This document shows, in pieces, positions 1 to 64,000 of a stretch of DNA of 64,000 nucleotides (position 1 is its first letter; each line of letters opens with the position of its first letter). A model generated the notes under the pieces. That model did not search any database and was not told the DNA's origin. It saw only the letters and a list, made by a program, of their open reading frames with translations. Source of the stretch: an uncultured delta proteobacterium (GTDB taxonomy: Bacteria; Desulfobacterota; Binatia; UBA9968); assembly GCA_963840855.1 (NCBI GenBank), contig CAWJBB010000053.1, forward strand, positions 1-64,000, in the 5' to 3' direction. The position numbers were made by a program, and so were the translations under genes.

Positions 1-240
1 TCGGCTTAGTACCCATACCGCGAATCATCCTAGCGCAGCAAGAATATTATTCCAATTCGCGCCACGGTTGAAGAGACGGCAATGAAGACGAGTGGTTAGC
101 CGATATCCGTCCGTTTTTTTTCGCTTTTATTCTCTTGTGCCTCTTTACTCATTGGGAGTGATTCACCGTCATTAGGACTCATTTCTTTTAAAATGGCTTT
201 AGAATCTGTATAGTCGGGTCCCAACACACAACGCTCTGAG

Positions 241-590
241 ATGCCTGAACTAAGCCCGCAATTTTGGTTGAACTGGTGGGTGCAGCTGGCAGTTGCCCTT
301 TGCACCTTGCTCGCTGTCCTGGTGGCTCTGTTCGGTCAGGGTTTTCGTGTAAAGTTCTTCCCGCCGCGACTATCGCTCACCGTCGCGGACCCCGACGGCG
401 AGAAGACGAAGGTTCGAATAACCTGGACGGAGAACAACATATCGAAAGAGCGGCTGGAAGACGCTCGGTACTACCGTCTTTCTGTATCCAACGCTCGTCG
501 TTGGTCTCCCGCCAATCAAGTCCGGGCAGTTTTGATCCGCGTCAAAGAGCCAGCCGCAGACGGCCAATTCGCCGCTTCATGGGTCGGCTG
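241..590 (+). pseudogene. Truncated hypothetical membrane-anchored protein
   Basis: N-terminal hydrophobic helix (WWVQLAVALCTLLAVLVALFG) followed by a soluble region; the ORF loses plausibility at ~590 where the helicase remnant begins in another frame. Confidence 0.45.
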
Positions 591-1338
591 CATCTCGTCG
601 ATTTGGAATATTTGGATGACTTTCGCTACCCCGAGTCTGAGCAGCTTCTTTGGGAGGTGGAAGCGACTGCCGAGCCTCTGGGTAAGACCGCGCTCCCCAG
701 CGTCGATGCCAGCCGGCCTGACAACCCTACTGCTCTGCAGGCATTCGTCAACGCCCATCGCTGGACCCGGCTGAACCGCCTCCGGGAAAGGATGGAATTG
801 GTGACGACCCGCTTCTGAGCGTCTGGAATTCCGCGATTCAAGTGCATCCCTATCAGCTTGAGCCGGTGGTACGTGCGTTGTCGATGCCGCGTGTCAGCTT
901 GCTCCTTGCGGACAGTGTGGGGCTTGGGAAGACCATTGAGGCCGGTTTGGTTCTCGAAGAACTTTTGCTGCGTCGTTACATCCGTCGCGTACTGGTTCTT
1001 TGCCCGGCGGTGCTACAACGCCAGCGGAAAATCGAGCTTCGCCGTAAGTTCAATCTCGAATTCGAGATTATCGTTCCGAGTCCACATTCCAGCTCCGTCG
1101 TCGTATGGGGATCGACACAAATCCGTGGAAAGCATTCCCTCGGATCATAACGTCGATGGACTATCTGAGAATGCCTGACGTACTGCAGCAGTTTCTTCGT
1201 ACATCGGGGGACAGCCCTGATTTGCGGTCTTATGGTCATGCTCTTGCTCATGCTCCGTGGGGTGCGCTGATTGTGGACGAATGTCATCATTTCGCTCCGC
1301 AGGCAGGGAATCGGGCGAGCCCACGCACAAGGATATAA
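586..1338 (+). pseudogene. drmD: DISARM DrmD-like SNF2 helicase, frameshifted N-terminal remnant
   Basis: Three consecutive frames give [52 protein letters not shown] (Walker A) and [28 protein letters not shown] (Walker B). Frameshifts at ~790 and ~1075; truncated after Walker B. Confidence 0.75.
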
Positions 1339-1664
1339 TGTTACCCAACAAATTTGGAAGCATAATACTGCAATGTAGAACGCTGTGGGTAAAGGGACCC
1401 GGTGTCTTTTCAATGCGTCGCTTCTAATAGGTGTCGAACATCCTTTGAATTTCATCCGCATTATTGGTTTTCGTAAGCGCAAGGGAGAGCAGCAACCGGG
1501 CTTTCCACGGTTGCAGGTTGTCGCCGGCGACGAGACCGAGAAGACAAAAGGGAAGATAAGGGAATCGAAACGAAAGAAAAATAGGTTCACGAGATTGAAA
1601 ATGCGACTGAACGAGATCGGCGACCGCTGAACGTTACCATGCGTGATATGTTGACGGGGTCAAG

Positions 1665-2606
1665 TTGAAAATTAGCGTAATTATTTGCACCTACAATCGC
1701 GCGGCCAGCTTGTATCGAGCTTTATTGAGTCTAAACTCCATGGACGTGCCCAAGGATTTCTCCTGGGAAATACTTGTGGTGGACAATAACTCAAATGATG
1801 ACACGAAACGCATTACTGCGAGTTTTGTCCAGCGCGCTGATGTATATGTTGAAGTCCGATACGTGTTTGAAGGCAGACAGGGGCTCAACCATGCGCGCAA
1901 TGCCGGGATCAAGGCCGCTGCGGGAGACTTTCTGTTTTACATCGACGACGACGTTGAGGTTACCAGCAACTGGCTCACGGAAATGAAAAACGCGTTCGAC
2001 CGCTATCCGGTGATAGGGGTCGGTGGCAGGGTACTGCTCAAGAAGAACCTGAAAAAACCACCGTGGTGGAGAATGGAGTATGACGACGCGCTAGGAAAGT
2101 TCGACCATGGCGACAGCGCCATTCTTTCTGATGCCAGCTATACAGGCATCATCGGAATTGGCGCAAACCTTGGCTTCAAAAGGTCCGCTTTTGATAAGCA
2201 TGGATTGTTTCGCTCGGATCTCGACAGACGAAAAAACAAACTATTCATGGGTGGCGACACTGATTTTGTCCAACGGGTAAAAAACGGTGGTGATCTATCC
2301 ATGTACTATCCTGGCGCGGTCGTATATCATTGCCCGGTGGAAACCCGATTCACGAAATCCTATCTCCGACGTTGGTATTTTCGTATGGGAGAGTGGCGGG
2401 CGCGGAAATTGCCGGGGAAAACGAGCAAACCCCTCCTGCCTTTCACAATACCAAGATGGAGATACGGGCAAATGCTAGCACAATCGTGGCGGGCCATGGC
2501 TTCATTTTTGACTGGGCGTCCGGATGAGGGGTTTTATCACGAACTTCAGTTTATTTTAGTGCTCGGCTACTTTTTCGGAGCAGCAAAGAATTGGCTTGTC
2601 AAATGA
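1665..2606 (+). CDS. Glycosyltransferase family 2
   Basis: ISVIICTYNRA, VVDNNSND, GLNHARNAG, YIDDD (DxD) GT-A motifs. Confidence 0.9.
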   Translation: MKISVIICTYNRAASLYRALLSLNSMDVPKDFSWEILVVDNNSNDDTKRITASFVQRADVYVEVRYVFEGRQGLNHARNAGIKAAAGDFLFYIDDDVEVTSNWLTEMKNAFDRYPVIGVGGRVLLKKNLKKPPWWRMEYDDALGKFDHGDSAILSDASYTGIIGIGANLGFKRSAFDKHGLFRSDLDRRKNKLFMGGDTDFVQRVKNGGDLSMYYPGAVVYHCPVETRFTKSYLRRWYFRMGEWRARKLPGKTSKPLLPFTIPRWRYGQMLAQSWRAMASFLTGRPDEGFYHELQFILVLGYFFGAAKNWLVK

Positions 2607-2628
2607 CCTCTGTGGTAAGACGAATCCT

Positions 2629-3393
2629 ATGCGTACCCTGACGTATCAATTGGACCTTATCTCTCATCTCGTTCAACGCGATTTTCGCTTACACTACACC
2701 GGGTCAATGTTAGGAGTTCTCTGGTCAGTTGTGCTCCCCCTCGTCCAGCTGTTGGTGTTTGTTTTTCTTTTCAGTAGAGTCGTCCCATTAGGTATCGATG
2801 ACTATCCGGGTTTTGTTTTTAGCGCTTTGCTGCCGTGGACTTGGTTCAGTAATTGCGTGGGTTCAGCGGGTGGTATCTTTACTGGGAATCGGGATATGCT
2901 CCGGCGACCTCAGTTTGCGCCCGCGACATTAATCGTCGTCAACACGCTATCAAATCTACTGACCTACTTAATCAGTTTGCCCATTCTGCTCGGTGTGCTT
3001 GCATGGCATGGCCGCGTTTTAAGCTTAGCCCTATTGGTATTTCCACTTTTACTCCTCATCCAGAGCATTTTGTTGATTGGGCTCGGTTTGATAGTAGCAA
3101 CGCTGAACGTTTTTTATCGAGACATTCAACACCTTACACGGGTGGCGCTCTCGCTCCTTTTTTATTTGATCCCTGTTTTCTATCGACCACAGCAAATCGG
3201 TACCAATTACTCTGAAATTCTAATGATGAATCCAATCGCGGTGTTGATCCAAAGTTATCGAGATATTTTCTTTTATCAGCGTACGCCAGAATGGGATGCG
3301 CTTCTTCTTACCGCTGCTGCTAGTCTCGTTATGGGTAGCCTCGGATACCTGATTTACTGCCGTCAGCAGCCACACGTCATCGATGCCCTCTAG
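2629..3393 (+). CDS. wzm: ABC-2 polysaccharide exporter permease (Wzm-like)
   Basis: RDFRLHYTGSMLGVLWSVVLPL, LNVFYRDIQHL, NPIAVLIQSYRDIF; six hydrophobic segments; directly upstream of wzt. Confidence 0.88.
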   Translation: MRTLTYQLDLISHLVQRDFRLHYTGSMLGVLWSVVLPLVQLLVFVFLFSRVVPLGIDDYPGFVFSALLPWTWFSNCVGSAGGIFTGNRDMLRRPQFAPATLIVVNTLSNLLTYLISLPILLGVLAWHGRVLSLALLVFPLLLLIQSILLIGLGLIVATLNVFYRDIQHLTRVALSLLFYLIPVFYRPQQIGTNYSEILMMNPIAVLIQSYRDIFFYQRTPEWDALLLTAAASLVMGSLGYLIYCRQQPHVIDAL

Positions 3394-3399
3394 TCGGCT

Positions 3400-4650
3400 A
3401 TGTCCACGGTGTTGATAGTAGAGTCCGTCTCCAAACAATTTCATCTCCGGGGAGAGCGTCCAGTTACGATCCATGGACTAATCACTCGTTGGCTTAGGGG
3501 CCAACCTAAGAGAGGCCGGATGTTGTGGGCATTGCGCGACGTTAGTTTTACCGTGGGAAAGGGGCAATTGCTTGGCATCATTGGTCACAACGGCGCGGGC
3601 AAAAGTACACTGCTCCGCTTAATATGCGGATTAGGGCGGCCCAGTGCAGGGCGGATTCGTTCCACGGGCCTTGTCAGCGGCTTGCTCGAACTCGGCAGCG
3701 GATTTCATCCCGACCTTACCGGACGGGAGAATATTCTCACAGCCGGCTTACTGAATGGTAGGACAAGACGCCAGGTCCAGGCAGGAGAAAAGGAGATCAT
3801 TGCCTTCGCCGAGCTGGAAGATTTTATCGATCAACCAGTTCGCACGTATTCGAGCGGCATGTATCTGCGTCTCGCCTTTGCCGTTGCCATGCACTTTGAC
3901 CCCGAGATTCTGATTCTTGATGAGGTTCTAGCGGTCGGCGATGCGCGCTTTCAGCAAAAGTGCCTTGATAGATTGGCAACCTTCCGCAAAGCCGGCAAGA
4001 CCCTAATCCTGACCTCGCACGATATGACGCAAATCAAGTCTTTATGTGATGAGGTTGTCGTGTTGGAAGAAGGGCGCGTAGTCATGCAAGGCAACCCGGA
4101 AAGCGCCGAGCAGTGCTACTATGATTTGATGCGTCAACGAACGGAAAGGCGCGCTGCACAGCTTTCGGGAACCGCTAACTCTCTTAGCCTTGCCGTCTCA
4201 CAGGGCAGCCGGCAGGGAACGCAGGAGGCGACGATTTTTGACGTGCGCTTCTACGACAAGCGCGAGGTGGTGACCGACTGCGTGCAATCCGGCGATAGCC
4301 TAACGATCGAAATGGAATACCGCTTGGAAGAACCTCTGGCCGATCTCGCGCTTAATCTGGGAATCTCCAACGAAGCTTATGTAAACTGTTTCGAAGTCGC
4401 CGTTCTTTCGACCCGAGCCATGTTCGGCCCTCTAGCCGGGACAGGAACATTGCGCTGCCATTTCCCCGAAGTACCGCTACTTCCTGGCTGCTACTACATA
4501 AACGTCGGGCTCTATCCCACCGACTGGGGTTATAAGTACGACCATCATTGGCATATGCATCCTTTGAAAATAGTGCAGAAACCGGGAGAACCCTCTCACG
4601 CAACTGGTGTAGTTTCACTCAGTCCACGCTGGTCTCTTCCAGCTCCTTGA
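3400..4650 (+). CDS. wzt: Polysaccharide ABC exporter ATPase with C-terminal Wzt_C domain
   Basis: GHNGAGKST Walker A, YSSGMYLRLAFA signature, ILILDEVLAVGD Walker B, plus a beta-rich C-terminal extension (LLPGCYYINVGL). Confidence 0.9.
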   Translation: MSTVLIVESVSKQFHLRGERPVTIHGLITRWLRGQPKRGRMLWALRDVSFTVGKGQLLGIIGHNGAGKSTLLRLICGLGRPSAGRIRSTGLVSGLLELGSGFHPDLTGRENILTAGLLNGRTRRQVQAGEKEIIAFAELEDFIDQPVRTYSSGMYLRLAFAVAMHFDPEILILDEVLAVGDARFQQKCLDRLATFRKAGKTLILTSHDMTQIKSLCDEVVVLEEGRVVMQGNPESAEQCYYDLMRQRTERRAAQLSGTANSLSLAVSQGSRQGTQEATIFDVRFYDKREVVTDCVQSGDSLTIEMEYRLEEPLADLALNLGISNEAYVNCFEVAVLSTRAMFGPLAGTGTLRCHFPEVPLLPGCYYINVGLYPTDWGYKYDHHWHMHPLKIVQKPGEPSHATGVVSLSPRWSLPAP

Positions 4651-4881
4651 AAAAACGCAGCGGCCGGAAGACACGAATAGAATGAAGGGGTGGTTTCAGT
4701 CCCGTTGCCACCGTTTACCTTGACAAGCGAAGTAGCATCGCGATCCAAAACCACCTTAGAAGATCTGCCTTGGGTTAGGCAACCGGAGTCCATTGAGAAC
4801 GCCAGCTGTCTCATCCTTTAGACGCTGGGCGCCCAATTGCTGCTTGGCGATCTTTATGGGGAAATTGAATGCTAACAAGAA

Positions 4882-6423
4882 CTAAGAGCCGTGCCGTGAA
4901 GCATTTCGATGCGAATCCAGAGGCACCAGGGAGCGGTAGAGGCCCCTGCCGAACGCCGCCTTGAGCCACAGGTGCAACAAAACCATCCAGTAACCGCCAC
5001 CCACCCGCGCCAGGTGGAAGGACGACACTCCCATGTCAGGTGTGCGATTAATCCAGGAGATCGGAACTTCTTTTATCTTGCATTTCATCAGCAGAGGCTG
5101 GAGGCCCGTTTCGGCGTTCACCGCAAAGCCAGGCTGAGTGAACTGGAGTTGCACCGCCACATCTCGTCGCATCAACTTCAGGTTGTTTGTGAGGTCCCGA
5201 AAACGGCGAAGCAACATTAGCTGCGCGATAAAATGAAATCCTCGATTGGCGACGATTTTCTGGAACGAATAGTTGAGCAAAACGCTGTGCCGGGAAAAAC
5301 GGCTTCCCACAATAACGTCATATCCCGCGGCAGCGGCGTCAAAGAGATCGCGTACTTCCGGCAGCAAGTGCTGGAAATCACAGTCCATCGATAGCACCCA
5401 CTCACCAGTCGCCGAGCGGTAGCCCTCCGCTAGCGCACGGCCCACCCCATTGGGTGGGCTACGCACGATGGGCTTCACTATGGGATCCTCGAGCGCAAGC
5501 CGCTTGATCACGTCACGGGTCGCATCTGTACTATTGTCGTCCACGAGGATAATTTCGTGCAGGTACTCTCGAAATAGCTCTCGCAGTCCATTCACAAGCG
5601 GGCCAATGTTCATCTCCTCATTATGACAAGGGATCACTACTGAAACCGCGTGTCGCAGTGCTTCGTGTTCAAAGAGCGATACCCTCCGCCGCGCCGCGTT
5701 GCGAGGCGGCTTCTGGGCCTGAACTAAAATCGAACCGGCGAGAGTGCGAATCGCGGGCGCATTCTCGAGCAAGATGGACAGATTCCTGAGTACCCACACC
5801 AGAGAGCGGGTCAAAGGCCAGTAAACAAAATCGTTGAACACTGTCCAGATCCGGATAAATCCGATCTCCGAAATTAGCTCGTATAGCTCCGGTCGGCTCA
5901 GTAAGCGCCGTGGATCTTTGCTTCCAAATAGGCGGGCCAACAAACGTCGCAGCTTGAGCACCACATTCCAGGGGTTACTTTCATAGAAGACCGCTTGTCC
6001 GCCTGGCTTCAGAACGTCGTAGACGATCTTGAGGACTTCTGCGCAGTTGTCCTTGTCCAGCATATCCATCGCCACGACGAAGTCGAACTGTTTCCCATTT
6101 AACGCTCCGGGAAGCGTCGAAACTGTGAGGAACTCGACTGGCTCCGGCAGCCCTTCGGGACGCCGACCACTCGCGTTAAAAGTCACCGCTGTAAGCGGGT
6201 TCTCTCCGCGGCTTACGCGAAAAATCTGCCGCGTGAGCAAGCCGTCTCCGCAGCCCAATTCGAGAACGCTCTGCCCGGGCATGAAATGGACGGCATGGCG
6301 AAAGGTCTGCGCTCTCCACAGCAGCCTGTCAACGCCAATTGGATCGCGCGTTTGCCGGTACTCGTCACGATAGCGCTCGCGAAGCGCGAGAGTCCCGATC
6401 ATCGACGTGACTGCCCGTTCCAC
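4882..6423 (-). CDS. Bifunctional SAM methyltransferase / polyprenol-phosphate glycosyltransferase (GT2, ArnC/DPM1-like)
   Basis: VLELGCGDG and LKPGG methyltransferase motifs; then SVVIPCHNEE, VDDNSTD, SMDCDFQH, VIVGSRF. Confidence 0.85.
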   Translation of the reverse strand: MERAVTSMIGTLALRERYRDEYRQTRDPIGVDRLLWRAQTFRHAVHFMPGQSVLELGCGDGLLTRQIFRVSRGENPLTAVTFNASGRRPEGLPEPVEFLTVSTLPGALNGKQFDFVVAMDMLDKDNCAEVLKIVYDVLKPGGQAVFYESNPWNVVLKLRRLLARLFGSKDPRRLLSRPELYELISEIGFIRIWTVFNDFVYWPLTRSLVWVLRNLSILLENAPAIRTLAGSILVQAQKPPRNAARRRVSLFEHEALRHAVSVVIPCHNEEMNIGPLVNGLRELFREYLHEIILVDDNSTDATRDVIKRLALEDPIVKPIVRSPPNGVGRALAEGYRSATGEWVLSMDCDFQHLLPEVRDLFDAAAAGYDVIVGSRFSRHSVLLNYSFQKIVANRGFHFIAQLMLLRRFRDLTNNLKLMRRDVAVQLQFTQPGFAVNAETGLQPLLMKCKIKEVPISWINRTPDMGVSSFHLARVGGGYWMVLLHLWLKAAFGRGLYRSLVPLDSHRNASRHGS

Positions 6424-6461
6424 GACATCCTACTTTCGATTAATATCCCGCTTTACAAGAC

Positions 6462-8018
6462 TCAGTTTAGGGGAGTGTCTGAAACTCTCACAACCTTGAA
6501 CTTGTCGTTCACAGCGAGGAGTTTCCTATATTTCCAGTTAGAAAACAGTTTCTCATGAGGCTCTACATGGACAATGGTTGTAAAATTATGCTTCTTGAAA
6601 AATTGATTCGATCGATCACCTTCAAAATGCCAAAGCATGAATCCCTTCCTCTTCGCGTAATAGAGATACTGGGGATCCCAATTAAAGACGTCGGCAATGA
6701 TCACGTAATCGCTTTCGGTGGTATTATCCCGAATTGTTTTTGCCAAGCTAAGAGTAGGAATGCGGTCGTCGTAACTCACCTCCAATGACCACTTTAGATA
6801 ACTTCTCGTCGAATAAAGCACGATGGAAATGATCAAAACCGGCACATAGAACCATAGTTTCAGACTAAAGTTGCCATCAAAGACCTTAACCAAGAGGAGG
6901 TAACAACAGAATCCAACAGCGATGCTGACGGCCGGCGAAACCGCCATCAAATAGTAGTCGTGAACCCAGTATAGATTAAAGAATGTGAAGATCGTGAGAA
7001 ATGCGGCTGACGCAAACATGACTACAAATTCACCGCCATTCCGTGAACTCCTAAAATAGAGCCACGGGCCGAAGATCAGAAACATCAATCCGGGGAGAGT
7101 CACGACATAGGAAATAATACGCTGCAAGATTGTGGCCCAGTTCCCAATCGTTGTTTTTTGCAACCACGTCCCGTAATTCCACTCAGACAAGCTGCTGGAT
7201 GTAAGTACACTGCTAAACTCAGACGCAGCTTTAATGGCATCGGAGTATTGTAGCCAAATAAAAAACGGAATAACGGGAAGCACGAAGACAGCCGCCAAGG
7301 AAGCTAAAAACCCGATATTTGCCTTAATATACCGTCTCAATTGGTACTTTTCGGCTTGCAAGGAAGCCAGCATCTTTCTCAACGCTAAGTAAGCCATTGG
7401 AACCAATACGGTCGGAAGCGTGGTTACTTTGGTCAGAAAACCTAAAATCCCAAGAACAATCGCAAGGAGTAGGAAACCCACTTTGTGTGAGTCGCCCAAC
7501 CATCTGGAAAAAAAATAAAAATACCCCAAGCTGAAGGTGACCGAGGCGTAGTCAATCATGAAATTTCGGCTCCAGAGGATCATAAACGGCGACCATACGT
7601 AGAAAAGTAAGATACACGTTGCCGCGGTCTTGTTAATGTGATTTCGACAAACTAAAAATAGGAAAATCGCCGAGACATAGAAATACGCGATGGCGGTGAC
7701 ACGTCCAGCCACATCGATATTCTCGATTCCCAATTTGACGATGAACGTCACGGTCAGCTGGTATATCGGAAATTCCAACGGGATGGTCCAGGGGGGTCCA
7801 AATACTGGCGTTTGGTAGCCAAAAACGGAGATTCCTTCATTGACGAGCGTCCAAACCGTAATCGCCGTCATGGTTTGTCTAAAGCTGTTGCCCGTAAATA
7901 GTGGAGAGTCGAGGTTGATTAATCTAACCAAAACAGAGAGCAAGATAAGCAATAGGATGAAGTACTTCTCGGAGCTTTGATTGACAAGCCGACATTGGCT
8001 TGCCCAAAGTTTGATCAT
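6462..8018 (-). CDS. GT-C (ArnT/PMT-like) integral membrane glycosyltransferase
   Basis: About 12 hydrophobic segments; FRQTMTA..PLEFPIYQ loop, SRNFMID, HDYY motifs; visibly AT-richer than its neighbours. Confidence 0.75.
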   Translation of the reverse strand: MIKLWASQCRLVNQSSEKYFILLLILLSVLVRLINLDSPLFTGNSFRQTMTAITVWTLVNEGISVFGYQTPVFGPPWTIPLEFPIYQLTVTFIVKLGIENIDVAGRVTAIAYFYVSAIFLFLVCRNHINKTAATCILLFYVWSPFMILWSRNFMIDYASVTFSLGYFYFFSRWLGDSHKVGFLLLAIVLGILGFLTKVTTLPTVLVPMAYLALRKMLASLQAEKYQLRRYIKANIGFLASLAAVFVLPVIPFFIWLQYSDAIKAASEFSSVLTSSSLSEWNYGTWLQKTTIGNWATILQRIISYVVTLPGLMFLIFGPWLYFRSSRNGGEFVVMFASAAFLTIFTFFNLYWVHDYYLMAVSPAVSIAVGFCCYLLLVKVFDGNFSLKLWFYVPVLIISIVLYSTRSYLKWSLEVSYDDRIPTLSLAKTIRDNTTESDYVIIADVFNWDPQYLYYAKRKGFMLWHFEGDRSNQFFKKHNFTTIVHVEPHEKLFSNWKYRKLLAVNDKFKVVRVSDTPLN

Positions 8019-8164
8019 AGGTTTGACTCCGGCTCGCTCGAGCGATATCTTGGCGGCGCTCGACGGTGAGAGATGTCAATTTAACCGACTTGAAATAGAC
8101 AGTTCATGATGCTTTTCGGCTCTGCTTGAAACGCGTCCCCACGATCTCCATCCCGCGTTGAATG

Positions 8165-11100
8165 CTATAACAAGTTGCTAGCTAAAAAGCGCTCGCTGCC
8201 GGTAGGCAACTGGCTTATCCACGAACGGACTGTGGGTTTGGCTCGCTGGTCTACTGTCCTCCAAAAATGTTGACGAGCGATTCTCCAGCTGGCGATTTCC
8301 AACTTCACCCGGTTGCAATCCTCGAGGTCCACTTCTCCGCAAATAAGATCGGCGCAGCCACCTCTGGTAATTCCTCCCAAGGCTTCTTCAACAGCCCCCG
8401 GGGCGACGATTTTGAGCAATCTGCAATGGCGGATTCCGTACTCTTGAAAGAGCCGGTCCAATGTGATCGTGTCGACCAGCGCGGTCCGCAGGACGCCGCG
8501 TGACGCTGCCGCTAACGGGTTGATGGTTGCCCATGCGTTATCCCCCGCGTCGATATAGAGCGTTCGCTGTCGACAGTCCCCGGAGACCGCTTTGTTAATG
8601 GCGACTACATTCGTAGCTCCATTGGCTTCAATATTCCGCGTGAGACATGCGAAATTCTCGGGTTCTGGTTCGATAGCGTAGACTTTTATAAAAGGAAATT
8701 TCTTGGCCAGATAGATGGAGACCACGCCCACATGCGCGCCGATATCGACAACAGTGTCTCCCTCTCTAAACACGGCGGCCTGTGTGAGATAATAGTCATT
8801 TTGCATACGCCGGATCGCGTGTTCTATGCCTGAGTTGGCGCAACGATACAAAAAAAGTAATTGATTGTTGATCCGGCAGGTTTCGATCAAGGGCTCTTTC
8901 ATTCGTAGAGCGAAAGGCTGTTTGCTAGCCAGCTGTTTGACACTGCTATGGACTGTCCGAAATGTATTTCTGACCCTTTTCAATTGATAGGACTTATTGA
9001 TGAAAGACCGGATTAAAGAGATCGCTCGCCTACGCAAAATTCCCCGCCTGCGCCGAGGATTCAGTAAGTCGCTCCGCCCATACTTAAGCGCCGCACAGAG
9101 CATCGTAAACAGGAGCCAGTGCTGTTTCGCAACGCCTTCGTAAATATGGAGCCAGTTTCTGCTCATGCACAACAATCTCGACAACTCATTGGGAGTCGCG
9201 TGTCGCGTGAACTCACGCAAGCCTGCCTCGGGTATCAGGGCGAACTGCCTGGCCACCAACGCGAGAAACTCGCGCTTGTGCGCGGCTTGGACGCGATCCT
9301 TTAGTAGCCAATCGAATTGCCTTAGCTGCACCCTGACCAGTATGGACCAGATGTCCGCCGAGACATCCCAGGCGGACAGGTTATCGTGGATTTTCTGAAA
9401 AACGGTAAAGACCTCGAAAATCTTTCGACTGGTCCGCGCCGAAATCTGACTTGGTCGGTTCATTCGGTAATACAAGAGCGCTTTATCAAGAAGAGATATT
9501 CTCGCTGCTTTCAGGAGCACAGAAAAGTGAAAGCAGATGTCTTCATAGGAATTCATCCCGTCCTCAAATTGAATCTTGTGCTTTTCGAGGAACGAGCGCT
9601 TGTATAACTTGGTCCATGCGACGGGTTCCAGCAACAAGACCCGGGGTTCACTGCGCAAATCAAACGGCATGGTTCTCAATCGAGGGTCCAATGTCCGCCG
9701 GATGGAATGGTCGAAGAGGCGACCAAAGTTTTTAGAATCTTCGTAAAAGACCGTGGCATCGGCGATTAACACATCTAAGTTGTCTTCGCTGGCTCGCCGG
9801 TACATCTCCTCACATAGTCTGATATCCGCCCAGTCATCTGCATCGGTGAAGACAATATACTTTCCGCGCGCCGCGCGCATGCCGATATTACGAACCGTAG
9901 CGAGACCCCGGTTGGACTCGCAGTGGATCACACGGATATTTGGATACCTTGCACTGTAGCCATTGATGATTTTCGCGCTGTTATCCGTGGACGCATCGTT
10001 GATCACGATAATTTCGGTGTTTTTCAACGTCTGATTGACCAAGGAATCCAAGCATTGGATCAGATACTTCTCGACGTTGTAGGCGGCGACAATGACAGAC
10101 ACCAAGGGAGAACCTACACTGTTCAGGCTATTCTCCTCGGACGACACCAATGGGGAAAAATCCGGATTACGCTTTTGCACCTCACGGAGCGCATCATCAC
10201 TGTGGTGAGAGCGCTTCTCGGAAGAGATGGCCTTGTTGCGCGATTTTTTTTCATACGTTGACGCATAGGAATAGGATGGCTCCCGTCTGGGCGCTTTGTC
10301 GCATGAAACTACCGATTCCAATATCCCGACCATACGCGCCGTCATAGCATCCCAGCGATGCCATTGCTCCGCCAGGTCACGAATCCCAGACCGCAAGCGT
10401 TCACGAAAATCTCTGTTCTCGCTTATCAACTGCATAGCTTCGGCCAGCAGCTCGGGGTCGCGCGGCGGGCATAGGTAGATGTTACGACCATGATCGAGCA
10501 TCTCGTCCCGCCCAACACGGAGTTCTGTACCAATAACAGGCACGCCGTGGGTGCTCGCCGCCGCCAAAGAACTGCTGTTCAGAGTCACCCCATAATCATA
10601 AGGCAAGACACAGGCATCGGCGGCGTAAAGGTAGCGAGAGCCTTCATCGTTGTTCCAATTGAAGTTTCCTGTCCAAATAACTTTGTCGGCTATTCCAAGT
10701 ATTCCGGGAAGGCGCTGGACCATTTGAAAGTAGTCGTTGCACTTACGGTTGGGGATCTCAAGGTTGCCACCCACAAGCGCTAGCCGTGCGTTCGCGTTTC
10801 GCCGTGATACCATACGAAAAGCCCGCAAAAGCGTCTCCACCCCTTTTCCTGGATAGATGTAGCCCCAGTAGACCCAGACGAAGTCGTCAGGCCCAGCGCC
10901 CAGGATCTCACGAGATCGCTGCCGAGCTATGTCGGGTGAATCCGTGCAGAATCGGATGAGCGGTGGCGGCGGCAGGATTACGCTCTTCTCCTCGATTCCG
11001 GGATCCTGGGTAAGAAGCCTTGCCCGATGCGGAGTGCTTAGAACGATGACGCGAGCGCTATCGCGGAGGAGCGTTCCGAAAAACCAGTGTACGCCTCGGC

Positions 11101-11518
11101 CGGAGCGGAGTGCCATGATCTTGCGCCGCACTCGTGCGAGCGGCGAACGCGGGGGGGCTTCTCTGGCCACAATCTCAAATTGCGGCACGCACGGGACGCC
11201 GCCGAGAACGCGCTTGCAGTAGGTCGGCAGGTACGTGATCATCGGTTCGTAGTTAAATACCCACCCAATGTAAAGAAGAAGAACCACGTCCGGTTGACAC
11301 TCGCGCAGGCATGCAACAAGTCGAGGGACATCTGACCAGCTCCAGTCCTTCATGACGGGATGCACGACAATATTCGGGTGCGTGGCGGCGATACTTCCGT
11401 TCTTGCACAGGACGTGCACAGCAAGTCCTGACTTGGCCAATTGCTCGCTCATGTGGAGCGCATGGTTTGCCTCGGGGGCAGGATCCGGCGGGAACGCGGA
11501 AATGAGCAACACTCTCAT
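8165..11518 (-). CDS. Multidomain GT4 + GT2 + FkbM-like methyltransferase fusion (1117 aa)
   Basis: GT4 part (YWGYIYPGKGVETLLRAF, ADACVLPY); GT2 part (VSVIVAAYNVEKYL, INDASTD, FTDADD); FkbM part (VVDIGAHVG, IEPEPENF, ITLDRL). Confidence 0.85.
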   Translation of the reverse strand: MRVLLISAFPPDPAPEANHALHMSEQLAKSGLAVHVLCKNGSIAATHPNIVVHPVMKDWSWSDVPRLVACLRECQPDVVLLLYIGWVFNYEPMITYLPTYCKRVLGGVPCVPQFEIVAREAPPRSPLARVRRKIMALRSGRGVHWFFGTLLRDSARVIVLSTPHRARLLTQDPGIEEKSVILPPPPLIRFCTDSPDIARQRSREILGAGPDDFVWVYWGYIYPGKGVETLLRAFRMVSRRNANARLALVGGNLEIPNRKCNDYFQMVQRLPGILGIADKVIWTGNFNWNNDEGSRYLYAADACVLPYDYGVTLNSSSLAAASTHGVPVIGTELRVGRDEMLDHGRNIYLCPPRDPELLAEAMQLISENRDFRERLRSGIRDLAEQWHRWDAMTARMVGILESVVSCDKAPRREPSYSYASTYEKKSRNKAISSEKRSHHSDDALREVQKRNPDFSPLVSSEENSLNSVGSPLVSVIVAAYNVEKYLIQCLDSLVNQTLKNTEIIVINDASTDNSAKIINGYSARYPNIRVIHCESNRGLATVRNIGMRAARGKYIVFTDADDWADIRLCEEMYRRASEDNLDVLIADATVFYEDSKNFGRLFDHSIRRTLDPRLRTMPFDLRSEPRVLLLEPVAWTKLYKRSFLEKHKIQFEDGMNSYEDICFHFSVLLKAARISLLDKALLYYRMNRPSQISARTSRKIFEVFTVFQKIHDNLSAWDVSADIWSILVRVQLRQFDWLLKDRVQAAHKREFLALVARQFALIPEAGLREFTRHATPNELSRLLCMSRNWLHIYEGVAKQHWLLFTMLCAALKYGRSDLLNPRRRRGILRRRAISLIRSFINKSYQLKRVRNTFRTVHSSVKQLASKQPFALRMKEPLIETCRINNQLLFLYRCANSGIEHAIRRMQNDYYLTQAAVFREGDTVVDIGAHVGVVSIYLAKKFPFIKVYAIEPEPENFACLTRNIEANGATNVVAINKAVSGDCRQRTLYIDAGDNAWATINPLAAASRGVLRTALVDTITLDRLFQEYGIRHCRLLKIVAPGAVEEALGGITRGGCADLICGEVDLEDCNRVKLEIASWRIARQHFWRTVDQRAKPTVRSWISQLPTGSERFLASNLL

Positions 11519-11784
11519 AATTTAAACGGTGGTGTAGCGATAGGTAGGCTCAGCAATCGCCGCGGGTCTCGGCTGCCGAACAGGATGTCGTAGACGATAT
11601 TGCGACTGCCGTCTCCACAGCTCAGCTTGCTCTGTCCATACAGGAGGTGCACGGCATGCCGAAAGGCTTGCACCCGCCACAGCAGGCTGTCTTCGCGCAG
11701 TGGATCTCGTTGCTGCCGGTAATCACCACGGTGCCACTGACGACGCGAGAGGGTTGCGATCATCGATGTGACGTTACGTTTCAC
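11515..11784 (-). pseudogene. Internally deleted paralog of the N-terminus of the 4882-6423 methyltransferase/GT2
   Basis: VTSMIATL..RDP..LLWRVQAFRHAVH..SCGDG, IVYDIL and FGSRDPRRLLS match three separate segments of the 513-aa protein; frame stays open; ATGA overlap with the downstream gene. Confidence 0.8.
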
Positions 11785-11800
11785 GACATTCTCCTTCCCC

Positions 11801-12856
11801 TCAGCACTTTAGTCGCTCTTGCCATGCACTGATGATCTCCATAAAGATGTCGGTAAGCGAGCGTGTGATATTCCATCCCCGGTGGTGACTTTGAAAACGC
11901 TCAAGGTTGCTGATGTAGCATATGTGATCACCTTCGCGCGGCTGTTCACGGTACTGGTATTTCATCTTCTTGCCCGTTAGTTGCTCTACGGTCTGGAACG
12001 CTTCGAAAATTGAGCAAGAATTGGCCCTCCCGCCTCCAAGGTTGTAGACTTCGGCAATCCGTGGATTCCGGTAGACAGCTTCAACCGCGGTTGCAACGTC
12101 ATAGCTATGAATATTGTCCCGGACCTGTTTCCCCTTGTAACCGTAAATCTGATAGGTGCTCTGTTGGAGCTGAACTTTCACTAGATAAGAGAGAAATCCA
12201 TGCAGCTCGACCCCTGAATGATTCGGTCCGGTCAGACAGCCGCACCTCAGACAGCATGTCCTCATGCCAAAGTAACGACCGTACTCCTGAACCATAACAT
12301 CGGCCGCCACCTTGCTCGCACCAAATATCGAGTGCTTGGACGAGTCAATACGCATTTGTTCGCTAATCCCCCAATGATCTTCGGGATTCGCATAGTCCCA
12401 TCGCCAGTCAAGTTCATTCAGAGGAAGCTCGTTTGGGGCATCACCATAGACTTTGTTAGTTGACATAAAAACAAAAACTGCCTCCGGGCTTAACTGACGC
12501 GTGATCTCGAGGATATTCATCGTTCCCATCGCGTTGACATCGAAGTCGTCTAGTGGACGCCTAGCTGCGAGGTCGTGACTAGGTTGCGCTGCACAGTGGA
12601 CGATTAGATCAAAGGGTCCCTCATCCCGGAACAGGGATTGTAACCCATACCGGTCGCGTACATCGACGTCATGAGCCCGAAAGTTTCGGGTTGTCCGCAA
12701 TAGCCGATTCAGGTTCCAGCGGGTATCCCCCTCGGGACCAAAGAAGTCCGCTCGCATGTTATTGTCGATTCCGACGACGGATTGGGCGCGCTGATCAAAA
12801 TAGCTGACCAACTCAGAACCGACCAATCCACTGGATCCGGTAATTAAGACCCTCAT
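11801..12856 (-). CDS. NAD-dependent nucleotide-sugar epimerase (CDP-paratose 2-epimerase-like)
   Basis: [45 protein letters not shown] motifs. Confidence 0.88.
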
Positions 12857-13679
12857 GACAAATCGTTTACGCCTAATTATAAGGCGCTTCAAACCGTAAT
12901 CCATGGACAACGAGTGAAGAATCTTGCTTTCCTCGGCATTTGCATCCTAAATCTTTGTCCGATGGTATTTGCAGCTAGGGAGCCCGGAGAGAATTTTGAT
13001 ATCGGTCTCATCCCCTGGCATTTTAGCAAAGGGGCGATACTAGCGTCAGTAAGCATTTTGACGTCATGGGACAGCCTAGGTTCGTCATAACGGCGCCGAT
13101 GCGAATGAAAGAAAAATTCTCGTGCCGTTCCGAGAGCGTATAAACTTTGGGTTCACGCTGCTATTTCTCCCACCTCCGTTCAACCGTTTTGATAACAAGT
13201 AACAGATTAGCCATGCTGAACAGGTTCGAAGCCTTGGAGCGACGTAACGCTCCCAAGAACGCGGCAAAGAGAGTTAGCACGGCAAGAAGTACCTACCCTA
13301 AAGGCCGGCTGGCTAATTGGGACCCACCCAGCCCTTTCCCCAACTCTTATCCAGCGCGAACAGGGTCCCTCTACCGAAGCATACCAGAATCCCACCGGGG
13401 CACGCGACACCTCCAAGCCACTTGAGTGTTAGACTACGATGCCCATCGCGTATGTGGTGGGCTACAGTATAACGATCGCAGCCATCTGAAAGGTTCCACA
13501 AACTTCCTGTCAAGGGACGGATACAAGCCCGTTCGCTCCATCAGATGTGCGGTTGTGCGTAACGCTGTTCAATCTCGAACCATTCCTTAACGCGAACTGC
13601 AGACGCCGATTCGAGACTTTGCCTATCAATACGATGACCTTCATCAAGTCGTTTGGCGTGGGATCGCGGAATAGCGAGG

Positions 13680-14675
13680 CTATTTCCGTTGCGATCGCGC
13701 GGTCTGTTGTTTTTTGGCCGTGCAGTAATAAGAAATTATCGCGCGTAAAAAATGATTCGGATTGCAAACCGTCGCTAATTGTCGATGGCGGATGAGATAC
13801 ATCAAAGTTTCTAAAAAGCGCCCGAGGCCTGCGCGCAACCCTGCAAATAGCATCTTCCAGACCTGCTGGCAGAGGGCCGCACGTGTTTGCTCTTTCTCCA
13901 TGGCCGAGAGCTTCAATACGTCGGCGTCATCGGTCATTTTCTGAAGTACCATGAGTTTATAATGGTTTAACTTCGAAATGTTCCGCGGGTGCGTCAGGTT
14001 ATTATCATGTGCTCGTTTTTGCGCAACTACCCGGGGATAATAAGCAAACTGACCGATGACGGACAACCGAAGGAAAAGGTGTCGGTCTTCGGCACTTTTA
14101 ATGGCTTCATCGAAGGCCCCAATTCTCTCCAATGCTTTTTTTGAGACCAAAGATGCGCTCAACTGCACATAAGTGCCCGGCAATAAGCTGACGTACGCAG
14201 AGCCTTTCATGAGACGGAGTCCGTCTTTCTCTTCGTGGTACTCGACGCTCTCAATTCGACTTCCAACAAGGAGGCTCGTCTTGATTATTTGGTGGGCGTC
14301 AAAACGAAGGGCATCGCCAAAACAGACTAGAAGTTCAGGATGGCGCTTGAATGCAATTTCGAGCTGCTCCAGGTGATGCGGCAAAAAGCGATCGTCCGAA
14401 TCCAAGAATGCGACGAGGTCTGCTTCTGCATGACGGAGGCCGGTGTTACGGGCTGCGGAAACACCGCGATTACCCTGTTGCCGCAGCTTTAGCCCAGGAA
14501 AGTTGTCGCGTCGCCAACTCAGAACTCGCGCAGCCGTGCCGTCGACTGAGCCATCGTCCACCACAATAATTTGTTCCGGGAGCCGGCTTTGACCGATCAC
14601 GCTGTCGAGTGCTTCGCAGATGTACGACTCCGCATTGTATGCCGGAATAACCACCGCGATGGTATAATCTTTCAT
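13680..14675 (-). CDS. Glycosyltransferase family 2
   Basis: AVVIPAYNAE, VVDDGSVDGT, GVSAARNTG, FLDSDD, AEDRHL. Confidence 0.9.
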   Translation of the reverse strand: MKDYTIAVVIPAYNAESYICEALDSVIGQSRLPEQIIVVDDGSVDGTAARVLSWRRDNFPGLKLRQQGNRGVSAARNTGLRHAEADLVAFLDSDDRFLPHHLEQLEIAFKRHPELLVCFGDALRFDAHQIIKTSLLVGSRIESVEYHEEKDGLRLMKGSAYVSLLPGTYVQLSASLVSKKALERIGAFDEAIKSAEDRHLFLRLSVIGQFAYYPRVVAQKRAHDNNLTHPRNISKLNHYKLMVLQKMTDDADVLKLSAMEKEQTRAALCQQVWKMLFAGLRAGLGRFLETLMYLIRHRQLATVCNPNHFLRAIISYYCTAKKQQTARSQRK

Positions 14676-15622
14676 CTACGACCTATCATAGCGGCAACGA
14701 GACTTCGCCACGCCTTTGATCGCAATGGCTGATATAGAATTGACCGACCGGCAGACATTGCCGCGAGGCGCCATTCTCCACGCCCCCTATGGTAACCCGA
14801 GTTCTGCTCAAAAAGCGCACACAATTTTTTTCGAATGAGGCCTCGGTAGGGCCTAAAATGTGGCTCGCCTTGAAGCAAACGCATCGCGACTATGTACCAA
14901 TTTGCGGGAGCTCCTTGGTTGCGAGAAACGCTCATTGCGTGATCCCGATAATACGTAACCACCTCTGGGACAAAATAAAAGTCCGCTTCATAAGCTAGGC
15001 GAATCCATAGGTGATGGTCTTCGTAGGCGCCCAAAGTCGCGTTGAATCCGCCCACACCTTCTAGCAACGCCTTCTTCGCCAAAATCGTGCTCGTCCAACC
15101 GAGGCTCGTACGCAGAAACTCAACCACTGGCTTCCTCAGCCTCAACACGGTGCCTGTTTCATAGGCATGACGAAGTTTCTCATGCGTTTTGGAACGAGAT
15201 TTGAAAACCCCTTCCGAGCCGTGCGTCCCGTTTTCATATTGGCGCAGAAAATCCGCGCCGATCCATTGCGCCTCAGGAAAGTTTTCTAACACCCGGCAGC
15301 GAACTCGCAGCGCGTGAGGCAGCCAAATGTCATCGGCATCCAAGAAGGCAATCCACTCCCCGGTTGCTTCGGCAATACCAAAATTGCGGGCGCTGGCCGC
15401 GCCGATGGGGCCCGGGTTGTGAACGACACGGACTCTCCGCTCAGCCGTTTCCCAATAACGAAGTCGCTGTAAGGTATTCGAGTCAGAACTATGATCATTT
15501 ATTACAATAATCTCTATATTATCGGAGAAAGCTTCTTGTCGCAGCGCTGATTTGATGGCGTCGTCCAGGTATTGTCCGTAATCGCGGCACGGAATCACGA
15601 CGCTTAGAAAATAATTTCGCAT
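14672..15622 (-). CDS. Glycosyltransferase family 2
   Basis: SVVIPCRD, INDHSSD, ASARNFG, FLDADD, YEDHHLWIRL; ATGA overlap with the next GT2. Confidence 0.9.
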   Translation of the reverse strand: MRNYFLSVVIPCRDYGQYLDDAIKSALRQEAFSDNIEIIVINDHSSDSNTLQRLRYWETAERRVRVVHNPGPIGAASARNFGIAEATGEWIAFLDADDIWLPHALRVRCRVLENFPEAQWIGADFLRQYENGTHGSEGVFKSRSKTHEKLRHAYETGTVLRLRKPVVEFLRTSLGWTSTILAKKALLEGVGGFNATLGAYEDHHLWIRLAYEADFYFVPEVVTYYRDHAMSVSRNQGAPANWYIVAMRLLQGEPHFRPYRGLIRKKLCALFEQNSGYHRGRGEWRLAAMSAGRSILYQPLRSKAWRSLVAAMIGRR

Positions 15623-16553
15623 CTCGCCTTATGTAATTCGCGTAATTCGCCGGCTTCGAACGGCCCTTACAGCTTGCTTCTCGCCAGTCCAGTCTCCGGT
15701 CAAGATACTGATCCCTATGTCTAAAGTAAGCATATGGTTTGTATCGTTAGTATGACCCGTCACGTTGGTTTTTTACAGTGCCCAAAGCCCCTAACCAGTG
15801 ACGATTCTGAGCGGGGATATTGCGCTCGCTGAAAAGAACGAAACGAAGCTTTTGTTTGCCCATCAACAAGCTTTCAAATTTATGAAAACTGGGTTTTGTA
15901 GCAAAGTGAACCTAACAGGGGTTAATAGCAACGTGATTATGTCAGGGTGTGGGGATGACAACCCTGACGATGCGAGACGAGAAGCGGATAGAGGTTATTC
16001 AAAGATGTTTCGGGGAATTCCGGTAGTTCATCGCGCAAGACCCTGTTACACGCAAAGTAGACCAGTGTTGACTCGTCACTTTTTAGTAAACGGAACCCGA
16101 GAGGTTTCCTGGTCTCTACAGCAAACCCGTTCATCCGAACATTTCTACAGGCTCGATCCTGCACTGCGTCAACATCCATCCAAACTTCTTTATACTGATC
16201 GCCGTTCCTGATTTTCACTGTTTCATTGCCTTTTTGTCGCTTAACCCTGAAAGCCGAACGACTGCCGGAACTCTCAATATCCTAAAGCCAGGGGCAGCTT
16301 TGGGGGCAACACTCATTTCCGCACTCATAATTTTCGAGATATATCCGCAGCTTAGAATTTTAATATAATTCCCCCCGCCCCACCAGTCCGCGCATTGGAA
16401 AGAGCTTCTTCTTGATCTCCCCTCTCCCCCCAAGGGCATTGAGGCCGAACTCTCCTGAGATGCGCGAACTTGAAGGCGCTCTGTATGAGTATTGTCGGCA
16501 CCTTGCATGCGAACGGTGCGGTTTAGCCGTTTCGATCCGCTAGAGCTGGTATG

Positions 16554-16641
16554 TGGTGCGGAGGGTTCTCTCAATCCGTTGTAGTCGGGACTTTGCCAGC
16601 TTATTTTGAGTCCGGCGCGTCTGCCGTTCCACCACTCCGGC
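16554..16641 (-). tRNA. tRNA-Leu(CAA), disrupted: canonical 5' half (16603-16641) with a non-canonical 3' half
   Basis: Minus strand reads GCCGGAGTGGTGGAACGGCAGACGCGCCGGACTCAAAAT (acceptor 5' strand, D arm, anticodon CAA at 16608-16606). The expected CCGG and T-arm TTCGA do not follow; the 88-nt stretch ends in CCTCCGCACCA. Confidence 0.75.
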
Positions 16642-16654
16642 ACGAAGAGTTATT

Positions 16655-16683
16655 ATTAATAACGAAGCAGCGATTGGGATACA
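16655..16683 (-). promoter_or_regulatory. Putative sigma70 promoter of the tRNA-Leu
   Basis: TTGTAT-N17-TATTAA on the minus strand just upstream of the tRNA 5' end. Confidence 0.5.
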
Positions 16684-16717
16684 AGAGGATCAAATCGGCG
16701 CAAGAATGACGACCCGA

Positions 16718-18079
16718 TCAGAACAGCATCTTCCAACATTCCGCCAGAGAGCTCACGCCGATGAGCGCAGGCTCCTTGATATGCTTTAGCTGGGCACTGT
16801 TGCTGGCGGGTAGGATGCAGCGCTCGAAGCCAAGCTTGCCCGCCTCTTTGACCCGTGCCTCGGCTTGAGCGATGCCGCGAATTTCTCCCGCCAAACCGAC
16901 CTCGCCGAAAAAAACCGTCTTCGGATCGAGCGCGCTATCGCGCGCGCTCGATGCGATGGCCGCGACGATGCCGAGATCGACCGCCGGCTCGTCGACGTGA
17001 ACGCCGCCGGCAACGTTGACGAAAATATCCTGGTCGAAGAGTTTAGCGCCCATCTTTTTTTCCAATACCGCGACCAGCAAGGCGACGCGGTTATGATCGA
17101 CGCCGATGGTGGTGCGCCGCGGCACGGCTAAGTAAGAACGGCTCACCAGCGCCTGCAGCTCGACTAGAATCGGCCGAGTCCCTTCCATGCTGCAAACCAC
17201 GGCGGAGCCGGCGACTTTTAGCGGCCGTTCCATCAGGAAAATCTCCGAGGGGTTCGTCACTTCTTTCAGCCCCGCCTCTTTCATTTCGAAAACGCCGATT
17301 TCATTGGTCGAGCCGAAACGGTTCTTGACTGCGCGCAGGATGCGAAAGCTATGGCCCCGCTCGCCTTCAAAATAAAGAACGGTATCCACCATATGTTCAA
17401 GCAACCGTGGCCCGGCGATGGCGCCGTCTTTGGTTACATGGCCGATCAAGAAGGTCGTAAGCCCGGTTTTTTTCGCCAGCACGATGATCGAGCCGGAGGC
17501 TTCTCGCACCTGGGCGATGCTGCCGGGCGCGGAAGGGATGCTCGATGAAAACATAGTTTGCACGGAGTCGATCACCAGCAGGCCCGGTTTGATTTTCTTA
17601 ATGTGATCGAGAATGTGCTCCAGGGAAGTCTCGCTCAAGACGAGCAAATTCGGCGCTTCGACGCCGAGCCGCTCCGCGCGCATTTTGATCTGGCGCTGCG
17701 ATTCTTCGCCGGAAACGTAGAGGCAGGTGACGCCTTTTTGGCTAATCGCGGCGAAGGCTTGCAAGAGCAGAGTCGATTTGCCGATGCCGGGATCGCCGCC
17801 GATGAGAATGACCGAGCCGCGCACCAAGCCGCCGCCGAGGACGAGGTCGAACTCGCCGATGCCGGAAAGAACGCGGCCCTCTTCAGCGGTGCTGATCTCG
17901 TGGATGGGCGCGGGATCTTCTTTCGATCCCAGACTAAGCGCGCCGCGCGCGGTGGAGGCTTTTTCAAATTTTTCTTCGGCAAAACTATTCCACTGGTTAC
18001 AGTCGGGGCACTTGCCCAACCACTTGGGCGACTGATAACCGCAGCTCTGGCAGGCGAAGATAGTTTTGGGTTTAGCCAT
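16718..18079 (-). CDS. radA: DNA repair protein RadA/Sms
   Basis: C4 zinc finger (CQSCG..KWLGKCPDC), GGDPGIGKSTL, KNRFG motif, Lon-like C-terminal domain. Confidence 0.97.
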   Translation of the reverse strand: MAKPKTIFACQSCGYQSPKWLGKCPDCNQWNSFAEEKFEKASTARGALSLGSKEDPAPIHEISTAEEGRVLSGIGEFDLVLGGGLVRGSVILIGGDPGIGKSTLLLQAFAAISQKGVTCLYVSGEESQRQIKMRAERLGVEAPNLLVLSETSLEHILDHIKKIKPGLLVIDSVQTMFSSSIPSAPGSIAQVREASGSIIVLAKKTGLTTFLIGHVTKDGAIAGPRLLEHMVDTVLYFEGERGHSFRILRAVKNRFGSTNEIGVFEMKEAGLKEVTNPSEIFLMERPLKVAGSAVVCSMEGTRPILVELQALVSRSYLAVPRRTTIGVDHNRVALLVAVLEKKMGAKLFDQDIFVNVAGGVHVDEPAVDLGIVAAIASSARDSALDPKTVFFGEVGLAGEIRGIAQAEARVKEAGKLGFERCILPASNSAQLKHIKEPALIGVSSLAECWKMLF

Positions 18080-18201
18080 GAAACTCTCTTATATCACCCT
18101 CTCGGGTGAGACTGAAAATTTTTCGGGCTCGGTTTTAACCAGCCACCTAAACAATTGGCGGTCAGTCTCAGAAGTGTTGCACCTTGACGGTCGGGTTTCG
18201 A

Positions 18202-18879
18202 TTAAAAACTATACGAGAGCAAACCGCCTTCCTGTTCCACGGTCACTGGTTTGAGTCCCAACTTAAGAAGGTTTTGGTTGGCCTCATTGGCTATCGTGTA
18301 GACGGGCTTTTCCCAAGCGATGAGCTCGCGGCAAAGATACTCGGTCTTGCTACCAGGGGCGGCAAAAGGAATAAAGATTTTCTCCGCCAGCGCCGCCACG
18401 TAGCGATTGCGCCGCGTTGCCATTTCAACGTCGGAGCGATGACGGTGACTGCGAAAAAAAGAAAGAAACAGCAACCGCCCTTTTTCGAGAGGTTCCTTGT
18501 GCTCGGGCCGAATGCGCAACTTGACGAGGCTGCGGGCAGGGAAAAGGATGATCGGCTGGTCTCCGCGCAGGAGAATGCTCAGACACTCCCGTTCCACCGG
18601 CGAGTGAAAGCCGCCGATGACGGTAACTCCTGCATCCACAAGTTTTTGGATGAGATCGTGGGTTTGCGAGATAACTTCCGCAGGGCAACTAGCTGAACAG
18701 AAGATTGCCAACTTGTGTTGATTGAGAATTGCCAGGTTCCCTATTGCCGTGACAGAGTCGGGCGCATCGTTCGCCAGATGGTGAATCAACGAATTCGGAT
18801 ACTCTGGATCGCCTTTGTCAATGCGCTTGATATCCACAGGGGTGAGTGAAAAATCCGTTCCGACTCTTATTCCCGGCAT
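18202..18879 (-). CDS. Short DprA/Smf-like (SLOG-fold) protein
   Basis: GNLAILNQHKLAIFCSASCP, VIGGFHSPVERECL, RRNRYVAALA, AAPGSKT. Confidence 0.75.
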   Translation of the reverse strand: MPGIRVGTDFSLTPVDIKRIDKGDPEYPNSLIHHLANDAPDSVTAIGNLAILNQHKLAIFCSASCPAEVISQTHDLIQKLVDAGVTVIGGFHSPVERECLSILLRGDQPIILFPARSLVKLRIRPEHKEPLEKGRLLFLSFFRSHRHRSDVEMATRRNRYVAALAEKIFIPFAAPGSKTEYLCRELIAWEKPVYTIANEANQNLLKLGLKPVTVEQEGGLLSYSF

Positions 18880-18900
18880 CTATAGCGCGCCTACCCCGGT

Positions 18901-19317
18901 TCATTCCCAAGGCATGTCGAACCAGTGGATGAACTCTTCGTAGCTGTCCTCGGCCAGGCTATACTTGTCGCCACGGGCATTGGTGCGTTCAAATCGCACC
19001 TTGGCATCTTTGAACAATTGAACTACCGCGTCATGGATCAAGGCCTTAACCTCGCTCGGGTCGCTCACGTCACCGGCTTCGAGTAGAGAAAAAGCCAGTG
19101 AACCCTCGTCTCTCTCTTTGGCGCTCTTGGCAGTGGCGACGGCGGCCGCGTAGTGCAACATACCGGCTACCATCACGGCTAGACGGTGCGTGCGCCCGTC
19201 AGGAACGAGCTTACGTAGCATACGCACCCATGCCTCGTAGGTGTCCGTGCCCACGACAGTGCTCAAGCTGCGACTTCTTTCCTTCTCAACCGCTTTTGCC
19301 TGTTTCTGAGTCTTCAT
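18901..19317 (-). CDS. Hypothetical protein
   Basis: Co-oriented ORF in the operon-like run, plausible composition, ends WFDMPWE; no family recognised. Confidence 0.6.
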   Translation of the reverse strand: MKTQKQAKAVEKERSRSLSTVVGTDTYEAWVRMLRKLVPDGRTHRLAVMVAGMLHYAAAVATAKSAKERDEGSLAFSLLEAGDVSDPSEVKALIHDAVVQLFKDAKVRFERTNARGDKYSLAEDSYEEFIHWFDMPWE

Positions 19318-19459
19318 ATCGCCCGGTTCAGTCTCCCTCCAAGCTCGCAAAAGCAATGGTGCGTGATGACATCAAAATCAAAACCGGCAAGATGTTCATT
19401 CCAAGTTGCTCTTGGTATGTTGCTTGGGAATAGGTTTCATGTCTCACCTGATGAGAAAC

Positions 19460-19828
19460 TCAGAATTCATAGCCTCGGCCCAACCAGTAATGCCAATCAG
19501 CGACGGCCTCTTTGGTCTCAAGATCCGCTGCCGACGGTTCCAACTGAGCCAGCGGCACCGCAATTTTACGCCCACGCCACCGCACTCGAACAAACATCTC
19601 GGATTCACACTCCTTCTCCGGAGCCATACCCAACACATTTACCTCTTCTCGTATTCGTAAAGGTGAAACCGCGCGCTTGGACTTGCAGCGAGCTTTAAAG
19701 GGGACTTTCAGCCGCTCCTCAAGATAGCAATACCAACCCATCGCTCGCTCGTCAGAGTTGTACGCGTCAACGACGGCTTCCATTTCAATCCGATGCTCGC
19801 GGGCTTTGTTTTCCTTCAGGCGGGCCAT
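19460..19828 (-). CDS. CcbP-like 'calcium-binding' SH3-fold protein
   Basis: RIEMEAVVDAYNSDERAMGWYCYLEERLKVPFKA..VPLAQL..EAVADWHYW pattern of the Calci_bind_CcbP family. Confidence 0.75.
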   Translation of the reverse strand: MARLKENKAREHRIEMEAVVDAYNSDERAMGWYCYLEERLKVPFKARCKSKRAVSPLRIREEVNVLGMAPEKECESEMFVRVRWRGRKIAVPLAQLEPSAADLETKEAVADWHYWLGRGYEF

Positions 19829-19837
19829 CGTAGTAGC

Positions 19838-20020
19838 TTAAGGATTGTTTACCATGTCACGTCCCATTCGGTACTTGATGTCGTAGTTGCCTGCCTGCCC
19901 TGAGACTTAGTCGAAGGGATGAAGTCCAACTTCTCATCCGTGAATCCGTAATGCGCCGCCAGCATCCGGTCGATTTCGTTGAGGATGGGCTTGGACGGGC
20001 TTGGGTCGAAACTCTTACGC
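19838..20020 (-). pseudogene. C-terminal remnant of an Eco57I/type IIG-like restriction-modification protein
   Basis: SKPILNEIDRMLAAHYGFTDEKLDFI followed, after a 29-bp insertion, by NYDIKYRMGRD. I recognise this as the typical C-terminus of such methyltransferase-fusion proteins. Confidence 0.65.
19889..19918 (-). repeat. Short REP-like element inserted in coding sequence
   Basis: CCCTTCGACTAAGTCTCAGGGCAGGCAGGC interrupts the FI|NYDIKY motif and shifts the frame. Confidence 0.55.
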
Positions 20021-20419
20021 TGAAAAAGACTCCCGACCCTTTTTATCTCCCCCGCTCTCCACCCGCTCCTCATGGCGACACTTACCAACAGCGAGCGCAA
20101 CGCGACATCGCTAGTGTAGTATGTTCAGTCCATGCTACGTAAAAAAAAGAACACATCGCACGAAACAGCGAAGAAGGTATTGGTCAAGAATCGATATACG
20201 AATCAATCTGCTTCCATCCGCGGAGATTGAAATAGCCGACGCAAAAGTCAGCTCTTGAAGAAATCTCAAGGGTCTCGCGTAAAGCGGGAAGCAGTTGTTG
20301 ATCGATATTGTCGAATATACGTGGCACGAGTGGCTATAGGCCCTTGGAATTTCGGCAATTCTACGCGATGCACTGGCCTTAAGACAAGCGCTACCTGCTT
20401 GATCTGCTTGATCGGGGAA

Positions 20420-20610
20420 GGTTGCCTAGTCTCCCCATTCCTGTAATAAATTTAGTGACTTATGCCGCATGATTTCGTCGAACAAGAGCTCGCGCAGCTC
20501 CGCGATGCCAGACTTTATCGCACCCTGCGCCGTGTGGACGGAGACCAGGGGCCGACTCTGCTCCTGGACGGGCGGGACGTGGTCAACTTCTTATCCAATA
20601 ATTATCTCGG
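20420..20610 (+). pseudogene. Diverged duplicate of the bioF upstream region and first ~50 codons
   Basis: Aligns to 21505-21695; translates LYRTLRRVDGDQGPTLLLDGRDVVNFLSNNYLG and then breaks off; contains a 35-bp perfect identity tract. Confidence 0.9.
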
Positions 20611-20740
20611 GAAAACGCTGATGAGGCGTAATGGTGCCGGGCGGTTGTGGGAAGACTCTGGTGTTTTGCTTACTCTCGAGTCGTCAAGCGATTCGCAGGA
20701 TTTCGCGAGAGCGGGCGGGCGTCGGCGAAGCGGTTCGTAT

Positions 20741-20947
20741 CTATTTGGTTTGATGGTGCTCGCTCGCCTTTTTATAGATTTGATCGAGGCGCATGCCCTT
20801 GAAAAGTTTTTGTTGGATCTTTAGGTAGTCGATACCGGCTTTGGAGAAGTGACGAAGGAATCGCGCAGCGCCGCTATAACCCAACGCGTCGACCAAAGCC
20901 TTTACGCCGAGGTCCATCAAATCCCGTTCGCTGTTAAGCTTTGCCAT
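20741..20947 (-). CDS. Putative antitoxin partner of the PIN-domain protein
   Basis: 68-aa ORF (GVKALVDALGYSGAARFL..GIDYLK) overlapping the PIN gene stop. Confidence 0.65.
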   Translation of the reverse strand: MAKLNSERDLMDLGVKALVDALGYSGAARFLRHFSKAGIDYLKIQQKLFKGMRLDQIYKKASEHHQTK

Positions 20948-21401
20948 AACGCCTGCCCTCGCTCCTGATAAAATCAACTGGATTTATCGCTCGGACCTTA
21001 AATCCGAGACTTCTGCGATGCCGCGACGCTCGCCTTACTACGATGTCGTCACAGGTAACGAAGTAGTCGCATCGTCCGTGTTCCGCGCAGGCCAAATGCA
21101 GAGCGTCTCTGGGTCTTATTTTGCTAACTCTTACAACCCGCTTGGCCAATGTCAGAATCTCAGGTGACGGCGTAATTGTATCCGTGCACAGCCGGGATGA
21201 CAACTGCACCCATTCTTTGCGATCCTCATAAGGATTCAGACCGTTTTCATAGTCCAATACGAATGACCACACTAGCGTTAAGATTTTCTTTGCGGCGAGC
21301 GCGTAAATTCCCTCGATAGCCGTGCTTTCCAGCCGGATGCGTAGCTGGCTTGGATCGTCAAAGCAGCGATTATATATGTTCATATCGCAGTATATTCTCA
21401 C
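20934..21401 (-). CDS. PIN-domain (VapC-like) toxin
   Basis: IYCDMNIYNRCFDD N-terminus and DALHLACA..CDYFVTCD..INPVDF acidic PIN motifs. Confidence 0.85.
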   Translation of the reverse strand: MRIYCDMNIYNRCFDDPSQLRIRLESTAIEGIYALAAKKILTLVWSFVLDYENGLNPYEDRKEWVQLSSRLCTDTITPSPEILTLAKRVVRVSKIRPRDALHLACAEHGRCDYFVTCDDIVVRRASRHRRSLGFKVRAINPVDFIRSEGRRYGKA

Positions 21402-21549
21402 CGTGAAAATCCGGCTTCATGCCGACCGTCTGCTTTAAAAATATTTACGTCATTCTACGTTACGTCTGCACGTATTGACAAGCTTACTTTGCGAATCGCA
21501 GGGCGGTTGCCTAATTTTCCCATCCCTGCAATAAATTTAGCCACTCATA

Positions 21550-22725
21550 ATGGCGAATTTTATCGATAAGGAGTTGGATAGTCTTAAGCAAGCCGGCCTC
21601 TATCGAACCCTGCGCCGTGTGGACGGAGACCAGGGGCCGACCTTGCTTTTGGACGGCCGGGAAGTCGTTAACTTCTCATCGAACAATTATCTCGGCCTCG
21701 CCAACCATCCGGCGCTGCGCGAAGCCGCCAAGGCCGCCATCGACCGTTACGGTTGCGGCTCCGGCGCATCGCGCCTGATCTCGGGAAACATGGCGCTTCA
21801 CGAAGAGTTGGAAGCGAAAATCGCCGAGTTCAAGGGAACCGAAGCGGCGTTGGTTTTCAACTCCGGCTTTCAGGCAAATACCGGAGTCATCCCGGCGCTG
21901 GTCGGTCCCGACGACGTAGTTTTCAGCGACGCGCTGAATCACGCCAGCATCATCGACGGTTGTCGGCTGGCGCGGGCCAAGATCGTCGTTTACGAGCACT
22001 GCAATATGGATCAGCTGCAACGAGGTCTGCAAGAAGCGCCGAGGGATGGCCGCAAGCTGATCGTCACAGAATCGTTGTTCAGCATGGACGGCGACGAAGC
22101 GCCGCTCGCAGAAATTGTCGAACTCGCGGAACGCTACGGCGCCGTAGTAATGATCGATGAGGCCCATGCCACCGGCGTGTACGAACCGAACGGCGCGGGT
22201 TTGATCGCCAAGCTCGACCTGGGCGGGCGCGTGTTGGTGCAGATGGGTACTCTGGGCAAAGCGTTGGGCGGCTTTGGCGCCTATATTGCGGGAAGCAGGG
22301 CGCTGAGAGAGTTGTTGATCAATCGCTGCCGCAGTTTCATTTTCACGACCTCGCTGCCGCCGGCGGTGATGGCGATGGCCATCGCCGCCATCGAGCTGGT
22401 TCGAAAGGAGCCGGAACGACGCGCGGCGCTGCGGCGAAATTGCCAAACTTTGCGAAGCGGCCTCCAGGCGCTTGGTTACAAGGTCGGTGGCAGCCAGAGC
22501 CAGATCCTGCCGCTCATCGTCGGCGACGCCGACGCGTGCATGAAATTCTCCGAGTATTTATTATCCCGCGGCGTGTTTGCCCAGGGGATTCGCCCGCCCA
22601 CGGTGCCGCCGGCAACCTCGCGCCTGCGAATTACCGTAATGGCAACCCACCCACCGGATCACCTGCGCCAGGCGCTGGCGGTTTTTGAAGAAGCGCGTGA
22701 TCTGCATCGGGACGCTCGTGAATAA
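21550..22725 (+). CDS. bioF: 8-amino-7-oxononanoate synthase
   Basis: FSSNNYLGLA, GSGASRL, DALNHASIIDG, DEAHATG, GTLGKALG (PLP Lys), IRPPTVP; in a bioF-bioA-bioD cluster. Confidence 0.95.
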   Translation: MANFIDKELDSLKQAGLYRTLRRVDGDQGPTLLLDGREVVNFSSNNYLGLANHPALREAAKAAIDRYGCGSGASRLISGNMALHEELEAKIAEFKGTEAALVFNSGFQANTGVIPALVGPDDVVFSDALNHASIIDGCRLARAKIVVYEHCNMDQLQRGLQEAPRDGRKLIVTESLFSMDGDEAPLAEIVELAERYGAVVMIDEAHATGVYEPNGAGLIAKLDLGGRVLVQMGTLGKALGGFGAYIAGSRALRELLINRCRSFIFTTSLPPAVMAMAIAAIELVRKEPERRAALRRNCQTLRSGLQALGYKVGGSQSQILPLIVGDADACMKFSEYLLSRGVFAQGIRPPTVPPATSRLRITVMATHPPDHLRQALAVFEEARDLHRDARE

Positions 22726-22742
22726 ATTAAGACGCCTCATCC

Positions 22743-22811
22743 GTCATTCCCGCGCATGCGGGAATCTAGGCCACAGAAATGGTTCTGGATGCCCGCTTTC
22801 GCGGGCATGAC
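22743..22811. repeat. REP-like palindromic element (GTCATTCCCGCG..GCGGGAATC / GATGCCCGC..GCGGGCATGAC)
   Basis: Two inverted hairpin units flanking a short spacer directly after the bioF stop. Confidence 0.75.
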
Positions 22812-22858
22812 GATGAGCAGTCATCGAATGTTTTTGCGGGCTCCTGGACAGGATATTA

Positions 22859-22893
22859 GAGATTTGACGATTGAGAATCGAGGATAGAAGATC
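22859..22893 (+). repeat. Heptamer tandem array (GAGGATA/GAAGATC family), one arm only
   Basis: GAGATTT GACGATT GAGAATC GAGGATA GAAGATC; same family as 29059-29116. Confidence 0.6.
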
Positions 22894-22912
22894 GACGGCC
22901 CGAAGTAACACG

Positions 22913-24265
22913 ATGGATTACGAAGCTCTCAAGCGACTGGACCACAAGTATCTCTGGCACCCGTTTACGCAGATGCAGGAATGGGTGGCCGAGGAGCCCT
23001 GCATCATCAGCGAAGGCGACGGGCATTATCTGATCGATGTTCACGGCCGAAAATATTTGGACGGCGTCTCGTCCCTCTGGTGCAATGTCCACGGCCATCG
23101 CAAGAAAGAAATCGACGACGCGGTTAAAGCACAGCTCGACCGCATCGCCCATTCGACCTTGCTCGGCTTGAGCCATGTGCCGGGCATTCAATTGGCCGAG
23201 AAGCTGATCGCGATCGCGCCCACGGGACTCAAGCGGGTTTTTTACTCCGACAACGGCGCCACGGCCGTCGAGATCGCGCTCAAAATGGCGGTGCAATATT
23301 GCCAGCTCAAGGGGACGAAGCAGCGGACGGGGATAGCGACTCTGGCGCAGTCCTACCACGGTGACACCGTGGGCTCCATGAGTATGGGCTACTCGGAAAC
23401 CTTTCACCGGTTCCACAAGAGCCTGCTGTTCCCGGTGCTGCGCATCACGCCGCCGCACCTGTTTCGCTATGGTCAGGGCATGAGCGAGAGCGCCGCGCTC
23501 GGTGCGGCGATGAACGAAGCGGAAGAAAAACTTGGGCAAAACAAAGACAGTCTGGCCGCGCTGGTCATGGAACCGCTCATGCAAGGCGCCGCGGGCATGT
23601 GGTCGCAGCCCGTCGAGTACGTCAAGGCAATGGCGGAACTATGCCGGCGCAGCGGAATCCTTTTCGTCCTCGATGAGGTCGCCACCGGCTTCGGCCGCAC
23701 CGGCAAGATGTTCGCGGCTGAACACGCCGGCGTGACGCCGGATATTCTCTGCCTTGCCAAGGGCATCACCGGCGGCTATCTGCCGCTGGCTGCGACAGTT
23801 ACGACGGAGGAGGTCTATGCGGCATTTCTCGGCGACTACGACGAGTTCAAAACTTTCTTTCATGGCCACACCTACACCGGCAATCCGCTCGGTTGCGCCG
23901 CGGCGCTGGCCAGCCTCGAACTGTTCGAACGGGAAAACATCATAGAAAAAATGCAGCCAAGGATCGCGTGCTTGCACAGACGGCTCGCCGGCGAGTTCTT
24001 GCGGTTGCCCCATGTAAGCGACGTGCGCCAATGGGGCTACATGATCGGCATTGAATTGGTCGAAGACAAGAAAAGCCTGAAGAATTACGCGACGGAGCGA
24101 AGGATCGGCCACAAGGTGATCGTCGCAGCGCGCAATCATGGGGTGATGATCCGCCCGCTAGGCGACGTGATCATACTGATGCCGCCTTTAACCATCACCG
24201 ATGACGAGCTCACGACGCTCTTGAACGTGGTTTATGACTGCATTCGCAGTGTTACGGAGGGTTAA
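22913..24265 (+). CDS. bioA: Adenosylmethionine-8-amino-7-oxononanoate aminotransferase
   Basis: LWHPFTQM, DGVSSLWCNVHGH, YHGDT, DEVATGFGRTG, AKGITGGYLPL, HGHTYTGNPL. Confidence 0.96.
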   Translation: MDYEALKRLDHKYLWHPFTQMQEWVAEEPCIISEGDGHYLIDVHGRKYLDGVSSLWCNVHGHRKKEIDDAVKAQLDRIAHSTLLGLSHVPGIQLAEKLIAIAPTGLKRVFYSDNGATAVEIALKMAVQYCQLKGTKQRTGIATLAQSYHGDTVGSMSMGYSETFHRFHKSLLFPVLRITPPHLFRYGQGMSESAALGAAMNEAEEKLGQNKDSLAALVMEPLMQGAAGMWSQPVEYVKAMAELCRRSGILFVLDEVATGFGRTGKMFAAEHAGVTPDILCLAKGITGGYLPLAATVTTEEVYAAFLGDYDEFKTFFHGHTYTGNPLGCAAALASLELFERENIIEKMQPRIACLHRRLAGEFLRLPHVSDVRQWGYMIGIELVEDKKSLKNYATERRIGHKVIVAARNHGVMIRPLGDVIILMPPLTITDDELTTLLNVVYDCIRSVTEG

Positions 24266-24290
24266 CCGATCTTTTGGGGCATGCGGTAGC

Positions 24291-24360
24291 TTCATTCTGA
24301 GGCCGCAGGCCGAAGAATCTCAATGCAGATCCTTCGTCGCTCTCGCTCCTCAGGATGACA
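24291..24360. repeat. REP-like palindromic element (TCATTCTGAG..GAAGAATCT / AGATCCTTCG..CTCAGGATGACA)
   Basis: Long imperfect inverted repeat between bioA and bioD. Confidence 0.7.
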
Positions 24361-24394
24361 AACCTCTGAAGGTTCGGAGGACTGTGGCTTCTCT

Positions 24395-25099
24395 ATGGGT
24401 CAAGGGATTTTCATCACCGGCACGGACACCGGCGTCGGCAAGACCTACGTGACATGCGGTCTCGCCGCGCTCCTCCGCGAGTCCGGTTATCGCGTCGGCG
24501 TCATGAAGCCGGCTGAAACCGGTTGCGACGGCGGCGATGGCAAACTGGTGCCGCAAGACGCGCTGGCGCTGAAGGCCGCGGCCGGGTGCGAATTTTCTCT
24601 GGAAAAAATCTGTCCCTATCAATTCCGCGAGCCGCTGGCGCCGAGCGTCGCCGCTGAGCGTGAAGGACGGCGCATCGACGTCGAACGGCTGATGGATATC
24701 TACCGCGAGATCAGCGCCGCCCACGATATTACCCTTGTCGAAGGCGCGGGCGGTTTGATGGTGCCGCTCGTGCCGAGCTACACCTACGCCGATTTCGCAA
24801 GTGTCTTGAAACTGCTAGTAATCGTCGTAGCGGCGAACAAGCTCGGTGCCATCAATCATTTGCTGTTGACGCTGGAGCATGCGAGCTGCAAGGATCTCGG
24901 AGTCCTCGGGTATGTTCTGAATCAGCTGGAGCCCGCGACGTCGCTGGCGGCGGAGACCAATCGCGAGGCACTCTTCTCGCTCACGGCTGTGCCATGTTTG
25001 GGCGAGCTGTCCTACGCTGGAGTCGCCGCGGGAGCAACGGCTGCGGTCGGTGCAGAATTGGATAGCAAGTTTCTCGCCGCGTTATTGCCGAGTCGGTAG
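24395..25099 (+). CDS. bioD: Dethiobiotin synthase
   Basis: FITGTDTGVGKT, MKPAETG, VEGAGGLMVP, LGAINH. Confidence 0.95.
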   Translation: MGQGIFITGTDTGVGKTYVTCGLAALLRESGYRVGVMKPAETGCDGGDGKLVPQDALALKAAAGCEFSLEKICPYQFREPLAPSVAAEREGRRIDVERLMDIYREISAAHDITLVEGAGGLMVPLVPSYTYADFASVLKLLVIVVAANKLGAINHLLLTLEHASCKDLGVLGYVLNQLEPATSLAAETNREALFSLTAVPCLGELSYAGVAAGATAAVGAELDSKFLAALLPSR

Positions 25100-25137
25100 A
25101 AGGCTATGCGGACGGGAAAGCCAATAGGAGATGTTTT

Positions 25138-25905
25138 GTGAGAAAACTCTTGATTCGACTGCGACAGCAGTTGGGCGCGACAAAGATTGCGCGCAGAGTA
25201 TATCGCCGGCTGCCGTCCAACAAGCGCTGCAAGGAATGTCTCGTGCCTTTCCTCGGATTGTTCTCCATTCCTTTCAGCCTGGTGCACATCAGGCCCTCGC
25301 GCAAGAATCCCAACCTGTGCACCCTTTGATATGAGCTGGCTCCTCCGGGCGGGGAGCTCTGCCATATCTCGGTGCTCTTCGTTGACGTGCGCGGCTTTAC
25401 GTCGCTGGCGGAGCGGCTGCCGCCCGCGGAAGTGGCGCAGCGTCTCAATCGCTTCTACGCTCTCGCCTCCAAGGCTATTTTTCACTATGACGGCACGCTG
25501 GACAAGCTCGTCGGCGATCAGGTCATGGCTTTTTTCGGCGCACCGCTCTACGCCGAGGATCACCCGGCCAGAGCGGTGCAAGTGGCGGTAAGAATTCTCG
25601 AAGGGGTCAAGGATCTTGCTCAGGGAGGCGGCCTGAAGGTCGGCGCCGGCATCGCCACGGGGGAGGCCTTTGTCGGCAACGTGGGGGAAGGTGCGGTGAC
25701 GGACTATACGGTGCTCGGAGATACAGTCAACGTGGCGGCGCGCCTGCAGGGCGCCGCCGCGGCCGGACAGATACTCGTCACCGAAGAAACCTATGCGCAG
25801 GTCGCGGCCAAGTTTCCCAATCTTCCGAGTCGCGATATCGAGCTGAAGGGGAAAAGCGAACCGGTCCGCGTCCGAGCGATTGTCGTGAATGGCATCCGAG
25901 ATTGA
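25138..25905 (+). CDS. Class III adenylate/guanylate cyclase with N-terminal CxxC..CxxU motif; in-frame TGA at 25327-25329 (candidate selenocysteine)
   Basis: ORFs 25138-25329 and 25372-25905 are in the same frame, separated only by one TGA: RCKECLVPF..RPSRKNPNLCTL*YELAPPGGELCHISVLFVDVRGFT..DKLVGD..GDTVNVAARL. RBS AGGAG precedes the GTG start. Confidence 0.8.
25328..25368 (+). promoter_or_regulatory. Candidate bacterial SECIS hairpin
   Basis: Upper stem GCUCCUC/GGGGAGC (25339-45/25351-57) with loop CGGGC starting 17 nt after the UGA; lower stem GAUAUG/CAUAUC (25328-33/25363-68). Confidence 0.55.
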
Positions 25906-25968
25906 CCGAGCGCCCATGGGTCGCGCCATCTCACCAGAAAACCAATAGAAAATTGCGAATGCTTTCCG

Positions 25969-26352
25969 TCAAGACTTCCGTTTTTCCTCGTTAATGAAGT
26001 TAAGAATTTTTTGGCGGAGATCTTCGTCGGCACGCGCAATCTCGAAGATCTGGCTGTAACTTTCTTCAGTGAGTCCTTCCTTCGTCAGAGCTCCTTGCAT
26101 CTTTGATACCGCTTCATTTTGAATTTCTTTGCCCTCTTCTGGATTCTTAGCTTCTTTCAGCCGAGGCTCATACACTTGCCGAATCTTCTCAACCTCCACG
26201 TAAACTTTTGCGAAAGACCTGAGTTGGCTCTCACTCACGCTCAGTTGCGGCTTGAGCGATTCTTGCGCCTGAACTTGTTTTGCGCATGGAAGGATGAGAA
26301 ATCCGGCGACAAAAATCGCTGCGACGGTCTTCAGACTCGCTATTTGCATCAC
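25969..26352 (-). CDS. Exported helical protein, DUF4168-like
   Basis: Signal peptide (..QVQAQ), VSESQLRSFAKVYVEVEKIRQ..EGLTEESYSQI..DEDLRQKI. Confidence 0.75.
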   Translation of the reverse strand: MMQIASLKTVAAIFVAGFLILPCAKQVQAQESLKPQLSVSESQLRSFAKVYVEVEKIRQVYEPRLKEAKNPEEGKEIQNEAVSKMQGALTKEGLTEESYSQIFEIARADEDLRQKILNFINEEKRKS

Positions 26353-26386
26353 CTACCTCCTTCTGGGAAAAGATTTCTTTTTTTGG

Positions 26387-26403
26387 AGCAATACACATGC
26401 CAA
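26387..26403 (-). promoter_or_regulatory. Sigma54 (-24/-12) promoter for the DUF4168 gene
   Basis: TTGGCATGTGTATTGCT matches TGGCAC-N5-TTGCW with correct spacing. Confidence 0.65.
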
Positions 26404-26568
26404 TCGTCTCCAGCATGATTATCCAACGTTATTAGATAGATCTTTGTGTCGCGGAGGATGTCGTTGAATGAGTTTCCCTGCAGCTCAGACCAGAAATCTC
26501 TAACAAGATGGGAGTTTGCTCAATTGCGCAAATCCGCAGCAGATTGCATATTGGGCGGGGTCGTTTCC

Positions 26569-27831
26569 TCAACGACGGCGCATTTCGGTTCCGAAACTTC
26601 TTAAGTTCGGCAGCATTATCCAGCAGACCAAGGTAAGCAGTCCGCCGACGGCGCAGCCGACGAGCAGTGCGCCGGGCGCTCCTATGAGCGCGGCGATGAA
26701 ACCCACTTCGGTTGCGCCCACCGCGCTCGCTCCTTGAGAGAACATGTTGAAAACGGCGAAAGCTCGGCCGCGAACTTGATCTGGAGTTAGAAGATGAAAG
26801 GTGGTCTGGCGCATAACCGCTTGCAGTGAATTCACGAGTCCCAGGACGCCGAGTAGAAAGACCGACAGCCAGAAGTTCGTCGATAGTGCGAAAATGCCCA
26901 CGGCCACCGCGTAAGTAAGAAACGACCAGAGTACCACAAGTCCTTTGTGCTCGACATCGCCGATCAGAAGCAGAAGGAAGGTTCCGATAATCCCGCCGAC
27001 CGCCGGAGCCGAGGACAATACACCGAAGCCCGCAGGTCCCACGGACAGAATATCTTTGGCAAAGATCGGCAACAGCGGCCGGTAACAGCCCGCGCCGGCG
27101 ACTATGAAGTCGAGCACGACCATCGCTAAGATAATGGGCTCTGAACCAAGAAACCGCAGGCCGCCTAAAAAACTGCCAACGGAAAATGCTTCCTTTTTGT
27201 GATCCGGTGCTGCCGATGTTTGCATGAGAATAATGCCGATTGCTGCGGGGAGATAGAATATTGCATTGAATAGATACGCGCTGCCGATATCCATCCATTC
27301 AAGACTGACGCCGGCTACCATAGGGCCGATGAAATGGGACGCTTGACCGACGCTGGAATTTAACGACACCGCATTGGTAAGATGGGAACGGGGTACGAGC
27401 TTCGAGATCAGCGCCATCCGAGCCGGATTGAGGACGATATTCAGCGCCGAAGTCAGAGCGGTGCCGACGAGGATATGCCAAACGCGAACGGCGCCGGTCA
27501 GGGTCAAGGTCCCCAGCGCGACGGCAACCAGCAAGTTTCCCGCCACAGTGATGAGGAGCAGCTTCTTGCGGTCGACAAAGTCCGCCAATGTCCCGCCGAA
27601 CAGTCCCAGGGCAAATAAAGGAATTCCTTGTGCTAAACCCGTCAGCCCAAGCTGAAAGGCGGAGCCTGATAATTCATAAACCTGATAGAGATTCTGGATC
27701 TGGCGCATGTGCTGTGCCGTCGTGGCAGAAAGCGCAACGAAAAAAAGCAGGCGGTAATCGCGGTACGCGAGAGATGCCCACGGCCGGAGCGCAAGGGCCG
27801 GTCCGCGGCTTGGTTGTGGATCAGCGGCCAT
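26569..27831 (-). CDS. MFS transporter (EntS/DHA3-like)
   Basis: 12 TM segments, GGTLADFVDRKKLL motif A, TPDQVRGRAF. Confidence 0.9.
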   Translation of the reverse strand: MAADPQPSRGPALALRPWASLAYRDYRLLFFVALSATTAQHMRQIQNLYQVYELSGSAFQLGLTGLAQGIPLFALGLFGGTLADFVDRKKLLLITVAGNLLVAVALGTLTLTGAVRVWHILVGTALTSALNIVLNPARMALISKLVPRSHLTNAVSLNSSVGQASHFIGPMVAGVSLEWMDIGSAYLFNAIFYLPAAIGIILMQTSAAPDHKKEAFSVGSFLGGLRFLGSEPIILAMVVLDFIVAGAGCYRPLLPIFAKDILSVGPAGFGVLSSAPAVGGIIGTFLLLLIGDVEHKGLVVLWSFLTYAVAVGIFALSTNFWLSVFLLGVLGLVNSLQAVMRQTTFHLLTPDQVRGRAFAVFNMFSQGASAVGATEVGFIAALIGAPGALLVGCAVGGLLTLVCWIMLPNLRSFGTEMRRR

Positions 27832-27844
27832 TACGTGGCGGGTG

Positions 27845-29011
27845 CTACCTGCGATAATTCCTCATGACCTCGTCGTGAAGAAGTTTCAGCGGGATTTTCT
27901 TGGCGGCGGCGATCTTTCTCAGATCGTCGTATTCGGGCGCAGCGCGTTTTCTGCCGCCGGGAAGCTCGGCGACTTTGACCCGGACGTTGCCGTAGCGCGT
28001 CTTTACGTTTTCCAGCGAACGGTTGAGGATCACTCGGCCCACCGGGTAGAAGCGAACGCCGATGCTGGTGGTTTCATCCAGGAGGATGCGCGCTAGCTCG
28101 TCGCGGTCTTTAGGTTCGGCAATCACGCTGAGCAGTGTGGCCGGCCGGTTCTTCTTCATCTGCACCGGCGCGAGAAACACGTCGCGGGCGCCGGCGGCGA
28201 AGAGGCGGTCCATGACATAATCGTGGAACTGGGGATTCATGTCATCGATGTTGGTCTCGATGACGAGCATGGATTCTTCTTTCCATCCGGCTTCGCCGCC
28301 GGAACCTAGAACGACGCGAAAGAGATTGGGGCGATGAGCAAACTCTTTTTGCCCAGTGCCGTAACCGACGCTCTCGACGGTCATGGGCGAATGCGCGCCG
28401 AAGCTTTTGCCCAACGCGCTGACAATGGCCGCGCCGGTGGGCGTTACGGTTTCATCGTCGACATCGATTCCTTTGACGGGAAGTCCCTTGAGCAATTCGA
28501 GCGTCGCTGGCCCTGGAACCGGCAGCGGACCATGCCGTGTCCGGGTAAGGCCGCGGCCCAACGGAATGGGCGAAAAATGAAATGCCTCGATCCTTAACTC
28601 ATGCGCGGCCACGGCGGCGCCGACAATATCGACGATCGAATCGGTGGCGCCAACTTCGTGAAAGTGAACCTTGTCCACGGGAATACCGTGGACCTTGGCT
28701 TCGGCTTCGGCGAGGCGAGCAAATATCTTGAGCGCAGTGTCTTTGACATCGGGATGAAGCTTGCTGCGCCGGATCAGCCGTCGAATCTGGTTCCACGACC
28801 GGGCCGGATCGTTTTGCCCGCAGACCACGTGAAATTGGACAGCGCGGATGCCGTGGACGGTTTTCTTCGAAGTCTTCAGGCCAAACCGCAGAACGGGAAT
28901 TTTCTTAAGCTCGCTTTTCAACTTGGCAAGCGATAAACCGGCATCGAGAAGCGCCGCGACAAACATGTCGCCGCTGACGCCGCCGATCAGGTCTCCGTAG
29001 GCGATTTTCAC
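27845..29011 (-). CDS. larC: Nickel-pincer cofactor biosynthesis protein LarC
   Basis: GVSGDM, VHFHEVGATDSIVD, HGPLPVPGPAT, TPTGAAI, ETNIDDM, MKKNRP, PEYDD. Confidence 0.93.
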   Translation of the reverse strand: MKIAYGDLIGGVSGDMFVAALLDAGLSLAKLKSELKKIPVLRFGLKTSKKTVHGIRAVQFHVVCGQNDPARSWNQIRRLIRRSKLHPDVKDTALKIFARLAEAEAKVHGIPVDKVHFHEVGATDSIVDIVGAAVAAHELRIEAFHFSPIPLGRGLTRTRHGPLPVPGPATLELLKGLPVKGIDVDDETVTPTGAAIVSALGKSFGAHSPMTVESVGYGTGQKEFAHRPNLFRVVLGSGGEAGWKEESMLVIETNIDDMNPQFHDYVMDRLFAAGARDVFLAPVQMKKNRPATLLSVIAEPKDRDELARILLDETTSIGVRFYPVGRVILNRSLENVKTRYGNVRVKVAELPGGRKRAAPEYDDLRKIAAAKKIPLKLLHDEVMRNYRR

Positions 29012-29058
29012 GGCGTACCCCGGCGATGCATAGATAGTCGCGCGGTTCCCATGGAGGC

Positions 29059-29116
29059 GAGGACAGAGAATAGAGGATAGAAGATCGCGATTCTCAATCC
29101 TCTATCTTCGATCCCC
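29059..29116. repeat. Heptamer tandem-unit palindrome
   Basis: GAGGACA GAGAATA GAGGATA GAAGATC | GC | GATTCTC AATCCTC TATCTTC GATCCCC. Confidence 0.75.
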
Positions 29117-29123
29117 GGTGTAT

Positions 29124-30335
29124 TCACCAATCCCGATGCGCTTCCCTGCCGCTGGTCTCGACGCGGACGATTTCCGCCTTGAACGGTTTTCCGAGCAGCG
29201 TGTCGATGAGCCAGTTGATCACCAGCGGACGCGCCCGCGGGCTGCGGATCGAATGTCTCTCGCCTTCGAAGACGTAGAGCAGTTTTGGCGCCGGTATCTC
29301 GCCCATTAGTTCGTAGACAAACTTCATATCGCAGTGCTCATCGTCTTCGCCGGCGACGACCATGTAGGGGCAAGTTATTCTGGAGGTGACCCCTTTCAGC
29401 GTGAGCGTCTTGGCGAATTCGTCGAAGGCCGCTTCGTCCTCATAGCCCGACATGTACATGTAATTGAGTTTGAACGTCGGCGACGACATGTTGAAGATTG
29501 CGTACTGGCCGGGTTCCATGCAGACACCGCTCACGGCGCAGGCCTTGAAGCGTTTTTCTGCAGCGACCACGCGGGGCGCCCAATAGGACCCCATGCTGGA
29601 ACCCATGACGCCGATGCGCCCGGCGTCGATCTCCGGCCGTTTGACCAAGTAATCGCAGGCGAGCTTGCCCGCGTCGGCGTAATTCGCCGCGTTGCACACA
29701 AGACCGCCCTCGCGGGTCTCTCCCTGGCCGGGGCCGTCGATGGCCAGCACCGCGAAACCCCGTTCGAGAAACGGATCGCCGGCGGCCGGATTGTCTTCCT
29801 TCACGCCGTCCATGCCGGGGATGTACATGATACAGGGAACTTTTTCACCGGTTCTTGTATTCGGTGGCAGGTGCAAAATCGCATGAATTTTTTTGCCGTC
29901 GTAAGGCAGCTCGACGCGCTCGATGGGCCGGCCGGCGTATTGGATAAACTTGTCGTAGCAAGCACGTTTGCGCTCCTGCCAATGGATGCGCTGGGGATTA
30001 CCATCTTCGTAGATCGCCCACATAGCGTTGGTGTAGAAACAGGACGCGATATAGTAATGCTCGCGGGCTTCGGGCCAATGGCCGGCACTCTCCTCCGCAC
30101 GCGCCTGTTCTTCACGGCGCGCCGCGGCGCGGGAGAATTCGCGCGTGATATCGACGAATTTCTGGATTCTCCGGCAAATTTCCTGAAGATCGCTTTGGAC
30201 GCCGGGGCCGCAGTTGCGCAGTATCTTTCCCGTTCTTCCCTGGTCCCAATCGATGCCGCGGGTTTGAATCACTTGATCCAATATCCAGCGCTGCTCGCGC
30301 CAGCGCCTCACTTTTCGTTCTGTTTCGATTCGCAT
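29124..30335 (-). CDS. Alpha/beta hydrolase (2,6-dihydropseudooxynicotine hydrolase/FrsA-like)
   Basis: IPGMDGVKE, IDGPGQGE, GSSMGSY nucleophile elbow, GEDDEH, GERH. Confidence 0.8.
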   Translation of the reverse strand: MRIETERKVRRWREQRWILDQVIQTRGIDWDQGRTGKILRNCGPGVQSDLQEICRRIQKFVDITREFSRAAARREEQARAEESAGHWPEAREHYYIASCFYTNAMWAIYEDGNPQRIHWQERKRACYDKFIQYAGRPIERVELPYDGKKIHAILHLPPNTRTGEKVPCIMYIPGMDGVKEDNPAAGDPFLERGFAVLAIDGPGQGETREGGLVCNAANYADAGKLACDYLVKRPEIDAGRIGVMGSSMGSYWAPRVVAAEKRFKACAVSGVCMEPGQYAIFNMSSPTFKLNYMYMSGYEDEAAFDEFAKTLTLKGVTSRITCPYMVVAGEDDEHCDMKFVYELMGEIPAPKLLYVFEGERHSIRSPRARPLVINWLIDTLLGKPFKAEIVRVETSGREAHRDW

Positions 30336-30369
30336 GAGACCTCCGTGGGTCGAGCCATACGGGTTGACG

Positions 30370-30460
30370 GTTCAAAGTTCAAGTTCAAGGTTCAAGGTTT
30401 CGCGTTCAAGGTTGAGGTTGGGACTCGCGGACGTTGAACTTTGAACGTTGAACCTTGAAC
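30370..30460. repeat. GTTCAA(G) tandem-unit palindrome
   Basis: Five GTTCAA units (30370-30410) facing four TTGAAC units (30434-30460). Confidence 0.8.
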
Positions 30461-30610
30461 GAAATCGTGGCGACGACTCTAGTCAAAAACCGCGGCGATG
30501 GCAAATTCCGCACCGAACGGCAGAGCAATCGCCGCTGGTTGATTCTCCATAATTTTTATGATTAAAAACAATCGTAGCCTATCTTGCTGGGATCATTACG
30601 GAAATTCACG

Positions 30611-30997
30611 ATGTTGTTTGATTTCGCTAATGTATTTGTGTTTACCGCGCTGGGACTCGGCTTCGTCGGCGTCAACCTGCTGATCGGCAAATTGTTGCGC
30701 CCGTCGAATCCGCAGATCCGAAAATTATCGACCTATGAATGCGGCGAGCCTTCCACCGGCAGCGCGTGGGTCAATTTCAATATCCGTTTTTATCTCGTCG
30801 CTCTGGTTTTCATCATCTTCGAGGTTGAAATCGCCTTTCTTTTCCCGGTGGCCGTCGTCTTTCGCGGCCTAGTGGAAAGTGGGGACGGGTTATTGGCATT
30901 CGTGAAGGCATTTATCTTCGTCGGCACGCTGTTTCTTGGTCTGATCTATGCGTGGGTTAAAGGCGACTTGGAGTGGGTGAAAAAGGTCAAGATATGA
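30611..30997 (+). CDS. nuoA: NADH-quinone oxidoreductase subunit A
   Basis: [35 protein letters not shown]. Confidence 0.95.
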
Positions 30998-31022
30998 TCT
31001 AGTGAGGGTCTTAGAAATTCCC

Positions 31023-31535
31023 ATGAAACCATTGATAAACTCTCTGCCAGAAACTGTTTTTACGACCAAGGTTGACGACTTGCTCAATTGGGGCAGGGCG
31101 TCGTCGCAATGGTATATGCTGTTTGGTTTGGCTTGCTGCGCCATCGAACTGATGCAGACCGGCGGACCGCGCGCCGATCTGGATCGCTTCGGCGCCGTAC
31201 CGCGCGCCACGCCGCGCCAGTCCGATCTCATGATCGTCGCCGGTACTTTGACCTATAAAATGGCCAAGCGCACCAAGCTGCTTTACGATCAAATGCCGGA
31301 CCCCAAATATGTGATCTCGATGGGCAGTTGCGCGAATTGCGGCGGCCTGTTTCAACTGGCCTACTCGGTCTGTAAGGGCGTCGATAAAATTGTTCCCGTG
31401 GACGTTTATGTTCCGGGGTGCCCGCCGCGGCCTGAAGCGCTCACCGAGGGGCTGCTCAGAATCCAAGATCTCATGATGCGCGAACGCTGGTTGGTGAAAC
31501 CTTCCCGTCCGGCGACTGAAACGGCTGAAGCATAA
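31023..31535 (+). CDS. nuoB: NADH-quinone oxidoreductase subunit B
   Basis: [39 protein letters not shown]. Confidence 0.96.
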
Positions 31536-31538
31536 GGG

Positions 31539-32045
31539 ATGGACGCTCAACAGATTTTCGCGCGCCTCGAACAACAGTTTCCCGGCAAGGTCCACGATTT
31601 CAAGGGGGATGTTGCTGAGCCCTATTTGAAAGCGGATCGGACGGCCATCGTCGATGTCTGCCGGTTTCTGCGCGACGATAAGGATCTGAAATTCGAAGTT
31701 TTATCGGATCTGACCGCGCTGGATTGGCCCAAAGAGGAAATAATCCAGGTTGTTTACCACCTATTTACGTATACTCATCGACAGCAGATCGTGCTCAAAG
31801 TGGACTTGCCGCGGGACAATCCCACGATCGCCACGGTTGAAGGCATATGGAAAGTGGCAAACTGGTTTGAACGCGAAGTTTACGATCTTTTCGGCGTGAT
31901 CTTCGAGGGCCATAGCGATCTTCGACGAATTATGTTGCCCGAAGACTGGGTCGGATATCCGCTGCGCAAAGACTATGTCGAGCAGGAAGAATACGACGGC
32001 ATCAGCACGCAGCGCGCGCCGCTGGTTGAGAAGCTGCTTCGCTAA
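31539..32045 (+). CDS. nuoC: NADH-quinone oxidoreductase subunit C
   Basis: ANWFEREVYDLFGVIFEGHSDLRRIMLPEDWVGYPLRKDY. Confidence 0.95.
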   Translation: MDAQQIFARLEQQFPGKVHDFKGDVAEPYLKADRTAIVDVCRFLRDDKDLKFEVLSDLTALDWPKEEIIQVVYHLFTYTHRQQIVLKVDLPRDNPTIATVEGIWKVANWFEREVYDLFGVIFEGHSDLRRIMLPEDWVGYPLRKDYVEQEEYDGISTQRAPLVEKLLR

Positions 32046-32057
32046 TCCCTTAAAGCT

Positions 32058-33200
32058 ATGAACGAGACCATACAAGAACAGGGCCCGGGTTTTTTCGCCG
32101 AGGAAATGACCATAAGCGTGGGGCCGCAGCACCCGAGCACCCACGGGGTGCTGCGCTTCGTCGTCAAAACCGACGGCGAAGTGATCAGCGAGGCGATCCC
32201 GGACGTCGGCTATCTGCATCGTTCCATCGAAAAAATCGGCGAAAAGGTCACTTGGCACGGCTATGTGCCCTACACCGACCGCGCCGATTACCTGGCGGCG
32301 ATGTTTGCCAATCAGGCGTTTTGCCTTGCCGCTGAAAAACTGGCGGGAACGGAGGTCACGCGCCGGGGGGAGTTTTGCCGGGTGATCGCTTGCGAGCTGA
32401 ACCGTATCGCGAGCCATTTGATTTCGGTAGGCACCTTTGGCCAAGACATTGGCGCCATGACGCCGTTCGTGCATGCGCTGCGCGAACGCGAGACCATTAA
32501 TAATCTTATGGAAGAGATTTGCGGCGCCCGGCTGACCTACAATTATATTCGCATCGGCGGCGTGGGTTACGATATCGTACCGGGAACCTGTTCGCGCATC
32601 GTTGAATTTCTCGATCACTTCGAACCTATCGTCGATGAGTTCAATCGGCTACTGTCCGGCAACAAGATTTTTATCGAGCGGCTCGCCGGCGTCGCGGTGG
32701 TGAGCAAGGAAGACGCGCTTTCCTACAATTTAGTAGGTCCCAACCTGCGCGGCTCCGGAATCAAGTGGGACATCCGGCGCGACATTCCCTATTCAATATA
32801 TCCGGAATTGGATTTCGAAGTTCCAGTGGGCACGGCGCAGGTGGGCGTGCTCGGCGATAGTTTCGACCGGTACTGGGTGCGCATCTGTGAGTTGCAGGAG
32901 AGCTGTAAGATCCTGCGCCAATGTCTGAAAATGATGCCCAAGGGGCCGGCCATCGCCAAAGTGCCGCGCAAGTTTAGACCGCCGGTGGGCGAACGCTATG
33001 CCAGGGTGGAGGCGCCGCGCGGCGATATGGGCTTCTATGTGGTCAGCGACGGCAGTGAATATCCGTACCGGGTGCGCATTCGCACCGGTTCGTTTGCCGC
33101 TATGGCCATCATCGACAAACTCAGCAAAGGCATTATGGTCGCCGATCTGATCGCGCTCATCGGCAGTCTCGACGTCGATGCGCCGGAGATCGACCGCTAG
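32058..33200 (+). CDS. nuoD: NADH-quinone oxidoreductase subunit D
   Basis: GPQHPSTHGVLR, GYLHRSIEK, DRADY, ELNRIASHL, EAPRG, PEIDR C-terminus; no [NiFe] CxxC motifs. Confidence 0.95.
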   Translation: MNETIQEQGPGFFAEEMTISVGPQHPSTHGVLRFVVKTDGEVISEAIPDVGYLHRSIEKIGEKVTWHGYVPYTDRADYLAAMFANQAFCLAAEKLAGTEVTRRGEFCRVIACELNRIASHLISVGTFGQDIGAMTPFVHALRERETINNLMEEICGARLTYNYIRIGGVGYDIVPGTCSRIVEFLDHFEPIVDEFNRLLSGNKIFIERLAGVAVVSKEDALSYNLVGPNLRGSGIKWDIRRDIPYSIYPELDFEVPVGTAQVGVLGDSFDRYWVRICELQESCKILRQCLKMMPKGPAIAKVPRKFRPPVGERYARVEAPRGDMGFYVVSDGSEYPYRVRIRTGSFAAMAIIDKLSKGIMVADLIALIGSLDVDAPEIDR

Positions 33201-33211
33201 TCATTGAAGGG

Positions 33212-33236
33212 GTTCAAAAGTTCAAGGTTCAAGGTT
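33212..33236 (+). repeat. GTTCAA tandem array (single arm) at the nuoD-nuoH junction
   Basis: GTTCAAAA GTTCAAG GTTCAAG GTT. Confidence 0.65.
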
Positions 33237-33271
33237 AGAGTTAGGGATAGTGCTTACGCGGTTCATCACAC

Positions 33272-34468
33272 ATGCAAGCGTATATTGACCAGTTGATCGA
33301 ACAAGGTTACTTCACCGGCGCGCCCAAAGAAGTCGTTTACGCGGCTGCCATGGTGCTGATCGCTCTCGTCGTGCTCTCGGTGTTCGTGGCCCCCTTGGCC
33401 GGGGTTACCAGTTGGCTCGAACGGCGGGTCTGGGCCAGGATGCAGTCCCGCGTCGGGCCAAATCGCGTCGGGCCGCAAGGCATTCTCCAGTGGATCGCCG
33501 ACGGCATCAAGAATTTATTGAAAGAAGATTTGATTCCCTCGGCGGCGGACGCCAAACTTTTCTCGCTGGCTCCCTACGTCGTGTTCATGGGCTTTCTTTG
33601 CACGTTCGTGGTGATTCCTTTCGGCAGCCAGCTCATCGTCGCCGATCTTAACATCGGCATACTTTATATTCTCGCGGTCACCTCGCTCGTAGTGGTCGGC
33701 ATTCTCATGGCCGGTTGGTCGTCGAACAACAAATGGTCGTTGCTCGGCGGCATGCGTTCCGCGGCGCAAATCGTGAGCTATGAGATTCCCGCGGGAGTTG
33801 CCATCCTGACCATTGTTTTTCTCGCCGGCACCCTGAGCATGCAAGGTATCATCGAGGCTCAAGGTTGGGCGCCCTGGGACTGGTTCTTGTTCAACAATCC
33901 ATTTACCTTCGCGGCATTTTTTCTCTACTTTACGGCGGCGTTGGCCGAGGGCAACCGCACGCCCTTCGACATTCCTGAAGCCGAATCGGAACTGGTCGCT
34001 GGCTACGTCACCGAGTACAGCGGCATGCGATTTTTGTTTTTCTTCTTCGCGGAGTGGGGCAATTTGTACGTGATCGGCGCCGTGGCAACGACGCTTTTTC
34101 TTGGCGGTTGGCAGGTTGCGCCGCTGGCGCTATTTGAGAATAACCCGGTTCTGTTGAACGTCGCGCAATTCATCACGTTTTTTCTCAAAGCGTATTTCTG
34201 GGTTTTCGTCGCGATGTGGGTCAGGGCGACGTTGCCGCGCGTGCGCGTCGACCAGCTCATGGCGCTTTGTTGGAAATACATGGTGCCGCTGTCGTTCCTC
34301 TGCCTCATGGGAACCATTGGCTTTATGTTCATGCCGAAGGACATCCAGCGCATCGTCAGCGCGGCGATGTTCGGGCTCGGGGTCGCGCTGGTGATCATTT
34401 TCTTTATGCGGGTCGTCTTTCAAATTCGCCACGCCAAGCCGGAGCTTTATTTCAAGCCGCACATTTAA
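33272..34468 (+). CDS. nuoH: NADH-quinone oxidoreductase subunit H
   Basis: ERRVWARMQSRVGPNRVGP, ADGIK, NRTPFDIPEAESELVAGY, RATLPRVRVDQL. Confidence 0.96.
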   Translation: MQAYIDQLIEQGYFTGAPKEVVYAAAMVLIALVVLSVFVAPLAGVTSWLERRVWARMQSRVGPNRVGPQGILQWIADGIKNLLKEDLIPSAADAKLFSLAPYVVFMGFLCTFVVIPFGSQLIVADLNIGILYILAVTSLVVVGILMAGWSSNNKWSLLGGMRSAAQIVSYEIPAGVAILTIVFLAGTLSMQGIIEAQGWAPWDWFLFNNPFTFAAFFLYFTAALAEGNRTPFDIPEAESELVAGYVTEYSGMRFLFFFFAEWGNLYVIGAVATTLFLGGWQVAPLALFENNPVLLNVAQFITFFLKAYFWVFVAMWVRATLPRVRVDQLMALCWKYMVPLSFLCLMGTIGFMFMPKDIQRIVSAAMFGLGVALVIIFFMRVVFQIRHAKPELYFKPHI

Positions 34469-34481
34469 TAACTGAGGATTT

Positions 34482-35039
34482 ATGACCGTTACCAGTTACG
34501 TAAGAGATATTACCGACACGGTGAAATCGGTTTTCGAGGGAATGTCGATCACGTTTTCCCACCTGGCGCGCCGTCCGATGACGATTCAGTATCCGGATAA
34601 GATCCCGGTGCCGATTCAGGAGACGCTGCCACTGCGCTACCGCGGCATTCTCGAAGTCGATATGGATATCTGTACCGGCTGCCTGGCTTGTGAAAGAGAT
34701 TGTCCGATCACCTGCATCACCATCGGCATCGAGATGGACAAAGAAACCAAGCAGCGCCAGTTTACCCATTTCGACATTGACGTCTGTAAATGCATGTATT
34801 GCGGCTTGTGCTCGGAGGCCTGCCCGACGGGCGCGATCCGCCATTCGCAGGAGTTTGAAGGCGCAAGCTACAACCCGGCGGGTTTGGTACGCCACTTCGT
34901 GCCGCAACCCCAGCCCTTGTATAAACCGAAAAAGGGCGGGGAAACAGAGCCGAAATTAGTCGCAAAGGTGGACATTGGGCTAAAATATCTGGATGAATTC
35001 GCCACGCCGGATGGCGGAGGTGGCGCGGAGGAGAAGTAA
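34482..35039 (+). CDS. nuoI: NADH-quinone oxidoreductase subunit I
   Basis: Two CxxCxxCxxxCP 4Fe-4S motifs; TIQYP..RYRG. Confidence 0.93.
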   Translation: MTVTSYVRDITDTVKSVFEGMSITFSHLARRPMTIQYPDKIPVPIQETLPLRYRGILEVDMDICTGCLACERDCPITCITIGIEMDKETKQRQFTHFDIDVCKCMYCGLCSEACPTGAIRHSQEFEGASYNPAGLVRHFVPQPQPLYKPKKGGETEPKLVAKVDIGLKYLDEFATPDGGGGAEEK

Positions 35040-35066
35040 GCGGCGCAAAAAAGGGCGTTCTTCCCC

Positions 35067-35095
35067 TTGATCCAGAACGATTCTTCCGGTAAATG
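35067..35095 (+). promoter_or_regulatory. Possible internal sigma70 promoter before nuoJ
   Basis: TTGATC-N17-TAAATG in the 109-bp nuoI-nuoJ gap. Confidence 0.4.
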
Positions 35096-35148
35096 AGCCG
35101 GAAGCCCTTCAACACTTTCGGGTTTCCACGACAGATTTCTAAGGTAGC

Positions 35149-35649
35149 ATGGAAATATCTACGGTCGTTTTTTATCTGGTTGCGGTAATCACGGTGGGTT
35201 CCGCCGTGGTGGTCGCCGTTTCCCACAATATTATTTACTCGGCGTTTTCCCTGCTCGGGACCTTCATGGGGGCAGCGGGGATCTACATTTTTCTTGGCGC
35301 CGACTTTGTCGCGGCGGTGCAAGTTCTGATTTACGTCGGCGGTATTCTCGTCCTGATACTCTTCGCCGTGATGCTGACTCATCGCATCACCGATGTTGAA
35401 ATTACCAACCGCGCCGCCGGACGGATTCCCGCGCTGATAATCGTCGGCGTGTTTTTCGCCTTGCTTGTGCAGACGGTCAGGGAAACGTCGTGGGTCAAGG
35501 TCAAGGAGGTCGCCTACCAGCCCACCACCGCGAAGATCGGCGATTTGTTCCTGGAGCAATATCTGCTGCCGTTTGAGCTTGCCTCCCTGGTGCTTCTGGC
35601 GGCCATGATCGGCGCCGTCGTATTGTCCCGCAAGGAGATCAAAGAGTAG
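35149..35649 (+). CDS. nuoJ: NADH-quinone oxidoreductase subunit J
   Basis: ADFVAAVQVLIYVGGILVLILFAVML, LPFELASLVLLAAMIGA. Confidence 0.95.
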   Translation: MEISTVVFYLVAVITVGSAVVVAVSHNIIYSAFSLLGTFMGAAGIYIFLGADFVAAVQVLIYVGGILVLILFAVMLTHRITDVEITNRAAGRIPALIIVGVFFALLVQTVRETSWVKVKEVAYQPTTAKIGDLFLEQYLLPFELASLVLLAAMIGAVVLSRKEIKE

Positions 35650-35651
35650 CC

Positions 35652-35975
35652 ATGATCGCCGGCTTTTCGCCCCACGAGCTGTCGTCCTATCTCGTCATCG
35701 GCGCCATTCTTTTTTGTCTGGGGCTGTTTACGGTTTTGACGCGGCGCAACGCCATCAGCGTGCTCATGGGCGTGGAGTTGATACTTAACAGCGCCAATAT
35801 TAACTATGTCGCGTTCTCTCACTTCGGTAGCGGGAATCTGGACGGGCAGTTGTACGCCATATTCGTGATCATGCTCGCCGCCGCCGAAGCGGCGGTCGGC
35901 TTGGCCATCGTTCTCGCCATTTTCCAGATCTTCCATACCATCGACGTCGAGGCCGCGGAGACGCTGAAGGAGTAG
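35652..35975 (+). CDS. nuoK: NADH-quinone oxidoreductase subunit K
   Basis: RRNAISVLMGVELILNSAN, AAAEAAVGLAI. Confidence 0.95.
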   Translation: MIAGFSPHELSSYLVIGAILFCLGLFTVLTRRNAISVLMGVELILNSANINYVAFSHFGSGNLDGQLYAIFVIMLAAAEAAVGLAIVLAIFQIFHTIDVEAAETLKE

Positions 35976-35978
35976 CAA

Positions 35979-36063
35979 CGTGTTCGTGATGCGTGTTCGT
36001 GCTCGGATATTCCGGATGCTTCGTTCGATTTCTACGAGCACGAGCCACGAGCACGAGCCACGA
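35979..36063. repeat. CTCGTG/CACGAG tandem-unit palindrome between nuoK and nuoL
   Basis: CGTGTTCGTGATGCGTGTTCGTGCTCG ... ACGAGCACGAGCCACGAGCACGAGCCACGA. Confidence 0.7.
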
Positions 36064-36069
36064 TGAATT

Positions 36070-38103
36070 ATGGATAATCCGATACAGACTGACTACCTGC
36101 GCTGGATCGTCTTCCTGCCGTTGATCGGCGCGATCATCAACGGCCTGTTGGGCGCGAAGATTCAAAAAGCATGGGGCGAGGGCGCCATCAGCTTCCTGGC
36201 TTGCGCGCCCGTGGTTTTCGCTTTCGGCTTGGCCTTGAACGCCTTTTTCACGCTGACAGGGTTAGAGCCGGAAAAGCGCTTCCTGATCGACAACCTCTTT
36301 CCCTGGATCCATCTCGGCACGCTGAACGTCGACATGGCTTTCCTGGTCGATCCGCTTTCGGCCGTGATGATCCTGGTCGTCACCGGCATCGGCGGCCTGA
36401 TTCACATCTACGCTACCGGCTACATGCACGAAGACAAAGCTTTTTGGCGCTTCTTTGCCTTTCTCAATCTGTTCACGGCGGCGATGCTCACGCTGGTGTT
36501 GGGCGACAGCTTGCTGCTGCTATTCGTCGGTTGGGAAGGCGTGGGACTCTGCTCCTACGCCTTGATCGGCTTTTGGTATACCGACCACAACAACGCCCGC
36601 GCCGGCAACAAAGCCTTTATCGTCAACCGCGTCGGCGACTTTGGTTTTGTCCTTGGCATGTTTCTCCTCTTCTGGTCCCTCGACGCGCAAGGCCACGGCA
36701 CGTTGACGATCCGTGAAATGGTGAAATGGGCGCCGACGATCAAAGATACGATGCTGTGGGGCCTGCCGGTTATTACGCTGGCAACTCTTTTTCTCTTTGT
36801 TGGCGCCACCGGCAAGTCAGCGCAGATCCCGCTGTTTGTCTGGCTGCCCGACGCCATGGCCGGGCCGACGCCGGTGAGCGCGCTGATCCACGCGGCGACG
36901 ATGGTCACCGCCGGCGTCTACATGACCGCGCGCATGAACGTCTTTTTCTCGATGGCCCCCGATACTTTGAACGTAATCGCGATCATCGGCGTAGCCACCG
37001 CTCTGGTGGCTGCCACCATCGCGCTGACGCAAAACGACATTAAGAAAGTGCTCGCCTATTCGACCGTGAGCCAGCTTGGCTACATGTTCATCGGCATCGG
37101 CGTCGGCGGCTACGCCGCGGCTATCTTCCATCTGATGACCCATGCTTTCTTCAAAGCTTGCCTGTTCCTCGGCGCCGGCAGCGTTATCCACGCGATGCAC
37201 CATGAACAGGACATGCGCAAAATGGGCGGGCTCAAGCAATATATGCCGGTGACCTATATGACTTTCTTGATCTCGGTCATCGCCATCGCCGGGTTTCCAC
37301 CCTTTGCCGGCTTTTTTTCCAAAGACGAGATCCTCTGGCTGGCTTACTCCGGTCATCACGAAATCATTTGGTTACTGGCGCTGTGCGGCGCGGGGATGAC
37401 GGCTTTCTACATGTTCCGCCAGCTTTTCATGGTGTTCTTCGGCGATTGCCGCGCCGATCATCACACCCGGGAGCACCTCCATGAGTCGCCCAGCGTCATG
37501 ACCCTCCCGCTGGTCGTCCTAGCGGCCGGCGCCGTGGTAGCGGGCTGGATCGGACTCCCTGCCGTCTTCGGCGGCAGCCAATTCGCGCATTGGCTGGAGC
37601 CGGTGATTGCGCATGGCGAGCACCAGGGTTCTCACGCCGTGGAGTTGGGCCTGATGGGAATTTCTATCGCGGTGGCCGCCGCCGGCGTGATTTTCGCCTA
37701 TCTGATGTATTATCGCGCCGCGTTATCGCCGGAACCTTTCGTCAATCTCGCCGGCGGTTTCTTCTACCGTTTGTTCGACCGCAAGTGGTACTTCGATGAA
37801 ATTTACCAGTTTGTTTTCGTCAACGGCACGTTGGTGCTGGCGCGCCTCGGCGCTCTGTTCGATCAATATATTATTGACGGAATCGTCGACGGTTCGGCGT
37901 CCCTCACTCGGTTTACCTCATGGCTCAACGGTCTGTTCGATGACTACATCATTGATGGCATCGTCAACGCGATCGCCAACAGCACGTTCTGGACGGGCAA
38001 CCGGTTTCGCAGAATTCAGACCGGTAATATCAACAGTTACCTCTATGGAATTCTGATTGCGATCGCCCTTGCCGTCATCGTCAAGATACGTTACTGGAGC
38101 TGA
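36070..38103 (+). CDS. nuoL: NADH-quinone oxidoreductase subunit L
   Basis: GWEGVG, NRVGDFG, GKSAQIPLFVWLPDAMAGPTPVSALIHAATMV, THAFFKA. Confidence 0.96.
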   Translation: MDNPIQTDYLRWIVFLPLIGAIINGLLGAKIQKAWGEGAISFLACAPVVFAFGLALNAFFTLTGLEPEKRFLIDNLFPWIHLGTLNVDMAFLVDPLSAVMILVVTGIGGLIHIYATGYMHEDKAFWRFFAFLNLFTAAMLTLVLGDSLLLLFVGWEGVGLCSYALIGFWYTDHNNARAGNKAFIVNRVGDFGFVLGMFLLFWSLDAQGHGTLTIREMVKWAPTIKDTMLWGLPVITLATLFLFVGATGKSAQIPLFVWLPDAMAGPTPVSALIHAATMVTAGVYMTARMNVFFSMAPDTLNVIAIIGVATALVAATIALTQNDIKKVLAYSTVSQLGYMFIGIGVGGYAAAIFHLMTHAFFKACLFLGAGSVIHAMHHEQDMRKMGGLKQYMPVTYMTFLISVIAIAGFPPFAGFFSKDEILWLAYSGHHEIIWLLALCGAGMTAFYMFRQLFMVFFGDCRADHHTREHLHESPSVMTLPLVVLAAGAVVAGWIGLPAVFGGSQFAHWLEPVIAHGEHQGSHAVELGLMGISIAVAAAGVIFAYLMYYRAALSPEPFVNLAGGFFYRLFDRKWYFDEIYQFVFVNGTLVLARLGALFDQYIIDGIVDGSASLTRFTSWLNGLFDDYIIDGIVNAIANSTFWTGNRFRRIQTGNINSYLYGILIAIALAVIVKIRYWS

Positions 38104-38124
38104 TTTTTAGGGAGCAGCTAGAAG

Positions 38125-39645
38125 ATGGATAACATTCTCACTTACATGACTTTTGTCCCTGTCGCCGGGGCTGTTCTCGTGTTGTTGCTGCCGAGCAATA
38201 ATCATAACTTGATCCGTTGGGTTTCCGCTCTGGTCACGGTGCCGCCGCTGGCGATGGCCTGCTGGCTGTTCGCCAACTTCGATTCATCCAAGCCCGGTTT
38301 GCAATTCGTCGAAAAGTACCAGTGGATCCCGGCCTACAACATCAGCTACTACATGGGCATAGATGGGCTCAGCATCTCCATGGTGCTGCTCACCGCGCTG
38401 TTGTGTTTCCTTTGCATCTTCGCCTCCTGGGGCATCGAAAAAGGGGTCAAGGGCTACTTCGCGCTCTTTCTCATGCTCGATGCCGGCATGATGGGCGTGT
38501 TTTGCGCGCTGGACTTTTTTCTCTTCTATATTTTCTGGGAAGTGATGCTCTTGCCGATGTATTTTCTCATCGGCATCTGGGGCGGGCCGCGACGCGAGTA
38601 TGCTGCCATCAAGTTTTTTCTTTACACGCTGTTCGGCAGCGTGTTGATGCTGCTCGCCATTTTGGCGCTCTATTTCAGCAGCGAACCGCATACTTTCGAC
38701 ATGACTGTGTTGATCGCCCAGGCCGACAAGTACGGCACAAAAACGTTGCCCATATGGCCTTTCGATCAGTGGGGTTGGGGCTTTCAGCATGTCATCTGGA
38801 TGGCGCTGTTTATCGGCTTCGCCATCAAGATTCCGGCCTTCCCATTTCATACCTGGCTGCCCGACGCCCACGTCGAGGCGCCCACGGCGGTGTCCGTCAT
38901 CCTGGCCGGCGTGCTCCTCAAGATGGGCACCTACGGCATTCTCCGCATCAATTATCCGATGCTGCCCGTGGCAACGGCGGATTTGGCCTACTGGTTTCTC
39001 GGCGCTCTGGGCGCCTGGAACATTATCTACGGGGCGCTTTGCGCCATGGCGCAGAAAGATCTGAAAAAGCTCGTGGCCTATTCCAGCGTCAGCCACATGG
39101 GTTACGTCATGCTCGGCATGGCGAGTTTCACGACCCAGGGCATCAACGGCGCGGTGCTGCAGATGTTCAATCACGGCACCATCACCGGCATGCTCTTTCT
39201 CCTGGTCGGCGTAATATACGACCGCGCGCACCATAGGGAGATCGAGGGGTTCGGCGGTCTGGCGGCGATCATGCCGCTTTATACGGGTGTTACCGCGCTA
39301 GCCTTCTTTGCGTCTATGGGCTTGCCGGGACTCTCGGGATTCATATCCGAAGTGCTGGTGCTGCTGGGCACCTGGCAGAAATATCCGGTTCTGACGATCA
39401 TTGGCGCCGCCGGCGTGGTTTTAACCGCCGGTTATCTGCTCTGGACCATCCAGCGCGTTTACCTCGGTCCGCCCAATGAAAAATACTTGAAGCTGTCGGA
39501 GATCAATGGCCGGGAGATGTTTACGTTAGTACCCTTGGGCTTAATCGTCATTGTTCTCGGCATATACCCGAGCCTCGTGCTGGATTTGCTGCGCGCCTCC
39601 CTGGATCATATCAACGAGATTGTCTTGCCGCATCTGCACAGTTAA
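38125..39645 (+). CDS. nuoM: NADH-quinone oxidoreductase subunit M
   Basis: FYIFWEVMLLPM, PFHTWLPDAHVEAPT, LLKMGTYG, AYSSVSHMG. Confidence 0.96.
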   Translation: MDNILTYMTFVPVAGAVLVLLLPSNNHNLIRWVSALVTVPPLAMACWLFANFDSSKPGLQFVEKYQWIPAYNISYYMGIDGLSISMVLLTALLCFLCIFASWGIEKGVKGYFALFLMLDAGMMGVFCALDFFLFYIFWEVMLLPMYFLIGIWGGPRREYAAIKFFLYTLFGSVLMLLAILALYFSSEPHTFDMTVLIAQADKYGTKTLPIWPFDQWGWGFQHVIWMALFIGFAIKIPAFPFHTWLPDAHVEAPTAVSVILAGVLLKMGTYGILRINYPMLPVATADLAYWFLGALGAWNIIYGALCAMAQKDLKKLVAYSSVSHMGYVMLGMASFTTQGINGAVLQMFNHGTITGMLFLLVGVIYDRAHHREIEGFGGLAAIMPLYTGVTALAFFASMGLPGLSGFISEVLVLLGTWQKYPVLTIIGAAGVVLTAGYLLWTIQRVYLGPPNEKYLKLSEINGREMFTLVPLGLIVIVLGIYPSLVLDLLRASLDHINEIVLPHLHS

Positions 39646-39648
39646 ATC

Positions 39649-41133
39649 ATGGACCTTAAAAATCTTGCCAGCTTAAGCTTCTTTTGGCCGGAGCTCATCC
39701 TGTTCGGCACCATTCTCTTAATCAGCATGCTCGATCTGGTGATGCGTAATGGGCGCGCGTTGGCGTCGGTTGCCATCCTTGGCTGCGCAGCATCCCTCCT
39801 CGCTACTTTCGATCTTTATAGCGCCCAGCCCGGCTGGTTATTTTACCGAATGATCGTGCTCGACAACTTCGCTTTGTTTTTCAAAGTTGTCGCCCTGGCG
39901 GCAATTATCCTGACTATCTGGATGTCCCTCGGCAGCAAAGAGATCGATCAGGTTCACCAGGGCGAATACTATACATTGCTCTTGACCTGTGGCCTGGGAA
40001 TGATTTTCATGGCTTCGGCGAGCAATTTACTGACTGCCTATCTGTCTTTGGAGCTGGTCAGTCTAACTTCATATGTTTTGACTGGATTCCTGCCCCACAG
40101 CCGCCGCTCCAGCGAAGCGGCGTTAAAATATCTCATTTACGGCGGCGTTGCTTCGGGCACGATGATCTACGGCATGAGCTGGATTTTCGGCATGACGGGG
40201 AGCCTGGACTACGCCGCGATTCAAGTGGCGCTGGCGCAGAATCAAGTGAGCAAGGTCGCCTTGTTCATGGCCTTCGTATTTATAATGGCCGGCTTTGGTT
40301 ACAAGATCGTCTTTGTGCCATTTCACATGTGGTCGCCCGATGTCTACCAGGGCGCGCCGACCCCTTTCACGGCTTTTCTTTCGGTGGCATCCAATGCGGC
40401 AGGCATAGCCATCATGATCCGCTTTTTCTTTCCCGGCGTGTCGAACATGGGCGCCGACGGCCAATGGACCACCGCGGCGGGAGTGGAGTGGCCCCATGTC
40501 TTGCTCTTCGTCAGCATGATCACCATGACCGTCGGCAATCTCAGCGCTTTGAATCAGAAAAATTTAAAACGCATGCTCGCATACTCCGGCATCGCCCACG
40601 CCGGCTACATGCTCATGGGGCTTGCGGTACTGACCAATGACGGTCTTCAGGCGATTCTTTTCTACGTCGTCGTCTATCTCATCATGAATCTTGGCGCGTT
40701 TCTCGTCGTGGTCATGATCGCCAACGCCACGGGCAACGAAGACATCGATAGTTACCGGGGCCTGGCTTGGCGCGGCGCGGTGGTTCCCGCGGTCTGTCTG
40801 GCGGTATTTCTCTTTTCGTTGACCGGTCTGCCGCCCTTTGCCGGATTTATCGGAAAATTTTTTCTATTCGCCGCCGTGCTCAAAGCAGGCGGTGTCTTTG
40901 TCATCCTCGCCCTGGTGGCGGTGGCCAACAGCGTCGTTTCGCTCTATTACTACGCGAAAGTGGTGAAAGTGATGTTCCTGGACACCCCTGACCCGAGCGA
41001 CAAGGCCGTTGCCGTTGATGGAGGCAATTTCACTCTGCTCCTGCCGCTGACAGTGCTCACCGTGGTTTTCGGAATTTACTTCTATCCCCTGAGCCACTAC
41101 GCTAGCCAGTCGCTCCGCTTCTTCATGAAGTAG
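39649..41133 (+). CDS. nuoN: NADH-quinone oxidoreductase subunit N
   Basis: SSEAALKY, PFHMWSPDVYQGAPTP, KRMLAYSGIAHAGY, GLPPFAGFIGKF. Confidence 0.96.
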   Translation: MDLKNLASLSFFWPELILFGTILLISMLDLVMRNGRALASVAILGCAASLLATFDLYSAQPGWLFYRMIVLDNFALFFKVVALAAIILTIWMSLGSKEIDQVHQGEYYTLLLTCGLGMIFMASASNLLTAYLSLELVSLTSYVLTGFLPHSRRSSEAALKYLIYGGVASGTMIYGMSWIFGMTGSLDYAAIQVALAQNQVSKVALFMAFVFIMAGFGYKIVFVPFHMWSPDVYQGAPTPFTAFLSVASNAAGIAIMIRFFFPGVSNMGADGQWTTAAGVEWPHVLLFVSMITMTVGNLSALNQKNLKRMLAYSGIAHAGYMLMGLAVLTNDGLQAILFYVVVYLIMNLGAFLVVVMIANATGNEDIDSYRGLAWRGAVVPAVCLAVFLFSLTGLPPFAGFIGKFFLFAAVLKAGGVFVILALVAVANSVVSLYYYAKVVKVMFLDTPDPSDKAVAVDGGNFTLLLPLTVLTVVFGIYFYPLSHYASQSLRFFMK

Positions 41134-41139
41134 CGACTT

Positions 41140-41314
41140 GTGTTGCGAACAACCAAGGTGGCGAAGACCAAACGCGCCATCGTTCTTGACGAAGGCCCGA
41201 TGCTTGGCGGAGTCTGCGCGGAAATCGCCGCACTCATCCAGGAAAATCTTTTCTCCGACTTGAAGGGGCCGGTCCTGCGCGTCGGCGCGCAGCCCATTCC
41301 TCCTCCGCACAGTG
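41140..41314 (+). pseudogene. Fragment of a 2-oxoacid dehydrogenase E1 beta (transketolase C-terminal) domain
   Basis: VAKTKRAIVLDEG..GGVCAEIAALIQENLFSDLKGPVLRVGA..IPPP matches the PdhB/AcoB C-terminus; the N-terminal part is absent. Confidence 0.75.
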
Positions 41315-41936
41315 CTACGTCATCGGGATCATGATATGCTTTTGGTATGGCAGGCGTTCGCACAGCCCTTTGTACCAGGCGTTCAAATGGTCAAATTTGG
41401 GCTGCTCGATGGGCAGGTTAAACCAGCGGTAGGCCCATACTCCAGCCGGAATATCGCCGATGGTAAAAGCTGTCGCCCCCGAGATATGGGTTTCGCGCCA
41501 GTTGGTTTTCGACCATTTGCCAAGCAGCGCTGGATTTTTCCAGCGCGGTCTTCACGGCATTCGGGTCGCGCTTGTCTGCCGGGGTGCGGATAAGATTCCA
41601 GAACAACGGCACTATGGATGGGTTGAGCACTGAAAGCTGCCAGTCCATCCAGCGATTAGCGCTCGCCCTGCCTTCGGGCGTCGATGGCAGCAGCCGGCCT
41701 TGGCCGTATTTTTCGTTGAGGTAGCGCATGATGCTGTTCGATTCCCAGAGGATGAAATCGCCGTCCTGTATGGTTGGCACGAGCCCGTTGGGGTTCATAT
41801 CCAAATAGGCTTTTTCCTTGTTACCGCCGAATTTTCCTCCCACGTCGAACCGTTCGAATTCAAGCCCCAGCTCGCCTAGGCACCACAGCACCTTTTGTAC
41901 GTTGGATGAGTCCGTCCTGCCCCAGATTTTTATCAT
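41315..41936 (-). CDS. Glutathione S-transferase (GstB/YliJ-like), frameshift at ~41465
   Basis: IWGRTDSSNVQKVLW, MNPNGLVPTI, WESNSIMRYL; continues in another frame as TIGDIPAGVWAYRWFNLPI after a short T run. Confidence 0.85.
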
Positions 41937-42094
41937 AAGATCCTCCCAATCCGCGGATTACCGGTCAGTGATGCTCTTATCATTCTTCGATTCTCAAAGG
42001 TAGGCCTGCGGGGCCGCCGCTACAACAAATGGTCCCGACGGGTCTATCGTTTCAATATTTTATTTGTTATGAAAAGGGACATTTTTGAGAAGGG

Positions 42095-42496
42095 ATGGCA
42101 CCTATGAGTTTGCGTTGGCTCGGATATCTTGCAGGTCTGGCATACTGGATCGCCCTTAGCGGTGCGGCTCAGGCCCAAACCGTTGCGGAAGGCAAAAGTC
42201 TTTACACTAGTTACTGTGCGGCCTGCCACGGCGATCAGGGTAAGGGGGATGGCGTCGCCGCTCGTTCCTTGCCGGTGAAACCCGCCGATCACACTAATGG
42301 CGCCGTTATGAATCAGTTTTCGGATAAGTTCTTGACGGACATCATTACCAAGGGTGGCAGTGCCGTGAACAAATCGGCTTTTATGCCCGCCTGGGGAAGC
42401 TCGCTGAACAATAAACAGGTTTCCGATATCGTCGCCTACATGAGGAGCATTGCCAATCCGCCCTATAATAAGGCGGAAAAAACCGGTGTAAAATAG
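42095..42496 (+). CDS. Periplasmic monoheme cytochrome c
   Basis: Signal peptide, CAACHG heme motif, MPAWG distal Met. Confidence 0.9.
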   Translation: MAPMSLRWLGYLAGLAYWIALSGAAQAQTVAEGKSLYTSYCAACHGDQGKGDGVAARSLPVKPADHTNGAVMNQFSDKFLTDIITKGGSAVNKSAFMPAWGSSLNNKQVSDIVAYMRSIANPPYNKAEKTGVK

Positions 42497-42602
42497 AATT
42501 TTTTCTCTTCCCCCCTTGACGAATGCCCAAGTGGGATTAAATTGGGCGCATCCAACCTGCCCCTAGGGCATGTCAATCTACGTTCTATTTCAGGAGGGTT
42601 AT

Positions 42603-42893
42603 ATGGCTGTAAAGTTTCGTCCCCTACATGATAGGGTGATTGTAAAGCGCATCCAGGAAGAGGAAAAAACCGCCGGGGGAATCTTTATTCCCGACACCGC
42701 CAAAGAAAAGCCCCAGGAGGGCAAGGTCGTTGCGGTGGGCCCCGGCAAGCACGAAGACGGAAAAGTCATTCCATTGGGGGTGAAAGCGGGCGACAAGATC
42801 CTCTTCGGAAAGTATTCGGGCGCGGAAATCAAACTAGACGGCGAGGAACATCTGATCATGCGGGAAGATGACATCCTCGGAATCATTGAATAA
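42603..42893 (+). CDS. groES: Co-chaperonin GroES
   Basis: [34 protein letters not shown]. Confidence 0.97.
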
Positions 42894-44531
<1,638 letters not shown>

Positions 44532-44555
44532 GCTGATTGGTTTGTTGGCTGATGC

Positions 44556-44590
44556 AAAAAGGGCGCTTGGGAAGCCATGCGCCCTTTTTT
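44556..44590 (+). terminator. Rho-independent terminator after groEL (potentially bidirectional)
   Basis: AAAAAGGGCGC..GCGCCCTTTTTT. Confidence 0.8.
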
Positions 44591-44804
44591 ATTGGTGCTT
44601 TCGCTGAACCTTTCAGTGAATCACTAAAATCCGGTAACGTTAACATCGCTTGTTTTGAGCGGAACGATTCTGGTTCTTACACCGCAGGATGGGTTGAGCC
44701 CTACGATACTGCTCTCACGTTTGTCAAAAACTGCAATCGATTGGGAGTGTTTTTGAGCAAATCTTCGCCTATGGTTCGTGCTGTTGGCGGTGTTATAAGA
44801 ATGG

Positions 44805-44832
44805 AAAAGGGGAAGCACTTGGCTTCCCCTTT
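44805..44832 (-). terminator. Rho-independent terminator after hsp20
   Basis: AAAAGGGGAAGC ACTTG GCTTCCCCTTT hairpin with a U-tract on the minus strand. Confidence 0.7.
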
Positions 44833-44857
44833 GTTCCGGTTTGGCCGATTGAAGCGA

Positions 44858-45304
44858 TTAGTTCAAGCTTATGGCGATCTGTCGTGGCTTGGCCTCTTCG
44901 GCTTTGGGAACTTGTATTTCAAGTATCCCATCCCGATAGGTCGCTCTGATGCCGTCGTGTTTCACGGTTTGCGGCAGGTAGAAGGATCGAGAAAATTTAC
45001 CTGCAACTCGCTCGGCCCGGTGGTACTGGACGCCATCGGCCGGCTCTTCAAACTTTCTCTCGCCACTGAGCGTCAAGGTCCCTTCGTTCACTTCCGTTTT
45101 GAGGTCCTCCTTTTTCATCCCCGGCAGCTCGACGCGAATGAGATACGAATCCTTACTTTCCAGAATGTCCACAGGAGGATACCAGCCTCCAGTGGCGGCA
45201 CTCTGTTGCGCCCGTGTCCGACCGAACATGTCGTCGAACAAATCATTGATCCGGGACTGAACTCTGTTCACACCCTCAAATGGTTCCCATCTTACTAATT
45301 CCAT
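44858..45304 (-). CDS. Small heat-shock protein (Hsp20/alpha-crystallin)
   Basis: MELVRWEPF, PPVDILE, ELPGM, LSGERK, GKFSRSFYLP, YRDGILEIQVPK. Confidence 0.93.
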   Translation of the reverse strand: MELVRWEPFEGVNRVQSRINDLFDDMFGRTRAQQSAATGGWYPPVDILESKDSYLIRVELPGMKKEDLKTEVNEGTLTLSGERKFEEPADGVQYHRAERVAGKFSRSFYLPQTVKHDGIRATYRDGILEIQVPKAEEAKPRQIAISLN

Positions 45305-45600
45305 AAATAACCCTCCTTGCACATTTTTTACTGACACAAAGAACCTAAGCACCGCATCCATGTCTGTCAAGCCCCGGTGTTGATATTTCAAGCGCAACTT
45401 ACAGTCGGACGGGTCTCTCTATCTAGTTCACCAATTGCGCGTGCTTTCTTCGTCTTGGAAAATAGCTCTTCGTGGTGCTATGAAGTAAATGCTTCGGCGT
45501 CAGGATGGACCTGCTTCTCGATCTGTAGCTTGGCTATTCTTTAATAGGCCAAACCCAAGCCAGGTCTGCCGGGACGCAGTCGCTACGGAGGTTAGTCATC

Positions 45601-46736
45601 ATGCCGAAGGAAGCCATTAGATCTTCGCGCCGTTCCGGTTGGTTTTACTTTTGGGCTGTGGCAGCGGTTTCTTTGATCACGGTTTTGATCGCGAAGCAAT
45701 CCTGGATCGGCGGCGCTTCGCTCAATGACCCGCGGGCTGCGGCGCGAGCGGTGACGGCGCGCGGCGAGCTTTTCACCGACGAGAAATCGACCATTAGTTT
45801 ATTCAAACAGGCGTCTCCTTCGGTGGTGCATATCACGGCAATCACCGTGCAGCGGGATTTCTTTTCACTCAACCTTTATCAAATTCCCGAAGGCACCGGG
45901 TCCGGATTCGTTTGGGACACAAACGGCAACATCATCACCAATTTTCACGTGATTCAAAACGCCGATGCCGCGCAGGTGACGTTGGCCGATCAATCTGCCT
46001 GGAAAGCGCGCCGCGTCGGCGCAGCGCCGGACAAAGACTTGGCGGTCTTGCGCATCGACGCGCCGGCGAACCGGCTCAAGGCGATTCCACTGGGAACGTC
46101 GAAAGACCTGCAAGTCGGCCAGAGAGTTTTTGCCATCGGTAATCCGTTCGGTCTCGACCAGTCTCTGACCACGGGAGTAATCAGCGCGCTGGGCCGGGAG
46201 ATCGAGTCCGTGACGCGGCGGCCAATTCAAGGCGTCATTCAGACCGACGCCGCGATCAATCCGGGCAACTCAGGAGGACCGTTGCTCGACAGCGCCGGCA
46301 GATTGATCGGCGTGAATACCGCTATCTACAGCCCGTCCGGAGGATCGGCGGGGATCGGCTTTGCGATCCCGGCGGACACGGTGAATCGCATCGTGCCCGA
46401 GTTGATTCGTTACGGGAAAATATCCGGCCGGGATTGGGAATTCAAATCGCCGAAGAGCAGATCGCCGAGCGGCTCGGCGTGCCCGGCGTATTGGTCGTCG
46501 ATGTCATCGCCGGTAGCGCGGCCGCCAAAGCCGGCATCCGTCCGACGCGGCGCGAAGCTTCGGGCAGCGTCCGTCTGGGCGACGTCATCACCGCCGTCGA
46601 CGGCAGGAAGACGGAATCGCCGAACGAACTATTTCTCGCCCTCGAGAAATACCGTGTCGGCGACGCCGTAAACGTCACCTTGCTGCGCGACGGCAAAACG
46701 GTTCAAACCAAGATAACTTTGGAAGCCGTACAGTAG
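45601..46736 (+). CDS. HtrA/DegP-family trypsin protease with one PDZ domain, frameshift at ~46420
   Basis: GTGSGF, TNFHV, DLAVL, QTDAAINPGNSGGPL; PDZ part (GVLVVDV..AAKAGIR..GDVITAVDG) lies in another frame. Confidence 0.88.
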
Positions 46737-46772
46737 CCAGCGCGCCGCGTGGAGCGGTGCGATTGGCGTGGC

Positions 46773-46920
46773 CTACAGCGGCCTGATTTGCATCTTGCGG
46801 AACCTCACCACTCCTCTGCCCCACTGAAGGGCGATGGGCCCGCTGGCAAACTTGCTGTCCTGGACATCGACGGTCTGGATGCCATTGAGCATGACGGTAA
46901 GGCGCGGGCCTTTAACCGTG
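46773..46920 (-). pseudogene. C-terminal fragment of a DUF1080 (3-keto-disaccharide hydrolase-like) protein
   Basis: VKGPRLTVMLNGIQTVDVQDSKFASGPIALQWGRGVVRFRKMQIRPL; nothing matching upstream. Confidence 0.65.
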
Positions 46921-47040
46921 GGGTCTGACGAGCCAGCGGGCGGTCCCTTCTTTCCGCACCTCGTCCGTTTGGCCAACGGCTTTTTTGGCTTACGGACGGC
47001 GCTGGATAATTGGCTAAATTTATCGTAATCATGCTCCATC

Positions 47041-47559
47041 ATGGCGATGGTTTCCGACTTTTTGCATAAGGTGACCTTATTTCAGGATCTCGACGGGCCC
47101 ACCCTCGCGACGCTTACCTCGCTCTTGGCTCTGAAGAAGATCAAAGCGGGGGACACGATCTTTCGTGAAATGGATACCTCGGATGCGCTTTACGTCGTGG
47201 AGCGGGGGACGGTTGTGGTAAGCAAACATGTTCACGGCGATGTGGATGTCGTTATAACCCGCTTTCATCCCGGTGACTTTTTTGGCGAGATGGGATTATT
47301 CGACGCCGGGCCCCGTTCCGCATCGGCGCAGGCCGAGATCGATACTCTCGTATGGCTGCTTCGGCGCGATGCCTTCCATCAAATCATGTCAGATCACGCG
47401 GAGATAGCCGCAAAGATCTGTTACCGGCTAGTGGGTGTTTTTATTCAGCGCCTGCGTGCCACCAATGAACAGGCGCGTGAGGCGATCCGGTGGGGGCTGG
47501 AAGCCACCGGTTATTCCCCTACGACTGACCCGGTACTGCTCGGCCGCAAATCCACATAA
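47041..47559 (+). CDS. Stand-alone cyclic-nucleotide-binding domain protein
   Basis: LFQDL, GDTIFRE, GDFFGEMGLFDAGPRSASA; no C-terminal HTH. Confidence 0.88.
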   Translation: MAMVSDFLHKVTLFQDLDGPTLATLTSLLALKKIKAGDTIFREMDTSDALYVVERGTVVVSKHVHGDVDVVITRFHPGDFFGEMGLFDAGPRSASAQAEIDTLVWLLRRDAFHQIMSDHAEIAAKICYRLVGVFIQRLRATNEQAREAIRWGLEATGYSPTTDPVLLGRKST

Positions 47560-47565
47560 CTTCCG

Positions 47566-48802
47566 ATGCCCGATCCGGCGAAACTTGAACTTTTAACACG
47601 CACCCCCGGCGAGAGTGGCTTCCAAGTCCATGAGGTGGAAAGCAGCCAGGCTCACCTGCTTTTCAAGCCTAAACGTTTGCCGCAGTCGGAATGGGAGCTC
47701 ACGCGCTCAGCCGCGCGGCCCCGACGGTTCCCGGAACTATACCCTGCGAAGTTTCCGGCGTGACCGTTACCTTCTGCTCAGCCCAAGGGAAAACTTTCTC
47801 TGGGAACTCTTTGACGGCAATCATTCGCTCACCGAGATTGGCAAAGCCTTTCATTTTCAGTTCGGTGCTTTCGACTACGGCGTGATCCGGCAATTTCTGG
47901 CGAAACTCTACCACGCCGGACTTCTCGAAGAGATTGCCGCCGCCTCCGATTTTCACCGGTCTCGTCCAGACAAGCAACGCCGCTGGTGGACACGAGCCGT
48001 CAATTCTCTCCTTAGGCTCCGGTCTCGGCTCTCTTTCAAATTAGTCAACGCCGACCGGTATTGCGCGCTGCTTTTCAATCGTGGTGGTTTTTTGCTCTTT
48101 CACCCCATCGCTTTCTGGGCGAGCATTATTTTCACGGCGATTGCGCTGTTTGCCGTTAGTCGCCTCGCGCCTCAAGCCCGAGAAATTTCCCTGCGCCTGG
48201 CCGCTTGGCCGCTACTTGTCACGACAATCATAATCGCTCTGCTCCCAATCGTGTCCATGCTCCACGTCTTGGTTCACGCACTCGCTTGTAAGTCCTACGG
48301 CCGAAAGGTGCGCGAGATGGGCTTTTTCATGTTACAGGGGATCGTCCCGACATTTTACGCCGATGTCACGGATATCTTCATGTCGAGCCGACGGGCTCGG
48401 GTGGTTGTGGATCTGGCCGGGCCGATGGTTGAGGTGGTACTCGGAAGTCTTGCGTTCATATGCGCCTATTGGTCGACGCCTGGGTTCGGGCAGTCCTTGT
48501 TTTTCGGCGCGGGCATCTTGCTTTGGGAAGGCGCCGTAATCAATCTCTACCCGTTCAGCTTCCTTGAATTGGACGGTTACAACATACTTTCGGATCTTTT
48601 AGCTATGCCGACGCTCAGACGACAAGCCCTGGCGCTCTATCCCACCCTGCCACGCCGATTTCGAACCGGTGAGATGTTGCGAAGGTCTGAATGGATACTA
48701 CTGGGATACCTCGGCCTCTGCCTTGTCTCCGTGCTCGTTTATCTTGTGATGCATCTGGATGTTATCGGCATTGAAATAAGTGATTGGCGCTTCACGGGTT
48801 GA
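47566..48802 (+). CDS. PqqD/RRE-like domain fused to M50-like membrane domain with degenerate HExxH; frameshift at ~47715
   Basis: YTLRS..RYLLLSPRE.FLWELFDGNHSLTEI..FLAKLYHAGLLE (PqqD-like); LHVLVHALACK.YGRKVREMG, FYADVTD, LAGP, NLYPF..LDGYNILSD (M50-like). Confidence 0.7.
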
Positions 48803-48861
48803 CGATTCGATGGCGACTTCATAGTGTGCGGCAAAGCACTTCTGCAATTCCGGAGGCAGTT

Positions 48862-49875
48862 ATGGCGGAAAAGAATGAACAATATGTCGAACATTGGGGC
48901 CGGGAAGGCTTCTACGGCGATGGTGTCAATGTCATTCGCCCGCGCCATGTGCCGGACTATATTTCGGTTAAGGGTCCCCACGCTCCGCATCGCCTGAGAA
49001 TAGCAGATGTTTCGGTGGCGGATCGTGGCGAGCCGGAGGCTCTGCCGATGCCGATTCTCTCAGCGCGCTCGGGCGTCCAGCTGAGTATCTGCCGCAGCGA
49101 GCGACCCATGCCGTTCATTGTGTCTAATGTCGAAGCCGATGAAGTCCATTTTATACAAGAGGGCGAAATCGGTTTTGCCACCGCATACGGGAATATCACC
49201 GGCGTGCCGGGCGACTTCGTGTTCATACCTAGAGCGGTGCCGTATAGCGCCCGGCCATTGCGCGGGCCAAGCCTATCGGTGATCGTGGAAACTCCGGGAG
49301 CGATGCGATTTGACGCGGCGCCACCGTTCTCCGCCGAGAGCGAGGCTGCGATTCTCGAGAGCTCAGAGTGCCGCGAAGGTGAAACGATTTTGCTGGTAAA
49401 ATCGTTCGACGGCGTGACGCGCTACGTCAAACCGCACAATGTATTAGCGGCTGTATCCATGAACGGCGGGACTAACCCGGTGTGGAAAATGAACCTGAAA
49501 AACATCCCACCGAATGAAGCCGGCCATCCGACTCAATTCGCCGCCTCGCCAAACAAAGACGAATTGCTCTATACCCTCAGTGCGAGGCACCGCAGGCGGC
49601 CGCCGATCCATTACAACGCGGACTACGATGAGGTCATCCTTTATTTTTCAGGCCCTGGCGCGTGGGGAGGGGTTAAGGACCCAGGAACTTTGACTTGGGT
49701 GCCAAAAGGCATAGCTCACCACGGGCCGTCGGAGGATGTGGCCGAGGGCTACCACGCGTGGATGCTGGAATCGCGTTCGACGTTGCGGCTTACAGACGCC
49801 GGACTCAAAGTCGCGCAGCTGATGGAGCTCGATATGTATGGTCCGCATCCATCGAGCGGCGGGGCGGTCGTCTAA
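48862..49875 (+). CDS. Homogentisate 1,2-dioxygenase-like cupin protein
   Basis: GREGFYG, NVEADEVHFIQEG..TAYG..PGDFVFIPR, PPIHYNADYDEVILY, PKGIAHHG. Confidence 0.75.
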   Translation: MAEKNEQYVEHWGREGFYGDGVNVIRPRHVPDYISVKGPHAPHRLRIADVSVADRGEPEALPMPILSARSGVQLSICRSERPMPFIVSNVEADEVHFIQEGEIGFATAYGNITGVPGDFVFIPRAVPYSARPLRGPSLSVIVETPGAMRFDAAPPFSAESEAAILESSECREGETILLVKSFDGVTRYVKPHNVLAAVSMNGGTNPVWKMNLKNIPPNEAGHPTQFAASPNKDELLYTLSARHRRRPPIHYNADYDEVILYFSGPGAWGGVKDPGTLTWVPKGIAHHGPSEDVAEGYHAWMLESRSTLRLTDAGLKVAQLMELDMYGPHPSSGGAVV

Positions 49876-49982
49876 AATACTAAACTTGACGGATTGTAGA
49901 ATTTTGGGCGATACGCTGGATACTAGGCCGTTGAACAGGTTGCGAGATCGCTGATTTCGTGAAGTTCATTTAATAATAGTGC

Positions 49983-51089
49983 TTATGGGTTGAACGGCAC
50001 CCACCGCTCCGCTCCAGCCCGGATGCCGTAACGCGTCGGATCCAAAAGGTGCCACGCCGGGATCGCGTGTCCAAAAGCAAGGTTATTCTCGAACTTGCCG
50101 GCGATGTGCATGCCGATCAGAAGCCCGCGGTCGTCGGACGATATGAGCGGCGATCCGCTCTGACCCATCCGGGTACGCGATTCGAGCTCAGAGAAAATGA
50201 GACTTTCGTGGATGACATCTCTTGCGCGCGGCATACTGTAGTCGATGGAAGGCTGAAAAAAGCCGCGAAGCTTGGCTCGGATGCGTTTGCCTACGACACA
50301 CACATCATATTCGGCCGGGACATCTTCTTCCGACCGCGCCCAATCGAGTATCTTGACGCTGCCCAGCGTTTGGCGCAGTGCCTCCAGATCTTTGACGATC
50401 GCAATCTGGGCATCGTGGCTCAATCTGGGGCCGTCCCCGAGCCGGCCTTTGACGTTGATGGTGTTCCCGAGGTTCAGTCCGCTGCTGGCGAGATCGACGG
50501 ACGCGCCGAGGACATCGTCGGGGTGGAAAATCTTTGATAAGCTGAAGACATGCCGGCAGCTTATGGCGAAGGGGCGGTCGCCGAACGCCGATCGATGCAT
50601 GGCGCAGGTGACGCTCCCGAGAGATTCTTCTCCGTCTGACTTTGCAAGTATCTGATCGCCCAGCGCCTGAGGCTTGAAGCCCGCGTGGATCGAGGCATCG
50701 TCGACGTCGGTCGGCACGGCGCAGCGCTTGCGCTTGCCGCGCACGCGCCAATAAGCGAAAAGATGGGTGGGGAGCATCTCCTCCTCGTTCTCCTCGGAGG
50801 CTCTAACCCATTTGTGCTTAACCACGAAGATAACAGAGGGGATGCGGACGAGGCGCCGCCGGCCGGTTCTTTTTTGGCGCTTCCATTTATAGCCGATGGC
50901 GACGTCGATCACATTGCGATACGCCCGGCAGAGCTCGGCGCCGCGCGTTTCGACGAGTTCCTGAACCAGCCGGAGTTGATCGGCGCGGCTCAGCTCCTTG
51001 AGGAAGACGTTGCGAGCTGTAGCGTTGTCCAGCGGCCTCCGCCGACGCGTTCTGCTTTCGGTTCTTCGCATCCAATCCTTACGATTCAT
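49983..51089 (-). CDS. Nal1-like trypsin-fold serine protease
   Basis: N-terminal NVIDVAIGYK..SVIFVVKHK..LP..VPTDV pattern; probable triad SCRHV / HDAQIA / GQSGSPL; LIGMHIAG. Confidence 0.7.
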   Translation of the reverse strand: MNRKDWMRRTESRTRRRRPLDNATARNVFLKELSRADQLRLVQELVETRGAELCRAYRNVIDVAIGYKWKRQKRTGRRRLVRIPSVIFVVKHKWVRASEENEEEMLPTHLFAYWRVRGKRKRCAVPTDVDDASIHAGFKPQALGDQILAKSDGEESLGSVTCAMHRSAFGDRPFAISCRHVFSLSKIFHPDDVLGASVDLASSGLNLGNTINVKGRLGDGPRLSHDAQIAIVKDLEALRQTLGSVKILDWARSEEDVPAEYDVCVVGKRIRAKLRGFFQPSIDYSMPRARDVIHESLIFSELESRTRMGQSGSPLISSDDRGLLIGMHIAGKFENNLAFGHAIPAWHLLDPTRYGIRAGAERWVPFNP

Positions 51090-51103
51090 ATAGCCAAGTG
51101 CAT

Positions 51104-52720
51104 TTAGCGCGTAACCCTAATATTCGCAGGGCGTACCCCCCGCGCTATTCCGTCGCCCTTCGTGATCAAGGCATCGATAATCAGTGCGTCATCTGTAACT
51201 TTAGCCCCGCTAGTAGTTTGCGCGCTTTTGATTTTGGCCGTGACGATCTTCCTCGCCAGGTCGGTTGTTACGGTATCGACAACTATCTTAAGTCCCGCTG
51301 CTTCGATGATTTGACCCTGGATCGAGTCGGCAAACGCTTTTAGGTTTTTTTCGTCGAGTACGAGAGGACTTTTGACCCCGGCCCCCGCGCCGCCGGGAGC
51401 TGCGGGAGGCGGAAGCGGTGATGGTGGTGTTTCGCCGGCGGGCGTCTCGACGACGCGGACTTTGGTTCGCTGCACGTTGTGCAGTGCGTCCTCGACCCGA
51501 AGATCGTATTCGTAGATCTTAGCGTCGGCGGATGCGGCAAACGTAAATGTTCTGTCTGTGCCTACCGGCAGCACGAGCGATACGCCTTCGGCAGGTTGAG
51601 GTTCGAGTCTCGAGATAAACGGGGCTTTGCCACCGACGGCGGTGACGCTCGCGATTTTGCCTCGCGGCAACGTTAGCCCAGTCGGAGGATCCAGGGTAAA
51701 AGCGAGCTCGACTTCCTCGACCCCGCATTTCTTTAGGGTCTCGGTCGGCTTGTAACGGACGGCGCTGTCCACGATTGCCTGTACCCGATCGGTCTCGACG
51801 GACAGTTGACTGACTGCGATGTTCATGTCCTTTAGCTCACTATCCAGCTTTGCCTGAAGCTCGTCCCGTCGCTGCGGTAAGGCACTCTGCGGCTGGTCTT
51901 TCGCCGCGCTAGGGGGCCCTAATAGTTCGGCTGCCTTTCCCGACGTGGGCACGAGGGTCCGCGCAGTTTGGCCGAGCCCCTGGACCAAGACGCGAAGGCT
52001 GTCCACATCCGGCTGCGTTCTTTTGAGCTGCTGTGTGACCAAAGTATCGATCTCGCCGATCTTTGTGCTCAGCAACTCGCCGGCCCGCTCGTGCAGATCC
52101 AGCAGCGCATAGCCGTCCTTCAGAGCTTGTTGAGCGCGGGCGATCACTTCCCTGGCCGAAGCGAGGCTCTGCGCCGCAGCGCTCGATTGAAGCGTTGGCG
52201 CGTCAAGATCGATCTCAGCGATAAGGCGCGCCACTTCTCGGGCGTGCCCCTCGGCTTTAGCGCCATGTTTGCTGATTTCGTCGAGGCCATTTTTGAGGCT
52301 CGCCTTGTCGATCTTCAGTGGAAGCACGGCTTGCACTGCGCAGGTGATGCCGTTCATGCCGGCGATGTAAACGTCCTGCCGCAAGGGATTGTTGAACCAT
52401 TGCCCCAATGTGAATGCTCCTGCGCCGGCGAGCGCCAAGTATCCAATGGTCTGGGGGTGTGCCCCCCCGATACCGGCTCCAATCGTGCCGGCACCGAGCG
52501 GAATCAGCGCCATGGCTAGCACATTGGGCACAGTCGTGTAAGTTGCCATGCCCTTTTTGTATGCCTCCCGGCCGTCGTTGGCGTACTTGATGGCCTGGTC
52601 CAGTGTGGTAGGCGGGTCGGGTCTCTGCCAGGTGACGTGTGGATTGATGAGTGCGCAGCCTTCAAGCACCAGAATAGCTAGCGTCGCGACAATTCCACTC
52701 AGTTTAACCTTCTTACTCAT
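51104..52720 (-). CDS. Hypothetical lipoprotein (hydrophobic hairpin, helical bundle, beta-rich domain, Pro linker)
   Basis: Lipobox LEGC at residues 19-22; Gly-rich double hydrophobic segment; long Ala/Leu/Gln helical region; PPSPLPPP linker. Confidence 0.7.
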   Translation of the reverse strand: MSKKVKLSGIVATLAILVLEGCALINPHVTWQRPDPPTTLDQAIKYANDGREAYKKGMATYTTVPNVLAMALIPLGAGTIGAGIGGAHPQTIGYLALAGAGAFTLGQWFNNPLRQDVYIAGMNGITCAVQAVLPLKIDKASLKNGLDEISKHGAKAEGHAREVARLIAEIDLDAPTLQSSAAAQSLASAREVIARAQQALKDGYALLDLHERAGELLSTKIGEIDTLVTQQLKRTQPDVDSLRVLVQGLGQTARTLVPTSGKAAELLGPPSAAKDQPQSALPQRRDELQAKLDSELKDMNIAVSQLSVETDRVQAIVDSAVRYKPTETLKKCGVEEVELAFTLDPPTGLTLPRGKIASVTAVGGKAPFISRLEPQPAEGVSLVLPVGTDRTFTFAASADAKIYEYDLRVEDALHNVQRTKVRVVETPAGETPPSPLPPPAAPGGAGAGVKSPLVLDEKNLKAFADSIQGQIIEAAGLKIVVDTVTTDLARKIVTAKIKSAQTTSGAKVTDDALIIDALITKGDGIARGVRPANIRVTR

Positions 52721-52961
52721 ATAATTCCTTCAATCACCATTGAGACAAGGTAGTTCGCCGCTATGCTCTCGAACAAAACCGTCACAGTATCGGACTCCCC
52801 CTAAAGTTGCATTGCGCTTGTCGTGTGATTGACTGACCGCGATTTGTAAGCAATCTTAGGTCCAGGCAGGTCGTGCCAACGACGGATGACACCCCACCAT
52901 AGTTCTTGCCTGGTTACCCGTGTTAGTGGCGTTGGTCCATGTGCGACGATGGCGGCGAGAA

Positions 52962-52992
52962 AACGTTGTTCACAAAAGCTGTGAACAGCGTT
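52962..52992. promoter_or_regulatory. Inverted repeat upstream of the lipoprotein operon (possible operator)
   Basis: AACGTTGTTCACA-AAAGC-TGTGAACAGCGTT; 13-bp arms with one mismatch and no U-tract. Confidence 0.4.
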
Positions 52993-53177
52993 GCATGCTG
53001 TAAACTCAGGTTTCCTTTGTGCTCACACCCGCCAAGACATTGGTTATTCTTTTGGTCGGCTGTGAAAATTTTGTCGAATGAAAAATGTTTATAAGTCAGA
53101 TAGTTGATTTTCGAATAACTCTTGACGCCAAGCCGTCTATTGGACTCTCGCCTTTAGATCCGTTGTGGTCCGTCCCG

Positions 53178-53987
53178 CTAAGTTATCTTCAGCAGCCTTT
53201 TAATGTTGCCCGACATGATCAGGCGAAGATCTTCGATCTTGAGCTTTAGGTGGCGCTGGGCGTGTTTGACGATCTTCTCGATCTCCCAGTCCATCGGGTT
53301 GAAGGGATGATCCGAGCCGTAAAGAACCCGGTCGGCCCCGGCCCAGGCAATCGATTCGCAGAAGAACGGCAGCCAGCCGACGCCCGAGCTGTCCATGTGA
53401 ACGTTTTCACATTTCTTGGCGATCTCGACGACGTCCCTTACGCCTTCGACGAGGCCCGAATGGCCCATGATGATGGGCAGCTTGGGAAAATCCCTGGCCA
53501 CTTCGCCAATGCGTTTGGGACTGGCGTCCTCTCCCAAGCCGCAGTGAAAAAGAACGGTCAAGCCGTGGTGCTCAGCGGCTGCCATTAAAGGATAGACTTT
53601 TTCTTTATCGTTGGCCGGGCAGTGCTCTATGAGCGGGTGGATCTTGATCCCTTTGAGCCCGAGCTTCACGCCTTCCTCGAGCACCTGAAGGGTGTCTTTG
53701 GGACCGTTGCCCGGGCTGAGCCTCATGAAGCCGTGAATTCTCCCCGAATGTTTCTTCATCTGCTCGGAGATGTACTGGTTAGTTTCCCGGTAATCCGATG
53801 GCTCGCCGATGCCGATGGCGAAGGTGACGACGCCATCGACGCCGGCGTCGTCCATCGACTGGAGCATATCTTCCGCCATGAATTTCATGATCGGCGGAAT
53901 CTGGTGAATGGCGAGCTTTTTCCGTGCCCCCATGTGGGAGTGCGCGTCGATGACCTCGATTTTTTCTCCCTCGACGTTAACCATCAT
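53178..53987 (-). CDS. Amidohydrolase family 2 protein
   Basis: IDAHSH, KGIKIHP, LFHCG, MGHSG, YGSDHP. Confidence 0.88.
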   Translation of the reverse strand: MMVNVEGEKIEVIDAHSHMGARKKLAIHQIPPIMKFMAEDMLQSMDDAGVDGVVTFAIGIGEPSDYRETNQYISEQMKKHSGRIHGFMRLSPGNGPKDTLQVLEEGVKLGLKGIKIHPLIEHCPANDKEKVYPLMAAAEHHGLTVLFHCGLGEDASPKRIGEVARDFPKLPIIMGHSGLVEGVRDVVEIAKKCENVHMDSSGVGWLPFFCESIAWAGADRVLYGSDHPFNPMDWEIEKIVKHAQRHLKLKIEDLRLIMSGNIKRLLKIT

Positions 53988-54006
53988 GCGCTCCGCAAAA
54001 GACCGC

Positions 54007-54056
54007 GTTCCGCGGGTTCCAATCGTTCAAAATGTTTCCATCGTTCCAAACGTTTG
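54007..54056 (+). repeat. Degenerate 9-mer (CGTTCAA-type) tandem array
   Basis: GTTCCGCGG GTTCCAATC GTTCAAAAT GTTTCCATC GTTCCAAAC GTTTG. Confidence 0.55.
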
Positions 54057-54122
54057 TAAGAGCAAGCTTGCCACGGAGACGCAGGATTCACGCGAAATGA
54101 TAAAAATTCTTCTCCGTAATTC

Positions 54123-55148
54123 TCATACTCCCCCGAATCCCTCATCCTGCGCTTCGGCCAACAACCACGGATCTTTGATTTCCGTCGTCGGGCCTTTGCC
54201 GCTCAGTACATTGGCCACTTCCCGGGCGGCGTGGGTTTGGCAGTCGACATAAGATTCGTCGGAGTTCGCCGCGGTGTGGCAGGTGACGATGACGTTCTGC
54301 AAAGTGAGGAGTTTGTGATCCGCAGGCAGCGGTTCGGGCTCGGTGACGTCGAGGGCCGCGCCGGCGAGCTCGCCGGCGACCAGGGCATCGAACAACGCGT
54401 CGGAATCCACCAGGCCGCCGCGGGCGCAGTTGATTAGATAAGCGGTGTTCTTCATCGCTTTGAACTGCGGCGTGCTGAACATATTGCGCGTTTGTTTGGT
54501 CAGCGGCGCGTGCAGGCTGATGAAATCGGAAGTGGCGATCAGCTCGTCTAACGGCACCATCTTCACGCCCATCTTTTCGGCGATCTTCGGATCGAGATAG
54601 GGATCGAAGGTCTGGACATTTAGCCGCATGCCCTGGGCGCGCGGCGCGACTTGCTTGCCGACATGGCCCAGCCCGACGATTCCCATGGTGCGTCCTTGAA
54701 TCCGATAAACCCGGCCGCGGTAGGCGTGGAGTTCCGCTGTGTGGCGGCGCCATTTGCCGTCATGCACGTACTGATTCATGCGCACGAGCTTGCGTGAAAT
54801 CGCGATCAGCAGGCCGATGGCCTGCTCCGCCACCTCGATGGAATTGCATCCCGCGGCATTGCAAATGATCATGCCGTGATCTTTCGCGGCCTTGAGATCC
54901 ATGCGGTCGACGCCGACGCCAGTGCGGCAGACGACTTTAACCCGTTTCAATTGTGAAATAATCTCGCGCGAGAGCGGCACCGATCCATGCATGATGATGC
55001 CGTCGGCGTCCTTGGCCATTTCCACCACGTCGGCGTCGCTGGTGGGCCGTCTGATCGTCATGTCGGCGTCGATCTCGGCGAGGATCGGCTTGATCAAATG
55101 CACCGGCACTTCGTTGCTGCCAAAGTAAACGACGTGAAACTTGGCCAT
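54123..55148 (-). CDS. D-isomer-specific 2-hydroxyacid dehydrogenase (CtBP/SerA-like)
   Basis: RTGVGVD, GIVGLGHVG, SLHAPLT, INCARGGLVD, LDVTEPEP, CHTAA. Confidence 0.9.
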   Translation of the reverse strand: MAKFHVVYFGSNEVPVHLIKPILAEIDADMTIRRPTSDADVVEMAKDADGIIMHGSVPLSREIISQLKRVKVVCRTGVGVDRMDLKAAKDHGMIICNAAGCNSIEVAEQAIGLLIAISRKLVRMNQYVHDGKWRRHTAELHAYRGRVYRIQGRTMGIVGLGHVGKQVAPRAQGMRLNVQTFDPYLDPKIAEKMGVKMVPLDELIATSDFISLHAPLTKQTRNMFSTPQFKAMKNTAYLINCARGGLVDSDALFDALVAGELAGAALDVTEPEPLPADHKLLTLQNVIVTCHTAANSDESYVDCQTHAAREVANVLSGKGPTTEIKDPWLLAEAQDEGFGGV

Positions 55149-55324
55149 GTAACTACACCTCCAGACTATAAAGGCGCTTGGGATTGTCCCATCAACTTTT
55201 CATAAATAGGACGAGTTAGTAGCGCGAGTCAACCGGAGTGTTGCAGGCTCGAGGCGAGAGGCCGCAGGCGCGGCTTATTCATGCGAGGACAGCGTGTGGA
55301 ACTAGTTAACTTTCGGTGAATCGG

Positions 55325-55389
55325 GTTCAAAACGTTCAAGCTGTTCAAGCCGTTCAAAAACGTTTGGAACGGTTTGAACGGCTGGAACT
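55325..55389. repeat. 9-mer GTTCAA tandem-unit palindrome
   Basis: GTTCAAAAC GTTCAAGCT GTTCAAGCC GTTCAAAAAC GTTTGGAAC GGTTTGAAC GGCTGGAAC. Confidence 0.75.
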
Positions 55390-55468
55390 CTGATGAGGTG
55401 CTTCGGCCCCGCGGAACCTCGCTACATAGACTGCGCACGCGGAGTCGTAGTAAATTGAGCACGCTGCC

Positions 55469-57151
55469 ATGAACGTCCGACACACGCGTTTGATCACGGG
55501 TTTCACCTTGCTTACCTACCTGGCGACTCATTTGCTCAATCACGCGCTTGGTTTGATCTCGCTGGAAGCCATGGAAATCGGGCGCCTATGGTTTCTGGCG
55601 TTTTGGCGAAACCCTCTGGCAACCGCGGCGCTCTATGCCTCGTTCCTCGTGCATTTTGGCCTGGCGCTCTGGTCGCTATACCAACGTCATCATTTGCGAA
55701 TGCCTCTCTGGGAAGCGCTCCAGCTCAGCCTCGGCCTTTGTATTCCGCTTTTACTTGCTGCGCACTTTGCCGGCACTCGGTTGGCGCACGGCTGGTATGG
55801 CGTCGAGGACAGCTACTCGAAAATCGTTCTTACCTTGTGGAAACTAAGCCCAATCCATGGTTGGAGACAGTCGATTCTCATCCTGATCGCCTGGATTCAT
55901 GGCTGCATCGGATTTCATTTCTGGTTGCGGCTGCGTCCCTGGTACTCCCGTTACGCGCAAACTTTTTTTGCCCTAGCATTGCTTCTGCCGGTGCTGGCCC
56001 TGCTTGGGTTTGCCCAAGCCGGCCGTGAGATTGATCACTTGATTGATCGAGATCCAGGTTGGATCGAACGGACAGAGCGAGCGTCTAAGTCTCTTGGCTC
56101 GGGACAAGGACAGGATCTGGTAACCGTTCGCGATGGAATCATATATGGGTTTTGGTTGTGTCTTGGCGGCGTGTGGATTGCACGGACCATCCGGCACACC
56201 TATCAGAGACGCCGGAGAATTCGGGTCATCTATCCGGGAAACCGCGAGGTCCAAGTGCCGCGCGGCTTCAGCGTTCTTGAAGCGAGCCGTTTCGCGCGCA
56301 TTGCCCACGCTTCCGTTTGCGGCGGCCGCGGCCGCTGCTCGACCTGCCGGGTGCGCGTGGTGCCCCCTATGTCCGCGTTGCCGCCGCCGAGCTCCGCGGA
56401 ACAAAGAGTCTTGCAGCGGGTGGGCGCGCCGCCCAATGTGCGGCTGGCTTGCCAGCTTCGCCCAACCGCGGATCTGTCGGTTATCCCGTTGTTGCCCGCG
56501 CATGCAGCGGCGAGCGACGGTTACGCGCAACCGGCTTATCTTGCCGGCCAGGAGCGCGCCATCGCCGTGTTGTTCGCAGACTTGCGGACCTTCACCGGTA
56601 TCGCGGAACGAAAACTGCCCTACGATCTGGTGTTTCTCTTGAACAGCTACTTTGACGCTGTGGGTAATGCGATCACAAGCGGCGGTGGCATCGTCGACAA
56701 ATTTATCGGCGATGGGGTTATGGCGCTGTTCGGAGTCGAGACCACTCTTGAAATGGCTTGCCGGCAAGCGTTAGCCGCGGCCCATGTCATGGTCAGAGAA
56801 GTCGAGGTTCTCAGCCAAAAGCTCGCGGTGGAGTTGCCTGTGCCACTGAAAATCGGTATCGGGATACATAGCGGCCCGGCGATTGTAGGGCGGATGGGCT
56901 TTGGCTCTAACGTTCACCTCACCGCCATCGGCGATACCGTCAATGTTGCAAGCCGCCTGCAAGATTTGACCAAGGAATATGGTTGCCAGCTGGTGATCTC
57001 GGAGCAGGTGGCAATGCACGCCGGTCTCGATCCATCGATCTTGCCGCGCCATGAGCTGACCGTCAGAAATCGAGTGGAGCCGCTGGCTATCTTCGTGGTC
57101 GACGAAATTGAATCAATCGTGAAAGAGTTGAGCGCCATGGATAAAAGATGA
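55469..57151 (+). CDS. CyaC-like adenylate cyclase (His-rich membrane domain + 2Fe-2S ferredoxin + class III cyclase)
   Basis: TM helices with His residues (THLLNH, VHF, AHF, WIHGCIGFH); HASVCGGRGRCSTCRV..RLACQ; LFADLRTFT, DKFIGD, GDTVNVASRL. Confidence 0.88.
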   Translation: MNVRHTRLITGFTLLTYLATHLLNHALGLISLEAMEIGRLWFLAFWRNPLATAALYASFLVHFGLALWSLYQRHHLRMPLWEALQLSLGLCIPLLLAAHFAGTRLAHGWYGVEDSYSKIVLTLWKLSPIHGWRQSILILIAWIHGCIGFHFWLRLRPWYSRYAQTFFALALLLPVLALLGFAQAGREIDHLIDRDPGWIERTERASKSLGSGQGQDLVTVRDGIIYGFWLCLGGVWIARTIRHTYQRRRRIRVIYPGNREVQVPRGFSVLEASRFARIAHASVCGGRGRCSTCRVRVVPPMSALPPPSSAEQRVLQRVGAPPNVRLACQLRPTADLSVIPLLPAHAAASDGYAQPAYLAGQERAIAVLFADLRTFTGIAERKLPYDLVFLLNSYFDAVGNAITSGGGIVDKFIGDGVMALFGVETTLEMACRQALAAAHVMVREVEVLSQKLAVELPVPLKIGIGIHSGPAIVGRMGFGSNVHLTAIGDTVNVASRLQDLTKEYGCQLVISEQVAMHAGLDPSILPRHELTVRNRVEPLAIFVVDEIESIVKELSAMDKR

Positions 57152-57169
57152 GACAAGGAGAGGAAACAT

Positions 57170-58322
57170 ATGAAACGCAGCAGTGAGCGAATTCTCGTGA
57201 CCCATGTCGGCAGTCTGGCGCGGCCGCAGGACCTGATGGAAATGCTCGTGGCGAGAAACGAGGGTAGTCCTTACAATTCGGACGCGCTCGCCAGGCGGAC
57301 AAGGGAAGCCGTGGGTGAGGTCGTGCAAAAGCAGATCGAGTGTGGCGTCGATATCGTCAACGACGGCGAGTTGGGGAAATCGAATTTCTCCCGCTACACG
57401 CGCGAACGGTTGGGCGGGTTCGTCGAGCGCCCGGCCGATTCTAACTTCAAACCGACGTCGATTTTTGGCCGCGACATGGTTGAGTTCACCGAATATTTCA
57501 ATCGCGGCGGACGGACTTCCATCGGCCATCACGCAAGGGTCTTTTACTGCGTGGAGCCGCTCAAGTATGTCGGCCAAGACGAAGTGAAATCAGACATCGA
57601 GAATCTAAAAGCCGCGCTCCAGGGGAAAAAAATCGAAGAGGCGTTCTTGCCTGCCATTGCGCCCGGCACTATGGAGCACTGGATGAAAAACGAGTACTAC
57701 CCGAGCGACGAAGCCTATCTCTTCGCCATCGCCGAGGCGATGCGCGAAGAGTATCAAGCGATCATTGACGCTGGTTTCGTTCTCCAGATCGACGATCCAG
57801 ACCTGGCGGATGCCTGGCAGATGCATCCAGCAGATGAGCGTGGCCGATTACCGCAAATATCAAGAGATGCGCATCGACGCGCTGAATCATGGCTTGAAGG
57901 ATTTGCCCGTCGACCGCATCCGCTTTCACATGTGCTGGGGCAGTTATCATGGCCCGCACAAGTACGATATCCCGTTGAAGGATATCGCCGATCTTATTCT
58001 AAAAGTGCGCGCTGGGGCGTATTCCATCGAGGCTTCCAACCCTCGCCATGACCACGAGTGGCGCGTGTGGAAAGAGGTCAAGCTTCCCGAAGATAAGGTG
58101 CTCATCCCCGGTGTCGTCGGTCATTGCAGCGATTTCATCGAGCATCCGCGCGCCATCGCCGATCGGCTCGTGCGCTACGCGGAAATCGTGGGCCGGGAAA
58201 ACGTCATCGCCGGCACCGATTGCGGTATTGGTTCGCGGGTCGGCCATCCCCAGGTCGGCTGGGCGAAGTTTCAAGCGATGGCCGAGGGCGCACGGCTGGC
58301 GACCAAGGAACTTTGGGGGTAA
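57170..58322 (+). CDS. Cobalamin-independent methionine synthase II-like (single-domain MetE) protein, frameshift at ~57830
   Basis: THVGSLARP, NDGELGK, LQIDDP; next frame HMCWGSYHGPH, IEASNPRH, AGTDCG. Confidence 0.85.
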
Positions 58323-58329
58323 TCGATTG

Positions 58330-58468
58330 GTTCAAAGTTCAAGGTTCAATGTTCAAAGTACGAGCCCTCGTTCAATGGAGTTATGAATTGGGTTTAACGT
58401 TCAAAGCTCAAAATGACAAGAACTTGTTGCAACGGCGGGTCCGAATCCGATACCTTGAACTTTGAACT
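58330..58468. repeat. 7-mer GTTCAA tandem-unit palindrome with ~100-bp spacer
   Basis: GTTCAAA GTTCAAG GTTCAAT GTTCAAA ... CTTGAAC TTTGAAC. Confidence 0.7.
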
Positions 58469-58487
58469 CACATAAAGGAGCAGTACC

Positions 58488-59462
58488 ATGAAAATCGCCG
58501 TCATTGACGACTATCAGAACGCGTTCAAAACGCTTAAATGCTACGCCAAGCTCAGCGGCCACGAAGTGACCGCCTTTACGGATACGGAGACAGATCCGGC
58601 GCGCCTTGCCGAGCGGTTGAAGGACGCCGAGGTTCTCGTGTTGACGCAACAGCGTTCGAGTTTTCCGCGCGCGGTGATCGAACGGTTGCCCAATCTGAAA
58701 TTGATCAGCCAGACCGGCTCCGGCACGGCGCATATCGACGTGGCGGCCTGCACGGAACGGGGAATCGCCGTGGCGGCCGGGGGATCGGGCAGGTCGAATG
58801 CGACGGCGGAGCTGACATGGGCGTTGATCTTGAGCGCTCTGCGCAATGTTCCCTATGAGGTCAAGCAGTTAAAAGAGGGGCGCTGGCAGTCAACCGCGGG
58901 CGTGGAGATTAAAGATAAGACGCTGGGAATTTACGCCTACGGAAAAATCGGCTCCATCGTCGCCGGGGTCGGCAAGGCGTTCGGCGCGCGCGTCGTTTGC
59001 TGGGGACGGGAGGGATCGACGAAACGCGCGCGCGAAGCGGGCTTCGAAGTGGCGGCGAGCCGGGAGGCATTCTTCGCCGGCGCCGATATTCTCAGTTTGC
59101 ACCTGCCGCTCAATAAAGAAACCCGCGGCATCGTCACCCGCGACGATCTGGCGCGCATGAAAACCACCGCGCTGTTTGTCAACCCGAGCCGCTCCGGGCT
59201 GGTTGCTGAAGGCGCGCTGGAAGACGCGCTCAAGGCCGGGCGGCCCGGCTTCGCCGCGGTCGATGTGTACGGAAAAGAGCCGATCATCGGCGCCGACCAT
59301 CCCTTGCTGAAGATGGATAACGCAACTTGCACGCCGCATCTCGGCTACGTAACGAGGGAGGCCTATGAGCAATACTACGGCTTTGTCGTCGATCACATTG
59401 TCGCCTTCGCTGCGGGCAAACCGACTAACATCGTGAATCCCGAGGCATTAGGAAAGAAATAA
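58488..59462 (+). CDS. D-2-hydroxyacid dehydrogenase family protein
   Basis: MKIAVIDDYQ, GIYAYGKIG, SLHLPL, VNPSRSGLV, TPHLGYV. Confidence 0.9.
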   Translation: MKIAVIDDYQNAFKTLKCYAKLSGHEVTAFTDTETDPARLAERLKDAEVLVLTQQRSSFPRAVIERLPNLKLISQTGSGTAHIDVAACTERGIAVAAGGSGRSNATAELTWALILSALRNVPYEVKQLKEGRWQSTAGVEIKDKTLGIYAYGKIGSIVAGVGKAFGARVVCWGREGSTKRAREAGFEVAASREAFFAGADILSLHLPLNKETRGIVTRDDLARMKTTALFVNPSRSGLVAEGALEDALKAGRPGFAAVDVYGKEPIIGADHPLLKMDNATCTPHLGYVTREAYEQYYGFVVDHIVAFAAGKPTNIVNPEALGKK

Positions 59463-59468
59463 GTTCCC

Positions 59469-59642
59469 GTTCAAAACGTTCAAATCGTTCAAGCCGTTCA
59501 AAACGTTTTGAACCAACAGTTGTGGTTTCCAGAGTTTCATCTCGCGTGCGCGCCTACCGGTTCAACGGCGGAATCCTGATTCAAACCGGGCGAGACGGTT
59601 TGAACGGAGCGCAGCGGTTGAACGACTTGAACGATTTGAACC
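59469..59642. repeat. 9-mer GTTCAA tandem-unit palindrome between convergent genes
   Basis: Four GTTCAA 9-mers (59469-59504) and TTGAAC units at 59508 and 59600-59641. Confidence 0.75.
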
Positions 59643-59650
59643 ACCGATAA

Positions 59651-60632
59651 TTACGGCCGCCAGCCGGCTTTCGTCAGTTCCTCGTCGGCTTTCTTCGCGA
59701 AGCTGAAATCGTAGGCGCGCTGGATCGGCACTTCTTTGGTCACTTTCGTGACCAGGCGAACGATGTCGAGATCGTTCTTTTGGGTTTCCTCGTCGACGAC
59801 GCCATTGGTCGTAAAGGTGCCGATCGTGTCGTCGTAAGTGCGCTCCGCCAGTTCTTTCTTCAATTCGGAAAACTTTACGATGGCATTGACCGCTACTTCG
59901 CGATTCTGCCGGACCAGGCGCAAGGCCTTCACTAGCGCGCGCATAACTCCGAGCATCACTTTGGGCTGCTCTTTGATGAAGCGATCGTTGGTTGCCACGG
60001 TCCCCCAGGAATTCTTCACTTCTTTGCCTAGATACATGATTTCTTTCATGCCCTGCTCGAGGGCCGGATAGCGATCGTCCGTGCCCATGAGCCCCGCGTC
60101 CACGGTGCCCGCCATGAGCGCGGTAAGGCGCTCGCCCGAACCCATGCCGAGAAACGTCACATCCTTATTTGCGTCCAGCCCATATTGGGGCGCGACCTTT
60201 TTCAGCATGAAGGTCGCGACGGCGGCGACGCTGGTCACGGCGATTCTCTTATTCTTCAATTCTTTCAGGCTGCTGTACTGCGGCCGGACCATGAGCCACT
60301 GCAAGCACCTGGTCGTTGACGGCCAACACGGTTTTGAGCGGCGCATTGCCGTTCGTGACGGCGACCAGGGCGCTGCTGCCGGAGCCGGTGAAATGCATGT
60401 CTCCGGCAACCACGGATTGAATGCCGACGGTGGATGCCATGATCGCGATATTGAGATCGATCCCTTCCTCGGCCATGTAGCCGCGCTCCTTGGCGAGGGG
60501 AAAAATTACGAATTGAAACGACTTCGACGGCAAGGTGACGTGGATCTTCTCAAGGGCGAATGCCGATTTGCCGGGAAGCAGCAAAGCGCCGACTACTAAC
60601 GACCAAACTATCATCTTAATGAATTTCGTCAT
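59651..60632 (-). CDS. ABC transporter substrate-binding protein (SsuA/NMT1-like), frameshift at ~60303
   Basis: Signal peptide AFA, LAKERGYMAEEGID, next frame SLKELKNKRIAVTS..ERLTALMAGTVDA..AYDFSF. Confidence 0.85.
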
Positions 60633-60864
60633 TATTCATTCCCTCCTATTGACTCAAATCGATACGGACCGGGTTGGGACGGAACCGGGCACGATCCGCA
60701 TTATAGGCAGCGTGAATTTTTCTTGTCGAGGGCCGGAGGGGTAAAACAATTCGCCAGGGATTCGTATTCGCCTGCCCTCGACGGCGCGCGCCCGACTGTT
60801 GCTCGCACGGAGCGGATGCGGTTATAAGTTGGCGAGCATCAGCAAAGCTTGGAGGGTTTTTCCT

Positions 60865-62289
60865 ATGGCCATTAGAACCGGGGCAAATTACATCAAGGCG
60901 CTGCGCGACGGGCGGGAGGTGTGGCATGCCGGGCGGCGCATCGACGATGTCACTGCCCATGCCGGATTTTCCGGCACGATCAAGACCCTCGCCGATCTGT
61001 ATGACAAGCAGCATGCGCCGGAGTGCCGCGATATCATGACGCTGGACTATGAAGGCGAGCGCATCTCCTACAGCTATCTGCCGCCGCAAAACGCCGAGCA
61101 GCTGGCGCTCAAGCGGCGCAACATCGAGTTCTGGTCGCAGGCGACATTTGGCCAGATGGGCCGTTTCCCGGAATTCGTCGCGGAACTGGTCGTGGGTTTG
61201 CGCGACTGGGCGCACATCATTGAGCAGACCAATAAGCAATGGGCGGAAAACGCCAGGGCCTACCATCGCTACGCGAGCCGCAATGACCTATGTCTTACCC
61301 ACGCCCTTACCGATCAATACTACGACCGCACCAAACCCGTCAGCGGGCAGGAAGATCCGGATTTGATCTTGCATATCGTCGGCGAGACCAAAGAGGGCCC
61401 TGTCATCAGGGGCTTGCGCACGCTGGCCACTCTGGCGCCGATTTCCGACGAAGTGTTGGTTTACCCCAACCGGCCGCGGGAGCCGGGCGAAGCGGACTAT
61501 GCGGTTGCGTTCGCGATTCCGATGAACACAAAAGGCTTGAAGATCGTGTGCCGCGATCTCTACGCAGAAAACGCCGATCCGGAGCGGCAACCGTTGACCG
61601 CGCGCTTCGACGAAGTCGATGCCGCGCTGATTTTTGACGACGTGGTGGTGCCGTGGGAACGGATCTTCGTCTACAAAGATCCAAAGCTGCTGGCGGGGAT
61701 CATGTACATTCACACCTGGGGGCAGTACTCGACGATGCTCCGCTTGATCACCAAGCTGGAAGGGTTCCTTGGCGTCGCCCAGCTGTTGACGCAGATGGCG
61801 AAGCGCAACACCAGCGCTTCCTCGCAAATACTTTTATCGAGCCTGATGCAAGACATAGAAATTCTCCGCTGCTGCATTCAAGCCGCAGAATCCAAGGGCT
61901 ACCGGGCCGCCGGGGGCACATGGGCGCCGCTGTTGAGCGCGGCCTATCGCGTGCATAGCATCGAAGCGTCCGATCGCGCCGAAAGAACGATGGAAGGCTT
62001 GTTGACGAGCACTCTTATGCTCAGCGGCGGCGCCTCGGATCTAAGCAATACAGAGATCGGGCCGTTTATCGACCGCTATTTTCGCGGCGGCGCGCCGAGC
62101 ACCAAGGAGCACTTGCGTCTGATGGCCGTCGCCGCCGATATGGTCATGACTGCTTTTGGTAAGCGCAGCCAATTGTACGAGCGGCTGCAAAGCGGCGAAG
62201 TCGACCGGATGCGCCAGCGGCTTTACGGCCAGTATCTGGATCCGGCGCCGCAGGAAAGAATGCTGCGGTTTGTCAAGGAGATGGGCTGA
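60865..62289 (+). CDS. 4-hydroxyphenylacetate 3-hydroxylase-like flavin monooxygenase (HpaB family)
   Basis: IRTGANYIKALRDGREVW..G.RIDDVTAH, MGRFPEF, ATLAPISDE, RFDEVDA.LIFDDVVVPWERIF. Confidence 0.88.
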   Translation: MAIRTGANYIKALRDGREVWHAGRRIDDVTAHAGFSGTIKTLADLYDKQHAPECRDIMTLDYEGERISYSYLPPQNAEQLALKRRNIEFWSQATFGQMGRFPEFVAELVVGLRDWAHIIEQTNKQWAENARAYHRYASRNDLCLTHALTDQYYDRTKPVSGQEDPDLILHIVGETKEGPVIRGLRTLATLAPISDEVLVYPNRPREPGEADYAVAFAIPMNTKGLKIVCRDLYAENADPERQPLTARFDEVDAALIFDDVVVPWERIFVYKDPKLLAGIMYIHTWGQYSTMLRLITKLEGFLGVAQLLTQMAKRNTSASSQILLSSLMQDIEILRCCIQAAESKGYRAAGGTWAPLLSAAYRVHSIEASDRAERTMEGLLTSTLMLSGGASDLSNTEIGPFIDRYFRGGAPSTKEHLRLMAVAADMVMTAFGKRSQLYERLQSGEVDRMRQRLYGQYLDPAPQERMLRFVKEMG

Positions 62290-62298
62290 CGCGGCGGA

Positions 62299-62327
62299 TT
62301 GACAATTATTATGCGGCTTGGCATAAC
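62299..62327 (+). promoter_or_regulatory. Sigma70-like promoter
   Basis: TTGACA-N17-CATAAC upstream of the methyltransferase. Confidence 0.55.
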
Positions 62328-62350
62328 GCGCGAAGAGGGATTCTAAAAAA

Positions 62351-62950
62351 ATGTCAATGGTGAAATGCCAAGCGGTTATGCCGCAACTAAGAAAAATCGT
62401 TATAGCGTGCTTCTTCTTGGTGGCCGGTTTCCAAGCTCAGAGCCGGGCCCAAGAAACCATTCCATTCGTGCCGTCGCCCATGCCGGTGGTGCTGCGGATG
62501 CTCGAAGTGGCGGAATTTAAGAACGGCGACGTGCTTTACGATATGGGCAGCGGCGACGGGCGCATCATTATCCAAGCGGCAAAAAAATACGGCGTGCGCG
62601 GCGTCGGTGTCGATCTCAATCCTGAATTAGTGGAAAAGGCGAGAGCCAACGCGAAAGAGGAAGGCGTCAGCCACCTCGTCGAGTTTCGCGCCGCCGACGG
62701 CCTCACCGTGGATATTTCCGAAGCCACGGTGGTCACGCTTTACATGTTCAAGTGGTTCAATAATCAACTCCGCCCCAAGCTACAAGCGCTCAAACCCGGT
62801 TCGCGGGTCATCGCCCATGACTTCGACATCGACGACTGGAAACCGACGAAGATCGAATACGTCAACCCCAGCGAGTCGGGCTCCTCTGAATTCAGCGAAC
62901 CGCGCACTCTCTACATCTGGAGAGTCGAGCCTCCCGCGCCGGCGCCGTAA
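62351..62950 (+). CDS. Class I SAM-dependent methyltransferase with signal-peptide-like N-terminus
   Basis: PFVPSP..VVLRML, YDMGSGDGRI, ATVVTLY, LKPGSRVIAHDF. Confidence 0.85.
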   Translation: MSMVKCQAVMPQLRKIVIACFFLVAGFQAQSRAQETIPFVPSPMPVVLRMLEVAEFKNGDVLYDMGSGDGRIIIQAAKKYGVRGVGVDLNPELVEKARANAKEEGVSHLVEFRAADGLTVDISEATVVTLYMFKWFNNQLRPKLQALKPGSRVIAHDFDIDDWKPTKIEYVNPSESGSSEFSEPRTLYIWRVEPPAPAP

Positions 62951-63024
62951 TCCTGTACGACCTTTCGGCGCTCAGTCGCGTCAAATTTTGCCGGTCGGTC
63001 ATTTCTTTGGGCATGCGATCGAAG

Positions 63025-63123
63025 CACGGAGATTGACTCGCGCCAGAGACGCAAAGCATCGCTAAGGGTACGGAAGAGAATTATTGATCAAGAATTATTT
63101 ACGAACTCTGCGTCTCCGTGTCC
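63025..63123. repeat. CACGGAGACGCAGAG-family palindromic repeat
   Basis: Right arm CTCTGCGTCTCCGTG (63106-63120) is near-complementary to CCAGAGACGCAAAG; a related copy CACGGAGACGCAG lies at 54072-54084. Confidence 0.5.
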
Positions 63124-63240
63124 GTTGTTATTTTCCGGTTTTGCGGCCTTGGCGCTGCTTTGTGCGTAGATAGTCCGATTCTATCAGTTGCGGCTTCGCC
63201 ACGCGGGCATGAAATGGCGGCCGCCGGCGAAAGGATAGAA

Positions 63241-64000
63241 ATGGAATCAGCGGCGCAAGGCTATTCGTTAACCGAGCGTGATTGGCGTTGGCGGCGGGTG
63301 CGCGAGAACGCGGCAAAGGCCGGATTCGATTGCATCTTCGTGCCGCTATGCGTCGACGGCAGAAACCTGCATCTATCGCTCGAACAGTCCCGCGGCGCCC
63401 GTTCGGATTGCCGCTTCCTCACTCAACTCGAAAACGCCGCCGTGATTTTGCCGACGGATGGTCGCCAGCCCATCATCGTTTCCGACATGGAGGAAGGAAA
63501 CGATTGGGTGCCGGACTTCCGGCCCATAGAACGCTCCTGGGGTGAGAGCATGGCGCAGGCGCTGATCGACGCCGGCATGGAGCGGGCGCGCATCGGTGTC
63601 TCCGGCATCCGGCGCGGCTTTTATACCCACGGGCGCGCCTTTCACGGCGTGGTCAATCATTCGTCCTACGTCGAAGTGCGGCAGCGTCTATCCAACGCCA
63701 GGTTCGAAAACGCCACTGACGTGGTCGGCTATGCCCGCTATGTCAAGAGCGAGGAACAAATCGCCTGTCTTCGGCGCGGTGCCGCCATCGCCGCCGCGGG
63801 CATCGAAAAAATGATCGAGCTGGCGCGCCCGGGGATGGACGAGGGCCTGCTCTATGCGCGGGTCATGCACCGGATGATCTCGCTGGGAAGCGAGTATTAT
63901 CCCATGGCGTTTTACAGCGGGCCCCATGGCGGCGGGCGCTTGCCGCGCTTCGAAGATCCCACGGAGGGGCGGTTTCTTCAGCCAGGATATCGTATCGCCA
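63241..64000 (+). CDS. M24 (Xaa-Pro peptidase/creatinase-like) family protein, runs off the window end
   Basis: Open frame from ATG 63241 (YSLTERDWRWRRVRE..) to the edge; ARYVKSEEQIACLRRGAAIA..ARPGMDE. Absent from the ORF track because there is no stop in the window. Confidence 0.8.
   Translation, partial: MESAAQGYSLTERDWRWRRVRENAAKAGFDCIFVPLCVDGRNLHLSLEQSRGARSDCRFLTQLENAAVILPTDGRQPIIVSDMEEGNDWVPDFRPIERSWGESMAQALIDAGMERARIGVSGIRRGFYTHGRAFHGVVNHSSYVEVRQRLSNARFENATDVVGYARYVKSEEQIACLRRGAAIAAAGIEKMIELARPGMDEGLLYARVMHRMISLGSEYYPMAFYSGPHGGGRLPRFEDPTEGRFLQPGYRIA

Follow-up and report, generated by a model that had tools for sequence, protein, structure and literature searches.

Gene arrangement at the cyclase locus

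The window, i.e. the whole stretch of 64,000 nucleotides that was analyzed, carries on its forward strand a single reading frame of 255 codons (25138-25905) with a lone internal TGA at 25327-25329 (codon 64); the terminator at 25903-25905 is also TGA. Translation table 11 divides the gene into two ORFs of 63 and 177 amino acids. The suggestion in the earlier note that the two belong to one frame broken by a single TGA is confirmed. The following features are relevant here:

25126-25130, forward strand: Shine-Dalgarno-like AGGAG, judged from sequence, 7 nt ahead of the GTG start at 25138
25138-25905, forward strand: whole gene for a predicted 255-residue selenoprotein adenylate cyclase, with GTG start, putative Sec codon 64 and TGA terminator at 25903-25905
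25210-25347, forward strand: four-ligand module C31-x-x-C34...S-R-K-N-P-x-x-C61-x-x-U64 (about residues 25-70), the four positions being invariant in Cys forms
25327-25329, forward strand: UGA, predicted to be read as selenocysteine (residue 64); TGA column conserved, with TGT/TGC or Cys in homologues
25328-25368, forward strand: lower helix GAUAUG (25328-25333)/CAUAUC (25363-25368), enclosing the core hairpin, seen in the fold of this sequence and lineage-specific
25339-25357, forward strand: candidate SECIS core hairpin, stem 25339-25345/25351-25357 (7 bp, six of them conserved) with loop CGGGC (25346-25350)
25363-25860, forward strand: class III nucleotidyl cyclase catalytic domain (residues 76-241; PF00211, 82.8 bits, cut-off 21.9)

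Read across the TGA, the protein presents R-C-K-E-C (C31, C34), NPNLC-T-L-TGA-YELAPPGGE (C61, codon 64) and SVLFVDVRG in this order, just as these motifs had been described. The 177-aa ORF starts with GTG 25372, which is residue 79 and lies within the first cyclase strand predicted by the structure model (residues 73-85), in keeping with the earlier remark that this ORF begins in the middle of that strand. A bioD-like ORF located upstream of the cyclase gene ends at 25099. In a comparison of 22 cyclase loci, a bioD-like gene was present upstream in four and a substrate-binding-protein-like ORF was a neighbour in seven; no conserved partner gene was found next to the cyclase in these 22 loci and the neighbours do not suggest one. 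Two metatranscriptome runs contain contigs that match 25066-25311 and 25601-25842 and leave out the TGA; they do not imply transcription.

Conservation of the TGA column and cysteine counterparts

Ten orthologues (67-100% identity) were found in a set of 61 genomes consisting of the window's own and 60 relatives. Each carries exactly one in-frame TGA, and this resides in the same column in 10/10. For orthologues of 67-95% identity the alignment spans the TGA, extending from residue 1-3 to residue 233-253. A contig scan of species-representative genomes labelled Binatia or Dehalococcoidia/Chloroflexota yielded 32 module-bearing loci, all with TGA at the column. The metagenome set comprised 80 loci, two of them without the motif, such that 78 were scored; TGA is present in 75, and the remaining three (L149, L151, L226) have TGT or TGC. 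The count of TGA versus TGC/TGT that had been recommended as a check thus speaks in favor of the proposal, and TAA or TAG, which had been named as contrary evidence, was seen at the column in none of the 110 genome and metagenome loci. A contig from an independent soil DNA run runs across 25033-25554 and is unchanged at 25327-25329.

The TGA had been placed at the fourth Cys of a CxxC...CxxC motif, and homologous cyclases with NPNLCxxC had been mentioned. Such proteins do occur among the full-length homologues: ten of them, sharing 52-64% identity, have Cys at the codon-64 column, and all four Cys of C-x-x-C...C-x-x-C are invariant in the Cys-form homologues. A profile of the N-terminal module matched 423 representative proteins; among the best 150 of these matches, 120 have Cys at the column and 15 end exactly there. 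In a tree calculated with the codon-64 column masked, Sec and Cys forms are interleaved, and well-supported branches force at least three changes between them. There is also a second Sec clade at about 40% identity. The gene is common: all close relatives with a member of the family possess it, and it is found on many soil metagenome contigs. In public gene calls it is systematically mis-annotated as two fragments: 109 of the best 120 matches span only 62-73% of the query, and the three partial calls that were inspected start immediately after the TGA column. This has consequences for annotation pipelines and for the number of selenoproteins counted in Binatia and Dehalococcoidia.

A SECIS-type hairpin downstream of the UGA

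Downstream of the UGA, GCUCCUC (25339-25345) can pair with GGGGAGC (25351-25357). Core hairpin and lower helix together make up the minimum-energy fold of 42 nt (-21 kcal/mol), and the 19-nt core alone reaches -10.2 kcal/mol. The stem starts 10-11 nt after the UGA and the loop with the 17th nt, equivalent to a spacing of 16 nt. In a review (PMC13188914), the consensus for bacterial SECIS elements is given as a loop of 3-9 nt, a stem of 4-16 bp, a G in the first two loop positions, a spacing of 16-37 nt and an MFE of -7.5 or lower. Checked by hand against this consensus, the hairpin has a loop of 5 nt, a stem of 6-7 bp, G at loop position 2, a spacing of 16 nt and -10.2 kcal/mol, so that the geometry fits bacterial SECIS elements as had been claimed (PMC13188914).

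The earlier note had proposed both helices, and these fared differently. The core stem and its CGGGC loop stand: each of the six core pairs is present in 72-74 of 74 distinct 48-nt stretches, loop positions G21-G23 are invariant and the family consensus of the loop is CGGGY, with a seventh pair (G13-C31) in 13 of the 74. As a feature of the family, the lower helix was discarded: only 7-10 of the 74 relatives pair columns 5-7 with columns 37-39, the number of pairs is barely better than in synonymous shuffles (7.5 vs 7.2), and when a lower helix was allowed in any register the signal was weak.

Regarding the hairpin in TGA-containing homologues, covariation had been suggested as a test and proved to be minimal, with a U-A to G-U exchange in 2/74 and, for the full structure including the lower helix, 66.5% paired compared with 66.4% in shuffles; what was found instead is synonymous constraint, and this in TGA forms only. 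Among 97 distinct Sec-form genes, four synonymous sites are frozen: GCU (Ala+4) in 90/93, CCG (Pro+6) in 96/96, GGG (Gly+8) in 97/97 and GAG (Glu+9) in 93/93. Codon entropy is 0.24 bits for Ala+4 and zero for the other three, while it ranges from 0.63 to 2.41 bits for all other conserved columns, making these four hairpin sites the only frozen ones in the whole gene. Every one of them corresponds to a paired base or a loop G, and variation within the hairpin is confined to C/U opposite G and to the final loop base. The three Cys forms have CCT/CCC and GGT/GGC where the Sec forms are frozen. In the second Sec clade an unrelated 8-bp hairpin occurs at the same distance from the UGA in 6/6 sequences, and it is absent from the Cys relatives of that clade (0/8). 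Whole-region folding energy gave a modest signal relative to synonymous shuffles (mean z -1.0, z -1.96 for the sequence of this locus, 24 of 97 sequences below the 5% mark) because the P-P-G-G codons pair in any case, and we therefore relied on the per-column synonymous test instead. No loop motif common to the cyclase hairpin and the SECIS of selD from the same genome was seen. Written wholly within the codons for A-P-P-G-G-E, the hairpin offers a compact and well-constrained example of a SECIS element.

Selenocysteine machinery

The window stems from a metagenome-assembled genome (94% complete, 8% estimated contamination, 39 tRNA genes). Of the sel genes that the earlier note wished to see, selA (616 bits), selD (383 bits, with a TGA of its own at G-U-A-A-K) and selB are present, the latter in two frames of 208 and 193 bits, each under the whole-protein cut-off. 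The break in selB is a one-base shift in a T-run and may reflect either a mistake in the assembly or a genuine defect. The fourth gene, selC for tRNA-Sec, could be detected in this assembly neither with ARAGORN nor by BLAST with the genes of relatives; none was found beside the sel genes, and the best hit to Rfam RF01852 in the assembly (43 bits) is below the cut-off of 47. Yet tRNA-Sec with anticodon UCA was detected (73-78 bits) in all five tested relatives that carry the TGA gene, one of them from the same genus, and selA occurs in 57 of the 61 in the set of relatives, including all ten with a cyclase orthologue. In a paralogue at C69 of the window's genome (G000), the TGA looks like a frame break near the C-terminus and not like a Sec codon.

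Catalytic domain and N-terminal module

A genome-wide search located the cyclase domain at the same coordinates as the PF00211 match. With the model of the catalytic domain (pLDDT 87.6), Foldseek returned 218 PDB chains at E<=0.001; every match listed is a class III cyclase, the best being CyaC 1wc1 (E 1.2e-17, TM 0.81 by target, 35% identity). The best phmmer match is CyaB 3r5g (E 1.2e-27, residues 77-249). Residues D83, K123, D127, D189, N198, R202 and K239 align with CyaB and are invariant or nearly so in the family alignments. We take D83 and D127 to be the metal-binding aspartates, K123/D189 the adenine pair, N198 and R202 the transition-state residues and K239 the phosphate ligand. Lys and Asp at the specificity positions indicate cAMP over cGMP as the product; in the guanylate cyclase Cya2, E and G take the place of this K and D. 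Judged from family match, fold and residues, the catalytic part represents a complete class III adenylate cyclase.

The N-terminal module is less easily placed. In the whole-protein model residues 21-60 are predicted with pLDDT 91-92, and a model of residues 1-70 consists of helices and single-residue bridges only. A helix is predicted for residues 62-66, with U64 in its first turn, the knuckle C31/C34 is separated from the knuckle C61/U64 by 26 largely hydrophobic residues, and the metal-binding Asp83 follows 19 residues after U64, a spacing that is fixed across the family. No Pfam family matched the module at E<=1. NCBIfam likewise gave no family for it, and none of the models for AhpD-like proteins, Prx-SUH, MduS and NF041197 matched the window protein. 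Structural neighbors of the module are without significance; the best Foldseek hit is an archaeal ribosomal protein chain (E 1.9) and VIA-align reported only the RING domain of RNF4 (Z 2.1). There is no thioredoxin-like chain in either result, though such a relationship may have escaped these searches. A word-based protein search with residues 22-76 retrieved three proteins and is uninformative on other architectures. As a side observation, Atlas look-alikes of the module are unnamed clusters of 98 and 125 aa with Chloroflexota as the commonest phylum, and our guess is that these clusters represent N-terminal fragments. Members of the second Sec clade have Asp at the second position of the module (C-L-A-D). 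As Asp is compatible with a metal ligand, this favors a single site over two disulfides. In the model, the module looks more like a small metal site, composed of a knuckle and a helix N-terminus and devoid of a thioredoxin-like strand-helix-strand, than like a redox fold.

Alternative explanations

We consider it very probable that 25138-25905 encodes one soluble class III adenylate cyclase of 255 residues in which SelB and tRNA-Sec decode UGA 64 as selenocysteine under the direction of the hairpin. Sec insertion into a cyclase is well supported by the sequence comparisons, and simpler readings have to be measured against them. Were the TGA a true stop, the locus would encode a 63-residue Cys-knuckle peptide and a separate, truncated cyclase of 177 residues. 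These are exactly the ORFs that table 11 yields, and the short public gene calls beginning after the column look the same. However, the second ORF would start inside strand 1 (residue 79 of 73-85), amino acid conservation continues in one frame past the TGA, homologues with Cys at the column are single polypeptides, TAA and TAG are found in 0/110 loci, and the frozen synonymous sites and the restriction of the hairpin to TGA forms would be left unexplained, all of which renders a true stop very unlikely indeed. Hardly more promising is readthrough of the UGA without selenium, whether through a near-cognate tRNA (Trp or Cys) or as part of a variant genetic code. The split selB and the tRNA-Sec missing from the window's assembly are in line with it, but the cyclase gene itself ends with TGA, so that the organism uses this codon as a stop, the residue that homologues have at the column is Cys rather than Trp or Gly, selection acts on a SECIS-type hairpin and relatives carrying the gene possess selA and tRNA-Sec with anticodon UCA. 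A sequencing or assembly error, or a decaying pseudogene, might be suspected in a metagenome-assembled genome with 8% estimated contamination and with other broken frames, namely selB and the cyclase on C69. This idea retains next to no probability and is refuted as far as computation goes: over 100 loci, assembled independently and stemming from two phyla, share this codon, the independent run spans the TGA unaltered and the catalytic residues are intact.

Another alternative accepts Sec insertion and concerns the mechanism only, the core claim being common to both views. Here, C61-x-x-U64 would act as a thiol/selenol pair forming a reversible selenenylsulfide and would not bind metal, with C31/C34 in a resolving or structural role. 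CxxC redox motifs are placed at the first turn of a helix, and U64 takes this position in the predicted helix 62-66. In addition, C-x-x-U recurs in redox selenoproteins, and AhpD-like, Prx-SUH and MduS are given with this motif in the table of PMC13188914. On the other hand, all four positions are invariant in Cys forms of only 52-64% identity, the second one changes to Asp in the second Sec clade and not to Ser or Ala, and the model combines a knuckle with a helix N-terminus in place of a thioredoxin-like strand-helix-strand. We regard a redox pair as possible though doubtful.

A proposed selenium-containing sensor

The preferred reading, a Cys3Sec metal-site sensor that switches cAMP synthesis, has a slightly better than even chance if selenocysteine is inserted; we infer the metal binding, the signal and its direction. 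Selenocysteine, inserted at codon 64 under the direction of the short GC-rich hairpin that presents its C-G-G-G-Y loop 16 nt after the UGA, very probably occupies the fourth position of the C-x-x-C...C-x-x-U module directly ahead of the first catalytic strand. According to the sensor model, C31, C34, C61 and U64 may form one metal site of the Cys3Sec type, probably with zinc or iron. Selenium could render the reaction of this site with oxidants or soft metals faster and more reversible, and loss of or change at the site would be relayed to the adjoining strand and switch cAMP synthesis. An extension of this model in which the enzyme is in addition a selenium-dependent switch appears rather improbable to us. 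The Cys3Sec sensor would gate cAMP formation and the full-length enzyme would arise only with Sec-tRNA, a 63-residue peptide being made otherwise, such that cAMP would report selenium status. If true, this would tie UGA recoding directly to second-messenger signaling in Binatia and Dehalococcoidia, both of which are abundant in soil.

If an adenylate cyclase does carry selenocysteine in its regulatory module, selenium biology would extend into signal transduction, and the small four-ligand site, occurring naturally in Sec and Cys forms, would provide a test bed for what selenium contributes to a sensor. Nearly all bacterial selenoproteins known so far are redox enzymes, metal/metalloid handlers or transport-related proteins. 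The table of prokaryotic selenoproteins in the 2026 review lists no cyclase and no other second-messenger enzyme (PMC13188914). A literature search, judged by title, returned nothing on a Sec-containing bacterial cyclase, although the BSepDB family list could still include one, and nothing was found on Binatia in combination with selenocysteine. The protein would be the first signaling cyclase known to carry selenium.

Comparison with known systems

The window protein shares its class III catalytic domain with CyaB from Pseudomonas aeruginosa (3r5g) and CyaC from Spirulina platensis (1wc0/1wc1), the aligned motifs being F-x-D-x-R-G-F-T, D-K-x-V-G-D, D-Y-T-x-x-G-x-x-V-N-x-A-x-R-L and K-G. CyaB and CyaC are devoid of a Cys/Sec module, whereas here a 70-residue N-terminal four-ligand module with putative Sec abuts strand 1. 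Cys-knuckle modules N-terminal to a class III cyclase are likewise present in zinc-ribbon-plus-cyclase proteins of the same lineage (e.g. G000:C69, locus L004, and L047, L048). Those contain tandem short zinc ribbons (C-P-x-C...C-x-x-C with spacers of 10-14 residues), a long linker and no Sec, in contrast to the one knuckle pair with a 26-residue separation and the fixed, short spacing to strand 1 in the window protein. With respect to Sec in a C-x-x-U motif and the existence of Cys homologues, the protein resembles AhpD-like proteins, Prx-SUH, MduS and the "dual CXXC motif small protein" NF041197; these are redox enzymes, methyltransferases or small proteins and comprise no nucleotide cyclase (PMC13188914). 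A further parallel is the system described in the abstract of PMC13582414, where Sec replaces one Cys in the second of two metal-holding CxxC motifs and Cys-only forms are in the majority. The predicted module has its Sec at a Cys of the second of two CxxC motifs as well. There, the site is the catalytic Ni-Fe center of a redox enzyme, whereas in the window protein a small module with a putative metal site precedes a signaling enzyme (PMC13582414).

Reading frame and conservation of the in-frame TGA

Translation with table 11 splits the candidate cyclase gene into ORFs of 63 and 177 residues, which a read-through of codon 64 joins into a single frame preceded by AGGAG 7 nt upstream of its start. 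The features concerned are:

25138-25905, + strand: focal gene, 255 codons in one frame, GTG start, sole internal TGA at codon 64
25327-25329, + strand: internal TGA, codon 64, read from the sequence
25903-25905, + strand: terminator of the focal gene, also TGA

The N-terminal 70 residues hold, in order, R-C31-K-E-C34, 26 mostly hydrophobic residues and S-R-K-N-P-N-L-C61-T-L-[TGA]-Y-E-L-A-P-P-G-G-E; this segment with its two C-x-x-C/U knuckles is called the module here. The 177-residue ORF starts at residue 79, within the first strand predicted for the catalytic domain (residues 73-85 of the AlphaFold2 model). An earlier note made from the sequence alone had described frame, TGA, motifs and downstream start in the same way, and its account proved accurate when frame, ORFs and residues were re-read. 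Upstream (22871-25099) lie an aminotransferase class III gene and a dethiobiotin-synthetase-like AAA_26 gene, by likeness of the biotin pathway, and downstream, on the opposite strand from 25969 to 27831, genes for a DUF4168 protein and an MFS transporter. This arrangement is common to the closest relatives only, other lineages having different neighbours, and comparing neighbours between lineages gave no clue to mechanism.

When the read-through protein was searched against 61 genomes, those of 60 relatives plus the genome containing the window, all ten orthologues, 67-100% identical and from several genera, had a single in-frame TGA at one column within N-P-x-L-C-T-L-*-Y-E-L-A-P-P-G-G-E. One orthologue, and one row of alignment and tree, comes from an unpublished genome (G015), and the conclusions stand without it. 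The earlier note had proposed counting TGA against TGC and TGT at this column. In a scan of one genome per species, TGA is found in 32 of 32 module-bearing loci, labelled Candidatus Binatia, Dehalococcoidia/Chloroflexota or, for a few MAGs, otherwise; the frame is also interrupted elsewhere in two of these loci, and a divergent form accounts for two. A metagenome scan seeded with the alignment of Cys forms yielded 80 loci, 78 with the motif, and these carry TGA (75), TGT (2) or TGC (1) at the column and in no case TAA or TAG. A 523-nt contig from an independent soil DNA run covers 25033-25554 with eight differences and an unchanged TGA. A sequencing or assembly error or a pseudogene is excluded by the conserved TGA and the soil contig as far as computation allows. 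Two Chloroflexota MAG contigs (L093, L094) carry a divergent form that keeps TGA and the same hairpin codons; in the first cyclase domain the motifs F-x-D-x-x-G and G-D have been lost, and another cyclase-like domain comes after it, which may represent a pseudo-heterodimeric arrangement.

Cysteine counterparts and distribution of the module

Ten full-length proteins with 52-64% identity to the read-through product, one of them named Chloroflexota by one source, have Cys at the column, and the alignment of Cys forms shows no exception at any of the four C-x-x-C ... C-x-x-C positions. A 69-residue module profile run over 1.84 billion representative proteins matched 423 at E<=0.001. The best 150 of these comprise 120 proteins with Cys at the column, 15 that stop precisely there, 13 without the motif by the pattern used and two with another residue. 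The 15 are N-terminal fragments cut by gene callers at TGA. Conversely, 109 of the best 120 protein matches span only 62-73% of the read-through protein and are C-terminal fragments of 169-219 aa, the gene callers having split the family at TGA; public gene calls label fragments "adenylate cyclase". Among the Cys forms, 84 have 45 or more downstream residues, and in 61 of these the cyclase strand-1 motif follows 15 or 17 residues past the fourth Cys. The module is therefore a dedicated domain associated with cyclases, and its link to the strand bearing the first catalytic Asp is short and fixed.

A tree was calculated with the column masked from 78 main-clade rows (28 near-identical Sec rows dropped) and 11 outgroup rows. 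The window's gene falls into a 54-row clade that is entirely of the Sec form. Outside it Sec and Cys forms interleave, the named rows being Chloroflexota. Well-supported branches force at least three Sec/Cys changes, and the best tree has seven.

A selected hairpin downstream of the UGA

The RNA following the UGA can fold into two nested helices:

25339-25345 / 25351-25357, + strand: SECIS core stem GCUCCUC / GGGGAGC with loop CGGGC, directly 3' of the UGA
25328-33 / 25363-68, + strand: lower helix GAUAUG / CAUAUC enclosing the core, from the fold of the focal sequence

The 42 nt of both helices fold at -21 kcal/mol and the core hairpin alone at -10.2 kcal/mol. As quoted in a 2026 review (PMC13188914), the bacterial SECIS consensus comprises four criteria including an energy cut-off of -7.5 kcal/mol, and the hairpin agrees with all of them: loop of 5 nt, stem of 6-7 bp, G at loop position 2, 16-nt spacing between UGA and loop, and energy under the cut-off. 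Among 74 distinct 48-nt stretches of Sec forms, six core pairs are formed in 72-74 and loop bases G21-G23 are invariant. Of the hairpin put forward in the earlier note, the core is thus conserved and conforms to the consensus, whereas the lower helix is confined to the focal sequence and a few close relatives: its inner columns pair in only 7-10 of 74, its register is not conserved and it hardly beats synonymous shuffles. The folding energy of the whole region, too, exceeds that of such shuffles only modestly (mean z -1.0; focal sequence z -1.96).

Classical covariation is nearly absent (U-A to G-U in only two of the 74 sequences) because the stem is encoded in the A-P-P-G-G-E codons. The informative signal lies at synonymous sites, assessed by codon entropy in 97 distinct Sec-form genes at amino-acid columns conserved in at least 90%. 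Entropy ranges from 0.63 to 2.41 bits, save for four columns in the hairpin.

Table. Frozen codon columns in Sec-form genes
Ala+4: GCU in 90/93, entropy 0.24 bits
Pro+6: CCG in 96/96, entropy 0 bits
Gly+8: GGG in 97/97, entropy 0 bits
Glu+9: GAG in 93/93, entropy 0 bits

At most of the remaining Gly columns in this gene set, GGG belongs to the less frequent codons for Gly. Of the four frozen third positions, three are paired (U15-A29, C17-G27, C14-G30) and the fourth is the G at loop position 2. The hairpin varies at the C/U facing G26 and at the final base of the loop. Locus L084, not part of the 97-gene set, has CCA at Pro+6. In the three Cys forms with DNA sequence, of which one shares 80-85% identity with Sec forms, the frozen sites carry CCT/CCC (or another residue) and GGT/GGC instead.

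A paralogous clade with about 40% identity, represented by six loci in relatives (L041, L043, L145-L148), has TGA at the same column in the context N-P-N-L-C-N-R-*-[E/D]-x-H-W-E-T-G-R-L-S-E, the first knuckle reading C-L-A-D (C-x-x-D). Its 8-bp hairpin, GGGAGACG / CGUCUCYC closed by the loop GGC or GGA, differs from that of the main clade but is equally far from the UGA, GGGC in both clades falling on nt 21-24 counted from its U. This hairpin occurs in 6/6 Sec forms and folds in 0/8 Cys-containing relatives of the clade (C-x-x-C ... C-T-R-C-S-T-H-V-E-E-G-R-L). Two unrelated stems in the same place, each present only with TGA, provide the strongest structural argument for a SECIS element. In the second clade Arg replaces the adenine-specifying Lys (V-D-R-L-L-G-D), and its Cys-containing relatives (L039-L050) are proteins of about 370 aa with a hydrophobic C-terminal extension.

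Selenocysteine machinery

The earlier note had pointed to the Sec machinery as a check, and selA, selD and selB are present in the window's genome (G000; 7.1-Mb assembly, 93 contigs, 94% complete, 8% contamination), selA on contig C1 with 616 bits and the others as follows:

G000 C1:37592-38518: selD (L019), 383 bits; carries an in-frame TGA of its own, at the U of G-U-A-A-K
G000 C1:38613-40500: selB (L009, L010) in two frames, model residues 2-176 and 172-580 on adjacent stretches

selD is itself a selenoprotein gene. The two selB frames are offset by one base within a short run of T near C1:39,976-39,989, which may be an error of the assembly or a genuine defect. tRNA-Sec was not found in this assembly by ARAGORN (39 tRNAs, 0 Sec), Rfam (best score 43 bits against a threshold of 47) or BLAST with the relatives' genes. 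It scores 73-78 bits in 5/5 tested relatives carrying the TGA gene, one of the same genus, and ARAGORN called anticodon tca in both relatives checked. selA occurs in 57 of the 61 genomes, including all ten with an orthologue. UBA1141, a Dehalococcoidia genome with the focal gene, ranks in BSepDB among the ten selenoprotein-richest bacteria (PMC13326102). Between selB and selA on G000 C1 lies a near-perfect inverted repeat of about 115 nt composed of GTTCAA-like units (L059 12575-12691); its sole signal was a weak match, by chance, to a microRNA model.

The conserved UGA with Cys counterparts, the selected hairpin at SECIS distance, the Sec machinery of the lineage and the intact cyclase together make the case for a selenoprotein gene, and we consider this finding real, well supported and very probably correct.

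Possible mechanism of the module

In the AlphaFold2 model, calculated on a 36-row alignment (mean pLDDT 87.6; 91-92 for residues 21-60), an irregular knuckle contains C31-x-x-C34, residues 41-48 are helical and C61-x-x-U64 sits where a short helix begins. Folded alone, the module keeps its secondary structure, with a core pLDDT of 87-90. In treble-clef zinc sites the ligands are likewise arranged on a knuckle and on the first helical turn. Fold searches with the module gave no significant neighbour, neither by Foldseek (best E 1.9) nor by VIA-align over 48,161 chains (RNF4 RING domain alone, Z 2.1). That all four positions are invariant, that the second is replaced in the second clade by Asp, itself a potential metal ligand, and that a knuckle is combined with a helix start together suggest a single metal site formed by all four. 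The main mechanistic rival replaces this site by a selenenylsulfide switch between C61 and U64. If a metal site is present, Sec at the fourth position would tune how it reacts, and the 19-residue link to Asp83, fixed in length, would pass its state on to catalysis; this putative sensor mechanism is plausible.

Comparison with known cyclases and selenoproteins

Residues 76-241 match class III cyclases (PF00211, 82.8 bits), and no other Pfam family matches the protein at E<=1. PF00211 has 19 matches in the genome; a second domain in the window (56555-57007, 56.8 bits) is part of a 565-aa open frame. A paralogue with double zinc ribbon and cyclase domain (L004, G000 C69:19996-20508) has TGA codons near its C-terminus, which look like a frame break (V-K-S-L-G-P-V-A-*-R-A-*-A-E-P-V-E-V-Y) instead of Sec sites.

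The solved structure closest in sequence is that of CyaB from P. aeruginosa. Foldseek, run with the predicted model, groups the catalytic part with Spirulina CyaC (35% identity; TM 0.81 by target) and further class III cyclases. An active adenylate cyclase has two metal-binding Asp, Lys and Asp for adenine, Asn, Arg and a phosphate-binding Lys; all are present and conserved in our alignments. The guanylate cyclase Cya2 has Glu and Gly at the positions of the retained Lys and Asp, so the product is most likely cAMP.

Full-text literature searches found no paper describing a Sec-containing cyclase. The word "cyclase" is absent from the deep-Sep paper, from the 2026 review (PMC13188914), including its table of prokaryotic selenoprotein families, and from the main text of the BSepDB paper; NCBIfam has no model for the family. 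Within the literature covered, which for BSepDB is the main text of its paper, the family is new among selenoproteins and the first to involve a second-messenger enzyme; its recoding machinery and its cyclase fold are each of an already known kind.
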